Source: Bdellovibrionales bacterium
GTDB taxonomy: Bacteria > Bdellovibrionota > Bdellovibrionia > Bdellovibrionales > UBA1609
Assembly (NCBI GenBank): GCA_965261545.1
Contig: CBDHDF010000010.1
Span: 928,001 to 992,000, forward strand
Direction: 5' to 3'
Length of the DNA: 64,000 bases
Shown: piece after piece, positions 1 through 64,000 of the stretch
How the letters are laid out: the number at the start of each line of letters is the position of its first letter
Position numbering within the stretch: position 1 is the first letter of the stretch
Made by a program: the position numbers and the translations under genes
The notes under the pieces: generated by a model
Told to the model about the DNA's origin: nothing
Databases searched by the model: none
The model's input: the letters and a program-made list of their open reading frames with translations, nothing else

Positions 1-779
1 TCTTGAATCTCTCCCAACCCTTCTCCCCAAGGACCATAGACAAGACTGTGCCCAAAGGTTTTGACTCCTCGACTCCCAGGGTGCTGCCCCGATTGAGCCG
101 CAGCAATAACAAAACACTGAGACTCAATGGCCCTAGCTCTAAGAAGGCAATGCCAGTGATCTCGACCCGTAAACTCTGTAAACGCAGATGGCACGAGGAT
201 AGCCATAACTCCCATTTTGGCATACTCGTGATAAAGTTCTGAGAAACGCAGGTCATAACATATAGATAAACCCATACTCCAACCTTGAATGGTCATGGTA
301 GAAGCACTCGTCCCACAAACAAATTGATCCGACTCGCGAAAAAAGCAAACTCCCCCATTTTCTTTCACCCCCACATCAAAAAGATGAATTTTTTTATAAA
401 CACACCGTGGAGAAGACTGAGGGGATAGCCATACCGTAGCATTAACCACGCCACCTTGAGTCTTCAAGGGCACAGAGCCCACATGCATTTGGAAGTTATG
501 TTTATCACAATATTTTTGCAATGGGACAAAAGCTTTGTCGTCAAGCGTTAGACTCCGGGGTATTTGCTCCTTAGAGGTATGAAAATAAAGAGAATTCTCA
601 GGCAAACTCACAAGATCAAAGGAAGATAAAAAAGGGACCTTGGCCAATTGACTTTGAATTTGCTGGACATTTTTACAGACGGAATCTGTCGATGTCATTT
701 GCAAAACAAGCACTTTAAGTGGTTTAAGGGGACTAAAAGGGCTGGAAGAACTGAAAAAAGGATCAGACTCTAGGCTCAT
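1..779 (-). CDS. Carbon-nitrogen hydrolase (nitrilase/Nit family), runs off window edge
   Basis: Manual translation, not in ORF track: LVSLPEN, YKKIHLFDV and GLSICYDLRF (E-K-C triad). ATG at 779 overlaps the upstream TAA. Confidence 0.9.
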   Translation of the reverse strand, partial: MSLESDPFFSSSSPFSPLKPLKVLVLQMTSTDSVCKNVQQIQSQLAKVPFLSSFDLVSLPENSLYFHTSKEQIPRSLTLDDKAFVPLQKYCDKHNFQMHVGSVPLKTQGGVVNATVWLSPQSSPRCVYKKIHLFDVGVKENGGVCFFRESDQFVCGTSASTMTIQGWSMGLSICYDLRFSELYHEYAKMGVMAILVPSAFTEFTGRDHWHCLLRARAIESQCFVIAAAQSGQHPGSRGVKTFGHSLVYGPWGEGLGEIQ

Positions 780-1180
780 TAAGAGTCGTCCGCAGACATT
801 CTTGATTCGCTGGCATCTCGACATTGCCAACCCGCAATACCTAGGTTCTTTTCTACATTTTTGAGAAAATTAAAACAGCTTTCTAAATAGATACCACTAC
901 CAACCTCTTTATCGATACCTCGCTTGGTATAAATCGTTCGGCAACCTTGCTGGTTTCTTTCCACGCGTATGGTGCGCACAAAGAAGTTTTTCTGACAAAA
1001 CATATGGTGAGTTTTTTTTTCTGCAGAAACAAGATTGGGGATCAGACAGGTCAAAAAGAATACACAAAGAAAAAGAAAATAAGCCAAGGGGCAGCGAAAA
1101 TAGACCCGAAGCCAGCAAAAAAAATGGCCAGAGAATACACGCCCCCTTCGGAGATATACCCCATCACTCCGAAGACACAT
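779..1180 (-). CDS. Hypothetical exported protein (start uncertain)
   Basis: Hydrophobic signal-like stretch, then a small Cys-containing domain; translationally coupled to the nitrilase. Confidence 0.6.
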   Translation of the reverse strand: MCLRSDGVYLRRGRVFSGHFFCWLRVYFRCPLAYFLFLCVFFLTCLIPNLVSAEKKTHHMFCQKNFFVRTIRVERNQQGCRTIYTKRGIDKEVGSGIYLESCFNFLKNVEKNLGIAGWQCRDASESRMSADDS

Positions 1181-1235
1181 CCCACCACAATAAATGGTGC
1201 CATGGTTCACTATTTTATTTGCTATTTTTAGCTCC

Positions 1236-1466
1236 TTACTTGCTTTCTTTAGCCTTTTTTTCCACCAGTTTAACATTGGAGTAGTCAATAAACCCCTCTT
1301 TTTTCGTAATGACTCTTTCCTCTTTATCAAAGTGTGTGAGAGCGTGAACGTTTTGCACACATATTTTTAATTTTCTAGGATCAACGGCCAGCACAGCACC
1401 CAAGCGCCCTTTATCTTTCCCCGCAATCACTTTAACTTGATCTCCAACACCTATTTTTAGCTTCAC
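1236..1466 (-). CDS. rplX: 50S ribosomal protein L24 (short form)
   Basis: KOW motif GDQVKVIAGKDKG and EGFIDYSNV. Confidence 0.85.
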   Translation of the reverse strand: MKLKIGVGDQVKVIAGKDKGRLGAVLAVDPRKLKICVQNVHALTHFDKEERVITKKEGFIDYSNVKLVEKKAKESK

Positions 1467-1795
1467 AATGATCTCCTCCCCTTCAACTCCATCTTTTCCT
1501 TGGAGTCACTTACTGATATCTTCAATTTCCTCTTGATACGATTCTTAACCGTTATGGCCCTTTTTGAGAGAAGACTATCATCTTGCTTCAAAATATAGGC
1601 ATCGAAACCTCCCAGATGCTCCAAGTCACGAAGAGTACTCACCGCAATCTTCAGACTGACAAGCTTATTGAGAGCGCAACTGAAAACAGATTTTTTTTGA
1701 ATATTAGGATAAGCCACAGATTTGGTCTTAATATTTGAGTGGCTCACTAGATTCTTTACAACAGGGGACTTCCCTGACAACTCACAACGAGGCAT
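1463..1795 (-). CDS. rpmB: 50S ribosomal protein L28
   Basis: MPRCELSGK..NLVSHSNIKTK..PNIQKK; AGGAG SD before ATG 1795. Confidence 0.92.
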   Translation of the reverse strand: MPRCELSGKSPVVKNLVSHSNIKTKSVAYPNIQKKSVFSCALNKLVSLKIAVSTLRDLEHLGGFDAYILKQDDSLLSKRAITVKNRIKRKLKISVSDSKEKMELKGRRSL

Positions 1796-2026
1796 ATTAG
1801 CTCCTAAAAATTCATGCATTTATATAATATACTTGTTTAGACCCCTAACTATGTACTCAAAAAATGGCTTGTTGTCTATGAATTTTTATTATATAAGTTA
1901 ATTTTCGTAGCATTCTGCTCTCCAAAAGTGCCAATGTGATGGTGATGCCAACAATGAATGAAGTGGTGAATGGGCAGTGAAAGCAAACCAGAAAACTAAA
2001 GAAAACTAAAAAATAAGGAGATTTCG

Positions 2027-2317
2027 ATGAAAAGGGAAGAAGTATCCAACAAAAAAAACGTGAAATCTAAGTTTAGAGCTGAATTTCCCGGTGACTTCAC
2101 TTTTGACTACAAGGACCCTGTCACCCTATCTCGCTTTATCATGGAAGGGGGTAAGATTATCCCCCAAAGAGTGAGTAAGTTAAGCTCTTCTCAACAAAGC
2201 CGAATAACGCAATCCATCAAAAGGGCCCGAAACCTTGCCCTCTTACCCTTGGGAGCCATAGCCTATAACAACTTTGGGCGCCCTGAGCAAATTTCAGCCA
2301 AGCCCTTTGAAATCTGA
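2027..2317 (+). CDS. rpsR: 30S ribosomal protein S18
   Basis: DYKD..L.RFI..GGKIIP.R..IKRAR.LALLP; AAGGAG SD. Confidence 0.95.
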   Translation: MKREEVSNKKNVKSKFRAEFPGDFTFDYKDPVTLSRFIMEGGKIIPQRVSKLSSSQQSRITQSIKRARNLALLPLGAIAYNNFGRPEQISAKPFEI

Positions 2318-2426
2318 AACTGCGGCGGCAAGCAAAGCCAGGTAAAAAAGCTTGTTGGGCACAAGTGAGGCTCGATGGACAAGATGAGATCAACAGGGCG
2401 GGGCTTGTTGAGCAAGAGGACGAAGT

Positions 2427-2939
2427 TTACTGGGCAAAATTATAGATGTCTTTGTAATTTCTTCCGAGTTCATCGAAATCTAGTCCATAACCAATGACAA
2501 ATCGGTCTTCAATGGCCCTCCCAATGTAATCAGCTTTAATAGGCAACTCTCGGCGAGATGGTTTATCGAGGAGAGCTACAATTTTAAGGCTAGCAGGATG
2601 GGAGGCTAGAAGCCTTGTTCTTAAAAAATTGAGAGTGCGGCCGGCATCAATAATGCCTGCCACAACCAGAACATGTTGACCTGTAATATTGACGGAAATA
2701 TCCTTTAACATCCTAACATTGAACTTCTCTGCGGAGCAGAGATGTACAAAGTCAATGATCTGGGGCCTCTTTATCTTTTTCATCAAATCGGCACAAAATA
2801 TCACAGATCCCTTTAGAGGACAAATCACAACAAGCTCTTCCCCTTCGTAATCAGCCTCGATTTCTCGTGCTAATTTAGCAACAATTCTATTGAGTTCCTC
2901 AGATTTGATAAAAGGAATCATTTTATCTTTTAATTGCAT
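2427..2939 (-). CDS. hpt: Hypoxanthine phosphoribosyltransferase-like protein
   Basis: LKGSVIF.ADL, LLDKPSRR, FVIGYGLD; PRPP motif altered to VVAGIIDAGRTL. Confidence 0.85.
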   Translation of the reverse strand: MQLKDKMIPFIKSEELNRIVAKLAREIEADYEGEELVVICPLKGSVIFCADLMKKIKRPQIIDFVHLCSAEKFNVRMLKDISVNITGQHVLVVAGIIDAGRTLNFLRTRLLASHPASLKIVALLDKPSRRELPIKADYIGRAIEDRFVIGYGLDFDELGRNYKDIYNFAQ

Positions 2940-3008
2940 AAAAATGCCTCTACGTAGCAGCGCAATGGGGAAAGCCCCTATACCCATATAAGGTCATTGT
3001 TATTTACC

Positions 3009-3779
3009 TCATATCCTATAAGTATGTATCACATCTATAGATTGTGTCAGCCTTAAATATTCTTTTGCTTGATGATTATATGGATCACTCTGAAGCACTC
3101 GCTCCCACTGAAAAATCGCCTCAGGAACTTGATGAAAATCATAATAGAGTTTTCCAAGTTTCAAGCGTGCCTCAGAAAATTGAGGATATTTTTTACAAAG
3201 AACCCTTAAGAGATCCATGGCCCTTTCCTGATGACCCTCCTGAAGGTGACACTCAACAATCTTCAGCGTAATTTCGGCCTTACCCTTAGAAAGATTTAGG
3301 GCCTTCTCAAACTGTTCCAAGGCGTCAGTGAAGCCACTAGCTTGACAGTAAAGGTCTCCTAACTCCAAATGTTTGCTTAAAATATTTTCATTGAGCTTGG
3401 GGTCCACGGCCTTTCGCTGGCCAAGAATCGCTTGAGCCTTATGAAAAACCTTTTGCCCTTCCTCGTACCTTCCCAAGTCATTAAGGATAATACTCAACCC
3501 AATACTTGCATCCGTCAGTGAGGGATCTATTTCGAGGGCTCTTTTAAAAGTACGAATAGCTTTATTAAATTTTCCATGATTATAGTAAATAGTGCCAAGC
3601 ATATGAAAAACGAGAGCGTTCTTACAACCTCTTACAGCCATCTGGCTAAGAATCGGTTCAGCTTTGGCATAATCGTTGGCTTTAAAATATCTTTCAGCAC
3701 TTTCAAAGAGTTCATTTTCATTGGAAAACCTCTGGGAGATATTTTGTGGAGTCTCATTGATTGAGTTGCTATTGGTCAT
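3009..3779 (-). CDS. TPR repeat protein
   Basis: Multiple TPR-like repeats (LGTIYYNHGKFNKAIRTFKRALEIDP). Confidence 0.85.
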   Translation of the reverse strand: MTNSNSINETPQNISQRFSNENELFESAERYFKANDYAKAEPILSQMAVRGCKNALVFHMLGTIYYNHGKFNKAIRTFKRALEIDPSLTDASIGLSIILNDLGRYEEGQKVFHKAQAILGQRKAVDPKLNENILSKHLELGDLYCQASGFTDALEQFEKALNLSKGKAEITLKIVECHLQEGHQERAMDLLRVLCKKYPQFSEARLKLGKLYYDFHQVPEAIFQWERVLQSDPYNHQAKEYLRLTQSIDVIHTYRI

Positions 3780-4528
3780 TGTTTGGTTACTTCCTTTGCC
3801 TTTGTGAACTCATTGGACTTTGGAAATTCTTTTCCAAGCCTTTCAAGATAACTCTTAGATTGAATCAAATCTTTATCTCTATAAGCACTGATAGTGGCGC
3901 CGTAGAGAGCCCTACGATTATACCCCAAACTAGGGTACTCTCTCACAATACGAGCGTATCGTCCATGAGCGCTTTTAAACATTTTTCGATGAAAATAGAA
4001 GTCAGCAATATACAAATGCTTCTTTGCTATCCACTTTTTGAGTAACCTTTTATGCTCCTTAGAAGAATTGTGGTAGTCGCTCTGAGGGTAAGACCTTATA
4101 ACCTCATCAAAATAGAGAAGAGCTCGCTGGGCCAAGTGAAAGTCGCGGTCGACAAAGTCAGGCAATTGCTTAACAAGGCTCATGGCCACACGAAAAGTTA
4201 CATAGTCAATTCTTTTATGTCTAGGGTGGAGTTCTTTAAATAATTTGTAGGCGGACTCAGCCTCCACCCAAGCCTTCTTCTCAAAATGAATGTCAGCGAT
4301 ATGTAGATCCGCCTCCGTGGCAATATCGCTATAGGGATTCTTGACTTTGACATTTCTTAGACTAGTGAGGGCCTCCTCATAACGTCCTTGGGCTCGAAGT
4401 CTGTCAGCTTGCTGAAGGACCCCTTGAGGTGTCGAAGTATCAATATCTTGACTTACCGCACAACTCGCGAGACTTAAAGACAGGAATATAAGCAGTGTCG
4501 TGACCGTAACGGTGGGGTGAAGCCCCAT
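3776..4528 (-). CDS. bamD: Outer membrane protein assembly lipoprotein BamD (start uncertain)
   Basis: Lipobox LASC, TPR-like body, DRD motif, IADFYF..A.GRY C-terminus. Confidence 0.85.
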   Translation of the reverse strand: MGLHPTVTVTTLLIFLSLSLASCAVSQDIDTSTPQGVLQQADRLRAQGRYEEALTSLRNVKVKNPYSDIATEADLHIADIHFEKKAWVEAESAYKLFKELHPRHKRIDYVTFRVAMSLVKQLPDFVDRDFHLAQRALLYFDEVIRSYPQSDYHNSSKEHKRLLKKWIAKKHLYIADFYFHRKMFKSAHGRYARIVREYPSLGYNRRALYGATISAYRDKDLIQSKSYLERLGKEFPKSNEFTKAKEVTKQ

Positions 4529-4684
4529 GAATCGCACTATAAGAAGATGCCATAAAAAGCATATCATGTGAGCCACATTACTAGATGCAAGAAAAAATGG
4601 CAAGCAGAGAAGCTCTCAGTTTCACCATATCCATAAATCTTAGGAGATTTATAATCCCCACCCCAGGATCCACTTCACCACCTC

Positions 4685-5746
4685 TCACTTCAAAATATAA
4701 CTTTTCAGAGATTTTTCAGGTTTTTTTGTATCTTCGAGGGTCTTGAGATATTCGATCATCTTAAGGAAGTTTTTTCCCATTTTGACATAAAGTTTCTCAA
4801 AATCTGACAAGTCACTGATATAAGTTTCATAGGAAAGTAACTTGGCATTATTGAGTTTCCATTTTAGAAAATAATCATAACTATGACCTTGAAGTTTTGG
4901 GTGAAGGTTTCTGTGAAATCGAATTTGAATAGCCTTAAGCCTTTGAGACTTAGACGCTTTTGTGAGAGTATTCTTATTTTTACGATACCATACCTTAAGC
5001 TCTTTGATTTCTTTGGAGATAAACTCCGAGAAAAGTCGGCGGTCATGGTTTTCATTTTCAATGATTTTCAATATTGGTGAGTCAAGGCTATCCTTTTGTT
5101 TGTAGAAAATTTCTGTGCCTATATCACCTATGAAAGAAGCCAAACGCTCATTAAAATCGGCATGCTCCTTAATAAATATGGTGGTGTGCACAGTTTCATG
5201 AATGATTGTATTGACTAGTTTATGGTCGGAGTAGGACAGCATGGAGGAAAGAATGGGGTCATCAAACCAACCCAATGTACTGTAAGCTGCAACCCCTCGC
5301 ACGTAGGTGTCGTATTTTTCCTTTGGGAATGTCTTGGCGGCCGCTTGAGCTTCTTTTTTAAGGAAATAACCTTTGTAGGGAATTCGACCAATCCATGGAA
5401 ATTTCCATTGATAGGATTCAATTTGATGAGTTGAGGACACGCGAAGCAAATAAGTGACATGGGATGAGTTGAGTTGGACAAAGCTGCTGTAGTTGTCAGA
5501 CTTCTTTAATTTTAAGATATTTTCTGCAAAACTTTTCGCCTCTTGAATGAGTTTCAGCTTTTCTTTGGTTCTTTGAGGAGTTGTGGGAGCCTGGAGAACT
5601 TCCTCAATGGGAGTGCGCTGGTAGAGAAGTTTTGCTTGGTGGTAGCCAACCTTGGCTAAGTAAGTGAAAGAGCAGCCATAAAGCCATGGCATTGTGAACA
5701 GTATAAATATCAGCCTGAAAAGAGTTCTCACTGGAATTGTTCTCAC
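4685..5746 (-). CDS. Putative zinc aminopeptidase lipoprotein
   Basis: LYGC lipobox, PYKGYF, AYSTLGWFDDP, HETVH..NE zinc motif. Confidence 0.85.
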   Translation of the reverse strand: MRTIPVRTLFRLIFILFTMPWLYGCSFTYLAKVGYHQAKLLYQRTPIEEVLQAPTTPQRTKEKLKLIQEAKSFAENILKLKKSDNYSSFVQLNSSHVTYLLRVSSTHQIESYQWKFPWIGRIPYKGYFLKKEAQAAAKTFPKEKYDTYVRGVAAYSTLGWFDDPILSSMLSYSDHKLVNTIIHETVHTTIFIKEHADFNERLASFIGDIGTEIFYKQKDSLDSPILKIIENENHDRRLFSEFISKEIKELKVWYRKNKNTLTKASKSQRLKAIQIRFHRNLHPKLQGHSYDYFLKWKLNNAKLLSYETYISDLSDFEKLYVKMGKNFLKMIEYLKTLEDTKKPEKSLKSYILK

Positions 5747-5774
5747 TCAAATTTGCCCATACCCATATATCTTT

Positions 5775-6836
5775 CTACTTTGACCGGGCGAAATGCTGGG
5801 GGTTGAGTTCCACTCTGAAGCTAAAGGATAAGTAAATATACCCATCTTCTTCCACCATATCCTGGGGAGGGTTGACGAAAGGAGCGGCTTGCTCAAAGGC
5901 ATCTCGGGCAGCTTGGTCGAAAAATCTTTCTTGGGAGCTATGGACAACGATAGCTCCCATATATCTTCCTTGTTCATCGAGAATCACTTCCAAGGTTGTT
6001 ACTCTGGGGATTCTCGCCATCCTTTGAAGTCTATGGGGGGGAGACCCACGGATAATCTCCCTAAGTAGGTGGATCCAGCGAGGGCGCAACTGCTCCTGTA
6101 GTCTCATGTGAAAGGTGTAATACTCCAGCGAGCCCTTATCTGTATTGAGAGCTGTTATATCGGCCATTTGAATATGGGGATGATGGATGGAGGCGGAGGG
6201 TGGGTGGACGCGAAAATTCAAGAGTCCAGGTGGGGTGATTACAAAGACTTTGCTTTCATCTGACTTCTTTTTTTGCCTTTTGTTTTTCTTTTCTACAGTA
6301 AGCCCCTTTGTCGGCCGCTCCCCTGTTGGTTGCAAGTTGAACTGTAAATTTTCAAGGCTGAGCCATTGTTTAAGATTTTGGTTCGTCAATAAATCGCTCT
6401 TTTTATTTTGAGCAGAAGGAGGGGCCTTGGAGGAGTTTTGGTTGGGGCCATTGAGCCTTGCCAATGTTTCTTTGCGGACACGACGAGCTGTTTTGGATAA
6501 AAGGGGAACCCTCTTTGTGAGACGGTTTGGGAGCTTATCATCAACCTCAGGGTCTTTAATGTAAAATCTTTTTGTATTTTTATCCTTAAAACGAATTTCC
6601 ACCTCCGTAACTTTTAGGGGAGGCCATGGGTTCTTGTGGGGAATAAAGGCCCCCACGAAAGCATGTTTCATAATGAGAACCAGCCCTAGGTGGAGCAAGA
6701 AGCTCACAAGAAGGGGAAAAATCAAAGTAAGTATTTGTAAACAGGAGGCTTTTTTGCAAATTATAAAAAACTTCTTACCATTCATTAAAGGTTTTAAAGG
6801 CTTCCTCTCATTTAAAGGGTCATTTAAAGGGTTCAC
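5775..6836 (-). CDS. TonB C-terminal domain protein
   Basis: TM with SFLLHL; C-terminal SS..FFDQAARDAFEQAAPFVNPP. Confidence 0.8.
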   Translation of the reverse strand: MNPLNDPLNERKPLKPLMNGKKFFIICKKASCLQILTLIFPLLVSFLLHLGLVLIMKHAFVGAFIPHKNPWPPLKVTEVEIRFKDKNTKRFYIKDPEVDDKLPNRLTKRVPLLSKTARRVRKETLARLNGPNQNSSKAPPSAQNKKSDLLTNQNLKQWLSLENLQFNLQPTGERPTKGLTVEKKNKRQKKKSDESKVFVITPPGLLNFRVHPPSASIHHPHIQMADITALNTDKGSLEYYTFHMRLQEQLRPRWIHLLREIIRGSPPHRLQRMARIPRVTTLEVILDEQGRYMGAIVVHSSQERFFDQAARDAFEQAAPFVNPPQDMVEEDGYIYLSFSFRVELNPQHFARSK

Positions 6837-6861
6837 TTCAACATTATATCACAATTCCGAC

Positions 6862-6888
6862 TAAAGTTGAGACATTTTCTACCGATAA
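6862..6888 (+). promoter_or_regulatory. Sigma28 (FliA) promoter candidate
   Basis: TAAA-N15-ACCGATAA upstream of the PilZ gene. Confidence 0.65.
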
Positions 6889-6939
6889 GTTTATTATGAA
6901 TTCATCTGTCGCCTTGGGGGGAGTTCAGGGAAAAATGGG

Positions 6940-7638
6940 GTGGGAAAAATGTATAAAGATAACTTGTTAGATCTCAATAAGTTTAGGAAGAAAAATAGGC
7001 TTGATAAAGAAAGTGGCAAAGAACCACAGCAAATGGTCGCCATGGGGCCGACCCAAGAAAACCCACTTTCTTCCCCGAAAATCAAAACCACTGCGCCGCC
7101 AAAGGCTGTTGGGTCGTCCACGGTGGCGGCAGCGGCACCATCCATTCCTGTTGGGCCGGAGGCTATGCAGTCTACCGTTAATTTCTCCGTGGAAAGGCCC
7201 ATAGAACCCATAGATATGACGGAGCGCCGTCAGAAAATTCTTAGCGATGAGAGGCGGCGTGCAAAAAGGACGATTCTTACTGAGTTTATTACAGCTTATA
7301 TTGTCATTCCCCAAAAGGGCCTACAAAATGTCATACTTTACGATATTTCAGAACAAGGATTGTCTTTTGATTTGGATATAGAATTTGGAGTTTTTAAGGT
7401 CCAAGAAGAGCTTGCCATGAGAGTTTATTTGCATCACCAAACCTACTTTCCATTTTCGGTGAGGGTGACCAACTTAAGATCCATAGAACTAGAGGGAGTA
7501 AGTCGTGTGGGAGTGCGCTTTATGGCAGGCGAGACAAACACCTTAGCCCTTCAGCACTTTGTGAATTTTATTGAAACTGTGAGCTTGAGCTTACAAAGTG
7601 ACTCAGGTGATATCCTTGTTACTAATATCAAAGAGTGA
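6940..7638 (+). CDS. PilZ domain protein
   Basis: ERRRAKR (RxxxR) and DISEQG (DxSxxG). Confidence 0.85.
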   Translation: MGKMYKDNLLDLNKFRKKNRLDKESGKEPQQMVAMGPTQENPLSSPKIKTTAPPKAVGSSTVAAAAPSIPVGPEAMQSTVNFSVERPIEPIDMTERRQKILSDERRRAKRTILTEFITAYIVIPQKGLQNVILYDISEQGLSFDLDIEFGVFKVQEELAMRVYLHHQTYFPFSVRVTNLRSIELEGVSRVGVRFMAGETNTLALQHFVNFIETVSLSLQSDSGDILVTNIKE

Positions 7639-7654
7639 AGTGATGTGAATATTT

Positions 7655-7975
7655 TTAGACATGCTTTTTAATGAGGGAGACAATGTTATCCTTAGGTTGA
7701 TTTCCAACAATCTGCTCCACTTCTTCTCCATTTTTAAAGAGAATCATTGTAGGAATACCCTTCACTCCATATTTTGCCGGTGCTTGGGGGTTTTCATCAA
7801 TATTTACTTTCGTGATGGTCACTTGTCCATCCATTTCAGAGGATATTTCCTCAAGTTTAGGGGCCAAGGCTCGGCATGGACCACACCACTCAGCCCAAAA
7901 GTCCACGAGTACGGGGTCACTGGATTTAAGAACATTTTCCTCAAAACTTGCATCTGTCACAGGTAGTACAGGCAT
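7655..7975 (-). CDS. trxA: Thioredoxin
   Basis: WCGPC motif. Confidence 0.97.
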   Translation of the reverse strand: MPVLPVTDASFEENVLKSSDPVLVDFWAEWCGPCRALAPKLEEISSEMDGQVTITKVNIDENPQAPAKYGVKGIPTMILFKNGEEVEQIVGNQPKDNIVSLIKKHV

Positions 7976-8130
7976 TTTGTCTCCTTTTGGGCAGAATAGA
8001 ATAGCCTAGAGCCTTCGTTCAAATATAAAAATAAATGTAACCTAGTATCTGCTTCCCGGCCAGTCATGTTGCATAAAATCATTAAAGAGAGGCTGCCCGC
8101 TTTCATTCATCAAAGGGGGGTTGACCACTC

Positions 8131-9279
8131 TCATTGAGGGTTTGCACCTTTGCTCCCCATGGAGTGCCATGCTCCAAGGGCAAACAAGCCATTGGGAAGC
8201 CACATGGCCACGGAGGCTGGAAGGAGCCCCTTTTTTGTCATAGCAATCGCTCCAGCATAGAGAACCCAGTAGATCACCATGCTACTTATGCAAATGACAA
8301 GTCCTACAGATTTTCCGCTGCGTTGTTGCACTTTCAGGCCGAGTCCCGCTCCTAGGATAACAAAGATGAGGCAGGCTGCAGAAAGAGCCCAGCGGCGGTG
8401 CAATTCAATGGAGAGCTTTTTAAATGTTTTGGCCTTTAAGTGTTGAGGGTTTTTTAGAACTTGGATCAACTCATGCATATTGTAGGAAAGAGGGGTCTTT
8501 TGCTTGTGGGCAGATGAATTGGGTTCAAAAAGCTGAATATTATTTTCTTTAAAGTGAACTGTCGCATGGGCGTTTTCTGAAACTCTGTGAAAACTTCCAT
8601 CAAAAAGATGAAGGTCAATGAAGTTGCCACCCGGCTCTGTGTGAGAGATCAAGTGTCCGCGCTTAGCAATGATCGTTAATGGTTCTGTACCATCTTTTTC
8701 TTTTTCACTATAAATAAAAACTCCCTTTAAAAGTCCTGTTTCTGGGTCGACCTCATTGGTGTAGACAACAATTTTAAAAAAACCTTCTAAAAAAACTCCT
8801 CCCTTAAGGGTCACATGGGGTTTGAGTTCTTTAAGTTCATGGACGAGAAGCTCCATTTGTCTGTTGCCCCAAGGGGCGAGGTAAAAAGAAATTTGTGCAG
8901 AAAGAATGGCCACCAAGATGCCTAAAATAAAGGCTGGAAAAAGAAGATGAAGCTTTTTTAAACCAAGGGATTGAAAGGCAATAACTTCTGAATCGGCACT
9001 CATTCGTCCATATGTCAGAATGACCGCAAAGAAAAGACTCATGGGCAGGGTGATGGGTAGAAAACCAAGGGAGAAATAGAAAACAATCTGAGCGATGGTT
9101 TGTCCCCCGACATGGTGGGGCAGTATATACTCAAGGAGGTTAAAGAATTGGAAAATGATGGTCACAACAAGGAGGGCAAAAAAAACCAACCCAAGGGCTG
9201 ATAGCATTTCAGAAAACGTGTATCTAATAGCCCGGCGGCCACGCCAAAGATCGCAAAATTTGGAGATCATGATTTTCAA
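8131..9279 (-). CDS. lptF: LPS export permease LptF/LptG family
   Basis: YGRMSADSEVIAFQSLG; 3 TM + periplasmic domain + 3 TM; W.PN motif. Confidence 0.85.
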   Translation of the reverse strand: MKIMISKFCDLWRGRRAIRYTFSEMLSALGLVFFALLVVTIIFQFFNLLEYILPHHVGGQTIAQIVFYFSLGFLPITLPMSLFFAVILTYGRMSADSEVIAFQSLGLKKLHLLFPAFILGILVAILSAQISFYLAPWGNRQMELLVHELKELKPHVTLKGGVFLEGFFKIVVYTNEVDPETGLLKGVFIYSEKEKDGTEPLTIIAKRGHLISHTEPGGNFIDLHLFDGSFHRVSENAHATVHFKENNIQLFEPNSSAHKQKTPLSYNMHELIQVLKNPQHLKAKTFKKLSIELHRRWALSAACLIFVILGAGLGLKVQQRSGKSVGLVICISSMVIYWVLYAGAIAMTKKGLLPASVAMWLPNGLFALGAWHSMGSKGANPQ

Positions 9280-9394
9280 ACTTAACTATAGATTTGCGGA
9301 ATTTACAAAGGAATTTGCAAAGGAGTTTAAAAAACTCCAGTTTTTTGAGGCAATTCGACCTTGACCAAGAATCCCTAAATTTAAATAATAAGGA

Positions 9395-10282
9395 ATGGGC
9401 AAGGTTCTTGTTGTTGTCGATAACTCAGATGAAATGTTCTACCTCCAGGGCTTGCTCACACAAGTGGGCTTTCATGTGGACGGGACGTCGCATTTTCACA
9501 TGGCCTCAGTCTTGTTAACTTCTTTTTCTCCCCAAATTGTCATTGTCAAAACCTCCAAGGGCCTCAAGGGCAGTTTACCCTTGATTCATGCCGCTCAGAG
9601 AATGAAAAAGCCTCCAAAATTGATATTATTTCATCCCCCAAGAAATATTCAAAGTAGAGAGCAGAGCGACACTCAAGGTGAGGCTTGGGGAGGGGAGCAA
9701 ATTGAGGCTCGGAGTGAAGCCGGGAGTCAAAGTAGCTCCCCCATTGTGAACCGAGTGCTCACTTCTCCCATTAACTCACTGGAACTATTGAAGGCAATCT
9801 CTGAGTTAGGTCCATTTTCCTTGGAAGCTCTCAGGGAGAAGGCCCTAGAGTTCAAAACTCCTCCTTGGGACCACGAGCCAGGGGAGGCTATGGTGATTCA
9901 TGGCTCTCGTCAAAAACGGAGGGAAGCCCTTGTTATTCCTGGGGCTTCGATTCCCAAGGGAGAAGCTTTAGATAGAAACATTTTAGTAGACAAAGATCAT
10001 GTTTCCCTACCGGCTCCTTCCAAAAAGTCTCCTGAACCCGTGGCTGATTTTAACTCCTTTCTTTCCAAGCCAGAAGGTCGTAGAGAAAAATATAAATCAC
10101 TTCTGAAAGGTCAGAAGCCCTTGGAAAAGAAGTGTTTTTCTAGGGAGAATGTGGAGGGCCTTACGCAAACAATTCGAGAGCTTTGGGATGAAGGCTTAGA
10201 GACACAGCTTCAAAGAGAAAGGCAGGAGTTTGTAAAAACTTTATTTCAAGAGGGGCACAAAAAAAATATGACTCCTCGTTGA
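9395..10282 (+). CDS. Degenerate receiver-domain protein
   Basis: KVLVVVDN..LQGLLTQVGFHV N-terminus; no phospho-acceptor Asp. Confidence 0.6.
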   Translation: MGKVLVVVDNSDEMFYLQGLLTQVGFHVDGTSHFHMASVLLTSFSPQIVIVKTSKGLKGSLPLIHAAQRMKKPPKLILFHPPRNIQSREQSDTQGEAWGGEQIEARSEAGSQSSSPIVNRVLTSPINSLELLKAISELGPFSLEALREKALEFKTPPWDHEPGEAMVIHGSRQKRREALVIPGASIPKGEALDRNILVDKDHVSLPAPSKKSPEPVADFNSFLSKPEGRREKYKSLLKGQKPLEKKCFSRENVEGLTQTIRELWDEGLETQLQRERQEFVKTLFQEGHKKNMTPR

Positions 10283-10425
10283 AGAAAATGAACTCTCGCT
10301 GAGAGAAATGAGTGAGAAAATTAAGTGAGATAAATGGAGGACAAATGACTGATTGCAAAATAATGATAGTAAATACCAAATTTTGCTCTTGAATTCTTTT
10401 AAAAAATACTTGATCATTAAGTGTT

Positions 10426-10896
10426 ATGAAGATTTCTTATTTTTTAAATATATACAGAATTCTGGTGTTTAAAGCCTTTCGGATCACCCCTAAGACAAAC
10501 CTTAGGCTAGGACTGTTTTCATCTATTTTACTGTCATTTCTTTTTGGATGTGGACATGGTTCCCATGTAAAAAAACAGGACCCCTCTGAAAATCTCACGG
10601 TGGGCAAGGCACAAGCCCAAATCAAGGTGGGAATGAGTGGGGGGGCCGTGGCTCAAATTTTGGGTTCACCAAATATAGTTTCCACGGGGGAAGACGGCCA
10701 CGAAGTTTGGATATATGACAAAATCAGTCGCGATGTCTCCCGGTCATCTTCCCAAGCAGGTGTTTGGTTGATTTTGGGAGGGATTGGCCAATCCTCTTCT
10801 CAATGGTCGTCTGCGGAGAAAACCCTCACTATTGTTATAAAATTTGATGAGCAGAAAAAAGTTAAAAGTCTTTCCTATCACTCATCCAAGTTTTAG
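10426..10896 (+). CDS. SmpA/BamE-like lipoprotein
   Basis: LFGC lipobox; IKVGMS..V..ILGSP..W.Y. Confidence 0.75.
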   Translation: MKISYFLNIYRILVFKAFRITPKTNLRLGLFSSILLSFLFGCGHGSHVKKQDPSENLTVGKAQAQIKVGMSGGAVAQILGSPNIVSTGEDGHEVWIYDKISRDVSRSSSQAGVWLILGGIGQSSSQWSSAEKTLTIVIKFDEQKKVKSLSYHSSKF

Positions 10897-10927
10897 ATAA
10901 TTATTTCTACTCATTTTATAAGGAAGC

Positions 10928-11542
10928 ATGGTATCCATAAAGCACTTTCCCTTATTATCTTTCCGGATATACCCATCTTTCCTGTATCTCGCCTTTTTCT
11001 TATTCTTATCTGGGTTTTTATCTGGTTGTCTTGTTACAGTCCCTAGTGATGCTTTAAAGTTGAGTCCAGAGTCTTTAAGAGTCAAGCAACTGCAAACCCG
11101 TCGATTTGATGGGGCCGTTATGGGTGACATCATTTCAGCAGTGGCGGGCGTCATTCAAGATTTGGGCTATACCATAGATGAAACAGAGTCTAAGTTGGGA
11201 ATCCTTGTGGGCTCCAAGCAAAGAAGTGCTAAGGATGCAGCTCAAATCACAACAGCGGTTGTAATCACTCTTCTGGGGGGTGGAGCGCCTCCTCCCGTGG
11301 ACGATAAGCAAACCATCAGGATATCTGTGGTCGTAAGGCCCCTCAAATTGAATCAAGTGGTGGATAGCAAAGAGCTTGACCCTCGCCCCCAGCCCCTTAT
11401 TGTCAGAGTTACATTTCAAAGAATCGTTTGGAATACAGAGAGAGAAGTCAGCCGTCGGGAATCCATAGAAAATCCTAAAATATATAGGTCCTTTTTTAGT
11501 AAACTATCTAAATCCATTTTCCTTGAGGCTCACAAAATATGA
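10928..11542 (+). CDS. Hypothetical lipoprotein
   Basis: LSGC lipobox; QTRRF, QDLGY, FFSKLSKSIFLEAH. Confidence 0.75.
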   Translation: MVSIKHFPLLSFRIYPSFLYLAFFLFLSGFLSGCLVTVPSDALKLSPESLRVKQLQTRRFDGAVMGDIISAVAGVIQDLGYTIDETESKLGILVGSKQRSAKDAAQITTAVVITLLGGGAPPPVDDKQTIRISVVVRPLKLNQVVDSKELDPRPQPLIVRVTFQRIVWNTEREVSRRESIENPKIYRSFFSKLSKSIFLEAHKI

Positions 11543-11606
11543 AAACAATGAAAGTGACGAAGAACATGCAAAGCATACAAATGACTAGAGGTATGGAAGT
11601 TATATT

Positions 11607-12113
11607 ATGAGAAATATGGAGTGTGTGAAAAAAATGAAAATTATTAGAAGCATAGAAGTTATTAGAAGAATGAGAATCATGGGAAGCATGAAAAATATTC
11701 AGAGAATGGGAATTCTTATTTGTTTTATGGCTTCTATTTTTGTTGTGTCTTGTGCCAACACACAAAATGCTGCCCTAGAAGAGGGCAGCCAAGTTCAATT
11801 AAGAAACATACAAACGAGGGCCTTTCACACAAAAAATAAAAAAAAAATGCTCATTGCTGTTGTAGGGGCCCTTCAGGACTTGGGCTTTGTTATATCAAAA
11901 GCTGATTACGATGTAGGAACTGTCAGTGCTGAAAAGTTGGATGGGTACAATCTCAAAATCACTGTCACTGTGAGAAAAAAAGGGAAGAGTCAAATATTAG
12001 TTAGGGCCAGTGCTCAGTACAATACAAGGATGGTCTCAGATCCCAAGCCCTACCGGGATTTTTTTACCTCTCTTTCCAAGTCTATCTTTCTTGAAGCTCA
12101 TTCCGTGCATTAA
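11607..12113 (+). CDS. Hypothetical lipoprotein, paralog of upstream gene (true start probably later)
   Basis: VVSC lipobox; QTRAF, QDLGF, FFTSLSKSIFLEAH. Confidence 0.75.
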   Translation: MRNMECVKKMKIIRSIEVIRRMRIMGSMKNIQRMGILICFMASIFVVSCANTQNAALEEGSQVQLRNIQTRAFHTKNKKKMLIAVVGALQDLGFVISKADYDVGTVSAEKLDGYNLKITVTVRKKGKSQILVRASAQYNTRMVSDPKPYRDFFTSLSKSIFLEAHSVH

Positions 12114-12871
12114 TGATAATAAGGGACCACAAAATGCATGAATTTTTCCATAGATTTTTAAAAACATCATTCACAATATCGGCCATGATATTAGTTATTA
12201 TGACTATAGGCCATGGTGGGGTGACGATAGGTCATGCTGCTGGGGTAGGGTCTACCTCGAAAGAGTCTGGAAAAAAAACACCTTTCCTCCCCCACTGCTC
12301 TTACCATATTAAGAAGGCTGACCTGGAGTGGACGGGTTTTAAAACTACAGATAAGGTTCCTGTTCGAGGGACATTTAAGAAAATAGATTATGAGGCTGGT
12401 AAAGCCAGCACTCCCCTGGGTGTTATTAAAAAGGCCAAATTTAAAATATCTACATCCACTGTTACTTCGGGAGATTCATTAAGAGACCAAAGGCTTGCCA
12501 AGAAATTCTTTGCGCTCATGGTGGGAGATATCTCAGGGGAGGTCACGGGTGTGACTCCTCGGTTTTCTCTTCGAGGTCAGCCAAAAGATCATTTAAAGGA
12601 CCACCCAGAGGATCATTCCAAGGGAATCATTCAGTTGAAGTTGACCATGAATGGACAATCGAGGCCATTGAAATTAAGGTTTCAATTTAAGGACCCATTG
12701 AGTTTAAGGGCCCAAGGCAAGATGAATATTTTTAACTTCAAAGGCACAAAGGCTCTTAACATTTTAAGTGAGGAGTGTAAGAATCTCCACAAGGGCAAAG
12801 ATGGAATTTCAAAAACTTGGTCTGAGGTGGGCCTCAAAGTAGAGATTGAACTGGAAAAAACTTGCCTATAA
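12113..12871 (+). CDS. YceI-like lipid-binding protein
   Basis: LEWTGFKT..V.GTF, RDQRL..FF, LTMNG. Confidence 0.75.
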   Translation: MIIRDHKMHEFFHRFLKTSFTISAMILVIMTIGHGGVTIGHAAGVGSTSKESGKKTPFLPHCSYHIKKADLEWTGFKTTDKVPVRGTFKKIDYEAGKASTPLGVIKKAKFKISTSTVTSGDSLRDQRLAKKFFALMVGDISGEVTGVTPRFSLRGQPKDHLKDHPEDHSKGIIQLKLTMNGQSRPLKLRFQFKDPLSLRAQGKMNIFNFKGTKALNILSEECKNLHKGKDGISKTWSEVGLKVEIELEKTCL

Positions 12872-12907
12872 ATAACGTCTATCATACAAAGGTGTCTATG
12901 CTTGACG

Positions 12908-14324
12908 CAATGCCGTTTCCTTAAGCCACCACACCCCTCTGCCTCTGCGTTAAGCTATTTCTTTTAAAAGAACTCCCAGCCCTTTTGATAGACCTTTCAT
13001 AGCTTCTTTTGAAGTGCCTCCTCTTCTCCATTGAAATCTTCATCAGCAACTTTATCTGCTTCCTAAATTTCTGATAGAGCCCCGCAACAAAAAGGGGGAT
13101 GCTATCCATTATGAAATCAAGAATCAGTTTAAAGTTAGGTTTTTTGTAGTCATTTTTTACCAACTGATTCACACTGTCTTCATCCTCATTTATGCTCATT
13201 TGAATCTTTGTATAATTGAAGAGCCAAAAATAAGAATACAGCTCTTGCAATATTCCATTAAGGCTTGTTGAGTGCCACTGCTCCATTTTCATTGTCGATG
13301 TAAAATCACGAAATGTCGTTTCTATTTCCCAACGACGAGAGTAAAGAGCAACCATATCCTTCTTGTCCAAGGAGCCATGCGGAAGATTAGTGGCCAAAAC
13401 AGAGAACTCCCCAGTCTTTGGGTTTTTATACTTATAGAGATGAATGACCACCCCCTCAATAACCATTTGTGAATACCAACCTGGGCCATTAAATAAATTT
13501 ACGATGGGGATAAAAGTAGAGCCTCGCTTACAACGCGCAATAAAGAAGTTACTGGCTTGAGCATGGGCCTTAATAATCTCTGTAGATAAATAAAGCCTAT
13601 CGTAGAGAGTTATGCTATTACTCTCAAAACTACCTATCATTTGAATAGCATTGGCGATTTCGTTGAGAGCGGGAGAAAAGCAAAGATTCTTTGTCACACC
13701 CGATAAAACGTCATAAGCATGAGATAGATACATACGTAAGAAATGAGTTTCCATCTCATTTGGGCAAGGGTACCCACAATAACCCTCCTTTAAAAGATCT
13801 TTAGAGCGAGGAAGTGCTAATTGGTCGCCATCTATGGCATAGATATAAAAACCATGAAACGTTTTTCTCAATGGTTCGTAGTCTGTAATCAGAGATTCAA
13901 AGATATCTTTGAAAAATAGGTAAGAAATACTTTGACGTATCTTGCTGAGACTGCTTTTGACTGGCATGAGAAGCAGGTCACCAAAATGAGTCCATACCGT
14001 CTTAAGAGCGATTTGGTAGCCTTCGTAATTTGTTCCGGAAATAAGATAGATAATGGTAAAAAAGAAAATTTGAGGATTAAATTTTCGATTCCTTTTTTGT
14101 TTTTCTGGATCGACAAGGTGCTCTGGCTTGAAGGAAGAATCAAGTTTTGGTAGAATAAAATGGTCATCTGTGACGCGAACTCGTCATTTGGGGGCTTTCG
14201 AGATCAATATTGGATTGCATGTGACTTACTCCTTGGTTGAGGGTTGGGTGTAAAATAAAACAAGTCTTATTCTTGTCGATTTATCTAATGATTTCAAGAG
14301 ATTTTTCTTAAGGAAACGGCATTG
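12908..14324 (-). mobile_element. IS4-family element, 1417 bp
   Basis: 17-bp TIR CAATGCCGTTTCCTTAA (12908-12924 / 14308-14324); 10-bp TSD ATGCTTGACG (12898-12907 / 14325-14334). Confidence 0.95.
12921..14220 (-). pseudogene. IS4-family transposase, frameshifted near N-terminus
   Basis: AIDG, LYDRLY, YSRRWEIETTFR. The AAGGAG-preceded ATG at 14220 is one base out of frame with the long ORF. Confidence 0.8.
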
Positions 14325-15447
14325 ATGCTTGACGGGGAGCCATCAAGTATTTGCGCATATTTTCATTGTTTTTTCTCCAAATAGAAAAATCAATAAAATA
14401 ATGATGAATATTGATGAAAATGACAAAAAGAAACATGAAGAATTCTGTTCCAAGCAAGGATTGATTATAAGCCACATGCCTATCAAGAAGGTTTGGAATT
14501 CCAGAAAAAAATAAAAACCCGAGAACGAGACTTCCCACAATATAGACTGATGCTTCTCGAAGCATCAGTCCTCGTCCATGAGCCTCATTTTCACCAAGAG
14601 CTAATTTCTCACGAGAACGATTCTTCACATAGGCCAAGGAAAAAAGTAGATATTGCAGAGAATGAAAAAAGGGAATCATATAAAAATAAATAGGATGATA
14701 AAAAATAGGGATATACCAAGCATAAATAGAGAGAAAAGCAATAACACTATTGAGGGGGATCCACTGGCCTGTTTTAATAAACTTCTGAAGAACCTGCCCT
14801 ATAAAAACCAAAAATGATGAAAGAATAAGAGAATAACAAATAGAAGTGCTCATCTCAGGAAATTGAAAAGTCAAATAATGAATTCCGTGAAACTCTAAGA
14901 GGTTCTGACTAAGATTACCCCCGAAAAAGGAAATCATCCACATTCCAAGCATATTGAGAGATAAAATCATACGCTCGGTTTTGGAGAAATAAACACCCTG
15001 TAGAGCTGAAGTCACAACAACACATCCTATGATTTGTTTGACATAATGATGACCCACCAGAAAGAACATAGCATTGACAACGTAACCCAAATGTTCTGAG
15101 GAAGAGATACTCACACTCCACATGACATAAGCGATGAAAACGGCCGGCATAATGACGCCTGAGAAGAAAAGGCGCCAATCTTTAGTGATCCTTTTTAAAT
15201 TGTCTATGTACAAAAACTGATAAGAAATCAAGAAGTGTGGATGGTTCACAATGAAGGCGAGGTAAAACATGGTCCAAGATATTGTAGAAATATCTTGATT
15301 CTTTGGAACAAATAAAATGCATATGGCTGCAACAATAATCGAAAGCCCACCAATCATAAGAAAATCCACCTGAGGGTGCAACAGATAGCGATGGGTCGAT
15401 GGAGTAGCTTGTATTGACACTTTTACCTTTTTTTCTTCCACAGGCAT
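14308..15447 (-). CDS. Multi-TM membrane protein with His clusters
   Basis: About 9 hydrophobic segments; HPHF, HHY, HSLQY, HHYFID. Confidence 0.75.
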   Translation of the reverse strand: MPVEEKKVKVSIQATPSTHRYLLHPQVDFLMIGGLSIIVAAICILFVPKNQDISTISWTMFYLAFIVNHPHFLISYQFLYIDNLKRITKDWRLFFSGVIMPAVFIAYVMWSVSISSSEHLGYVVNAMFFLVGHHYVKQIIGCVVVTSALQGVYFSKTERMILSLNMLGMWMISFFGGNLSQNLLEFHGIHYLTFQFPEMSTSICYSLILSSFLVFIGQVLQKFIKTGQWIPLNSVIAFLSIYAWYIPIFYHPIYFYMIPFFHSLQYLLFSLAYVKNRSREKLALGENEAHGRGLMLREASVYIVGSLVLGFLFFSGIPNLLDRHVAYNQSLLGTEFFMFLFVIFINIHHYFIDFSIWRKNNENMRKYLMAPRQASMPFP

Positions 15448-15452
15448 TGAGA

Positions 15453-15842
15453 TTATAGGTCTTGAAAGTTGCCTTTTTTGGGGTGTTTTTTTTCTATGGC
15501 CCTCTTGTATTCTTTGTAGTTATCGGCATCTTGGAGGCTTTGGTCCACTGCATCCTCCTTAGGGGGACCTCTGTAGATGACCTTTGCATCCTTAAAATGA
15601 ACTTCCAAGACCTTCTCTGTATGTTTGTATGTGTACATCCATCTATCTACGCCCTTATGACGCTCGACACGATCGGGGCTTCCTAGTTTCTCAACCACTT
15701 CCGACTTACCTATTCCAAGGGGAAGGGACTCAACGGCTTCTTTGTGTGTAGGCGTCGAGCAGTGGCAGAGTCCTATACTTATCAGCACCCATAGGCAGCA
15801 CATAGAGACATTAGAGATATATAAATCTAACTGTAATTTCAT
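15453..15842 (-). CDS. SmpA/BamE-like lipoprotein
   Basis: G..KSEVVEKLGSPD..W.Y. Confidence 0.7.
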   Translation of the reverse strand: MKLQLDLYISNVSMCCLWVLISIGLCHCSTPTHKEAVESLPLGIGKSEVVEKLGSPDRVERHKGVDRWMYTYKHTEKVLEVHFKDAKVIYRGPPKEDAVDQSLQDADNYKEYKRAIEKKHPKKGNFQDL

Positions 15843-16024
15843 AGATTCCTCCTATGCATTGTTATATAAAAAGTTTCTGTGGAGTCAATAAAAGTTGTCA
15901 ATTGTAGACATAGGACGTAATAATGTAAGCGCTGGACAACAAACAATTAAGATAAAAGATAAAAAGGGCAAAAGATGAAAGACCAAAAGAATATTCTTTT
16001 TTTTGGTAACGCGGTGGTATAACG

Positions 16025-16573
16025 ATGCATTACGATCAAGGAAGCTACAATAGCAGTGGATTCAAGATTTTTGCTTTTTCAATGGTATTTTCCCTCTCTT
16101 TTTTTGTGTATATTGGCTTTATTCACGAAGGGGTTGATTTAAAAGAAATCCCAGAGGAGCCCGCCCAAGAACAAATGGAGGGCAGTGGAGAAAGTCCAAT
16201 CTCTGAAACTATTGATATCACTGGTGTTACCAACCCTTGGATGGAAAGTACTGAGATGATTGCCCATGGTCAAAAGATCTACAAGCAAGCTTGTGCCATC
16301 TGTCATGGTCCTGGTGGAATGGGGGATGGTGCTGCGGGTAAAAGTCTTCCTGAGAAGCCACGAGACTTTGTGGAGGGCTCGTGGGAAAGCCAAGGAACAG
16401 CGGAGGCCCTCTACAAGGTTATCAAAGATGGACAAGGCAAATTTATGGCTTCTTTTGCCCATCTTCCCAAAAATGACCGCTGGGCTGTTGTTCACTATAT
16501 TCGCTCCATAACAAAGAACAAAGTGGAGGATAAGCCTAGCCAACTGGAGGCTTTTGGGAAAACAGCAGAGTGA
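16025..16573 (+). CDS. Membrane-anchored monoheme cytochrome c
   Basis: N-terminal TM; CAICH; distal Met. Confidence 0.9.
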   Translation: MHYDQGSYNSSGFKIFAFSMVFSLSFFVYIGFIHEGVDLKEIPEEPAQEQMEGSGESPISETIDITGVTNPWMESTEMIAHGQKIYKQACAICHGPGGMGDGAAGKSLPEKPRDFVEGSWESQGTAEALYKVIKDGQGKFMASFAHLPKNDRWAVVHYIRSITKNKVEDKPSQLEAFGKTAE

Positions 16574-16576
16574 AAA

Positions 16577-17707
16577 ATGAACATAGTGAGAAATAATAAA
16601 ATGGGAAATAATAAAATGAAAACCACCAATAGGGGAATTCCTAGACAGGTGAACTGTCATTGGCACAGGAGGGTGCAGATATTTACCCACGGAGTCATGC
16701 GCTTAAGGTTCATAGCCACTCATTGTTGCTATGGACTTATTTTGAGTGTCTCGTCGACTTTTCTTAGTGCCCCTTGGGTTTGGGCCTATGACCCTAACCA
16801 TGCAGGGACCCAGATGGTGGCAGATGAAAAGCCACGTCAACTTAAGGGAGTGGGTGTCACAAAGCGCTTGGGAGAGTTTATTGATCTTCAACTCCGCTTC
16901 CGCAGTGACAGTGGGCAGATGGTTTCCCTTGAGAACATCTTCCAAGGTACCTTTTCAGATGTTTCTACAGGCACTCCCCCAGACACCCTCTCCCCAGAGG
17001 TCTCCAAAGGCATCCTTACAAACACTCCCTCCTCAAAGGTCTCCAAAAGTCTCTCCCCAAAGACCTTTCCTGGTCGTCCTCCCATGCCTGTGTTAATGAC
17101 CATGGTTTATTACAATTGCCCAAGCCTTTGTAACTACCACCTCAATGGCCTCAACAGTGTTTTTAAAAAAATGAACTGGATTCCTGGCAAAGATTTTAGA
17201 TTTGTGGCGATCAGTATGGATCACAGGGAAGATTCAAAGCTGGCATCTATGAAAAAAGCCAATTACATCAAAAATCTAGGGCCAAGGGGGCAGGGTGTGG
17301 AGAGAGGGTGGCATTTTCTCACGGGCAGCGAACAAAATATAAAAACCCTAGCTAACCAGTTGGGCTTTGGCTTTCGTTGGGATCCCAAACGCCAAGAGTA
17401 TGCTCACCCTGCGGTGGCCTATATCATAACCCCCCAGGGTAAAATTGCACAATATCTTCACGGTATTCAGTTTGATGCCAAAACATTGCGTCTTGCTTTA
17501 GTAGAGTCCTCCAAGGGGCAGGTCGGAACATGGGTCGATCAAGTTCTTCTTTTTTGTTATCGCTTTGATCCCTCAAAAAATGAATACACACTGGCAGCTT
17601 ATAATATTATGCGTCTCGGCGGATTGTTAACAGTGATCATTTTAGGAATTATTCTAGTGCCTTTGTGGCTGCGAGGGTTCAACTCTCGGCCGATGAAGGG
17701 GGTGTAA
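16577..17707 (+). CDS. SCO1/SenC copper chaperone (start uncertain)
   Basis: YYNCPSLC, WHFLTG, YAHP; within cox operon. Confidence 0.9.
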   Translation: MNIVRNNKMGNNKMKTTNRGIPRQVNCHWHRRVQIFTHGVMRLRFIATHCCYGLILSVSSTFLSAPWVWAYDPNHAGTQMVADEKPRQLKGVGVTKRLGEFIDLQLRFRSDSGQMVSLENIFQGTFSDVSTGTPPDTLSPEVSKGILTNTPSSKVSKSLSPKTFPGRPPMPVLMTMVYYNCPSLCNYHLNGLNSVFKKMNWIPGKDFRFVAISMDHREDSKLASMKKANYIKNLGPRGQGVERGWHFLTGSEQNIKTLANQLGFGFRWDPKRQEYAHPAVAYIITPQGKIAQYLHGIQFDAKTLRLALVESSKGQVGTWVDQVLLFCYRFDPSKNEYTLAAYNIMRLGGLLTVIILGIILVPLWLRGFNSRPMKGV

Positions 17708-17708
17708 G

Positions 17709-18722
17709 ATGAAGGTGAAAGTGAAGAAATTAAGTCCATTGCTACTATTGAGCTTATTGAGCCCTCTGCTATTGTTGATGATGAGCCCTTTTGCCCACGC
17801 CGATTATGCTATGCCTCCCCAAGCGTCCAGCTTCGCAGCTTCTGTAGACGCTCTTTATGGTTTTTTACTTTATACAAGCCTTATCTCTTGTGTTCTCGTC
17901 ATTGGGGGGTTCACCTACTTTGCTATTAAATATCGTAGAAAAACAGCCTCAGATAAAACGGCTTATATTGCTCACAATGCTGTTTTGGAATTTCTATGGA
18001 GCTTTATTCCCTTTGTAATTTTCATGGTTGTCTTTGTTTGGGGATGGGTCGTTTATAATCAGATGCGTAGTATGCCAAAAAATGCCCTTGAGGTCCATGT
18101 GGTAGGTCAAAAGTGGAACTGGAACTTCCTTTACAAAAGTGGTAGAAAATCGGGAGGAGAACTTGTCGTTCCGGTGAACACTCCCGTCAAACTCATTATG
18201 AATTCAAAAGATGTATTGCACAGTCTTTATATACCTGCTTTTCGAGTGAAACAAGATGTGATTCCCGGCCGTTATACGGCCCTGTGGTTTGAAGCTACAA
18301 AAATGGGAACTTTTCAGATTTTTTGTGCGGAATACTGTGGAGATCAACACTCAAGTATGTTGGCAAAGGTCAAGGTCGTTTCTCTGAGCCATTATGAAAA
18401 CTGGCTTGCCAATGATCCTTATAAGGGTCTTAGTCTTGTGGAAGTGGGGAAAAAAATCTTTCAAACCAACTGCACAGCTTGCCATATGACAACCCAAAAT
18501 AAACTTATTGGTCCTGGCCTGGGAGGTGTGTTTGGGCGAACACAGAGCTTTGAGGATGGTAGCTCCTTGAGGATCGATGAAAATTACCTGCGAGAGTCCA
18601 TTCTTCGACCTGAATCTAAGGTTGTAAAGGGATATAAGGGAGTGGTTATGACCTCCTTTCAAGGCCAACTCAATGAGGATGAACTCAAAGGAGTTATTGA
18701 GTATTTAAAGAGCTTGAAATAG
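17709..18722 (+). CDS. coxB: Cytochrome c oxidase subunit II with fused cytochrome c
   Basis: DVLHS, CAEYCGDQHSSM (CuA), CTACH. Confidence 0.96.
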   Translation: MKVKVKKLSPLLLLSLLSPLLLLMMSPFAHADYAMPPQASSFAASVDALYGFLLYTSLISCVLVIGGFTYFAIKYRRKTASDKTAYIAHNAVLEFLWSFIPFVIFMVVFVWGWVVYNQMRSMPKNALEVHVVGQKWNWNFLYKSGRKSGGELVVPVNTPVKLIMNSKDVLHSLYIPAFRVKQDVIPGRYTALWFEATKMGTFQIFCAEYCGDQHSSMLAKVKVVSLSHYENWLANDPYKGLSLVEVGKKIFQTNCTACHMTTQNKLIGPGLGGVFGRTQSFEDGSSLRIDENYLRESILRPESKVVKGYKGVVMTSFQGQLNEDELKGVIEYLKSLK

Positions 18723-18821
18723 AGCAAGCAGAGTAGGTGGAGTAGGTAAATAGAGCGAGCAGAGTAGAGAAAACAGAGTAAGGTAATAAGAGCGAGCAGA
18801 ATACGAGCATAGGAGAAAGTC

Positions 18822-20405
18822 ATGTCGACAACGACGGGTCATAACTATATTAATCACGAAAAAGGGCTGTGGTCTTGGCTGACCACCTTGGATCACAAGA
18901 GAATTGGCCTTCTCTACATGATAACTGTTCTGACGTTTTTTTTCATAGGTGGTATTTTTGCCATGCTCATTCGTGCAGAGCTTTTTTCTCCTGGGCCTAC
19001 TCTTATGGATGGTGCCACTTACAACCAAATTATGACATTCCATGGGGCCATCATGGTTTTTATGGTCATTATTCCTGGTATTCCAGCTTTTCTTGGCAAT
19101 ATGATATTGCCTCTGCACTTGGGAGCAAAGGATGTGGCCTTCCCTAGATTGAATTTGCTCAGTTGGTACTGCTTGGTCATTGGAGCTATCATTGCCTTTG
19201 CCTCTCTTCTTGCCAGCGGGTCAGATACAGGCTGGACTTTTTACACTCCTTACAGCATCGACACCAGTGGAGGGACCCTTTACATGGTTCTTGGAGCTTT
19301 TGTCATGGGTTTTTCCTCCATTCTTACAGGACTTAACTTCATTGTGACCACTCACACGCTGCGAGCCCCAGGCATGACATTTTTTAAAATGCCCCTCTTT
19401 GTTTGGGCTCTTTATTCTACGGCCATTATTCAAGTTCTCGCCACTCCAGTTCTCGCCATCACTTTGTTGTTACTTGCCATGGAGAGGATCATGGGGATTG
19501 GCTTTTTTGATGCTGATTTGGGCGGAGACCCCGTGTTGTTTCAGCATTTTTTTTGGTTTTACTCCCACCCAGCCGTTTATATTATGATCCTTCCCGCCAT
19601 GGGCATTGTCAGTGAACTAATCACAACTTTTTCTAGAAAGGTGATCTTTGGCTACAGAGCCATTGCCTTTTCTAGTGTGGGCATTGCAGCGGTGAGCTTT
19701 TTTGTTTGGGGTCACCACATGTTTGTCAGTGGTCAATCTTATTTGGCGAGTATGATTTTTTCTTTCATCACGATGCTTGTGGGTGTACCCACCGCCATTA
19801 AAACTTTTAATTGGGTCGCCACCATGTATAAGGGATCTATTCAGTTTCAGTCTCCCATGTTATTTGCCCTTGGTTTTCTTTTTCTTTTCACCATAGGTGG
19901 TGTGACGGGAATTATGTTGGCTGTGGTGGGTGTGGATGTTCATTTTCACGACACCTATTTTGTAGTGGCTCACTTTCATTATGTCATGGTCGGAGGGACC
20001 CTTATGGCCATTATGGGAGGAATATATTACTGGTTTCCAAAAATGTTTGGGAAAATGTACAACGAATTGGCTGCCCAATGGAGCTTTGCCTTTATTTTTA
20101 TTGGATTTAACGTGACTTTTTTTCCCCAATTTATCCTAGGTTCCATGGGAATGCCTCGAAGATATTTCGACTACCTCCCCGCCTATGAGTCCCTCAATAA
20201 GATATCTTCCCTAGGGGCTTGGACCATTGGGGTAGGTTTTCTCATTGGCCTTTATGTGATTATTCACGGATTGATGAAAGGTGAAAAAGCCCCGAGCAAT
20301 CCATGGGGGAGCAAAACACTGGAGTGGCAAACCTCCTCTCCACCTCCCCATGAGAATTTTGACAAAGAACCCATCGTCACAGGAGGCCCCTATGAGTACT
20401 GCTAG
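18822..20405 (+). CDS. ctaD: Cytochrome c oxidase subunit I (A2 type)
   Basis: [28 protein letters not shown]. Confidence 0.97.
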
Positions 20406-21138
20406 CTCTCCAACCTCTGACTCTCCAGCTACCACTGCTAGCGCTAGCTCTTCCGTGGCAGCCAGTGCCACGGCTGCCAAGGTGTCATCTTCTAAAATGT
20501 CACCCAAGAGAAAGCGTAAGCCCGCCCATCATTTTAAGAATGCTCAGCATGAGTTCGATGCAAGCATGTTGGGTGTGTGGTTGTTTCTTTGCACAGAGAT
20601 ATTGATGTTTGGAGGTTTGTTTGTGGCCTATGCTATTTTTAACAACCTCTACCCCGAAGCCTTTGCTGAGGGAGCTTCCCATTTGGACTGGCGAATGGGA
20701 GCTGTCAACACAGTTATTCTTCTTGTAAGTTCCTTCACAATGGCCATGGGGATTTACTATGCACAGAGGGCAAAAAATCGCAAATGTGTGCAAATGCTAG
20801 CCCTAACCCTTCTTTGTGGGCTTGGGTTTATGGTGGTCAAATACTTTGAGTATACCCACAAGATTCATATTGGCTTAGTCCCTGGGGATCTCTTTAGCTT
20901 CACAGGTGGTGAGTCTCAGCACCTTGCTCTTTATTTCTCCCTTTATTTTTGCATGACGGGCCTTCATGGCACCCATGTTCTTGCGGGAATGGGTTTGATT
21001 TTATGGGTCTTATTGAGAGCCCGAAAAAATGAATTCAGTAGTGATTACTACACCCCCGTGGAAGGAGTGGGCCTTTTTTGGCATTTGGTGGACTTAATAT
21101 GGATTTACTTGTTTCCCTTGCTCTACTTGGTGGGCTAG
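20392..21138 (+). CDS. coxC: Cytochrome c oxidase subunit III
   Basis: [40 protein letters not shown] before ATG 20392. Confidence 0.93.
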
Positions 21139-21179
21139 GGTGCCTTAATTAAAGTCACAAATAGGAATAGGAGAAAGAC

Positions 21180-21494
21180 ATGAGTGAAGGACACCATTTC
21201 TTACCAGCAAAGATTTACATAAATGCTATTATAGCTCTTCTTATACTCACCGTAATCACTGTGGGGGTAGCGAAGCCTGTTTCTGGCTTTGATGCTGGTA
21301 TTTTCAATGCCCTTATTGCCATGCTCATTGCCACAATCAAAGCGACCATTGTTCTCGCCTTTTTTATGCAGCTTAAGTATACAAATAAGCTCTTTTTAGT
21401 GATTATACTCACTGGGGTCTTTTTTCTATTTCTTATGTTTGGCTTTAGTTATTTAGATATTGCTTCAAGAGCTTTTCAACCGAGTACACTTTGA
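21180..21494 (+). CDS. Cytochrome c oxidase subunit IV
   Basis: 3 TM; IATIKATIVLAFFMQLKY; operon position. Confidence 0.88.
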   Translation: MSEGHHFLPAKIYINAIIALLILTVITVGVAKPVSGFDAGIFNALIAMLIATIKATIVLAFFMQLKYTNKLFLVIILTGVFFLFLMFGFSYLDIASRAFQPSTL

Positions 21495-21510
21495 AATCAT
21501 CGAGTCCATT

Positions 21511-22383
21511 GTGAAATCATTTTTTGAATTGACCAAATTTGGAATTTGCCTCTTTGTACTTTTAAGTGCTCTGGCGGGCTTTTGTGTGAGCTTTCCCGTG
21601 GGTGAAGCTCTTGAGTTTTGGAAGCCCCTTCTCCTTGTGGCTGGCATTTATCTCGTGAGTGCCGGGAGCTTTGCCATCAATCAAGCCCAAGAATGGAAGA
21701 TTGACCGGTTCATGCCACGCACTCAGAGTCGCCCCGTTGTTTCAGGTATTTACTCCCCCACACAAGCCTATCTCATAGGTTTCATCATGGTGCTAGCTGG
21801 ACTCCTTGCCCTTGTGCTTCTTCATAGTTTCACTGCTCTCCTCGCCCTGATCACAGTTCTTCTCTACAATGGTTGTTACACTCTGATTTGGAAGAAGAAG
21901 TGGGCCTTTGGGGCCGTTCCTGGGGCCATTCCTGGGGCTATGCCTGTGGTCATTGGTTATTCGGTCAATGTAGGAACTGCCATTTTTTCACCTGAAAGCA
22001 TTTATTTGTTTGCCATTATGTTTTTGTGGCAAATGCCCCACTTTTGGTGCTTGGCCATTCGCTTTAAAGAAGACTATCAAAAGGGAGGAATTCCTGTTCT
22101 TCCCCTTCAAATTGGAGATACGCAAACAACCTATCACATTGGTTTGTACACTATTGTGTACATAGGCTTAGCCCTTGCGGCTCCCCTTTTTACAAAAGCT
22201 CACTTTCTTCACCTGTTTGTAGTGATTCCTCTGGCTCTTAAAATTATTTTTGAATTTATGAAGTTTTACCGTGGAGACCCAAAAAAACAATGGCTTCCTT
22301 TTTTTCTTTGGGTGAACTTAAGTGTGATTGTGTTTCTCATGGTCCCAGCCATTGAAAAATGGATATTTTATCGCTGGGTATGA
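21511..22383 (+). CDS. ctaB: Heme O synthase (protoheme IX farnesyltransferase)
   Basis: ELTK, ID..M.RT..RP, GAIPGA.P, FLWQMPHFW; GTG start chosen. Confidence 0.93.
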   Translation: MKSFFELTKFGICLFVLLSALAGFCVSFPVGEALEFWKPLLLVAGIYLVSAGSFAINQAQEWKIDRFMPRTQSRPVVSGIYSPTQAYLIGFIMVLAGLLALVLLHSFTALLALITVLLYNGCYTLIWKKKWAFGAVPGAIPGAMPVVIGYSVNVGTAIFSPESIYLFAIMFLWQMPHFWCLAIRFKEDYQKGGIPVLPLQIGDTQTTYHIGLYTIVYIGLALAAPLFTKAHFLHLFVVIPLALKIIFEFMKFYRGDPKKQWLPFFLWVNLSVIVFLMVPAIEKWIFYRWV

Positions 22384-22389
22384 TGGTGA

Positions 22390-23283
22390 TTGTGGCGGTT
22401 GATGATATTGAGGCGAGGTTTCTTTTTTCTCAGTATAGGTCTTTTGATTGTTATCGCTCTAGGTGTTTTGACCCGTGCCATGAATGCCGGCCTTGCTTGC
22501 CCCGACTGGCCCCTGTGTTTTGGTGATCTCATTCCAGATTATCACCCTCAAGTGTATTTGGAATTTATTCATCGCGCCGCTGCGGGAGTCATGGGCCTTG
22601 TTCTTATGGCTCTTTGTGGAAAAGTGGCCATTTCTAAAGATTTGACAAAGGCACAACGTGGTGTGGCCCTCGCCGCTTTCCCTTTATTATTTCTACAGGT
22701 TTTTTTAGGTTGGAGAACAGTCGCCGACCTATTGGAAGAAAAAACAGTGACGGGGCACCTTATATTTGGCTTTTCTCTTTTTGTTATCTCCACTTGGCTT
22801 CACCAAAGTTTTCAATATCCCCCCAAAAACAACAAATCTAAAAAAAACAACAGAAAAACTGCCATCTCAAAAGGTTTGAACTTATTTCTCCATACTATTT
22901 TGATCGCCATTGTTGTCCAAGTGGTGCTGGGGGCTTTGGTGGCCTCCCACTATGCCGCTGTGGTTTGCACGGATTTTCCTCTTTGTGGAGGTGAGTTTAT
23001 TCCCACCCTTCATGGAATTGTGGGTCTTCATATCCTCCATCGTCTTGGAGCTTACACGGTGGGAACCTTGGTGTTGGTCCTTTTTGTGATAATGCGAAAA
23101 TGGCCTTCCTCTCCTCTTAAGTTGTGGACCCATCGTCTGTCTTTTCTCGTTTTTGTCCAGTTTATCGTGGGTATCTCAAACATTATTTTTTATCGCCCTC
23201 CCCTTATCACAGTGATCCACTCTGTGATTGCGGTTCTTATTGTTATGAGCATGGTTCGAATTCTTTGTGCAAAGAAGGTGTGA
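22390..23283 (+). CDS. ctaA: Heme A synthase (COX15/CtaA)
   Basis: GLACPDWPLC, EFIHR, C.DFPLC, HR. Confidence 0.93.
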   Translation: MWRLMILRRGFFFLSIGLLIVIALGVLTRAMNAGLACPDWPLCFGDLIPDYHPQVYLEFIHRAAAGVMGLVLMALCGKVAISKDLTKAQRGVALAAFPLLFLQVFLGWRTVADLLEEKTVTGHLIFGFSLFVISTWLHQSFQYPPKNNKSKKNNRKTAISKGLNLFLHTILIAIVVQVVLGALVASHYAAVVCTDFPLCGGEFIPTLHGIVGLHILHRLGAYTVGTLVLVLFVIMRKWPSSPLKLWTHRLSFLVFVQFIVGISNIIFYRPPLITVIHSVIAVLIVMSMVRILCAKKV

Positions 23284-23324
23284 TTCATTAAAGAAGGTCT
23301 AATCCATTAAAGAGCCTGTTTTCC

Positions 23325-24437
23325 TCATTCCACAAATTCATTCCACAAAGTCTTAACGGAAGAGAGCACACGATCACTGGAAACATCTTTCATGCACCGA
23401 TGATGCCCCTTAGGACATACTTCGGAGCCTTGAGTGCTACAAGGACGGCAGATCAAAGGGATACCTATCACCTCTGAGGAAGATTTAAAAGGGGAGAAAC
23501 CAAATTCTGGAACTGTGGGGCCAAAAATAGCCGTGACAGGGACCTGTAAAGCCGCTGCCATATGCATAAGACCTGAGTCATTGCTAACAAGTCCACGGCA
23601 TTGACTTAACAAAGCTGCAGTATCCATGAGGGATAACTGTCCCACACTATTTAAAACAGGGACTTGGAGCCTCAATTGACGATACAACTCCTCGGCCAGT
23701 GGCACTTCGTCCTGACTCCCGAAAATAACAATAGAGGCTTGTTTCTGCTCCGCCATTTTCTGAGCCACAGAGACAAAGCCCTCCACAGGCCACTGCTTTG
23801 TCGCCCAGCGAGCCCCAGGAGCCAAAGCGAGGAAAGAGGGAGAAGGGACACTCCCCCTAGGGGAAATGTTTTTCTTAGAAGAAAGATTTTTCTTAGAAGA
23901 AAGGTTCTCTTCAATATAGACTTTCATCGCTTCACGACGACCGGGCTCAAGATGCATTTCAAGCCCAGACAAGGGGGCCGTGATCCCCAGTCGCCGAAGG
24001 GGGGCTGCGTATAACTCGGGCACAGAAGTTTTCTTTTGCAAAGTATTCCACCCACAGTGGACAAGCATAGACCGTCGCAAGATACGTTTATTGTAAACCA
24101 ATTTATAACGAGCTTTGGAAGCCTGTAAAAGTAAGAGGCTTCTCAACTTACAATGAAGATCCAGAACCATATCATAGGATTGTTGACGCACCTGATGAGA
24201 CATGTCACTCATGGGCTGATCTGGTTTAAAGGTCAATAGTTGGGAAATATCGGGATGGGCACGAAGTAGATCCCGATACTGATATTTTATGAGGACATCT
24301 ATTTGAGCCTGGGGACAAGCATTGCGCAACAAACGCAAAATAGGAGTGATGAGTAAAATATCCCCCAAGGAACTCAGACGTATCACAAGAATGCGCTGGA
24401 GTTTCTTAAAATCTATGGAGCGAGAAACGATAGACAT
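23325..24437 (-). CDS. waaF: Glycosyltransferase family 9 (heptosyltransferase)
   Basis: ILVIRLSSLGD, PGA.W.TKQWP, SNDSGLMHMAAA, FGPT. Confidence 0.88.
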   Translation of the reverse strand: MSIVSRSIDFKKLQRILVIRLSSLGDILLITPILRLLRNACPQAQIDVLIKYQYRDLLRAHPDISQLLTFKPDQPMSDMSHQVRQQSYDMVLDLHCKLRSLLLLQASKARYKLVYNKRILRRSMLVHCGWNTLQKKTSVPELYAAPLRRLGITAPLSGLEMHLEPGRREAMKVYIEENLSSKKNLSSKKNISPRGSVPSPSFLALAPGARWATKQWPVEGFVSVAQKMAEQKQASIVIFGSQDEVPLAEELYRQLRLQVPVLNSVGQLSLMDTAALLSQCRGLVSNDSGLMHMAAALQVPVTAIFGPTVPEFGFSPFKSSSEVIGIPLICRPCSTQGSEVCPKGHHRCMKDVSSDRVLSSVKTLWNEFVE

Positions 24438-24495
24438 AGAATGTTATGACATGGCAAAACGCTCTTTTCAAGTTCTATTCGTATTCGACCGTTGT

Positions 24496-25065
24496 TCAAT
24501 CTGCGACAGCGACCACAGACTTGATTTCGGGAATCAGTTTGCACATACGCACCTCAACACCATCCTTCAAGGTCACCATGGCACTAGGACACCCCGAACA
24601 AGCTCCCCGCATTTGAAGATAAAGAATATTGTCTTCATATTTGTGAAACTGAATATCTCCTCCGTCCATGGCCACCACAGGTCGAATTTCTGAATTTAAA
24701 ATTTCTTTGATTCTCTTCACAACGGGGGAGTCCCCCTCATTAATTTCTGTTGTGGAAGATTTTGAAACCATATCTTCCATCTGAACAACAATGGGAAGAC
24801 CTTGATTTAAGTGCTCTCCAAGAAGGTGGGCCAAGGGGTCAGCAATAGTTTCCCAATCCACCCAGTCCTGCTTGGTGATGGTCACAAAGTCTTGACCAAT
24901 AAAAACACCAGACACCCACGGAAAACCAAAAATCTTTTGAGCCAAAGGAGAGTGCTGAGATGCCATAGGATCATCAAATTGAAGGTTTTCTTGGCTTATC
25001 TGGCAGCCCATATTAAATTTCATTGTTTGGGGATTGGGGGTGGCTTCATAGTGGACTTGGGTCAT
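24496..25065 (-). CDS. nfuA: NifU/Nfu-type Fe-S carrier
   Basis: TPNP.TMKF; IRP..AMDGGD; GACSGCPS. Confidence 0.9.
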   Translation of the reverse strand: MTQVHYEATPNPQTMKFNMGCQISQENLQFDDPMASQHSPLAQKIFGFPWVSGVFIGQDFVTITKQDWVDWETIADPLAHLLGEHLNQGLPIVVQMEDMVSKSSTTEINEGDSPVVKRIKEILNSEIRPVVAMDGGDIQFHKYEDNILYLQMRGACSGCPSAMVTLKDGVEVRMCKLIPEIKSVVAVAD

Positions 25066-25109
25066 AAAAGTTGCTCCTGGATCATAAGAGTTGCTCCACC
25101 ATCATACAC

Positions 25110-25181
25110 ATACCTCACCTTTATATATACCTTATACCTTACCTTTATATATATCTTAACCTTTATATATATCTTACCTTT
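25110..25181. repeat. Degenerate tandem repeat (ACCTTTATATATA.CTT)
   Basis: Three near-copies in the divergent intergenic region, no unique spacers. Confidence 0.8.
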
Positions 25182-25246
25182 GAATGGATTATGAGGATTT
25201 TCTTTCAGTTTGTGCTTTTTGCTCACCATCAAGGTATTCTTCAATT

Positions 25247-26170
25247 ATGCCCTTACTTCTTAGCCCCTCATTTTTTTTGCCTTTTTTGCCTTCTTTGCTT
25301 TTTCACAATTTCATTCTTGTCACTCTTATAACAACACTCATGGAACTGTTTCTAAGCACTCAAAGTGTCCATGCTCAAATGAGCCGCAATTTCAACTCTG
25401 ATACACAGCCTCGCTATGAGTTGGGAATGGGGACCATTGGTCTTCACCTACCGGACTACCCTGGAGCCAACCAAAGCCAATGGCGACTCATTCCCTTTCC
25501 ATGGTTTGTCTATCGAGGAGATCACCTGAAACGAGACGATGAGGGCAGTCGGTGGCAGTTATGGCACTCAAAGCATCACGAGTTGAGCCTAGCTCCCTAT
25601 TTTCACTTTCCCGTGGAGTCAACAAAGGACTCCCCACGCCACGGAATGCCTGACCTCGACTACCTCATAGGGGTGGGGCCACGAATGCTCTCTCGCCTTA
25701 TTCCCAATCATCACTTGCACCGCCTCAACTTTGTGACCTCCTTGGTAGGGGTGTCTTCCACAGATTTTCACCGTCGATTCCAAACCCAGGGCTTGGATTT
25801 TCAAACAAGTTTAGACTATTGGTATCTATGGCCCCATACAGATACAACCCTCTTTTCTAGTTTCAGTTTGAGATTTGGCTCTCGAAATCTAAATCGCTAT
25901 TTCTATGAAGTTCGCCCCATTCATGCGACTCCCCAACGACCGGTCTACAAAGCCCGCAGCGGCCTTGTTTCATCATCTCTATCCTTGGGCATAGGAAACA
26001 ATTTCATCGACAATATATTTGTCTTCATGAGTGGATCCTGGCGAAACTTTGAGTTCGCAAGCAACAAGAAAAGTTCCCTTGTCAAGTCCTCTAACAATGT
26101 TGGCGTGGTTCTTGGGGTTATATGGACCTTTTGGGAGTCCCACGCCACAGTTCAAAGAATACAAGAATGA
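25247..26170 (+). CDS. MipA/OmpV family outer membrane protein (start uncertain)
   Basis: ELGMG..PDYPGA..IPFP..YRG; R.GMPDLD; YFYEV. Confidence 0.8.
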   Translation: MPLLLSPSFFLPFLPSLLFHNFILVTLITTLMELFLSTQSVHAQMSRNFNSDTQPRYELGMGTIGLHLPDYPGANQSQWRLIPFPWFVYRGDHLKRDDEGSRWQLWHSKHHELSLAPYFHFPVESTKDSPRHGMPDLDYLIGVGPRMLSRLIPNHHLHRLNFVTSLVGVSSTDFHRRFQTQGLDFQTSLDYWYLWPHTDTTLFSSFSLRFGSRNLNRYFYEVRPIHATPQRPVYKARSGLVSSSLSLGIGNNFIDNIFVFMSGSWRNFEFASNKKSSLVKSSNNVGVVLGVIWTFWESHATVQRIQE

Positions 26171-26476
26171 AAGAATGCATAGCCATGAAAAAGTGCATGT
26201 CTCCTTGACGATGAATCTATTTGCATTCTGCTTCTAGTCTATAACTCTCATGGGACCACTCTGCTGGCTCAAAACAAGACTTTCCTACAAGTCTCCGCAA
26301 ATATGTCCGATAAGAATGATGTCCAGTAAAGTGAAGCGAAAGTAACAAATTCACTCCAAAATCACTGTACCTAGGTAGTTTCTGTCCGAAAATGGCTTTT
26401 TTGGGCTCATTGCTCATTAGTAGGCAAAAAGGGTCAAGGAACTAGGTAGATGTAGGAGCCACTGAAAGGGAGACAT

Positions 26477-27118
26477 ATGTCTGTATCCAAATGGGCCATT
26501 GAGGGGACCAGTGCCCTTCTTCAGGCTGTCAAAATCAAGGACTCCTATACTTTTTATCACTGCTGTCGAGTGGGGCGGCAGGCTCGATTATTGGCTCGGT
26601 CTATGGGTCTAGGGGAACATGAGCAAACCATTCTGGAGTTTGCTGGACTCTTTCATGACATAGGGAAAATAGGAATTCCAGATAACATCCTACAAAAACC
26701 AGGCCGCCTGAACGAAGAGGAAATGGCACTCATAAAAAACCACCCTGAAATGAGTGCTAACATTATCAAAAAATTTACCAGTGAAGAGTTTTTTAAACTT
26801 CTCTTACCTGGCGTCAGTTGTCACCACGAAAGATATGACGGAAATGGCTACCCCTATAAAATCGAAGGAGACAATATCCCCCTCTCAGCAAGAATCATTG
26901 CTGTGGTGGATGCCGTGGATGCCATGACACACACACGAGCCTACCGCAAAACACCCCTATCTATGAACATGGCCAAAAAAGAACTTATCGAATGCTCTGG
27001 AACCCAGTTTGACAAACATGTTGTAAAAATCTATTTAAACGCCAGCAGGTTTTACGAATCCTCAGATCAACAAGACGAAAATGAAGTTATTATTGAAGAA
27101 ATACTAAAAGCCGCATAA
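26477..27118 (+). CDS. HD-GYP phosphodiesterase
   Basis: HDIGKIG, HHERYDGNGYP, DAM...RAYR. Confidence 0.92.
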   Translation: MSVSKWAIEGTSALLQAVKIKDSYTFYHCCRVGRQARLLARSMGLGEHEQTILEFAGLFHDIGKIGIPDNILQKPGRLNEEEMALIKNHPEMSANIIKKFTSEEFFKLLLPGVSCHHERYDGNGYPYKIEGDNIPLSARIIAVVDAVDAMTHTRAYRKTPLSMNMAKKELIECSGTQFDKHVVKIYLNASRFYESSDQQDENEVIIEEILKAA

Positions 27119-27610
27119 ACCACAATGGCCAGCCGACAATGCGACCCATTCAAATATTACCAGTAACTGCTCACTCCTTGGCGATCTATTTGTTACCTGC
27201 GGCGGTGGCTCCTTTCAACGTACCCAAAGTACGCCTCCAGTCGCCGCCACCTTGGTGCCTCGTAACTCAAAAAAAAATCTTTCCACAGCCCTTTTTCTGC
27301 CCAGCGATTGAATTGGTGCTGGCTTCGCCAGGTTGGATGCGCTTGGCTAAAATGAGGACACGCCCTAGTCAACTTATCAATTTTATTTGATTCTTTATCG
27401 ACTGTTTTCTCAAGACTTTTTATTTTCTCATTATGAACAGAGATATCTATGGAAAGAAAATCTTTTACTTTTTTGGGAGAGCCTTGATTTCGTCTTCAGA
27501 AAGCCCTGTTGCTTCGGCTATCTCCAAAACCTCCTGTCCTTTTAAAATCATCTTTAAAGCAATGGCCTCTCTCTCTCTTTCCTTCGCCCTTTTTCAAGCC
27601 CCTCTTCATG

Positions 27611-30164
27611 CAATGGCATTCGTTTTTGCAGAAGGTTTTTCCACATTTTTCTGACTCCCTCTAACATACTGAGTTAAGGGGGCTTTTATCTTTTTTCTTT
27701 TTCCGAAAAAAAATACTTGAGTCCACCCCATCGTTGTGTCACATTATATTTGAACCATTCCCAAAGGGGAGAGACTCAAATGGACCCACGCATAGAGACA
27801 TTGCCTTCAACAACTTTTTTTGGAAGACGCTTGACGCGCAAGCAAATTGCCGACATTCAAAAGACGGTGGCGCTATTTCCTTCTTTAAGTCGCCGTGAAC
27901 TGGGTTATACAGTTTGTGAGCATCTTGGTTGGCTAACTCCCAAAGGTGATCATCGCATCCAATCGTGCCTTCGTATGCTTGAGACGCTAGAGGAACTTGA
28001 CATTCTATCCCTGCCAGAAAAAGACATGTCAAAGCGGAGTGTCCCCTCCAAAAAAATCACTTGGACACACCGAACAGATGAAAAGCCTCTCATCAACGAT
28101 AAACTAGACTCATTGACCCCACTTTCTTTGCAAATCGTAACTGATCAAGAGGCCATTAAGGAATGGAATGAAGTTGTCGATCGGCATCATTATCTCAATT
28201 ACAGACGTCCCTTTGGTCCCCATTTGCGCTATTTCATCCTAGATAATTGTGGGCGACGATTGGGTTGTCTTTTATTTGAAGCTGGCACATCCACTTTGCC
28301 TTGCCGTGATGAATGGATCGGTTGGCAAAATCGAGCTTACAAAAAGCACTTGAATTTAGTGGTGAACAATAGTCGATTTTTGATCTTTCCCTGGGTAAAG
28401 GTTCGCCATCTTGCTTCGATGGCTTTATCTATGGCAACTCGCCAACTTCCCACAGACTGGGAGTTAAAACATGCTTTCAAACCTGTACTCATGGAGACTT
28501 TTGTCGACCTTACCAAATTTAATGCCACGAGCTATCGTGCTGCCAACTGGCTTTATTTGGGCAAAACAAATGGGAGTCGTGCCTACAAAAATGTAAAGGG
28601 AAAAACTCAAAAAGGTGTTTATGTTCAACCTCTGACAAAGAATTATCAGTCTATCTTATTGAATGGCCCCCAATGCGCTATCAAGAAACCCGTCGGGAAA
28701 CCCACCATCAAGCCACATAAGAACTTGGCTGAGCCTATGCTAGAGGACTCTTTTGTGCATCTTTGGCAAAACATCATCAAGACAGTGGTTATCATTGCAG
28801 ATGAGTACGACCGAACCTGGCAAAAGCGTCAACGTGTCTTGAATACATTGTTGATTATACTTTTCATCTTCCGACTTGTTTTCTCTAAAGGAAAACAAGG
28901 TTATGATACAACTTTGATTGAACTTTGGGAGCAGTGTCGCATATTAGACATTGAACTCCCTCAACCTAAACCAGTTCGGGCATCCACTATGTGTAGTGCA
29001 CGGGCTAAAGTAGATGAAAATATATTTAAAGTTTTGCATGATGAAATTCTTAAACAAGACGGTATATCCAATTCTAGTACCTTATGGAAGGGCCATAAGG
29101 TTTTCGCAGTGGATGGATCGAAAATAAATTTACCACGTCAACTCGTAGATAATGGGTATCAGCAACCATGGGAAAAAGCATGGTACCCTCAAGGTCTTGT
29201 CAGTTGCCTGTACCAACTACAGTCGAAGATTCCTGTGGATTTTGATCTCTTTGCCCATAACAATGAGAGAAAGGCTGCACAAACTCATTTCAAAAAATTG
29301 TTTGAAAACGATGTTGTGGTTTATGATCGTGGCTATTATTCCTACGAAATGCTTCATGAGCATAAGGTGCGAAGTCTGCATGCGGTGTTTAGGATAAGGA
29401 GAAATGCCAACACTGTTTTTGATGAATTTATTAATAATGATCAAAAAGACTCAGTGATCCAAGTCATTCCTAGCAAGCAAATTCTGAAAGAACTACATAA
29501 AAAAAAGCCACAAGACGACTTCAAAGCCTACGCTTTGCGTTTGGTCAAATATAAAATTGGACAAACTACTTTTGTTCTAGGAACAACCTTAATGGATCAA
29601 AAAAAATATTCCATTGATGATCTGGCCAATCTCTATCATGGACGCTGGAGTATAGAGGAACTGTACAAAATATCCAAAGAACTGATGACCATTGAAGAGT
29701 TTCATTCTCAAAGTGAAAGGGGAGTCAAACAAGAATTGTTTGCACACTTCACACTTATCACTCTGACAAGATTATTTTCCAACTACACGGAAGACCGTCT
29801 TAATACATCTCAATCCCATAGTAAAAAACAAACCATGCAGACAAACTTTAAAAACAATTTACTGACAATTGCAAGAAATATTGAAGGTCTTTTTCTTCAA
29901 CAAAAGGTAGTGCTTAGTAAAACCCTCAATTGCATCATTACAAATATGAAGACCTGCCGACAAAGGCTACGTCCGAATAGGCATTACGACCGAGTTTCTA
30001 GAAAACCCATCGGAGTATGGAGACCCAGTAAAGAGGTTAGGGGGGCTATGGCCAACGGATAATCACATGGATCAAAGAAAAAAACTTGGGGTTAGCCCAC
30101 CCCCGAGGAGTTAGAGGTTCAAATCCTTAACCGAATGGGATCTCTCACTAAACGAATGCCATTG
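27611..30164 (+). mobile_element. IS4-like element, 2554 bp
   Basis: 15-bp TIR CAATGGCATTCGTTT (27611-27625 / 30150-30164); 10-bp TSD CCTCTTCATG (27601-27610 / 30165-30174). Confidence 0.95.
27780..30062 (+). CDS. DUF4338 (DruA-like) domain fused to IS4-family DDE transposase
   Basis: N-half HHYL.Y, RDEWIGW, NNSRFLIFPWV, ETFVD..YRAANW.YLG.T; C-half AVDGS, YDRGYYS, YHGRWSIEELYK. Confidence 0.88.
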   Translation: MDPRIETLPSTTFFGRRLTRKQIADIQKTVALFPSLSRRELGYTVCEHLGWLTPKGDHRIQSCLRMLETLEELDILSLPEKDMSKRSVPSKKITWTHRTDEKPLINDKLDSLTPLSLQIVTDQEAIKEWNEVVDRHHYLNYRRPFGPHLRYFILDNCGRRLGCLLFEAGTSTLPCRDEWIGWQNRAYKKHLNLVVNNSRFLIFPWVKVRHLASMALSMATRQLPTDWELKHAFKPVLMETFVDLTKFNATSYRAANWLYLGKTNGSRAYKNVKGKTQKGVYVQPLTKNYQSILLNGPQCAIKKPVGKPTIKPHKNLAEPMLEDSFVHLWQNIIKTVVIIADEYDRTWQKRQRVLNTLLIILFIFRLVFSKGKQGYDTTLIELWEQCRILDIELPQPKPVRASTMCSARAKVDENIFKVLHDEILKQDGISNSSTLWKGHKVFAVDGSKINLPRQLVDNGYQQPWEKAWYPQGLVSCLYQLQSKIPVDFDLFAHNNERKAAQTHFKKLFENDVVVYDRGYYSYEMLHEHKVRSLHAVFRIRRNANTVFDEFINNDQKDSVIQVIPSKQILKELHKKKPQDDFKAYALRLVKYKIGQTTFVLGTTLMDQKKYSIDDLANLYHGRWSIEELYKISKELMTIEEFHSQSERGVKQELFAHFTLITLTRLFSNYTEDRLNTSQSHSKKQTMQTNFKNNLLTIARNIEGLFLQQKVVLSKTLNCIITNMKTCRQRLRPNRHYDRVSRKPIGVWRPSKEVRGAMANG

Positions 30165-30899
30165 CCTCTTCATGGGCTGTGTCGATCTGTGACAAACGAT
30201 CTCGACGCTGCTTATCTTCAGCTTCAAGTCGCTCTCGCATGAGTTCGTCTTGAGACAAATTCCACAAATTTTTGACGGCTCTTCCCATGTCCCTTCCTTT
30301 TTTGGCTAGCTCTTGACTGGTTTGTTGATTCAGCTCATCCGATCTCTTTAAGAAATAGCACCACGCTTCACGCTGGTCAACAAGGCTGTCTAATCTGCCA
30401 ATGAACTTGTTCAATTCTACAATGACAAATTGCATACCATCGGTGAGTCTCAAATGAGGGTATCTATCCTGCCTCATGCTGCATGTGTGGTAATAATCGT
30501 TGTCCTTGCGTAGCTCAGGAAGGTCCACAGTACTGAAAACAAGGGAGTAAACAGTCTTAATTTCTCGTATTTTTCTCCTTCTTTCACTTGATTGGAGTAG
30601 ACCCGTCCCGCATAGGCAAGAAGGCGATTTGTAAAGTCTCTTTGGGAGACGGTTTGCATTTCCACGTTCACAGTTTCATTTTCAACCCATTCCCCACTGG
30701 ATAATTGTCGAGAGCAGCCCGGAGGGCCGCAGAGAGAACTCTCCTCGGTATATCTCGTGGAGCATCTTGCATACTTTGTTGATTTTCTTGAAAAAACTAA
30801 ACCCTTTATATCTCTTATATTCCATAATTTCCCTCTCCTTATATTATCCCTCTTATTAAAAGTGTCTCATAACGATTTCGCATAGTATAGGGTTGCTGC

Positions 30900-31456
30900 G
30901 GCTTTACTCTCACATCAACTCTTATGGCGGTTGGCATCGCCTCGCTCACACTTATGGCCGTGCTGGGCATGATTAATTTTCAACAAATTGAAGGCAAAGC
31001 CATCAATCAACAACTTGCACGTGCTTCCTTAAAATACAACATCTTACAAACCCTTAAAAACCCCCAAAACTGCCTCTGCCAATTTAATGACTTAGCCTCT
31101 CCACCTCACACCATTGATACCACAAAAACGGCCCAAGGAACTCCTGGGTATGAAATCGACCTTGGAATCTTTAGAAGTGGTTGCTCGGATAGCTCTGACG
31201 ATAATATTTTAGCCAAAGAAAACGAAATTATCAGGGGAAGCGCTGGAATATCAGCTCTCACTGTGAAAGTCTCAGGCATTTTAGATACAGAAACGAGCAA
31301 TGAGTTTTTAGGGGATTTGACCATACCATTTAAAGAAGAGGGGCTCGTCCGTATCATGAAAAATCTAACGGTTCCGATATGTATCAACAGCAGTAATAAT
31401 GCATGCTCCGCCGAGGGCTCTTGCTCTAGACTTGGACGCAGAAAATTAGTTAGTTG
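30900..31456 (+). pseudogene. Prepilin/pseudopilin-like gene remnant, interrupted by IS
   Basis: In-frame GFTLTSTLMAVGIASL just downstream of TAG (30888); 3' end cut by the IS at 31457. Confidence 0.6.
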
Positions 31457-33355
31457 CCTGAAATCCCTAAAAGTTGTAACTAGGTTTAATGTATTGCGTT
31501 AACTTTCCTCTCTTCCTATGGAATTGGCTGCTGTCAACGGTTTGAGAGGTTTAATAGTATTAATATATTTAATATGATTCATAAGAATTTGCTGCGAAAG
31601 GTCCTCTTCGTCTCCATTGGATAGATGAGGCATAGTGGTAGCCACAGCCACCGTCACATTTGAAACAGATAAAAAACATCATTTTGTCTTGGGAAGCCCA
31701 TCTATGTGGAAGGCTGAAAAAATATCCTTTTGTTTTTTAGACAGCTCTCCAAGCATCAGATCACCTGTAGCTAATTCATAAAATTTTAATCGGTCCATCA
31801 TTTTGTAAATTTCTATTTTAGACATTTTTTTATATAACTTCTTATCTTTCATAACAGTATCAATATGTGAAATTAAAATTAAAGAGAGAAAATTAATAAA
31901 GATGCTTCCCCTCATATTCATGAGAGAATGAACTCGACTTCTCCTTCCATTAATATCATGCTTGAATGAGAAAAATACTTTCTCAATGATATCTTTGTTT
32001 CGATATAAACTCAATATATCTGTTTTCTTTAAATCATGACTATTTGTAATTAATATCATAATACCCAGCGTAGAAGATTCTTCATTAATATTTTCTTCAT
32101 TTAAAGAAATCTTAAATGGAGTGCAATCAGAGATATTGAGAAACCTTTTTTTATTTCCTAAAGTTTCTTTCATATAGGAACTAGCTTGTTCTTCTGATTT
32201 CAAATCTTTCTCAAGAAAGAGTTTCATAAAATCAAGCAACTCTTTCATTAACACAGATTCCTCATAAACCCTTCTTTCTTTGTCTAAGAAAATATGAGCC
32301 GTACAATCAAATCCTCCGATTTTTATTGATTCTTTGCAATGCGAATAAATTTCCTCATTAAAAGTAAAAGAGCATGATGGAGATTTTATTTTCTCATTTA
32401 AAGCCACAGCAAGCTCTCTTGAGAGTTTTGTTCTAAAACTCATGGGTATCAAATACTTCAATTCCTTACGATGCAGTCCCTTAATATTTTCTACACTAGA
32501 AAAACCCTTATCCATAACTAAACAATCTAAATCTAATTTATAACTTGTTATGATCTCAATAATATTCGATAAAGTTTTGACATCCGGTATACTTCCAGGA
32601 TAGATTCTGTACGCTATAGGCGTATGAGTTTTATTGTCTTCAGATTTCCTACTTATCAGACCTAAGTTTATCTGTTCGAGATTCTCTCCATCTCTGTTGT
32701 AACCTTTCTCTAAAAATTCATTATTCATAGAGTAGGAAGAAAAGGATGTGATGTCAAACATTACCGTACCAGAACCCTTCACTTGACTTATCCATTCGCT
32801 AAAGAAAGATTCTATCTTTTTTTGATCTCTCCCAAGATCACATAAGAGATTGCTTATTTTTTGTGACGACATAAAATTTTTCTTTGAAACATAAGCTTCT
32901 TGACACCACATATCGTAAAGATAAAAGGGCTCTCTTTTGATTATTTTAAAAAAAGCTAAATGCAAATAATGTTCGTAATTATCTGGATAAATTTTAGACA
33001 ATGTTTTTAGAAGATTTAGTTGTTCGCATATTTTCTCTAAGAAAAATAAGGCTCCCACATTATAGGAGCCTATGGGAATCTTTTTTCTTTTGGTCTTAAT
33101 TTGACCTGTAAACTCATCCTTTCTTCCAAGGTAGATGCGTTTTTGCCTGGCCTGCTTTTTTTCCTTGTCCCAAAAGCTTTCAACTTTATAGACATAGGTT
33201 TTTCCCTTATTTTTTTGCTCAAAAGTGTATGACATCGTTAATATTGTAACTATGCTTTTGAAGAGATGACAATCTCTTAATCAAAGTGAAGGCCTTCTCA
33301 GACAATAATCAGGACTTAAGCCCTACACCTAGTTACAACTTTTAGGGATTTCAGG
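31457..33355 (-). mobile_element. IS1634-family element A, 1899 bp
   Basis: 29-bp TIR CCTGAAATCCCTAAAAGTTGTAACTAGGT; 6-bp TSD TAGTTG (31451-31456 / 33356-33361). Confidence 0.95.
31679..33235 (-). CDS. IS1634-family transposase
   Basis: YVY.VES.WDKEKKQARQKR.YLG, FDITSFSSYS, GYNRDG..QINLG, MDKGF, YRNKD.IEK.F. Confidence 0.92.
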   Translation of the reverse strand: MSYTFEQKNKGKTYVYKVESFWDKEKKQARQKRIYLGRKDEFTGQIKTKRKKIPIGSYNVGALFFLEKICEQLNLLKTLSKIYPDNYEHYLHLAFFKIIKREPFYLYDMWCQEAYVSKKNFMSSQKISNLLCDLGRDQKKIESFFSEWISQVKGSGTVMFDITSFSSYSMNNEFLEKGYNRDGENLEQINLGLISRKSEDNKTHTPIAYRIYPGSIPDVKTLSNIIEIITSYKLDLDCLVMDKGFSSVENIKGLHRKELKYLIPMSFRTKLSRELAVALNEKIKSPSCSFTFNEEIYSHCKESIKIGGFDCTAHIFLDKERRVYEESVLMKELLDFMKLFLEKDLKSEEQASSYMKETLGNKKRFLNISDCTPFKISLNEENINEESSTLGIMILITNSHDLKKTDILSLYRNKDIIEKVFFSFKHDINGRRSRVHSLMNMRGSIFINFLSLILISHIDTVMKDKKLYKKMSKIEIYKMMDRLKFYELATGDLMLGELSKKQKDIFSAFHIDGLPKTK

Positions 33356-33363
33356 TAGTTGGT
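32955..33363. repeat. 409-bp direct repeat, copy 1 (left flank of IS B)
   Basis: Identical by eye to 35277-35685. Confidence 0.93.
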
Positions 33364-35276
33364 CCCGAGTTTGACAGCAGCATCTGCGTCAAACGAATGA
33401 TATTAAAGGATTAACGCATATAGTTGTATTTTGTTTATCCACACTTGTGGGCATTAAGGATTCTGGGAGGGATGGGGACGCCTGCGGCTTTAAATAAGGA
33501 GTTGGCATTGCCAGTGATATCTGTGCGGGTCCAAATGACTTGATCACGAATTTTAACAGGGATAGCCCTAACTTCCTTGAGTTCCCTCATGGCCTCTACA
33601 ACAGTTAAAGGTCGCTCTTTAACATGACCAATGCCTATGGCTGGGCTTTTTAGGTTCATCTTCTTATCTCTTAAACATTTTGTAAGGTGGGCCTCACAAA
33701 GATAAGTTAAAAAGCATAGAGTTAAATGTCCAATAATCCTCTGGTCTGTCCAATGGAAAACAGGACGTGTTTTCAAAGTCCCTTTTAACTCACCAAAAGC
33801 ATCTTCAATTTTCCACAATTCTTTGTAGTTGATAATAATCTCATCTGCCGTCAAGTCTTTGACATTTGTAAGGACGGCAAAAAAACCATCAATTTTTTCA
33901 TCTAATTCTATTTGTTCTGCATTTAATTCAGGTTTTTTATTTTTGTCGTCAGCCATCTTTACATATTTCTTATAACCTTTATTGGAAACAAAAGTACTAG
34001 ACTGAACACCTTTAGAAGATAGTTTTCCTTCGATCTTTTCAAGAAGGGATTCTCTAGATTTTTTATCCCTCTCTGCTCTTTTCCTAGACCAAGTCACAAT
34101 ACATCTATGCCCCCCATGGTCTGTTTCGTAAACAGCAAGCTCATTCTCATATACCCAGCTAAAACGATTTAAATCATAGACCTCTTGTTTCTTTTCTTTT
34201 TTTAAAGATCCAAGCTTCATACCAACAATAAACTCGCTTTGATCCTCACTGAGTTTGTCAGTATTAGCCTTTGATAAAAGCCCCCTATCAGCCACAAAAA
34301 TGAAACGGCGTACATTAAACTTTTTTCTCATTTTATCAACAATATCTGAAAGCGTCTTGCCTTCAAAAGTATTACCAGGGAAAACCTCAAAACCTAAAGG
34401 GATGCCATCCCGATTCACCAACAAACCAAAGACAACTTGGGTGCAGTCTGATCGTCTCTCTTTACTATAGCCAAATTGACGAAGTTTCCCTAAGTCTGTT
34501 CTTGTACTCTCGAAGCGTAAGGTTGTTAAATCATACAACACAATGTCTACTTGGAAATTAAATAAATCTCGCCCCACCCAATAAAGCGAGTTCTCTATTT
34601 CATCCTTATGGGAGGCAAGTAAGTCCATAGACCGATAAATATGCTGGAGACTCAAATCACCCTTAATCATGTCTGGGTAAAAAGATTTTTGCCAATACTC
34701 AAAAACCTTTAACTTGGAACTAGGAGCAATAAATCGGATGGCAACTAAGGTAAAAATCACCTTACATAAATCAAATTGAACTTTCTCATGAGAATCTTTT
34801 ATGTCTTTGAGGGTCTTATTGATACCCAGTTGATCAAACAACTTTTGTAAAATCAGCAAGGGACCCAAAATGAAAGTCTCTTCGATGTAAAGCTCCTTAG
34901 CCAATTGACTCACAGTGAGAAGCTCTCGGTGGCGGGATACGGCCTGCGCCAAACTATTAATCTTATCCTCTCCTCCTTCTCCAGCCTTACCTAAGGACAT
35001 GAGCATGCGTTTTTTGGATTTGCCTTTTTCTCTGTAGGACTCCACAAGGTGGTAGTAGCACTGACCTTTTGAGTTTTTAGTCGTTTGGATGTACATGAGG
35101 ATATTTTCTACATATTTCTATGATATATCAATATTTAAAACGATAAAATCCTATTTTGTTTTCTACACTTTTTTTACGTCAATTTTAATTTTTCCAGCAG
35201 CTACCATTATATTTCAGTACAACCCCAATTTCTGGAAATTTCGCATTTTAACGCAGATGCTGCTGTCAAACTCGGG
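33364..35276 (-). mobile_element. IS1634-family element B, 1913 bp, flanked by 409-bp direct repeats
   Basis: 26-bp TIR CCCGAGTTTGACAGCAGCATCTGCGT (33364-33389 / 35251-35276). Confidence 0.95.
33435..35096 (-). CDS. IS1634-family transposase
   Basis: LVESYRE.GK, YDLTTLRFE, FGYSKERRSD..QV, VADRGL, YK.LWKIEDAF..LK..L..RPVFHW. Confidence 0.93.
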   Translation of the reverse strand: MYIQTTKNSKGQCYYHLVESYREKGKSKKRMLMSLGKAGEGGEDKINSLAQAVSRHRELLTVSQLAKELYIEETFILGPLLILQKLFDQLGINKTLKDIKDSHEKVQFDLCKVIFTLVAIRFIAPSSKLKVFEYWQKSFYPDMIKGDLSLQHIYRSMDLLASHKDEIENSLYWVGRDLFNFQVDIVLYDLTTLRFESTRTDLGKLRQFGYSKERRSDCTQVVFGLLVNRDGIPLGFEVFPGNTFEGKTLSDIVDKMRKKFNVRRFIFVADRGLLSKANTDKLSEDQSEFIVGMKLGSLKKEKKQEVYDLNRFSWVYENELAVYETDHGGHRCIVTWSRKRAERDKKSRESLLEKIEGKLSSKGVQSSTFVSNKGYKKYVKMADDKNKKPELNAEQIELDEKIDGFFAVLTNVKDLTADEIIINYKELWKIEDAFGELKGTLKTRPVFHWTDQRIIGHLTLCFLTYLCEAHLTKCLRDKKMNLKSPAIGIGHVKERPLTVVEAMRELKEVRAIPVKIRDQVIWTRTDITGNANSLFKAAGVPIPPRILNAHKCG

Positions 35277-35685
35277 GCTAAATGCAAATAATGTTCGTAA
35301 TTATCTGGATAAATTTTAGACAATGTTTTTAGAAGATTTAGTTGTTCGCATATTTTCTCTAAGAAAAATAAGGCTCCCACATTATAGGAGCCTATGGGAA
35401 TCTTTTTTCTTTTGGTCTTAATTTGACCTGTAAACTCATCCTTTCTTCCAAGGTAGATGCGTTTTTGCCTGGCCTGCTTTTTTTCCTTGTCCCAAAAGCT
35501 TTCAACTTTATAGACATAGGTTTTTCCCTTATTTTTTTGCTCAAAAGTGTATGACATCGTTAATATTGTAACTATGCTTTTGAAGAGATGACAATCTCTT
35601 AATCAAAGTGAAGGCCTTCTCAGACAATAATCAGGACTTAAGCCCTACACCTAGTTACAACTTTTAGGGATTTCAGGTAGTTGGT
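35277..35685. repeat. 409-bp direct repeat, copy 2 (duplicated IS A end and transposase 5' fragment)
   Basis: Begins immediately after the IS B TIR; contains the IS A TIR ending at 35677 plus TAGTTGGT. Confidence 0.93.
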
Positions 35686-36010
35686 ACAACCCGTTCTTGC
35701 AGTCGGGATACTCCGCGTGGTGTACGTGTCGGTTATGTATATGGAGTTCTACCGGGGTTGCGATTAGAATGTGGCAGCCGTGATTCAAAATAGGCTGCAC
35801 GTGAAGGTTTGGCCGACCAACTTGTCCTGGGGCGTCATCAAAGGCTATGCAGGCGCGGCCGACATTAAAGGGCGGACATATGCTGTTCGAGAACTATACC
35901 AGCAAAGGCGCAATCACTCCTTCGAGTTGATTGGTGCTTCGTGCAAAGTGGGGGGCTAGATAAGATTCATGGGCGTGGGTGGGGAAGCAAGGCGCCCCCA
36001 TGAGTTACTA

Positions 36011-36484
36011 TTACCAATTATAATGGGCAAAAGCCTTATTGGCATCCGCCATACGATGAACATCGTCTTTTTTCTTAATGGAATTTCCTCGGTTATTGTA
36101 AGCATCCGCCAACTCATGGGCTAAGCGAGTTGACATGGATTTTTCTCCCCGCTCGCGAGCATAGGAAATAATCCACCTCATGGCCAAGGTTAAGCGACGA
36201 GCAGGCCGCACATCCACAGGAACTTGATAAGTCGCTCCACCCACACGACGTGAGCGCACCTCCAGAGAAGGCTTGCAGTTCTCAACAGCCTTCTTAAAAA
36301 CAGCCAATGGCTCTTCTACAGAAACCTTGCCTTTAAGCTCATCAAAAGCCGCATACAACAGCTTCTCAGCGGTGTTCTTTTTGCCACCGATCATAAGCTT
36401 GCGAATAAACCGAGCTACAGTCACATCGTTGTGAATGGGATCGGGATCCACTTCTCTTTTATAATTACCCTTACGCCTAGACAT
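36011..36484 (-). CDS. rpsG: 30S ribosomal protein S7
   Basis: [23 protein letters not shown]. Confidence 0.98.
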
Positions 36485-36528
36485 GAAACACTTATCCTTT
36501 TAAGAACCTTTTAAAAATTTTTTAAAAA

Positions 36529-36903
36529 CTATTCCTTGGGCCTTTTTGTACCATACTTTGAGCGGCTACGCTTACGATCATTCACCCCTTGGGTATCGAG
36601 AACTCCTCTCACGGTATGATAGCGCACACCAGGCAAGTCCTTCACTCGCCCCCCACGAATGAGAACCACACTATGCTCCTGAAGATTATGGCCAATGCCC
36701 GGTATATAGGAGTTGACCTCAAAATTATTGGACAGGCGCACACGAGCCACTTTTCTCAAAGCTGAATTCGGCTTCTTGGGCGTTGTGGTAAAAACGCGCG
36801 TGCAAACCCCTCGACGCTGAGGACATGCAGACAGTGCTGGAGACTTCGACTTTCCCTTCTGCAAAACCCGCTGTTTGCGAATCAACTGATTAATTGTTGG
36901 CAT
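36529..36903 (-). CDS. rpsL: 30S ribosomal protein S12
   Basis: [25 protein letters not shown]. Confidence 0.99.
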
Positions 36904-37090
36904 TCCAACACCTCACTCTATTTCTTGCGACCCAATTCATTTGCACTCCTCACTCATTGCAACTCTCAATTCTAAACGGCTTGCACTCCTCACTTCTGAT
37001 TCTTAATTTTTAATATTCTCAGCGCAAAGAAACTTCTCATCGCACTGAATTCTTATACCCTACCAAAGGCATTCGTCAACTCCTTCTTTA

Positions 37091-40000
37091 TCAACCCGGA
37101 GGAGAAGGGCTATGATCCGTCACAATTCCTGCCATACCCATGCCAGGCAGACCCACAATCGTCTCAGGCTCATCCTTTTCAACCACAACTTTCCAACGCT
37201 TGTAAACTGGGACCCCTGTTCCCGCAGGAATGAGGCGTCCCATAATAATATTCTCTTTAAGCCCCTTCAAATCATCAGACTTTGAATTAATAGCTGCTTC
37301 GGTAAGCACCTTGGTTGTCTCCTGAAAAGAAGCCGCTGAAATCCAACTATCTGTACTGAGAGCCACTTTCGTGATACCCAGCAAGAGAGGCTCTGAAGCC
37401 GCCAGTTGACCTCCCTCTCGAAGAACTCTTTCATTTTCTTCCTCAAAAACAAACCTCTCTACCTGCTCTCCTGCAATAAACTTGGTATCGCCAGCATCCG
37501 TCACAGTGATCTTTCGGAGCATCTGTCGAGCAATGACCTCAATATGCTTGTCGTTGATAGTCACACCCTGGAGACGATAGACCTCTTGAATCTCATTGAC
37601 CAAGTAGGAAGAAAGGGCCTCGTCCCCCAGTACCTTTAAAATATCATGGGGATTTGTCGATCCATCCATCAAAGCTTCACCAGGCTTAATAAATTCGCCT
37701 TCACGAACAGCAACCTGCTTGCCCTTGGGGATAAGATACTCCCGTTGCTCACCCATTTCAGGGGTGATAATCACCCTTTGCTTGCCCTTAACGTCTTGCC
37801 CAAAAGTCACATAGCCTTCAATTTCAGAGATAATGGCAGCTTCCTTGGGCTTTCTTGCCTCAAAAAGCTCAGCCACACGAGGGAGACCCCCTGTAATATC
37901 TTTAGTTTTTGAAGTTTCTCTGTAAATCTTAGCAATAACATCTCCAGCATGAACCTCAGCACCATGATCCACGAGAAGTTGGGCCCCCCAAGGAATGACA
38001 TAGCGAGCGGGAATGTCTCGCCCCGGTAAATTAAGAGGCTCGCCATTCTCATTATTGAGTATAACTGTGGGCTTCACATCAATCCCTTTATTTTCGGTAA
38101 TCACTCGCGTGGAAAAACCTGTCACCACATCCACCTGATGACTCAAGGTCATCCCTTCTTCAATGTCCTGGTACTCCACCGTGCCAGAAATATCTGCCAA
38201 AATCGGATTAGAGTAGGAGTCCCACTCAGCAATCTTGTCACCTTTTTTCACCGCATCACCATCTCTTACATTGAGAACAGCTCCGTAAATAATTTTATAG
38301 CGCTCTCTTTCTCTCTGGTGAATATCGTAAAGAACCATCTCTCCATTACGAGCCATGGCCGTAAGTTTTCCATGACGATTTTCTACAGTATGGACCCCCT
38401 CAAACTTAATCACCCCATCGGTACGCGCCGTATGCCCAGACTGCTCCACAGCCCTGGAAGCTGTTCCACCCAAGTGGAAGGTCCGCATCGTAAGCTGTGT
38501 CCCTGGCTCTCCAATAGACTGGGCTGCAATAATCCCCACAGCTTCTCCCAGGTTCACCATGTTTCCACGGGCCAAGTCTCTTCCATAACACTTTACACAA
38601 ACACCACGGCGAGTCTTGCAAGTCAGGGCTGAACGAATTTTGACTCGCTCAATTCCTAAACTATCAAATTTCTTACAAATTTTCTCATCAATTTCTTGGC
38701 CTGCTCCAAGAATCAACTCACCTGTGGAGGGGTCAGTAATATCCTCTAAAGCCGTCCGACCTAACACCCGATCCACAAGAGGTTGAATAATCTCTCCACC
38801 TTCCATAAGTGGCATCACCTCCATGCCTACTTCCGTGCCACAATTCACTTCATTGACGATAACATCTTGGGCAACATCCACAAGGCGACGAGTGAGATAA
38901 CCTGAGTTCGCTGTTTTAAGGGCTGTGTCCGCCAAACCCTTACGAGCTCCATGGGTAGAAATAAAATACTGAAGAACAGAAAGACCCTCACGAAAGTTCG
39001 CCGTAATGGGCGTCTCAATGATCTCTCCCGAAGGCTTCGCCATAAGGCCACGCATTCCCGCCAACTGACGAATCTGTGCGGCTGATCCACGCGCCCCCGA
39101 GTCAGCCATGACAAAAATAGGGTTAAAAGAATCTCTCTGCAATTCTTTGCCGCCTACCACGACCTTTTCGTACTCAATTTGGTTCATCATTTCTCTGGCC
39201 ACCTTATCTGCCGCCTGAGCCCAAATATCAACAACCCTGTTGTAGCGCTCCCCATCGGTGATAAACCCCTCATCGTACTGTTGCTGGATCTCGTAAACCT
39301 GGGACTCAGCACTATCGAGAAGAGCTTTCTTTTGGGAGGGAATAATCAAGTCGTCCACACAAATTGAGATTCCAGCCTGGGTGGAGTACTTAAAACCAAG
39401 CTGCATGAGCCTATCTGCAAGAATCACTGTCGCCTTAGCCCCTGCCAAGCGAAAAGATGTGTCAATAAAGTTGGCAAGAGCCTTTTTGTCCATCACTCTA
39501 TTCACAACCCCAAAGGGGACTCCATCAGGAACAATATCTCCTAAAATAGCCCTCCCTACAGAAGTGTCCTCCAAGTGCCCCTTCATTCTCACCTTAATGG
39601 CAGCCTGAAGATCCACTCGCCCCATATCATAGGTATAAAGCACCTCTTGAATATTGGAGAAAATACTCCCCGCCCCCTTAGCCCCTGGACGAATACGAGT
39701 CATCCAATAGGCACCTAACACAATATCCTGAGTGGGGTTAATCACAGGACGCCCATTGGCAGGACTCAAAACATTATTGGTAGACATCATTAAAACACGA
39801 GCCTCCACCTGAGCCTCCACAGACAATGGAACATGAACAGCCATTTGGTCACCGTCAAAGTCCGCATTAAAAGCTGTGCACACAAGCGGATGAAGCTGAA
39901 TGGCCTTGCCCTCGTGAAGCACAGGCTCAAATGCCTGAATTCCTAGTCTGTGAAGAGTGGGGGCGCGGTTGAGAAGAACGGGATGCTCTTTAACACACTC

Positions 40001-41239
40001 TGATAAAATATCCCAAACTTCCACTCCCTCCTTTTCCACAAGCCTTCTCGCTTGCTTAATTGTCGTTGCAAAGCCTCTTTCCTCAAGCTTATTGTAAATA
40101 AAAGGCTTAAAAAGTTCCAAAGCCATTTTCTTTGGAAGGCCACACTGGTGCAATCTTAAATAAGGCCCCACAACAATCACTGAGCGCCCGGAGTAGTCCA
40201 CACGCTTACCGAGAAGATTTTGACGAAACCGCCCCTGTTTCCCCTTAAGCATATCGCTCAAAGAGCGCAGAGGTCGCTTTGTTGGCCCTGTAAAAGTCTT
40301 GCCACGACGTCCATTATCAAGAAGTGCATCCACCGCTTCTTGAAGCATTCGCTTTTCGTTGCGAATAATAATATCTGGAGCATTGAGTTCACCTAAGCGC
40401 TTAAGGCGGTTATTCCTGTTAATCACACGACGATAGAGATCATTTAAATCCGAAGTGGCAAATCGCCCTCCATCCAAGGGAACAAGAGGCCTCAAATCAG
40501 GTGGAATCACAGGAACCACGTTAAGCATCATCCACTCAGGTTTATTGATAGAGCCTTTAAAAGCCTCAGCCACCTTCAACCTTTTGGAAAGCTTTTTAAC
40601 CTGGGCCTCCGACTTTGTTTCTTTGAGGTCCATACGAATACGACGAGATAAATATTCGATATCAACTTTTCTTAAAAGGCCAAGAATGGCCTCACCACCC
40701 ATAGCCGCCTTAAAGTTGGGACCAAATTCATTCAGAGCCTCCTGATAAGCACCCTCATCGAGAATCTGCCCCTCTTTTAAAGTTGTCTCCATGGGGTCAA
40801 TCACAGCATAGGACTCACAGTAGAGAACCTTTTCCACATCTTTGAGAGTCATATCTAAGAGGTTACCAATACGGCTTGGGAGAGAACGCAAAAACCAAAT
40901 ATGAGCAACAGGGCTGGCCAACTCAATATGCCCCATGCGACTTCTGCGAACCTTAGACTGGGTCACCTCAACACCACATTTTTCACAAATGACCCCACGA
41001 TACTTCATACGCTTGTACTTACCACACAAGCACTCATAATCTTTCACAGGGCCAAAGATTTTAGCACAAAAAAGTCCATCACGCTCAGGTTTAAAAGTTC
41101 TATAGTTAATGGTCTCTGGCTTTTTCACTTCTCCATGGGACCAGCTACGAATCAACTCTGGTGAAGCAAGTGATATACGAACCCCATTGAAAGAAAGAGG
41201 GTCTTTGGGCTTATCAAAAAAATTGAGTAAGTCTTTCAA
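37091..41239 (-). CDS. rpoC: RNA polymerase beta' subunit
   Basis: NADFDGD; TTG start. Confidence 0.99.
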
Positions 41240-41357
41240 AATTAGGCTCCCTTTATATTTTATGATGATATATTCATTACATCATACATCCTATTTTTAG
41301 GCTTTATTTTTTTAGGCTTTATTTCTATTTCATATTCATTTCTAATAGAGGATTTAC

Positions 41358-44300
41358 TCACATCTCCACACCTGAATCCGAAGTCAACTCCCTCGGAGCT
41401 TCTGTAAGTACATCTGACTCAATGAGATCGACATTCAAAGCAAGACTTTGAAGTTCTTTGATCAAAACATTAAAAGATTCTGGTAACCCAGGTTCAAGGA
41501 TATTCTCACCCTTAACAATGCTCTCATACATACGAGTTCTTCCAGCCACATCATCTGATTTCACTGTCAAAAATTCTTGCAAAGAGTAGGCCGCACCATA
41601 GGCTTCAATGGCCCAAACCTCCATTTCTCCAAGCCTTTGGCCACCAAATTGGGCCTTACCACCAAGAGGTTGTTGAGAGACCAAAGAATAAGGACCAATG
41701 GAGCGTGCATGAATCTTCTCCTCCACCAAGTGATGAAGTTTCAACATGTACATAATTCCCACGGTCACAGGATTTTGAAAAGGCTCCCCTGTGCGACCAT
41801 CAAAAAGAGTCATCTGACCTGTGGAAGGAAGATTGGCACGATCTAAAAGCTCCTTCACATCAGACTCCTTAGCTCCATCAAAAACGGGGGTTCCAATATG
41901 AATACCATCCACAACTTTTTCAGCTATCTTTTGAATGGAGGAGTCATTTGCTTGATCTAGTCTCGCCGATAATTCTTCATCCGAATAAGCGTGCTTTAAG
42001 GCCTCCCTCACCTCTGAAGATTTAAAGCTTTCAAGAGTCTCTTCAATTTGCTTACCTAAGTTGTAGGCAGCCCAGCCTAGGTGAACTTCGAGAACTTGGC
42101 CTATGTTCATACGAGATGGCACACCCAAGGAGTTGAGAACCATATCCACCGGCGTTCCATCGGCCATATAGGGCATATCCTCCACCGGCATTACGCAAGA
42201 AATCACACCCTTGTTTCCATGGCGGCCCGCAAACTTATCTCCCACTTGAAGTTTACGCTTAATGGCCACGTAAACTTTCACCATCTTAATAACCCCTGGC
42301 GGTAACTCATCGCCCTTACGGAGACGATTTACTTTTTCATTAAAAACCATCTTCACAACATCGAGTTGGTTTCTCGCCCCATCCATCACACGAGTGATTT
42401 GATACTCAAGTTCTTGACCCAAGGGAATATAGCTTAGTAGCTCAAAGGGAATGGACTCCAGATCAGCACCTGATATTTCCTGCCCCTTAGAGAGAAGCTT
42501 TACGGAGCCATCTTCACTGAGAAGAACACCTGTTGTCTTTTGGCTCACAATAAGTTCTTTCAGTTTGTCAAAAGCATTGTTTCTAATAATATTCTGCTCA
42601 ATCTCCATATCCTTTTGGATTTTTTGTTGCTTCTCATCAATGATCGATTGAAGACGCGAGTCTCTCTCCGCTCCCTCACGACTATACACTTGGGCATCAA
42701 TCACTGTGCCCGAAACCCCCGACGGAACACGAAGGGAAGTGTCCCTCACATCTCCAGCCTTTTCACCAAAAATAGCTCGCAGAAGTTTCTCCTCAGGGGA
42801 CAGCTGTGTTTCACCCTTGGGAGTCACCTTACCCACAAGGACATCTCCGGGATGAACCTCCGCACCAATACGAATAATACCTGTGGTATCTAAATCTTTA
42901 AGAGCTTCCTCCCCCACATTGGCAATATCACGAGTGATTTCTTCTTTGCCAAGTTTGGTATCACGAGCCACGCACTCAAATTCCTCAATGTGAATGGAAG
43001 TGTAAACATCATCTTTAATAAGACGCTCAGAAATAAGAATGGAATCCTCAAAGTTGTAACCCATCCAAGGAGTAAAGGCCACGAGAATATTTTGCCCCAA
43101 AGCTAACTCACCCAACTCTGTGGCCGGACCATCAGCAATCACATCCCCACGAGAAACTCGGTCTCCAACACGCACAATGGCCTTTTGATTAAAGCATGTG
43201 TTTTGATTGGTTCTCTGGTATTTAACAAGATTGTAAATATCAACATTGCCTCCAGGCTTTCCGTCCTTGGCAAAACGACGCACCACAACTCGCGAAGCAT
43301 CTACCTCCTCTACCTGCCCATGGTTGGTACAAACAACACTCGTCCCCGAATCTCTTGCTACAAGCTTCTCAACACCTGTCCCCACCAAAGGAGAACGAGA
43401 TTTTAATAGAGGCACAGCCTGACGCTGCATATTAGAGCCCATCAAAGCCCTATTGGCATCATCGTGTTCGAGAAAGGGGATAAGCGAGGCGGCAATAGAA
43501 ACAAGCTGACTCGGAGATACATCCATAAGGGAGACTTTTTCACTATCCACCATCTCATACTCACCATCACAGCGAACAGTAAGATTGTCTGTGGAAATTT
43601 TGCCTCCCTGCATATCGCGCCCCGCTTGGGCAATATAGTGGCCAGCCTCCTCCAGAGCCGACATATAACGAATGTCCTCTGTCACTTCAGCCGACTCTAC
43701 TTTACGATAGGGTGTTTCAATAAATCCATAGCCATTAATGCGAGCATAGGTGGCCAAAGATGCAATAAGACCAATATTGGGCCCCTCAGGAGTTTCAATG
43801 GGACAAATGCGACCATAGTGGGTCGGGTGAACATCGCGAACCTCGAACCCTGCGCGATCACGGGTCAATCCCCCTGGCCCAAGAGCCGAAAGACGTCTTT
43901 TATGGGTGATTTCAGAAAGAGGATTGGTTTGGTCCATAAACTGAGAGAGCTGAGAGGAGCCAAAAAATTCTTTCACCACAGCATTCACCGGTTTCGCATT
44001 GACAAGATCGTGGGGCATCATTGTCTCCACATCTTGAAGGCTCATTCTCTCACGAATGGCCCTCTCCATTCTCACCAAGCCAATGCGATACTGGTTCTCC
44101 AAAAGCTCACCCACAGAGCGAACCCGGCGATTGCCCAAGTGATCGATATCGTCCACCTCACCCTGACCATTTTTAAGCTCAATGATTGTTTTAGCCACAA
44201 AAAGAATATCTTCACTCCTCAAAGTACGAAGTTCCACCGGACACTCATCAAAATTAATACCAAATCGATGGTTGATTTTAAGGCGACCTACCTCACTCAA

Positions 44301-45524
44301 ATCGTAGGTTTCAGGATCAAAAAAAAGACGATGAAAGAAACTTGTCGCCGCCTCAATTGTTGGAGGCTCACCAGGGCGAAGTCTTTTATAAATTTCGAGA
44401 AGCGCCTCATCTTTTGTGCTAACTTTATCGATGAGAAGTGTGTTTCTTAGGTAAGGCCCCACAGCGAAGCCATCAAAAAAGATGAGATGAAACTTGTAAA
44501 TTCCAGCATCCAACAACTTCTTAAAGGTATCACGGGTCATCTCTTGATTGGAATCAACAATAATTTCCCCTGTCTCTTCATCCACCAAAGGCTTGGCCAC
44601 AACCTTGCCCTCAAGAGCCTCAAGAGAGAGTTCTACTTTGGCCACCTTGGCCTCAAGAACTTTCTTAACCACAGCACGGGTGATACGACGTCCCGCCTTC
44701 ACAAGAACTTCACCATTCTTCGGGTTGACAATATCTGAAATCGCCTTCTGGCCCGCCAAGCGCTCAATATCTAAGTCACGATAAACCTTGCCACTTTTGG
44801 GATCTACCGTCACCAAATCCAGCTTGTAGTAATACTCCAAAAGTTCCTCTGTATCGTAGCCAAGGGCTTTTAAAAGAATCGTGGCGGGGAATTTTCGCCT
44901 TCGATCAATGCGTACATACAGAAGATCTTTCTGATCAAACTCAAAATCGAGCCATGAGCCACGGTAGGGAATAATTCGAGCTGAGTAAATCAACTTGCCA
45001 CTGACGTTGTTTTTTCCTCCATCATGATCGAAAAAAACTCCTGGAGAACGATGCAACTGACTGACAACAACCCTTTCTGTTCCATTAATGATAAAGGAGC
45101 CACTGGAGGTCATAAGGGGAATTTCTCCCAAATAAACTTCTTGCTCTTTGACATCCCGAATACTCATAGACTCCGAACCTTCATCTGTATCGAAGACAAT
45201 AAGTCTCAAAGTCACCTTTACAGGGACGGCAAAGGTCATTCCACGCTGACGACATTCCTCTACATCATACTTGGCTGGTTCAAGAGTGTAGTTAACAAAC
45301 TCTAAACTCGCTGTTTCATTGAAGTCAGAAATGGGAAAAACGGATTTAAAAACCCCGTTAAGGCCCTCATCTCCACGGCTGTCGGGATCTGTTTCCTTTT
45401 CGAGAAAAGCCTCATAAGACTTCTTCTGCAACTCAATGAGATTGGGTATTTCAGTAAGCTGCTTGGTTCTGGCATAGCTACGACGCAAGCGAATATTAGA
45501 GGCGACGACGGGTGTGGTCTCCAT
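41358..45524 (-). CDS. rpoB: RNA polymerase beta subunit
   Basis: [28 protein letters not shown]. Confidence 0.99.
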
Positions 45525-45638
45525 TATTTCTCCTTAGAAAGTGCAAAAAAAAGGACGGAACAAGGCATGATCGGCCTTGCCCTCAAAAAGCCCATGAAAT
45601 AGCCCTGAAAAACACCATCACAAGCCCAATTGACTATG

Positions 45639-46013
45639 CTACTTAATTTCAACCGTAGCTCCAGCTTTTTCAAGGGCGGCCTTGATCTTCTCGGCCTCTT
45701 CCTTGGGCTGACCTTCCTTAATGGGCTTAGGAGCACTCTCAACAAGCTCTTTGGCTTCCTTCAAGCCAAGACCTGTAATAACACGAACTTCCTTAATCAC
45801 GTTGATCTTGCTAGACCCTACACTGGCCAGAATAACATCAAACTCTGTCTGCTCTTCCGCCGCAGCTTCTCCGCTAGGACTTCCAGCCACTACAGCCACA
45901 GGAGCTGCGGCACTAACGCCCCACTTTTCCTCAAGATCTGAAACCATTTCAGCCAGCTCAATGACAGGCATCTTTGATAAGAACTCAATAACCTCTTCTT
46001 TATTTAAAGCCAT
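45639..46013 (-). CDS. rplL: 50S ribosomal protein L7/L12
   Basis: [26 protein letters not shown]. Confidence 0.98.
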
Positions 46014-46168
46014 TATATCCTCCAAAACAATGTCAAATGAAGTGAGCTAACATCACTTATTCACCATTTGTCAATTAGCTCATAAAATTCTATTAAAATA
46101 AAGCTCTAACATAAAATATAAACAAAATACAAAATCTCAATTTATTGGTAATAACTGGTTGGAAAATC

Positions 46169-46690
46169 TCACTTTGAGTCTTTGTAGGCACTGAGTAAAC
46201 GAACAAATCCACTAGGTACAGCATGAAGCACACGAACAAAATTGGCCATGGGAGCCTGCAAAGTTCCAAGCAACTTGGCCTGCAACTCCTCTTTTGAAGG
46301 CAGTTGTGCAAGATGCTTTATTTGGGCCTCGTTGAGACCTTTCCCACCAACAGCACCTGCTTTTATAACAAGTGCTTGAACTTCCTTGCTGAACTCAGTG
46401 AGCTGTTTGGCCGAAGCACTCACATCTTCATAGGCAAAAACAACAGCTCTAGGTCCCACAAAGTGGTCGGCAAGACACGCCTCAAGCTCAGAGTGATCCT
46501 TGAGAGCTCTCTTCACCAAAGTGTTTCTCACCACTCTCATCTGTGATTGAATAGGGCTTAAAAACTTGCGCAAGCGAGTGACCTGCTCCACATTCATGCC
46601 AGTAAAATCGACAAGAAATGCCGCTTTAGCCTTACCTAAACAGCTTGAAAGATGGGCAATTTCTTCGGCTTTTTGTGCCCGAGTCATCAT
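46169..46690 (-). CDS. rplJ: 50S ribosomal protein L10
   Basis: VVRNTL, LA.LPSKEEL.A. Confidence 0.97.
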   Translation of the reverse strand: MMTRAQKAEEIAHLSSCLGKAKAAFLVDFTGMNVEQVTRLRKFLSPIQSQMRVVRNTLVKRALKDHSELEACLADHFVGPRAVVFAYEDVSASAKQLTEFSKEVQALVIKAGAVGGKGLNEAQIKHLAQLPSKEELQAKLLGTLQAPMANFVRVLHAVPSGFVRLLSAYKDSK

Positions 46691-46761
46691 TCTCTATGAA
46701 CCTCCTTCATGCGGTTTTTGGATAGGGACACAGGAGAAGAGAAGCAAAATCCACAACATTT

Positions 46762-46822
46762 CCCACGTCTCAACAGGCTATCTATTAAACCCACTTCGGG
46801 GCACCTGTGTCTCTGACCGCAA
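46762..46822 (-). promoter_or_regulatory. L10 leader RNA
   Basis: GGTCAGAGACACAGG..TTAA..CCTGTTGAGAC upstream of rplJ resembles the L10 leader. Confidence 0.7.
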
Positions 46823-46982
46823 CTTATTAAATTAAATGCACCAATATAAATGAACTAAACAAACAACTCTTGCATGAAGCTTAGCAAACTGTTCCTATAC
46901 GACACAAACCAATCATAGCATAGGCTTAATGCGCCAAGTTACACGCGTAGAATAAAAAAACCTCATAAAATAAAAGTTGAAC

Positions 46983-47687
46983 TTAAACAAGAGCCCCCTG
47001 GGTATTGGCCACATCCATCTTGATTCCAGGTCCCATGGTGGCACTAACAGCAATGTTCCTCAAATAAATACCCTTGCTCGATGCAGGTTTCGCCTTTTGC
47101 AAAGCCCCTATGAAAGCTAAATAGTTATCCATCAACTTCTCTGCACCCATAGAAGAGCGCCCCACAGAAGAGTGCACAATACCAGCTTTCTCAACTCGAA
47201 AGGCCATCTTGCCCTTTTTCTCTACCTCCACAGCTTCTGTCACATTCATTGTCACAGTGCCCACCTTAGGATTGGGCATAAGACCACGGGGTCCGAGAAT
47301 TTTAGCGACCTTAGCCACCATAACCATCATATCAGGGGTCGCAATCGCTTTATCAAAGTCCAACCAACCATCTTTGATTTTTTCCACAAGATCATCTGCA
47401 CCCACAAAACAAGCTCCAGCCGCCTTAGCTTCTTCTTCCTTGGATCCTTTGGCGAAAACAACAATACGAACTTCTTTTCCCAGCCCATGGGGAAGGGCAA
47501 TGGCCCCCCTCACCTGCTGGTCCGACTGCTTAGGGTCCACACCCAAACGAACAGATACATCGATGGACTCATCAAACTTAGCCACAGCTGTCTCTACCAC
47601 CAAATGAACTCCTTCCTTAACAGAATATCTTTTTGCAGAGTCCACCTTAGCTTTCACTGAGACAAACCTTCTTCCCAATTTCTTCAT
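46983..47687 (-). CDS. rplA: 50S ribosomal protein L1
   Basis: DQQVRG..LPHGLGK, LGPRGLMPNPK.GTV. Confidence 0.98.
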   Translation of the reverse strand: MKKLGRRFVSVKAKVDSAKRYSVKEGVHLVVETAVAKFDESIDVSVRLGVDPKQSDQQVRGAIALPHGLGKEVRIVVFAKGSKEEEAKAAGACFVGADDLVEKIKDGWLDFDKAIATPDMMVMVAKVAKILGPRGLMPNPKVGTVTMNVTEAVEVEKKGKMAFRVEKAGIVHSSVGRSSMGAEKLMDNYLAFIGALQKAKPASSKGIYLRNIAVSATMGPGIKMDVANTQGALV

Positions 47688-47861
47688 AATTTATACCTAC
47701 TCCCTGTCACCTATACTGCTCCGTAACAAATACATACAAACGGACAACATAACAAATAGTACTAGTGATCGTAACCATTACTTTAATGATAATGCAATGT
47801 TAACATTGTTACTTAACTTAATGACTACGCTTGTTATTTCATGGCCATGACGACACAAATA

Positions 47862-48284
47862 TTACTCAATTTCTAAACCCATGCTTTTCGCCGTTCCCTG
47901 CACTTGAGAAATAGCTGATTCAAGGCTTACACAATTGAGATCAGACATCTTTGTTTCTGCAATCTCCCTCACCATATCTTTACTGACAGTACCCACTTTG
48001 TCCTTTTGAGGCATCTTCGACCCACTCTTTAAGTTCAAGGCTTTTTTGAGAAGAACAGACGTTGGAGGTGTCTTTGTCACAAATGTAAAAGAGCGATCCT
48101 GATAAACTGTAATAATCACGGGTATGACCGTATCACCTACACCTTGGGTCTTTGCATTAAACTGCTTGCAAAAGTCCATGATATTCACACCGTGCTGACC
48201 TAGGGCCGGCCCCACAGGTGGAGCCGGATTCGCCTTGCCCGCCGGAATCTGTAATTTAATTTGACCTGTCACCTGCTTAGCCAT
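47862..48284 (-). CDS. rplK: 50S ribosomal protein L11
   Basis: [16 protein letters not shown]. Confidence 0.99.
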
Positions 48285-48420
48285 GACCTAACTCTCCTAT
48301 ATTTCTCAAATTTTCTGTACTTTGTACTTTCTCTACACAACTCTCTCAATCCTCTATGGATTGCTACTTGATGTTTTCGCAGGGCGCCACGCAATCAGCT
48401 AGCAAGAGTTTTAGAAATGG

Positions 48421-48954
48421 TCAAGCTTTTTCTACTTGTACAAAGTCCAATTCCACAGGGGTGGGACGACCAAAGATACTGACAAGCACTTTAACCTTAC
48501 CCTTCTCTTCATTTATATCCTCAACAGAACCATTAAAACTACTAAAAGGTCCATCTATAACAACGACACTCTCTCCAACAGCAAAAGATATTTTGTGCTT
48601 GATTTTCTCAGCCCCCGTCTTCATTTGCTTTGTAACACGAGCGACTTCTTCCTCAGAAACTTCAGAGGGTTTACCAGAGCTTCCCACAAAACCTGAAACC
48701 TTGGAAGCCCCCCTCACCAAGTGCCAAGTCTTGTCAGACATGTCCATTTGTACAAAAATATAACCAGGAAAAAACTTGCGCGCCCTTGTGGTCTTCTTGC
48801 CCTTTACAAGCTCCACCACATTTTCAGAAGGAACTAAGATATTTCCAAAACACTCTGACATCTTCATGCTCTTAATGCGATCTTCAATAGAAGACTTCGC
48901 TGTATTTTCACAGCCTGTTTGAGTATTCACAATGTACCACTTCAACTCCGACAC
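48421..48954 (-). CDS. nusG: Transcription factor NusG
   Basis: FFPGYIFV; KOW; IFGRPTPVEL. Confidence 0.98.
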   Translation of the reverse strand: MSELKWYIVNTQTGCENTAKSSIEDRIKSMKMSECFGNILVPSENVVELVKGKKTTRARKFFPGYIFVQMDMSDKTWHLVRGASKVSGFVGSSGKPSEVSEEEVARVTKQMKTGAEKIKHKISFAVGESVVVIDGPFSSFNGSVEDINEEKGKVKVLVSIFGRPTPVELDFVQVEKA

Positions 48955-49063
48955 TTAAGACCTCTATGCCACCATTTTCTATGGCTCTATAATTGGCTTT
49001 CTAAGCTAACTTCCCAGTTAACTCTTCCCACAACTTCTTATGACTTGCTGACTCATCACTGAC

Positions 49064-49444
49064 TTACTGCTGAATAATAACTTTCACAATTTCTGTGGAG
49101 AGATAGTCAAACACAAACAAAATCAAACAAGAAATAGTCAACATAACGCAAACGACAAGAGTCATCCCCGTTGTATCGCGACGAGAGGGCCAAACGACTT
49201 TAAGCAATTCTGTCACCACCTCATCCGCCCAAACCAAAACTTTTTTGTTAAACTGCAAAGAAAAAAAGGTGACCAAAGCGACAACCACAGGAAGACCATG
49301 ACGCACAACATCTTGTGCGTAAAGCCTTGCCACAAATCCAAAACTCGCTGCAACTGTCTCCAAAAGTATATTTACTGTAACAGCCACCAGAAAAGCAAAA
49401 ATGAGAAAGCTCACAGTAATGATTTTATGATGACTTCTTCCCAA
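49064..49444 (-). CDS. secE: Preprotein translocase SecE
   Basis: EL.KVVWPSR; upstream of nusG. Confidence 0.93.
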   Translation of the reverse strand: MGRSHHKIITVSFLIFAFLVAVTVNILLETVAASFGFVARLYAQDVVRHGLPVVVALVTFFSLQFNKKVLVWADEVVTELLKVVWPSRRDTTGMTLVVCVMLTISCLILFVFDYLSTEIVKVIIQQ

Positions 49445-49482
49445 AGCGACCTACTTTCTTTGAACTTTTTAGAGTTATAAAC

Positions 49483-49559
49483 TGGCAGGGTAGGAGGGAT
49501 TCGAACCCACAACCTACGGATTTGGAGTCCGTTGCTCTACCAATTAGAGCTACTACCCT
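49483..49559 (-). tRNA. tRNA-Trp(CCA)
   Basis: Cloverleaf, anticodon CCA, TTCGAA T-loop, encoded CCA end. Confidence 0.96.
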
Positions 49560-49601
49560 CCCTCACCCAACCTTACAGCGGGACAACCGATTTACTCCAC
49601 T

Positions 49602-50792
49602 TTACTCCACAATATCCGTAACGACACCCGCACCCACAGTACGGCCACCCTCACGAATTGCAAAACGCAATTCTTTTTCCATGGCAATGGGAGCAATCAA
49701 CTCCACATCCATTTCAACACGATCTCCAGGCATAACCATCTCAACACCTTCCTTCAAGGTGACCACACCCGTAACATCTGTGGTACGAAAGTAAAATTGA
49801 GGGCGATACCCCTTAAAAAATGGGGTGTGACGCCCACCCTCTTCTTTTGTAAGGATATAAGCCTCAGCTTTAAACTTTTTATGGGGCGTAATAGAGCCAG
49901 GAACGGCAAGAACCTGGCCACGCTCAACATCTTCTTTTTTTGTCCCGCGGAGAAGGCAGCCAGCATTGTCGCCAGCCTGCCCCTCGTCGAGAAGCTTGCG
50001 AAACATCTCAATGCCCGTCACAGTCGTTTTAGCTGTTTCCCGAATACCAATAATCTCCACTTCTTGGCCCACTTTAACAATTCCACGCTCAATACGACCT
50101 GTCACCACTGTTCCACGGCCAGAAATGGAAAAAACATCCTCAATGGGCATGAGAAAGGGTTTGTCTGTGACACGAATTGGAGCTGGAATATATTCATCCA
50201 CAGCCTCCATAAGCTTATTGATAGCCTCCTCACCAATATCGCTGACATGCCCCTCAAGTGCCTTAAGGGCAGAACCCTGAACAATAGGTATATCATCACC
50301 AGGAAATTCATACTTGGAAAGAAGCTCGCGAATTTCCAGTTCCACAAGTTCAAGCAACTCAGGGTCATCCACCTGATCTACTTTGTTCATAAAAACAACA
50401 ATGGCAGGCACACCCACCTGACGAGCCAATAAGATATGTTCACGAGTTTGTGGCATGGGACCATCTGCGGCCGAAACCACAAGAATCGCACCGTCCATTT
50501 GGGCCGCTCCCGTAATCATGTTTTTTACATAGTCAGCATGACCGGGACAATCCACATGGGCATAGTGACGTCGCTCTGTTTCGTACTCCACATGAGCTGT
50601 GGAAATGGTGATCCCACGCTCCCTCTCCTCTGGAGCATTATCGATCTGATCGTAAGCTTGGGCTGTCGCCCCACCACTTTTTGATAATACTGTTGTAATA
50701 GCCGCCGTCAGAGTGGTCTTACCGTGGTCCACATGGCCAATGGTTCCAATATTCACATGAGGCTTACTACGATCAAATTTTTCTTTAGACAT
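49602..50792 (-). CDS. tuf: Elongation factor Tu
   Basis: [17 protein letters not shown]. Confidence 0.99.
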
Positions 50793-50987
50793 TTTTAAAG
50801 ACTCCTCTACTTTGAATTGTAATGATGAGCAACATAACTCACGCTGCGGTTCATTGTTAATCGTTTTATACTTTTATACTTAATATTTCTATTTACTTAC
50901 ACTTTCTATTTACTTAATTTACTCTGCCATCAACATAACAACATATATAACAAAGTTAAGCTCCTTATGAAGGCAAAGCCTACAAAA

Positions 50988-51062
50988 TGGAGCCCATGGA
51001 GAGACTCGAACTCTCGACCTCACCCTTACCAAGGGTGTGCTCTACCCCTGAGCCACATGGGC
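50988..51062 (-). tRNA. tRNA-Thr(GGT)
   Basis: Cloverleaf, anticodon GGT, CCA end. Confidence 0.96.
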
Positions 51063-51266
51063 ATAGGCCGAACTTGAGGGTCCCCGCTAAGTAGCATACC
51101 CCAAAAAGAGAAGCAATAGAAAGGTCACGCAAGTCGTCATACACAAATAGACCAAAGTAACCATAATGGCCACCCCTCATGTACGTCTAACCTCATGTAT
51201 AGCCAATTCTCATGCCAAACTAACTCCCCCATTTTAAGGCTTTCCGTTTAAAGCTCCCCCTTAAAA

Positions 51267-51342
51267 TGGAGCGGAAGACGGGCCTCGAACCCGCAACCCT
51301 CAGCTTGGAAGGCTGATACTCTACCAATTGAGCTACTTCCGC
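51267..51342 (-). tRNA. tRNA-Gly(TCC)
   Basis: Cloverleaf, anticodon TCC, CCA end. Confidence 0.96.
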
Positions 51343-51353
51343 AACAAAAAAAC

Positions 51354-51439
51354 TGGTGGAGAGGGTAGGATTCGAACCTACGTAGGCCGAAGCCAACGGG
51401 TTTACAGCCCGTCCCCTTTAGCCACTCGGGCACCTCTCC
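51354..51439 (-). tRNA. tRNA-Tyr(GTA)
   Basis: Long variable arm, anticodon GTA, CCA end. Confidence 0.96.
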
Positions 51440-51495
51440 ACATAGAGCTTCAATACAGAGTTTTTCAATTCCACCTCTAAACAGGGTTAAGAAAA

Positions 51496-51571
51496 TGGAG
51501 CTGGATATGGGACTCGAACCCGCAACCTGCTGATTACAAATCAGCTGCTCTACCAATTGAGCTAATCCAGC
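51496..51571 (-). tRNA. tRNA-Thr(TGT)
   Basis: Cloverleaf, anticodon TGT, CCA end. Confidence 0.96.
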
Positions 51572-51918
51572 TCAGAGAACCCAAAGCATGGCTAGGCAAT
51601 TCAATAAATTCAAAGATATGATATGGCAGCACTAAAAACAGAGTATAAAGAGAAGAGTCCTACCGATCAAGCTACGAAAAGCTCTTTTTAAAGTTTAATT
51701 AGGTGAGTCATAGAACCTCGATGTCATTTTTTTGACTTCGCCACGCTCCCCAGGCTTCAACCTTCCTCTTCGAGACAGAAAGGCTCAAAGGCAAAAACAG
51801 TTGCTTTTACCCAATGATGCCAACTATAAACTATACCTAACCTATACCCATAAAGATATAATGAAAATGTGTGGCAAGAGCCTATGTGTCGCCTTGCAAA
51901 TATGTCACCTTGAAATAA

Positions 51919-52962
51919 GTGGAGTTACTTTTGAAGAATGCATCGGGCAAAGTGGTGCTGAAAGCTGTGGCCGGCAATGGATCCCTAGCCATAGGCAAGT
52001 TTATTGTATGGCTTATAACATTGAGCCCATCTATGCTTGCCGAAGCCATTCACTCCCTTGCAGATACCAGCAATCAAGTTTTGCTCTATGTGGGAGTAAG
52101 GCATGGACAGTATGGCCCAACAAGAGAGTACCCTTGGGGGCGAGCCAGCGCCCGTTATTTGTGGAATCTAGTTTCTGCCGTCGGAATTTTCTTTATAGGT
52201 TTTGGAGTGACGGTGTCCCACGGCATTTACTCCCTCATTCACCATGAAGATTATAGCATAGATGCCAGCATGTCGTTGATGAACTTTTTTGGAGTAGACA
52301 TCAGCATGTGGACAGTGGGCATCCTCGCTTTCTCACTCATTGTGGAGGGAGCTGTGTTGAATACCGCCATCAAAGCTGTCAATAAAGAGCGCGAGGAGCA
52401 AAGTTTATGGGACTACATCAGAAAAGGAGATGACCCCACCAACGTAGCCGTTCTCCTTGAGGACGGAGCCGCCGTTCTAGGGATTTTTGTAGCACTCTTG
52501 GGCAACTGGCTGTCTAGCTACTATCACTCTGGCATTCCCGATGCTATTGCAACTCTTATTATTGGAGTTCTCCTGGGTTTTCTAGCTATTGTTCTTGCAA
52601 GGGCCAATGGGCGCCTTCTCATTGGTGTGGCCGTTCCTATGTCAGAGGAGAAAAAAATTCGCCAATTTTTGGAGGATTGCCCCTCCGTAGAAAGAGTCAT
52701 TCATTTTCGCACAGAAATTCTTGGTCCCGACAGGTGGCGCTTAGCTACAGAAATTGAGTTTCACGGTGAAGTGATGGTCAACCGTGAGCAAATAATTAAG
52801 GATGCTGAGAAGATTCGCTCGGGAGAAGAGGATGCCCTTCCTGTTTTGATGGATATTGCCGGTCGAATGGTTCGCACAGTGGGGAATGAAATCAATGAAC
52901 TCGAAAAACAACTCAAACAGGAATTTCCCCAGCTCTATGCCATTGAACTCGAAGTCAACTAG
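51919..52962 (+). CDS. Cation diffusion facilitator transporter
   Basis: SMLAEAIHSLADT.NQ; VLLED.AA. Confidence 0.9.
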   Translation: MELLLKNASGKVVLKAVAGNGSLAIGKFIVWLITLSPSMLAEAIHSLADTSNQVLLYVGVRHGQYGPTREYPWGRASARYLWNLVSAVGIFFIGFGVTVSHGIYSLIHHEDYSIDASMSLMNFFGVDISMWTVGILAFSLIVEGAVLNTAIKAVNKEREEQSLWDYIRKGDDPTNVAVLLEDGAAVLGIFVALLGNWLSSYYHSGIPDAIATLIIGVLLGFLAIVLARANGRLLIGVAVPMSEEKKIRQFLEDCPSVERVIHFRTEILGPDRWRLATEIEFHGEVMVNREQIIKDAEKIRSGEEDALPVLMDIAGRMVRTVGNEINELEKQLKQEFPQLYAIELEVN

Positions 52963-53193
52963 TGAACGAGAAGCCGTGGCAGTTCCTATGTCAACTGAAA
53001 CTAAGAGTTCTTCTAAAAGTCATTAAAAATACTTCTTATGAATTGCCAAACCTTAACGCCAATAGACTTGAAAAAAATAAGCTTGAAAAAAAAACATACT
53101 TTATCTTAGACTATCAACTAGAGCTTCTATAAGAAGGAGGCGCCACGTAAGGCTTTCAAGCTGAAAGCTAAATTTAATAAGGGGGGATTATTA

Positions 53194-55041
53194 ATGGTAT
53201 ACGTATTTCTAAGGTCAGGATGGCTTGCAACTTTATTAAGTATATTTTCTCTAGTCAGTATTTTATCTTTTTCATCCTATGGGGCACGGTATATTGTAAC
53301 TTTTAAAGAAAAGGGATCATTTGAATCCGTCAAGGCTCGCACACTTCTAAACAATAAACATAAACTCTCAGTCATGGTTCAAGGTGAAATACCTATAAAG
53401 GATTCCATAAAAAACTCTAGAAAGACTTCCATGAATTTTATGGGCACCTCCGTTCAAGTCATTGAAATTTTAGATGAACTAGATATTGTTTTAATAGATA
53501 CTGAAAACGAACAAGCCTTAGAGGCCCTCAAGGCTAACTCCCATGTGGTTATCGAAGAGGATGTGATGATTCCAACACCTGCTCCTCTTTACAACTATGA
53601 AGAATATATTTCCCTGCGTAACTCCATGGAGACGACTGACAAACAAAAGCAAAATAAACAAAAAATACTTAATTCATTTAATATAGAACGCCCCTGGGGC
53701 CTCGATGCCATAGGGACCCCGAATGCTTGGAAAATCACTCGGGGACAGGGTGCAACAGTTCTTATTTTAGACTCAGGTATCGACAAGGACCATAGGGAGG
53801 TGAAGGACAGTTTCCTCATGGGCAAAAACTTTGTCGTTTCTCAAAGAAAGGACCTTCCCTATGACTTCTTTGATGAAACAGGGCATGGCACCCACACATC
53901 GGGAACTGTGGCAGGGGCTCTTGTTGGCGTGGCTCCTGAAGCAAAAATCTTAATGGCCAAAGTTTGCAATGATGGCTGCCTTACCTCTAATGTTCTTAAC
54001 GGAATCAACTGGGGGCTCGCCAATGGCGCCGATGTCATTAACTTTTCCCTGGGAGGACGCTGGCCGTCGTCGTCTCGCCAAAAAGTGATGAAGGAAGCCA
54101 CAAAACGCGGCGTTGTGATTGTGGCAGCTTCGGGCAACAGTGCCGAACCTGCAGATTTTGCAGATAACCCATGGATGATCTACCCCGCAGCCAACGATTT
54201 TGTTATCGCCGTGGGAGCTTTGAATCGTGAAAATACAAGGGCTGATTTTTCTCAATACAGTGAGGGCTTGAGTGTTGTTGCTCCAGGTGTTTCCATTCAA
54301 TCCTGTGGACCTGGAATGACTTATTACGGACATGTAAGTATAAACCTTGGTGATCGAACTCTAGAGGCCGTGCCCAATACCTTGGCCCATGGTGCGAGCA
54401 TTATTAAAGATGAAACACTGTCGGCTCCCATTATCTTTGCAGGCCTAGGCAACAAAGAAGACTTTGAGAAACTTGACTTAAAAGGTCACTGGGCCCTTGT
54501 CCACCGAGGAGAGATTACTTTTCTGGAAAAAGTAAACCATGCCACTGAGGCAGGGGCTCTGGGTGTGATTATTGTCAATAACAAACCAGGTCTTATTCGG
54601 CCATGGCTCAAAGATGTAGGCGAAACCCCAGTGAGTGTGCCCGTATTCCTTGTGGAGCAAGAAGTGGGGTCAATTTTGTTAGAATCTCTCAATGCTGGTA
54701 CTGTACCCACTATAAGTATGAGCATGGAATTGGGTCCCAGTTACCTCCTTGCTGACGGCACCTCCATGTCATCTCCCCATGTGGCAGGTTTGGCCGCACT
54801 TATTAAATCAGTGAGTCCCAACTTTACAAGCAAGCAAGTGCAAGAAATTATAGAGAGCACAACCACTCCCATTGAACCTACTCTCGAATATGGTCATGGT
54901 CTTATCCATGCTGAAAAAGCTGTGAAAAAAGCTGTGGAAATGACTATGAATGCGGATACTATTCGAAAATCAGAAATGTCATGGGTGGAATCACCATCAT
55001 GGGCAGAGACGACGGAGGCGGCTCTTCCTATTGCCAACTGA
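53194..55041 (+). CDS. Secreted S8 (subtilisin-like) peptidase with PA domain
   Basis: ILDSGID, GHGTH, GTSMSSPHV; PA insert RGEITFLEKV. Confidence 0.95.
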   Translation: MVYVFLRSGWLATLLSIFSLVSILSFSSYGARYIVTFKEKGSFESVKARTLLNNKHKLSVMVQGEIPIKDSIKNSRKTSMNFMGTSVQVIEILDELDIVLIDTENEQALEALKANSHVVIEEDVMIPTPAPLYNYEEYISLRNSMETTDKQKQNKQKILNSFNIERPWGLDAIGTPNAWKITRGQGATVLILDSGIDKDHREVKDSFLMGKNFVVSQRKDLPYDFFDETGHGTHTSGTVAGALVGVAPEAKILMAKVCNDGCLTSNVLNGINWGLANGADVINFSLGGRWPSSSRQKVMKEATKRGVVIVAASGNSAEPADFADNPWMIYPAANDFVIAVGALNRENTRADFSQYSEGLSVVAPGVSIQSCGPGMTYYGHVSINLGDRTLEAVPNTLAHGASIIKDETLSAPIIFAGLGNKEDFEKLDLKGHWALVHRGEITFLEKVNHATEAGALGVIIVNNKPGLIRPWLKDVGETPVSVPVFLVEQEVGSILLESLNAGTVPTISMSMELGPSYLLADGTSMSSPHVAGLAALIKSVSPNFTSKQVQEIIESTTTPIEPTLEYGHGLIHAEKAVKKAVEMTMNADTIRKSEMSWVESPSWAETTEAALPIAN

Positions 55042-55090
55042 GACTGAGCCAGAAAAATTAATTATCCAAAAATATTCATAGTCAATTCAT

Positions 55091-55133
55091 AAAAAAAGCA
55101 CGGCTTTATCAGGGGGGATTGATAAAGCCGCGC
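55091..55133 (-). terminator. Rho-independent terminator
   Basis: Stem CGGCTTTATCA/TGATAAAGCCG with a T7 tail on the minus strand. Confidence 0.8.
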
Positions 55134-55212
55134 AGAAAGGAGGAAAACTATGAATAAACAAACCTTAATATAACCTTCAAACTAATAATGATAATTATAC
55201 TAAATCTTTGAG

Positions 55213-55926
55213 CTATAATAAATTGGCTCTTTTATTCTTAAGTTGAATCGCTTTCTTTTCTACAAGAGTCGTTTGAACTTCCATTCTTTGATTCTTCCTC
55301 GTGAGCTTTTTGTTGGCCTTACGCAGCTTTTTGATCTCCTTTTTCAAGTGCGTTGCAATTCTCTCAGCATTTTTCTTACGCTGTGTAAGGCTTTTATATC
55401 GACGCTCCCCACGGGTGATCTTGCTTTGAAGAGCCAACCTTTCGTTTTTGCTACGAATAGCCTTTTGCTCCACACGATCCACTTGACCTTGAACCTTGTT
55501 CAATTGTATTTGCAATTGATGGTGGATAGCTCTGAATTTTTCAGCTCTTTTCTCAACTCTTTGGGCTACCGCCGCACTTTTAAGGTAGCGCAAATGAAGT
55601 CTCTTTGTCTTTGATTGAATATTTTTATTCTTCTTCTTCAGACGAGAGATTTCTTTTTTAAGCTTCTGAGTTTTACGATCAAGCCTTTGTCTCTCAACGA
55701 GAGTTTCTCTCATTTGAGCTTCTCCATCATAAAAACCAAGCTCTTCAATTTCAGATTCAACATTGAGCTCAACGACTTTATCAAAGTTAGCAACACTATC
55801 TTCCGCATTGACACTGAAGGCGCATGTATTGATAACTAAAATGTGCAATGAACTTATAGGAATAATAAGATTTCTTCTAAGGTTCTTTAAGATACAGAAC
55901 CTTGTAAATAATAATTCTTTTTTCAT
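55213..55926 (-). CDS. Exported basic coiled-coil protein
   Basis: Signal-like N-terminus, long K/R/E/Q heptads, AAGGAGG SD. Confidence 0.75.
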   Translation of the reverse strand: MKKELLFTRFCILKNLRRNLIIPISSLHILVINTCAFSVNAEDSVANFDKVVELNVESEIEELGFYDGEAQMRETLVERQRLDRKTQKLKKEISRLKKKNKNIQSKTKRLHLRYLKSAAVAQRVEKRAEKFRAIHHQLQIQLNKVQGQVDRVEQKAIRSKNERLALQSKITRGERRYKSLTQRKKNAERIATHLKKEIKKLRKANKKLTRKNQRMEVQTTLVEKKAIQLKNKRANLL

Positions 55927-55964
55927 AAATACCTCCTTATTTAATGTCCTTGCCTTTGTATAAG

Positions 55965-55980
55965 AGCAAATGATGTGCCA
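55965..55980 (-). promoter_or_regulatory. Sigma54 promoter candidate
   Basis: TGGCAC-ATCAT-TTGCT (-24/-12). Confidence 0.7.
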
Positions 55981-56091
55981 ATGCTCTTTTCAAAATAAGA
56001 GGTATTTGAGGCTATCTCTTTAAAAAATGGGCCCAGAAAGTGCCCTAAATGGTCACCCAGTGACCTTAATTGTTAAATATAAACGGAAAAG

Positions 56092-57123
56092 CTAAATAAA
56101 AATTCCCAAGCGCTGGGCCATGAGAGCCCAGCGGTGCCTCCGATGGATTCTTCGAGGAGGCTTCATAAAATCGTCAACAGAGGCCCGGCGGACAAGTCCC
56201 CGTCGATAAACAACGGCCTGCCCCCAACCTCCTTCTTTCACAATCTGAGCCGCTTCAAGGCCCATGGCCATGGTCAGAAAGCGATCCGTGGTGGTCGGGG
56301 CTCGGCTTCTCTGTAGGTGACCTAAAACGACATGACGACTTTCCCAGCCCGTTTCTTTTTCCACCCATCGAGCTAATTTTTCAGCAATCCCGCCCAAGCG
56401 CTTTGGTTCGGGCGAGCCCTCCACCATAAAGGCAACCTCTGGATCTTCCCCATGAGAAAAGGCCCCCTCTGAAACGACACAGATAAGACCTCGTTGCTTG
56501 TAGACATTTTGCTTTTTTTTGATAAATTGAATAAGTTGATTCTTATCAAATGGCTTTTCGGGAATAAGAATCACATCAGCGTAGGAAGAAAGCCCTCCCC
56601 CTAGAGCAATCCACCCGGCATGACGCCCCATGGTTTCCACAACAATCACCCGGCGGTGGGCATCTGCCGTGGTCCGAAGAGAGTCTACGGCCTCAGCCAC
56701 CACCGAACAAGCTGTGTCGTAACCAAAAGTGATCTCTGTACCCGCCAAGTCATTGTCAATGGTTTTGGGCACGCCGATGAGTGGAATGTCATCTTTAAAG
56801 CTTGATAACCCTGAAAAAGTTCCATCTCCACCGGCGGCAATAATTCCATCCAGTTGAAGGTCCTTGTACTTGTCTATAAACTCTTTCTCACGCCCCTTGG
56901 TTCCACATCGATTGGAGGTTCCAAGAAATGTCCCCGCATAGGCATGAAGCCCATTGACGTCTTTCCAGGTCATTTTCCTGTATCGGCCCTCAAAAATGCC
57001 TTCAAATCCATCATAAATCCCAATAACCTCAAACCCTTCATTGAGAAGAGCCTTGGAAGATGATTCCAGAATTCCATTGAGACCAGGAGCATCTCCGCCC
57101 CCTGTTAAAATACCAATTCGCAT
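56092..57123 (-). CDS. pfkA: ATP-dependent 6-phosphofructokinase
   Basis: TGGGDAPGLN, GGDGT, PKTIDND, ETMGRHAGW. Confidence 0.95.
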   Translation of the reverse strand: MRIGILTGGGDAPGLNGILESSSKALLNEGFEVIGIYDGFEGIFEGRYRKMTWKDVNGLHAYAGTFLGTSNRCGTKGREKEFIDKYKDLQLDGIIAAGGDGTFSGLSSFKDDIPLIGVPKTIDNDLAGTEITFGYDTACSVVAEAVDSLRTTADAHRRVIVVETMGRHAGWIALGGGLSSYADVILIPEKPFDKNQLIQFIKKKQNVYKQRGLICVVSEGAFSHGEDPEVAFMVEGSPEPKRLGGIAEKLARWVEKETGWESRHVVLGHLQRSRAPTTTDRFLTMAMGLEAAQIVKEGGWGQAVVYRRGLVRRASVDDFMKPPRRIHRRHRWALMAQRLGIFI

Positions 57124-57140
57124 AAATCTTTCTTTTCCTT

Positions 57141-58139
57141 TCACGTAACTTTAAGTAAATCATGGATATGGACAAGGCCCACGGGAGCCTGAGGATTCTC
57201 TGAGCCTTTGTCGAGAACAAATAAAACTTGTATCTTGTGTTGTTCCATAACAAAACGAGCTTTTGCTGCAAGCTCTTGGGCGTCAATGACCTTTGGGTTT
57301 GTGGACATAAGGCTTTCCACCCTTTCGTCGATAATAAAGCTGTTTGTCTCTAACTTTCGGCGAATGTCACCATCTGTTATAATCCCTTGAAGCACTTGTT
57401 TTTGATCCACAATATCCACAACACCCACAACACCTCGAACCTCTCGCTCTGTCATCAATGAAATAATTTTGGAAAGACTATCCTCCTTTCTCACAAGGGG
57501 TAGGGCTTTGTGCATCACATCTGCAACCCGAGTGAGAAGTTTTCTTCCCAGAGAACCACCGGGATGGAATTCAGCAAAGGAGGTTTCATCAAAACCACGA
57601 GCCTTTAAAACAGCCATGGAAATGGCATCTCCCAAAGCCAGAGTGGCCGTGGAACTTGAAGTTGGCGCCAAACCCAAGGGGCAAGCCTCTTCGTTCACAT
57701 AAGTATCTAGGTAAATCGTAGAGGCATTGGCAAGCATGCTATTGGATTTGCCTGTCATTCCAATCAGGGGAATTCCCTTCTTAGAAACATAGTTAATGAG
57801 AGGAAACATTTCAGGAGCCTCCCCACTGTGGCTAATGGCAATAAGAAGGTCCCCCGGCATCACCACACCCAAGTCGCCATGACAACTCTCCGCAGGATGC
57901 AAGAAAAAAGAAGGGGTTCCCGTGGAGCTTAAGGTGCTACTGATTTTGCGACCCACTAAACCTGACTTTCCCATGCCTGTGACAATGACCTTGGATGGGC
58001 AGTTTAAAATCATTTCAATCACTCTATCAAACCTTTCATCTAAACTCTCCATGAGATGATGAAGTGCTTGGGCTTCTATGGTTAAAACACGATGGGCTTC
58101 TCTACGATGAGAGGATGAGTGGGATGAGCTTTCAGTCAT
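57141..58139 (-). CDS. kdsD: Arabinose-5-phosphate isomerase (KpsF/GutQ)
   Basis: [33 protein letters not shown] pair. Confidence 0.95.
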
Positions 58140-60006
58140 AAGTACCTATCTCTTTCTCAGTACTCTTAACATTACTTTTAACATTGAGACGAGAAGTCGA
58201 TCTCTCAAGAGCCGCTTGCACAAAGCTTGCAAACAAAGGATGAGGCTCCATGGGCTTGGACTTAAATTCAGGGTGAAATTGCACTCCTATAAACCAAGGA
58301 TGATTCTTGATTTCAATGACTTCCACAAGCTCACGCTCCCTGCAAATTCCAGATAAAGTCATTCCATGACTCTCAAAAAGAGACTTAAACTTATTATTAA
58401 ACTCGTAGCGGTGTCTATGACGCTCCCTAATGGGGGAATATCCATAGATCTTAAGAACATGGCTCCCCTCGGTGAGGTGACAAGAGTAAGCCCCCAACCT
58501 CATTGTCCCCCCCATTTTGTCCATGGACTTTTGCTCCTCCATGAAATCAATAACAAAATCTTGATGCGTGTTTCCTTGAAGATCCTCCACGTCAAGAAAC
58601 TCACGACTTGTAGCATCTTGAATTCCACACACATTTCTCGCAAACTCAATGGAAGCCAGTTGCATGCCTAAGCAGATTCCTAAAAATGGAATTTTATTTT
58701 CACGAACATAGCGAATGGCAGCTAACTTGCCCTTGGTGCCACGAGTTCCAAACCCACCTGGCACAAGAACTCCATCGAGGTGAGAAAGAAACTTCTTCAC
58801 ATTCTCATCTGTCAGATAAGACGAATCAATGTAAACAAATTGGACTCTTGAGTGATTGGCGATTCCACCATGATCCATGGCTTCGTGAAGTGATTTATAG
58901 CTTTCCTTTAAATCCACATATTTACCCACAATGCCAATGGAAATTTCACGAAGTGGACTCTTCAGTCTTAAAACCATATCTTTCCAACCCAAAAGATTTG
59001 GCACTCTAAGCTCCAACCCAAGACGACAACAGACTTTCTTATCCAACTCCTCGTCATGGAAAGCCAAGGGTACCTCATAGATAGTTTCAGAGTCCACGGC
59101 GGCAATAACATGTTCGGGGCAAACACTGCAAAACAAACTAATTTTAGATTTTATATTTTTATGTATCAACTTTTCAGAGCGGCAAATTAAGAAATCGGGT
59201 TGAATGCCCACTTCGCGAAGCTCTTTGACCGAGTGCTGAGTTGGCTTACTTTTTAACTCACCTGCGGATGAGATATAAGGAAGATATGTTACATGAACAA
59301 AGATGGAATTCTGTAAGCCCACATCCACTCGCATTTGACGTATGGCCTCAATAAATGGAAGACCCTCAATATCTCCCACAGTGCCGCCAATTTCTACGAT
59401 AATGACATCGGCATCTCCAACAACATGGTGAATGCACTGCTTGATTTCATCTGTAATATGAGGGATGACTTGAACCGTTCCACCGAGATAGCCCCCACGG
59501 CGCTCTCTAGAAATAACACTTTCATATATCTGTCCTGTGGTAATACTGTTGGAGTGGTTAACAAGAACTTGGGTGAAGCGCTCGTAGTGACCTAAGTCCA
59601 AGTCTGTTTCAGCTCCATCCTCAGTCACATAAACTTCTCCGTGCTGAAAGGGAGACATCGTGCCTGGGTCCACATTAATATAGGGATCGCACTTCATCAG
59701 GGTCACCTTGAAACCACGAGCCTCAAGGAGGGTCCCCAGGCTTGCTGCCGTCAAGCCCTTTCCAATGGAAGACACCACTCCTCCAGTGACAAAAATAAAC
59801 TTGGGAGCCTCAGAAGACTTCCTTGCCTGCGCAGCCTTTACTTGTGAGATCTCTGCTGCTTGTGAAGTCTCTAGTAAAGTCTCTATTGGTGAGTCTCCTG
59901 AGGTCTCTGGAAAGGTCTCTATTGGTGAGGTCTTTACTTCTGAAGTTTCTGGAAAAGTCTTTTTAGCCATAGCCAACTCATTACTTGCTTTACCGCCATG
60001 TATCAA
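58132..60006 (-). CDS. pyrG: CTP synthase with N-terminal extension (start uncertain)
   Basis: [28 protein letters not shown]. Confidence 0.97.
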
Positions 60007-60213
60007 TACTTTTAGCTCGAAAATTTTGACGCATACACCCTCTAAGAGAAAGCCCTCCCTTCGCTAGAAAAAATTAGGGTGCCTACATATGCCTAATGCC
60101 TATACAAAGTGTCTATCGTGAAGACAGAAGCTTTTTTTGTAGACAGACCTTTGGGAAACTTTGGCCTCACAGGACTCTCAGTTGATTTGTACACATCTTC
60201 ACATATTCCACTT

Positions 60214-60229
60214 TGGCTCTTTATTTGCT
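60214..60229 (+). promoter_or_regulatory. Sigma54 promoter candidate
   Basis: TGGCTC-TTTAT-TTGCT with GG-N10-GC spacing. Confidence 0.55.
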
Positions 60230-60295
60230 TCTTAAATATTATTGAGGGTATTGGTGAAGACACTTTCTTTACCTAGGAGCTAATCAATTATAATC

Positions 60296-60994
60296 ATGAA
60301 GGCTGTGAAAATGGTGAAAGAAGCATTTACAAATTCAATCTATTCTATCACCTGTACCACCTCTATCATCATGCTTCTTACAAGCCCCACAAAGACGTGG
60401 TCTTCCTCAGATCCTATTCATGCAAGATCACTTGAGAGTATTCAAGTTCTTATTCAGGCCAATCACCAAAGGCTTACAAAAATCAATAAAAAGATTTCCA
60501 AAGAAAGAATTAAAAGAATCAAGCAATACCTTCCTAGCTCTTTACTTTCCTCACCCCTTACTCAAACACACCCTTCAACCATTCAAGCACACCCGTCAGG
60601 CTGGATGTGTACAGAAAGCCAGATTGAAAGGCTTAAAAAAAGTCAAAGAGAGCACCTTCTCAAACAAGACTTCTTAGATCGTCTCAAGGTCCAAGTGGAC
60701 AATAATTACGAAAGCTACAAAGAAAAAGAAAATCTTCAAACTTTTCTCGTTAATATTTTAAAGAGAATGGTTCAAATTGAAAAACGGCAGAAACCACAAA
60801 CTATGTATAAATTTCTAAAATATCTTTCTGTAGCTATGGAAAAACTGATGGAGCCCACAGAATATTCTATCGATTTCATTGAGGGCTATTTAAGAGCATC
60901 GACTTTCGAACAACCTATCAGCCCCCAAGTCTATAGGCAAATGAGGCATTACTCCAATGGTATTGACAACGAACCAGCTCAACAAAGACCTTAG
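60296..60994 (+). CDS. Hypothetical protein
   Basis: 232-aa ORF, helical, possibly exported. Confidence 0.65.
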   Translation: MKAVKMVKEAFTNSIYSITCTTSIIMLLTSPTKTWSSSDPIHARSLESIQVLIQANHQRLTKINKKISKERIKRIKQYLPSSLLSSPLTQTHPSTIQAHPSGWMCTESQIERLKKSQREHLLKQDFLDRLKVQVDNNYESYKEKENLQTFLVNILKRMVQIEKRQKPQTMYKFLKYLSVAMEKLMEPTEYSIDFIEGYLRASTFEQPISPQVYRQMRHYSNGIDNEPAQQRP

Positions 60995-61108
60995 ACTTTT
61001 GGCCAATCCCTATGGATTCATGTGGCTTTAAATGTACCTTTTCATCCAATAACGATAATATAAATATATAAAAACACAACATAGTGACGGTCTGAGGAAT
61101 ATTTAGGG

Positions 61109-61831
61109 ATGAATTCTACTTTATTAATTGCCAAAGTAAGTCTATGCCGTTGGGTTTATCAGCTTCTTGGCTTCACAACCCTATTATTCATCTCTTTCGG
61201 AGCGCCGATTTCTTCTTATGGAGCCCCCTCCGGAAAGTACTACGACTTACCTAAGGTGGTGGCTGTTCAAAATCGCTCTTACTATGTCAATAAAGATCTT
61301 ACATTTCAACTTGGATTTCTTCCTTCAGACCCCTTCAACAAGGGGGTCACCTTTGGGGTTGGCTACACACATTATTTCAAAGACTACCTTGCTTGGGAGG
61401 TGGCCAATGTCAATTACAATATGAATCGTGAAACAGGTCTCAAGCGTGATGTCAACAACCTCAATATAGACATTCAAAATAAGGGGGGGCTGAGTGGTCA
61501 GCTAGACTATATGAATTACTATTTGGCAACCAACTTAGTGTACACACCCATTTATGCAAAGAATCTTCTTTTTAATTCCAAAGTTATTCATGGTGAAATC
61601 AGCCTCACTCTTGGCGGAGGAGTCACCAAACTTCAAAAAACTGGGGTTCGCCCTCTTGTTATGGCCGGTGGTTACTTTAGATTTTTTACTCAACCCGATC
61701 GCTCATGGAAGTTTGACTTCAGAAATAACATCTACTTTAGTCAAGCCGCAGGAGCTATCAATGCTTGGTCTTTTGGTATTGGTTATTCAATACAACTGGG
61801 AGACAGACCTCCCTCTGTTTCAAGCTATTAA
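61109..61831 (+). CDS. Outer membrane beta-barrel, GltA/B/H-like
   Basis: AVQNR.Y, DPF, YTP.YAK..LFN..VIH; next to Glt-like TPR genes. Confidence 0.75.
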   Translation: MNSTLLIAKVSLCRWVYQLLGFTTLLFISFGAPISSYGAPSGKYYDLPKVVAVQNRSYYVNKDLTFQLGFLPSDPFNKGVTFGVGYTHYFKDYLAWEVANVNYNMNRETGLKRDVNNLNIDIQNKGGLSGQLDYMNYYLATNLVYTPIYAKNLLFNSKVIHGEISLTLGGGVTKLQKTGVRPLVMAGGYFRFFTQPDRSWKFDFRNNIYFSQAAGAINAWSFGIGYSIQLGDRPPSVSSY

Positions 61832-61910
61832 AGGAATACCTGGCATGGAGATCATCGGCTCCAGCGTCAAGGAAACTCACTTCCTTGTGAGAATTTATGA
61901 AGAGTAGCCA

Positions 61911-63563
61911 GTGATTAACATCAAAGGTGCAAAAATGATGAAAATAGTCCAATATTCAACAAAAATAGAGATTTTATTTTATGTGATTCTTTTTACCATC
62001 TTTGTTGGAGCCTTAAATGTCAAAAGTAGAGCAAATACAGAAAATGTAAAATCCACAAACACTCCCTCAAAAAACAATTCCGAAGGAAAAAGTCTCGAAT
62101 TAAGCAACAAATTTATGAATAGCAAAGAAAAGCAAGGTTTTCGTTACTGGCCCACAGATGATCTCTTCTGGAAGGAATACCAGGATTTATATCAAAAAGA
62201 ACAAATCCAAAACGCTATAGGTTTCGCTTGGAGCCAACTGCAAAGCTTTGGAGATGAAACCCCGGAAGGAGCAGAAGCTTATCTTGCCATAGCGCAATCT
62301 CTGTTTAAGAAGGGTTATACCTATGCCAGCTTTTTAATACTTATTGACTTAGCCAAGGATCGCATCGGAACTCAGGTCGGTATTGCGGCCCTTTACGAAC
62401 TATCTCTATTGGCAGAAACATCTCTTTACGACAAAGGTTCTCTCACCAATTTCTTGAATAATCACGATTTTGGCAATCTCCATTCTGATATTAGAAGCTT
62501 TATCAGCTATCATAAATCTCTCAGAAATATGACCTTTGGCTACAATAAGTGGGCGAAGAAATATATCACACAAATAGATCCCACCAGCCACTGGTCCTAC
62601 CTCTTTCAGTACTGGGGAGCCATTGGAGAGGTGGCAAGAGATAAAATTGATTCCGCTTTGCCGACACTACAGAGTCTCCAAGAGAATACGAAAGTGCGGC
62701 CCTCACTGAGAAATTTGGCGAGTTTGCAGATAGCTAGGCTTGAATTTGAAAAGGGTCAATTTGATACAGCGTACAACATTTACTCAAACATAGGCCATCT
62801 CGGCGTGCGTGAGCAGGGCCGCATTCAGCTTGAACGCGCTTGGGCACAGTACTATACAGGAAACTATTCCAAAGCTTTAGGGCTGCTTTCAGCCTTGAGA
62901 GCTCCTTATTTTCGACCCTCCTTAAGTCCAGAAAGATTTATATTAGAAATGCTTATTTTTCGTGAACTTTGCCACTACAACTCCGTTTTAAATACAGCCA
63001 AAAGATTCCAATCAACCTATAGAAGTGCCTTTAAAACGATTCAAAAAAGAACTCCTCTCAAAAACAACAAAGTGCTTCTTAGCATGAGCTTGATGAATAA
63101 AGATATTCAAGACAAGGCCAATCTCATTGCCCTTATTCGTAGGGAGAAAGCAAAATTTAAAGAAGAAAAAATAGCACCGAACCTCATTAAAAAATTGATG
63201 ACTCAACACAAGAATGCCGATCAAAGGCTACAAATGGAAATCGATTATCAAATTGAGGATCATATTCGACAAATAGCCAGTGAGCTTCTAGAATATCGAG
63301 ATGAAGTTTCTTTTCTAAAGTATACAGCAACATTGGATAATTTGAGAATTGTTCGTCGAGGAGAGGGGCGAGAATATGCATCGGAGTCTATTTCCACATC
63401 GACCTTTGATCGAATCTATTGGCCTGTTGAAACACGATATGGAGTTATAGAATACTGGACTGACGAATTTGAGGATTATAAAATGCTTATTTCCAGTCGT
63501 TGCTACAGTGAAGCTCCTCAAAAAAATCCATCTAGCAAAGAACTGGAAAGAAGATTTAAGTAA
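61911..63563 (+). CDS. GltC-like TPR gliding-motility protein
   Basis: LERAWA..NYSKALG..APYF, LCHY, YWP..EYW.DE C-terminus. Confidence 0.7.
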   Translation: MINIKGAKMMKIVQYSTKIEILFYVILFTIFVGALNVKSRANTENVKSTNTPSKNNSEGKSLELSNKFMNSKEKQGFRYWPTDDLFWKEYQDLYQKEQIQNAIGFAWSQLQSFGDETPEGAEAYLAIAQSLFKKGYTYASFLILIDLAKDRIGTQVGIAALYELSLLAETSLYDKGSLTNFLNNHDFGNLHSDIRSFISYHKSLRNMTFGYNKWAKKYITQIDPTSHWSYLFQYWGAIGEVARDKIDSALPTLQSLQENTKVRPSLRNLASLQIARLEFEKGQFDTAYNIYSNIGHLGVREQGRIQLERAWAQYYTGNYSKALGLLSALRAPYFRPSLSPERFILEMLIFRELCHYNSVLNTAKRFQSTYRSAFKTIQKRTPLKNNKVLLSMSLMNKDIQDKANLIALIRREKAKFKEEKIAPNLIKKLMTQHKNADQRLQMEIDYQIEDHIRQIASELLEYRDEVSFLKYTATLDNLRIVRRGEGREYASESISTSTFDRIYWPVETRYGVIEYWTDEFEDYKMLISSRCYSEAPQKNPSSKELERRFK

Positions 63564-63613
63564 TGATAATTTAAGTAATGACAATTTAAATAATGACATT
63601 GGGAAATAATAAG

Positions 63614-64000
63614 GTGAAAAGAAAAGAATACAAATCTACTCAATTAATTCTTATCATCAGAAATGTCATATTATTTTCTCTTAATTTCTTTCTTATTGCT
63701 ATGGTTTTTTCCACTTCACCCTCTGCTCAAGAAACCAAGTCATTGAGCCTTGAGCAAATGCATAGAAATTTGACAAAAATACGAAAAAGTACTGAAGAAA
63801 CAAAAAAGAAAATTAAAATCATTCGAGACGCAAGATTTCTTCCGGAACTTTATTTTGCTCTTGCTGAATTTTATATTGATGAGGCTAAATATTTATATCT
63901 TATTAAAGTGGCTGAAAATAAAAATGCTCCTGTGGAAGAATTGGATTTCGCTAGCAGCAAGAGGCTTAAAGTTCTAGCAATTAAAACCTATAACTATATT
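63614..64000 (+). CDS. Exported TPR protein, partial (possibly GltD/AgmU-like)
   Basis: Manual translation from GTG: signal peptide, then PELYFALAEFYIDEAKY; open to window end. Confidence 0.65.
   Translation, partial: MKRKEYKSTQLILIIRNVILFSLNFFLIAMVFSTSPSAQETKSLSLEQMHRNLTKIRKSTEETKKKIKIIRDARFLPELYFALAEFYIDEAKYLYLIKVAENKNAPVEELDFASSKRLKVLAIKTYNYI

Follow-up and report, generated by a model that had tools for sequence, protein, structure and literature searches.

How does an insertion sequence come to lie between two perfect 409-bp copies of the same DNA, when its neighbour from the same family is flanked by a duplication of only 6 bp? The question is raised by two adjoining elements, IS A and IS B, in the window, i.e., the 64,000-nt stretch of a Bdellovibrionales genome that was analysed here (contig CBDHDF010000010.1, positions 928,001 to 992,000). 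A preliminary description of this DNA had IS B bracketed exactly by identical 409-bp repeats, with 26-bp terminal inverted repeats (TIRs) and no short target duplication, and IS A with a 6-bp one, and all of this was confirmed (Table 1). The 409-bp copies directly adjoin both IS B TIRs, and the first 300 nt were also 100% identical in a separate comparison. The inverted identity of the IS B ends (CCCGAGTTTGACAGCAGCATCTGCGT) is perfect over 26 nt and extends to 30 nt if one mismatch is allowed, and leftward extension of the 409-bp repeat is blocked by A at 32954 and G at 35276. A perfect repeat of 409 nt cannot have arisen by chance.

Table 1. Features of the IS A/IS B locus (positions are those of the window).
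Feature	Position	Strand	Evidence
Left TAGTTG, 6-bp target duplication of IS A	31451..31456	.	read from sequence
IS A, complete IS1634-family element, 1899 bp	31457..33355	-	TIRs, copy comparison
IS A TIRs, 32 nt, 97% complementary	31457-31488 and 33324-33355		
Right TAGTTG beside IS A	33356-33361		read from sequence
IS A transposase gene, 518 aa	31679..33235	-	Pfam DDE_Tnp_1; NCBIfam NF033559; structure model
Left 409-bp copy: IS A nt 1499-1899, TAGTTG (33356-33361) and GT	32955..33363	.	
IS B, IS1634-family element, 1913 bp	33364..35276	-	sequence, copy comparison
IS B TIRs, 26 nt, perfect	33364-33389 and 35251-35276		
IS B transposase gene, 553 aa	33435..35096	-	Pfam DDE_Tnp_1; NF033559; structure model
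Right 409-bp copy	35277..35685	.	409/409 identity with left copy
Parts of right copy: stray IS A end, nt 1499-1899 (35277-35677; TIR 35646-35677), TAGTTG (35678-35683) and GT	35277..35685		
Orphan ORF, 116 aa	35207..35557	-	ORF list; no Pfam match

The composition of the repeat was absent from the preliminary description: the second copy matches IS A nt 1499–1899 at 100%. One IS B junction falls within the IS A transposase gene, and IS A is still complete because the 409-bp duplication extends through the IS A end. The orphan ORF opens with the start of the IS A transposase gene, as copied in the duplication, and reads through into the end of IS B.

The genome is rich in insertion sequences and is assembled in 11 contigs. 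It carries 22 full-length copies of IS B (99.7–100% identity) as well as partial and interrupted ones. Perfect abutting repeats of 8–409 bp are present at 17 of the 22 full-length copies, with lengths of 8, 37, 40, 53, 57, 64, 110, 125, 145, 175, 190, 219, 227, 241, 248, 322, and 409 bp; the mapping of other copies, proposed earlier as a check, thus did not turn up short duplications, only one of the 17 repeats being below 30 bp. Repeats of 309, 291, and 188 bp flank three copies interrupted by other elements, and four more (231, 199, 177, and 247 bp) are split between different, flank-swapped IS B copies, as would be expected from recombination between insertion sequences. This gives 24 repeats in total (17 at full-length and 7 at interrupted or flank-swapped copies) with a range of 8–409 bp and a median of 189 bp, 23 of them between 37 and 409 bp and the remaining one of 8 bp. 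Two further copies that appeared to lack a repeat have a truncated left repeat (expected lengths 275 and 256 bp), while no repeat was detected at the full-length copies C6:191611 and C11:906423 or at several single ends; deletion-type insertions were sought among the repeat-less copies, where none was identified and none excluded. Three pairings were left out of the 24: the left side of C10:107588 with the right side of C6:70472 (83 bp), where the flank is a 61-copy repeat; the left side of C11:369696 with the right side of C11:829073 (188 of 190), where there is a second, near-identical flank; and C10:1074807 with C10:1073209 (1597 bp), where the same DNA lies between two adjacent copies.

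All 20 full-length copies of IS A (99.6–100% identity), on the other hand, have 6-bp duplications, and 4/4 copies of type D, another IS1634-family member of the same genome, have duplications of 6–7 bp. As IS A keeps its 6-bp habit in the same host and family, the trait is likely to belong to the IS B element, and the determinant of long duplication would likely be a property of its transposase or ends, not of the host.

In uninterrupted targets the repeated stretch is single-copy, and the repeats are therefore true target duplications. For 9 of the 24 insertions other copies of the target in the genome continue across both boundaries and contain the stretch only once, and for 7 of these 9 the paralogous targets are at least 99% identical. 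One IS B is inserted in another IS B, for which 36 uninterrupted copies serve as empty sites, and at the window copy 27 matches span the left boundary of the repeat. The comparison relied on paralogous targets in the genome itself because the 20 nearest genomes belong to other genera and are only 65–71% identical even in ribosomal protein genes, so that pre-insertion sites are not findable at the DNA level in such distant relatives.

It is highly likely that the insertion of IS B duplicated 409 bp of target DNA, most probably because its DDE transposase joined the two ends to opposite strands at sites whose spacing is wide and variable. On paper the structure could also be obtained exactly by recombination, if IS B had inserted twice and independently on sister or homologous chromosomes, at IS A nt 1498/1499 and 8 bp past the IS A end, with a short duplication or none each time, and if crossing-over within IS B had then put the left flank of one copy together with the right flank of its partner, leaving segment-IS-segment; exchange between insertion sequences is indeed real in this genome, where four repeats are split between IS B copies. 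We nevertheless regard this origin as extremely improbable. It requires two same-orientation insertions within 8–409 bp of each other plus an exchange at no fewer than 20 separate loci but never at the IS A copies of the same genome (0/20), the same pattern is found again in unrelated assemblies, and A/T outer bases in 46/48 junctions together with perfect repeats are not predicted.

A long-read assembler may also duplicate sequence beside a multi-copy repeat, and the IS-rich genome in 11 contigs invites such an error. Five public runs contain the stretch, as short contigs that break at IS ends; no single read or long contig in them covers the whole 2.7-kb structure (32955–35685), and the 409-bp structure of the window copy rests on the assembly with only partial read support. 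Two contigs at single-copy depth provide this support: one of 59 nt (depth 3.3) reads from the IS A end through TAGTTGGT into IS B, 33 nt lying on one side and 26 nt on the other, the latter below the 31-nt rule, and one of 335 nt (depth 4.07) runs through the second IS A end into unique flank. The zero depth on the second repeat copy is a placement effect, as contigs were assigned to the first. An artefact is not expected to produce repeats that vary in length yet stop exactly at the element ends in 24 loci and follow the junction-A rule (see below), nor would it leave all 20 IS A copies unaffected or recur across independent assemblies of other organisms, and it must be considered very improbable.

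A is the first duplicated base on each strand, joined to the IS B end, in 46 of 48 junctions in this genome, and it is found at 42 of 48 corresponding junctions of relatives. All 8 non-A exceptions occur in both copies of the repeat, which shows that the base comes from the target and not from the element. Beyond the junction A, positions +2 to +5 show only a slight preference for A/T. Most probably the two element ends are joined to opposite target strands, each 5' of an A, at positions that are widely and variably spaced; the cuts would be 5'-staggered strand transfers made by one transposition complex, and the two long single-strand gaps would then be filled by host DNA synthesis, either strand-displacing or replicative. 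Staggered cuts about 400 bp apart had been proposed in the preliminary description; the distance proved variable (8 to 409 bp), and what was observed of the staggering is its presumed product. Helical phasing, which might be expected of a fixed two-site complex that loops the target, is not seen in the repeat lengths: the best Rayleigh z of the 24 values (3.2 at 10.5 bp, uncorrected for about 20 periods) is not significant, and larger sets gave z of 2.7 (27 values) and 2.4 (48 values).

The ends may alternatively join two sister duplexes behind a replication fork, or one end may join first and the second independently, with no long duplex melted and refilled. The broad, unphased lengths favor this, as does the observation that none of the 48 repeats, nor that of the paralogue IS B2, attains the length of the element (maximum 1666 vs. 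1953 bp), which fits a second end tethered by element DNA. In addition, IS1634-family transposases bind the sliding clamp via a C-terminal motif (PMC4549789), and a clamp-binding-like motif has Ala in the IS B clade (15/16) and Gln in the IS A clade (21/23). However, the difference in the motif is a correlation in two clades only, and fully independent joining predicts deletion-type products as often as duplications; none of the deletion type was identified, but the repeat-less copies have no close relative genome to be compared with. This route is regarded as improbable, and widely spaced joining by one transposase complex is retained as the favored reading.

The assignment of both elements to the IS1634 family was upheld by NF033559 scores of 383.3 bits for IS B and 225.9 for IS A at a cut-off of 100, the next model, IS4, giving 40 and 33 bits, respectively, below its own cut-off. 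The 2008 family review (De Palmenaer et al., 2008, PMC2266710) gives a size range of 1500–2000 bp (table), a terminal consensus C-----YT in ends that are "only poorly conserved," the Arg of the YREK motif in only 5 of 32 members, and a typical, AT-rich target duplication of 5–6 bp, with IS1634 and IS1549 listed as exceptions. The size and single long gene of both elements fit this description, and the YREK Arg is missing in both. The start of IS B (CCCGAGTT) agrees with the terminal consensus at C1, T7, and T8, and that of IS A (CCTGAAAT) at positions 1 and 8 only. A duplication of 5–6 bp is made by IS A (20/20) and not by IS B; as the family description itself lists exceptions, the long duplications of IS B do not exclude membership. 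D189, D270, and E431 of IS B are invariant in 16 relatives together with Y424 and K438, and the motif reads Y424-x2-L427-x3-E431-x6-K438, its four named residues showing no variation among 16 sequences; the corresponding motif of IS A is Y411-x2-K414-x3-E418-x6-K425.

A comparison of predicted structures had been suggested as a way to find the determinant. The two models (pLDDT 74.9 for IS B and 83.9 for IS A) have Tn5 transposase as best PDB match (3ecp_A, E 2.8e-5, and 1muh_A, E 2.5e-6, respectively), and the profiles align end to end over 488 columns with 99.6% probability even though the transposases are only 22% identical; as modelled, they share one Tn5-like architecture, and no difference explaining the trait was seen. 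A PDB sequence search gave no match. Gain or loss of a domain between the two transposases was considered and rejected, as the profiles align end to end and both are Tn5-like. Tn5/IS50 of the IS4 family resembles IS A and IS B in the DDE core and a Y-x2-x-x3-E-x6-K type motif but differs in the YREK Arg, and with low TM-scores (0.25–0.45) only the general fold is common. The IS50 subgroup makes fixed 8–9-bp duplications with a rigid two-end complex, as tabulated in PMC2266710. An altered C-terminal clamp-binding motif is one candidate for the determinant. The TIRs start with CCCGAG in IS B and with CCTGAA in short-duplication members, and no structured RNA was found in or beside the elements (Rfam, 0 matches in 30000–37200).

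The long-duplication habit is not confined to this host. IS B2, a paralogue with 65% identity, has a 134-bp repeat, and among relatives in other assemblies with 52–75% identity and adequate flanks, repeats of at least 7 bp are present in 21/40 and of at least 30 bp in 19/40, with 3/7 in a second set; 19/40 and 4/7 with adequate flanks lack a repeat. Such relatives, some in other phyla, share the IS B TIR, and the clade with TIR CCCGAGTTTGACA is found in Bdellovibrionales, Rhabdochlamydiaceae, Bacteroidales, Prolixibacteraceae, and delta-proteobacterial MAGs. The transposases closest to IS B lie in Bdellovibrionales MAGs, the host being from an uncultured lineage. Duplications in relatives reach 1666 bp, and one of 1593 bp copies a whole 258-aa ORF, which bears out the idea of a "duplication engine" in a relative; the 1593- and 1666-bp repeats are each present at full length exactly twice in their own genome. 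As related elements in the same genome have the same fold but 6-bp duplications, the determinant may be a subtle feature of the transposase or ends. It is tempting to speculate, with somewhat less than even confidence, that the phylum-spanning CCCGAGTTTGACA clade makes two spatially uncoupled strand transfers, each at the phosphate 5' of an A, which are separated by 7 to about 1700 bp but never by more than the length of the element, and that its members, owing to such a subtle feature, are natural duplicators of segments and whole genes that often spare the gene they hit.

IS1634 was reportedly described from Mycoplasma mycoides subsp. mycoides SC by Vilei and co-workers in 1999 and IS1549 from Mycobacterium smegmatis by Plikaytis and co-workers in 1998. 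Long variable repeats of 8–514 bp are given for the two in PMC2266710, which also states that a mechanistic model for long repeats does not exist, in agreement with the preliminary description, where such repeats were ascribed to a few members and their mechanism called unresolved. No later mechanistic model or survey of long repeats was found in the literature searched. IS B is grouped with IS1634 and IS1549 by family model (NF033559) and description: they share copy-variable long direct repeats, a size of 1.5–2 kb, and one DDE transposase. With 24 repeats of 8–409 bp, copy identity of 99.7–100%, and empty sites for 9, IS B adds a data-rich case to an already described type, and its relatives, at up to 1666 bp, exceed the published range quoted. 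Among annotated plasmid-borne family members, the best reach no more than 26–36% identity to the IS B transposase. ISPfe2 (Paracoccus), ISGka5 (Geobacillus), and Acidiphilium IS1634-1 make 6-bp duplications according to PMC3281130, PMC8024623, and a figure legend in PMC4549789; like IS A and type D, they share the family and overall transposase architecture of IS B but have short duplications. Insertions of restriction-modification genes in many bacteria also have long variable target duplications, from tens to about 400 bp, according to Furuta et al. (2010, PMC2853133); these units, however, lack a transposase and TIRs and are one-off events, whereas IS B is a multi-copy DDE element with TIRs that does so repeatedly.

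The junction-A rule, the habit in other phyla, and the common Tn5-like architecture go beyond the preliminary description. The genome offers a natural experiment in which 24 insertions of a recently active element (8–409 bp) stand beside 20 IS A insertions that are always 6 bp, and IS A and IS B provide pairs of transposases and ends for swapping in a question about the origin of the repeats that is some 25 years old. Any model is constrained by the junction rule, with A at about nine of ten joints, and by the presence of long duplications in several phyla. Promoters and gene ends are copied by such elements, as is a whole gene in one relative, and an insertion in a gene need not destroy it: of 17 insertions that hit an ORF of 100 aa or more (ORFs called mechanically), 11 keep one intact copy. 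IS A in the window is one case of a touched ORF that was left intact.

IS A and IS B, two neighbouring elements in the window, each encode a transposase with the Pfam domain DDE_Tnp_1. Both transposases exceed the cut-off of 100 of the NCBIfam model NF033559 (IS1634 family; 383.3 bits for IS B and 225.9 bits for IS A), which bears out their preliminary assignment to one family of IS1634 type, and they are 22% identical to each other. Both have the YREK motif without its Arg, a feature of the IS1634 family according to the accessible text of PMC2266710.

The preliminary description had IS B bracketed exactly by identical 409-bp repeats that abut its TIRs, and this is confirmed as a real feature: the two copies agree at every position and adjoin the TIRs without a gap. 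The IS B ends (CCCGAGTTTGACAGCAGCATCTGCGT) are inverted-identical over 26 nt, or over 30 nt with one mismatch, and leftward extension of the repeat is blocked by A at base 32954 vs. G at base 35276. The repeat consists of nt 1499–1899 of IS A, the TAGTTG that is found on either side of IS A, and GT, a composition not mentioned in the preliminary description. IS B had thus taken as its target the right end of IS A with its flank; in the window a complete IS A is now followed by IS B and then by an isolated 401-bp end of IS A. The pair lies directly downstream of rpsG, in a region where rpoC, rpsL, and rpsG are found in their usual order. A repeat of about 80 bp just downstream of rpsG recurs at 88–93% identity in at least 17 other genomic places and has no match in Rfam. 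An ORF elsewhere in the window has an unusual combination of domains, DruA (Druantia; E 1.4e-35) and DDE_Tnp_1 (E 7.6e-21).

Coordinates of the features (without prefix, positions in the window; G000, genome of the window, with contigs C4, C10, and C11; L097, another assembly)
Feature	Location	Details
409-bp repeat	32955–33363 and 35277–35685	both copies identical over 409 nt
IS B	33364–35276	1913 bp; between the two repeat copies
IS B ORF		553 aa; minus strand; single ORF of IS B
IS A	31457–33355	1899 bp; 32-nt TIRs; 518-aa ORF; left of IS B
rpoC, rpsL, rpsG	36011–41239 (-)	
About 80-bp repeat	35935–36012	
DruA/DDE_Tnp_1 ORF	27717–30062 (+)	781 aa
IS B copies with exchanged flanks	G000:C4:136127–138039 and C10:1046050–1051998	
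IS B2	G000:C11:909934–911892 and C10:322603–328362	one intact copy without repeat; one interrupted copy with 134-bp repeat
Paired IS A ends	G000, e.g., C10:519965–520558	
Element with IS B-type TIRs	G000:C4:107893–108479	587 bp
IS B relative with perfect 1593-bp duplication	L097:2215–7353	Bdellovibrionales MAG; 258-aa ORF copies 2768–3544 and 6314–7090

In the genome of the window, which comprises 4.3 Mb in 11 contigs, IS B is present as 22 full-length copies at 99.7–100% identity, and as many partial copies besides. Perfect abutting repeats are present at 17 of the 22 (8, 37, 40, 53, 57, 64, 110, 125, 145, 175, 190, 219, 227, 241, 248, 322, and 409 bp), while the other five have no repeat within 3 kb; copies interrupted by other elements add three repeats of 309, 291, and 188 bp. 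The working set of 24 repeats has a median length of 189 bp, and the copies outside the window are not confined to short duplications. As stated in the preliminary description, IS A makes 6-bp duplications, which are found at all 20 full-length copies with a consensus near TAGCTA, and a further IS1634-family member in the same genome, type D (CCTGAATTC TIR), has duplications of 6–7 bp at all four copies. At eight loci, two IS A ends lie about 600 bp from each other, the left one of about 166 bp at 91% identity and the right one of about 159 bp at 95–97.5%; these loci are MITE-like and derive from a relative of IS A.

The bases that join IS B to its target follow a simple rule. With the ends defined as CCCGAG...CTCGGG, all 22 full-length copies have T immediately before the left end, and 21 of the 22 have A immediately after the right end; both bases belong to the duplication. 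The first duplicated base on each strand, which is joined to the 3′ end of the element, is A at 46 of 48 junctions. The two exceptions, one of them the window copy, have a G that is present in both repeat copies, and the junction base consequently comes from the target. No other strong motif was found at the IS B junctions.

Exchange between IS copies has left traces in this genome. When all 38 IS B left ends were compared with all 34 right ends, leaving out three ambiguous or trivial pairs, four repeats (231, 199, 177, and 247 bp) proved to be split between two different copies. These include a reciprocal pair on contigs C4 and C10, at which flanks are exchanged and the 231- and 199-bp duplications are each divided between both loci. 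Reciprocity of this kind marks homologous recombination between IS copies, and such an exchange explains two of the five copies without a repeat. Two "repeat-less" copies have a truncated left repeat, with expected lengths of 275 and 256 bp. The products seen are of the duplication type only; it is conceivable that repeat-less copies could be hidden deletion-type events.

The pre-insertion targets of the 24 insertions were rebuilt in script and searched against the same genome. For nine of them other copies of the target, which are repeated elements themselves, continue across both boundaries and contain the stretch a single time, and seven of these targets are at least 99% identical (59 copies for the 227-bp case, 13 for 241, 61 for 53, 36 for 248, 17 for 247, 1 for 175, and 4 for 291); the 248-bp case is an IS B inserted in IS B. 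The remaining 15 targets are unique in the genome, and among the nearest genomes none is close enough to supply empty sites; for the window copy the left boundary is spanned by 27 hits and the right boundary is unique. The IS B repeats are duplications of a single-copy target. Recombination and an assembly artefact each account poorly for the whole repeat pattern. The window stretch is present in five runs from two studies, everywhere as short contigs, and these runs may stem from the sample of origin. The depths in run X1 (136 for IS B, 79 for IS A, and 4 for unique flank) agree with about 33 copies of IS B and 20 of IS A. Two contigs of single-copy depth match what the duplication predicts, in that the IS A end with TAGTTGGT continues into IS B in one and into unique flank in the other, which lends it weak support, the former contig having just 26 nt on one side.

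Duplication of a single-copy target by IS B is variable in length, exact in its abutment, subject to the A rule and specific to the element within one host. These data fit a model in which two strand transfers would hit opposite target strands, each aimed 5′ of an A and set apart by a 5′ stagger that varies in length, after which synthesis would fill two long gaps. Of the staggered cuts about 400 bp apart in the preliminary description, the stagger is retained and the distance is not, as lengths vary from 8 to 409 bp. The strand-transfer chemistry, the concerted nature of both joints and the fill-in are what we infer; fill-in over hundreds of bp would take strand displacement or a replisome, not simple gap repair. 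The repeat lengths show no helical phasing.

The transposases of the two elements differ little in structure. A profile built from 16 sequences of the IS B clade matches one built from 23 sequences of the IS A clade over nearly the full length (488 columns, 99.6% probability, 20% identity), and both AlphaFold models are Tn5-like (IS A, pLDDT 83.9, best match 1muh_A, E 2.5e-6, TM 0.41/0.45; IS B, pLDDT 74.9, best match 3ecp_A, E 2.8e-5, TM 0.25/0.29). Profiles and models reveal no gain or loss of a domain; IS B residues about 36–72, modelled with low confidence, are without counterpart in IS A, and a further 13 residues are inserted near IS B position 484. In another family member a C-terminal Q-L-x-L-F site binds the sliding clamp (PMC4549789, accessible text). 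The aligned site, QKDIF in IS A and ANSLF in IS B, reads Q-[KR]-x-[IL]-[FL] in 21/23 of the IS A clade and A-x-x-L-F in 15/16 of the IS B clade. This motif difference is a candidate cause of the difference in duplication length, but it is no more than a correlation seen in two clades.

Long duplications of this kind are already known, and IS B is a new member. The accessible text of PMC2266710 gives 5–6 bp as the family norm and long variable repeats of 8–514 bp for IS1549 and IS1634, with no model proposed at that time, in line with the preliminary description of a few such members with an unresolved mechanism; a search of a limited literature collection did not find later work on long duplications in the family. 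In contrast to IS B, 6-bp duplications are reported for ISGka5 (PMC8024623), ISPfe2 (PMC3281130) and, in the accessible text of PMC4549789, an Acidiphilium element. The value of the present data set lies in its size and cleanness, the contrast with IS A in one host and the junction rule, and also in evidence that a widespread clade shares the trait and is able to copy whole genes.

Among 7999 metagenome candidates scored, 1421 are related to the IS B transposase with E up to 0.001, the best non-self matches being 70–74% identical. The nearest IS1634-family members on plasmids of cultured organisms are just 26–36% identical. With each species represented by one genome, a scan yielded 80 loci, mostly in MAGs; the shared TIR core set both ends of 63 elements, and in 40 of them each flank reached 600 bp or more. 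Repeats that abut the element and measure 7 bp or more are found in 21/40, and those of 30 bp or more in 19/40, with lengths of 7, 12, 50, 66, 70, 76, 92, 94, 130, 246, 255, 305, 307, 415, 442, 531, 576, 779, 855, 1593, and 1666 bp, and seven further copies, whose right TIR is a variant, contribute repeats of 86, 145, and 156 bp. The repeats are perfect in 23/24 of this set, each is shorter than its own element (1835–1973 bp), and A is found at 42/48 junctions, all six exceptions being duplicated. According to the source records, the hosts include Bdellovibrionales, Rhabdochlamydiaceae, Bacteroidales, Prolixibacteraceae, and a delta-proteobacterium. For the 1593- and 1666-bp repeats, the flanking pair is the only full-length occurrence in the respective genome, and each copy of the 1593-bp repeat holds an entire 258-aa ORF, which agrees with the "duplication engine" of the preliminary description. 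IS B2, a 1959-bp paralogue in the genome of the window with the same TIR core and a transposase 65% identical to that of IS B, does not obey the A/T rule at the small number of ends available. A single non-coding 587-bp element on contig C4 has IS B-type TIRs (CCCGAGTTTGACAGCAGC), is internally dissimilar to IS B and lies between perfect 17-bp repeats with first base A and last base T; it is probably non-autonomous and moved by the IS B transposase.
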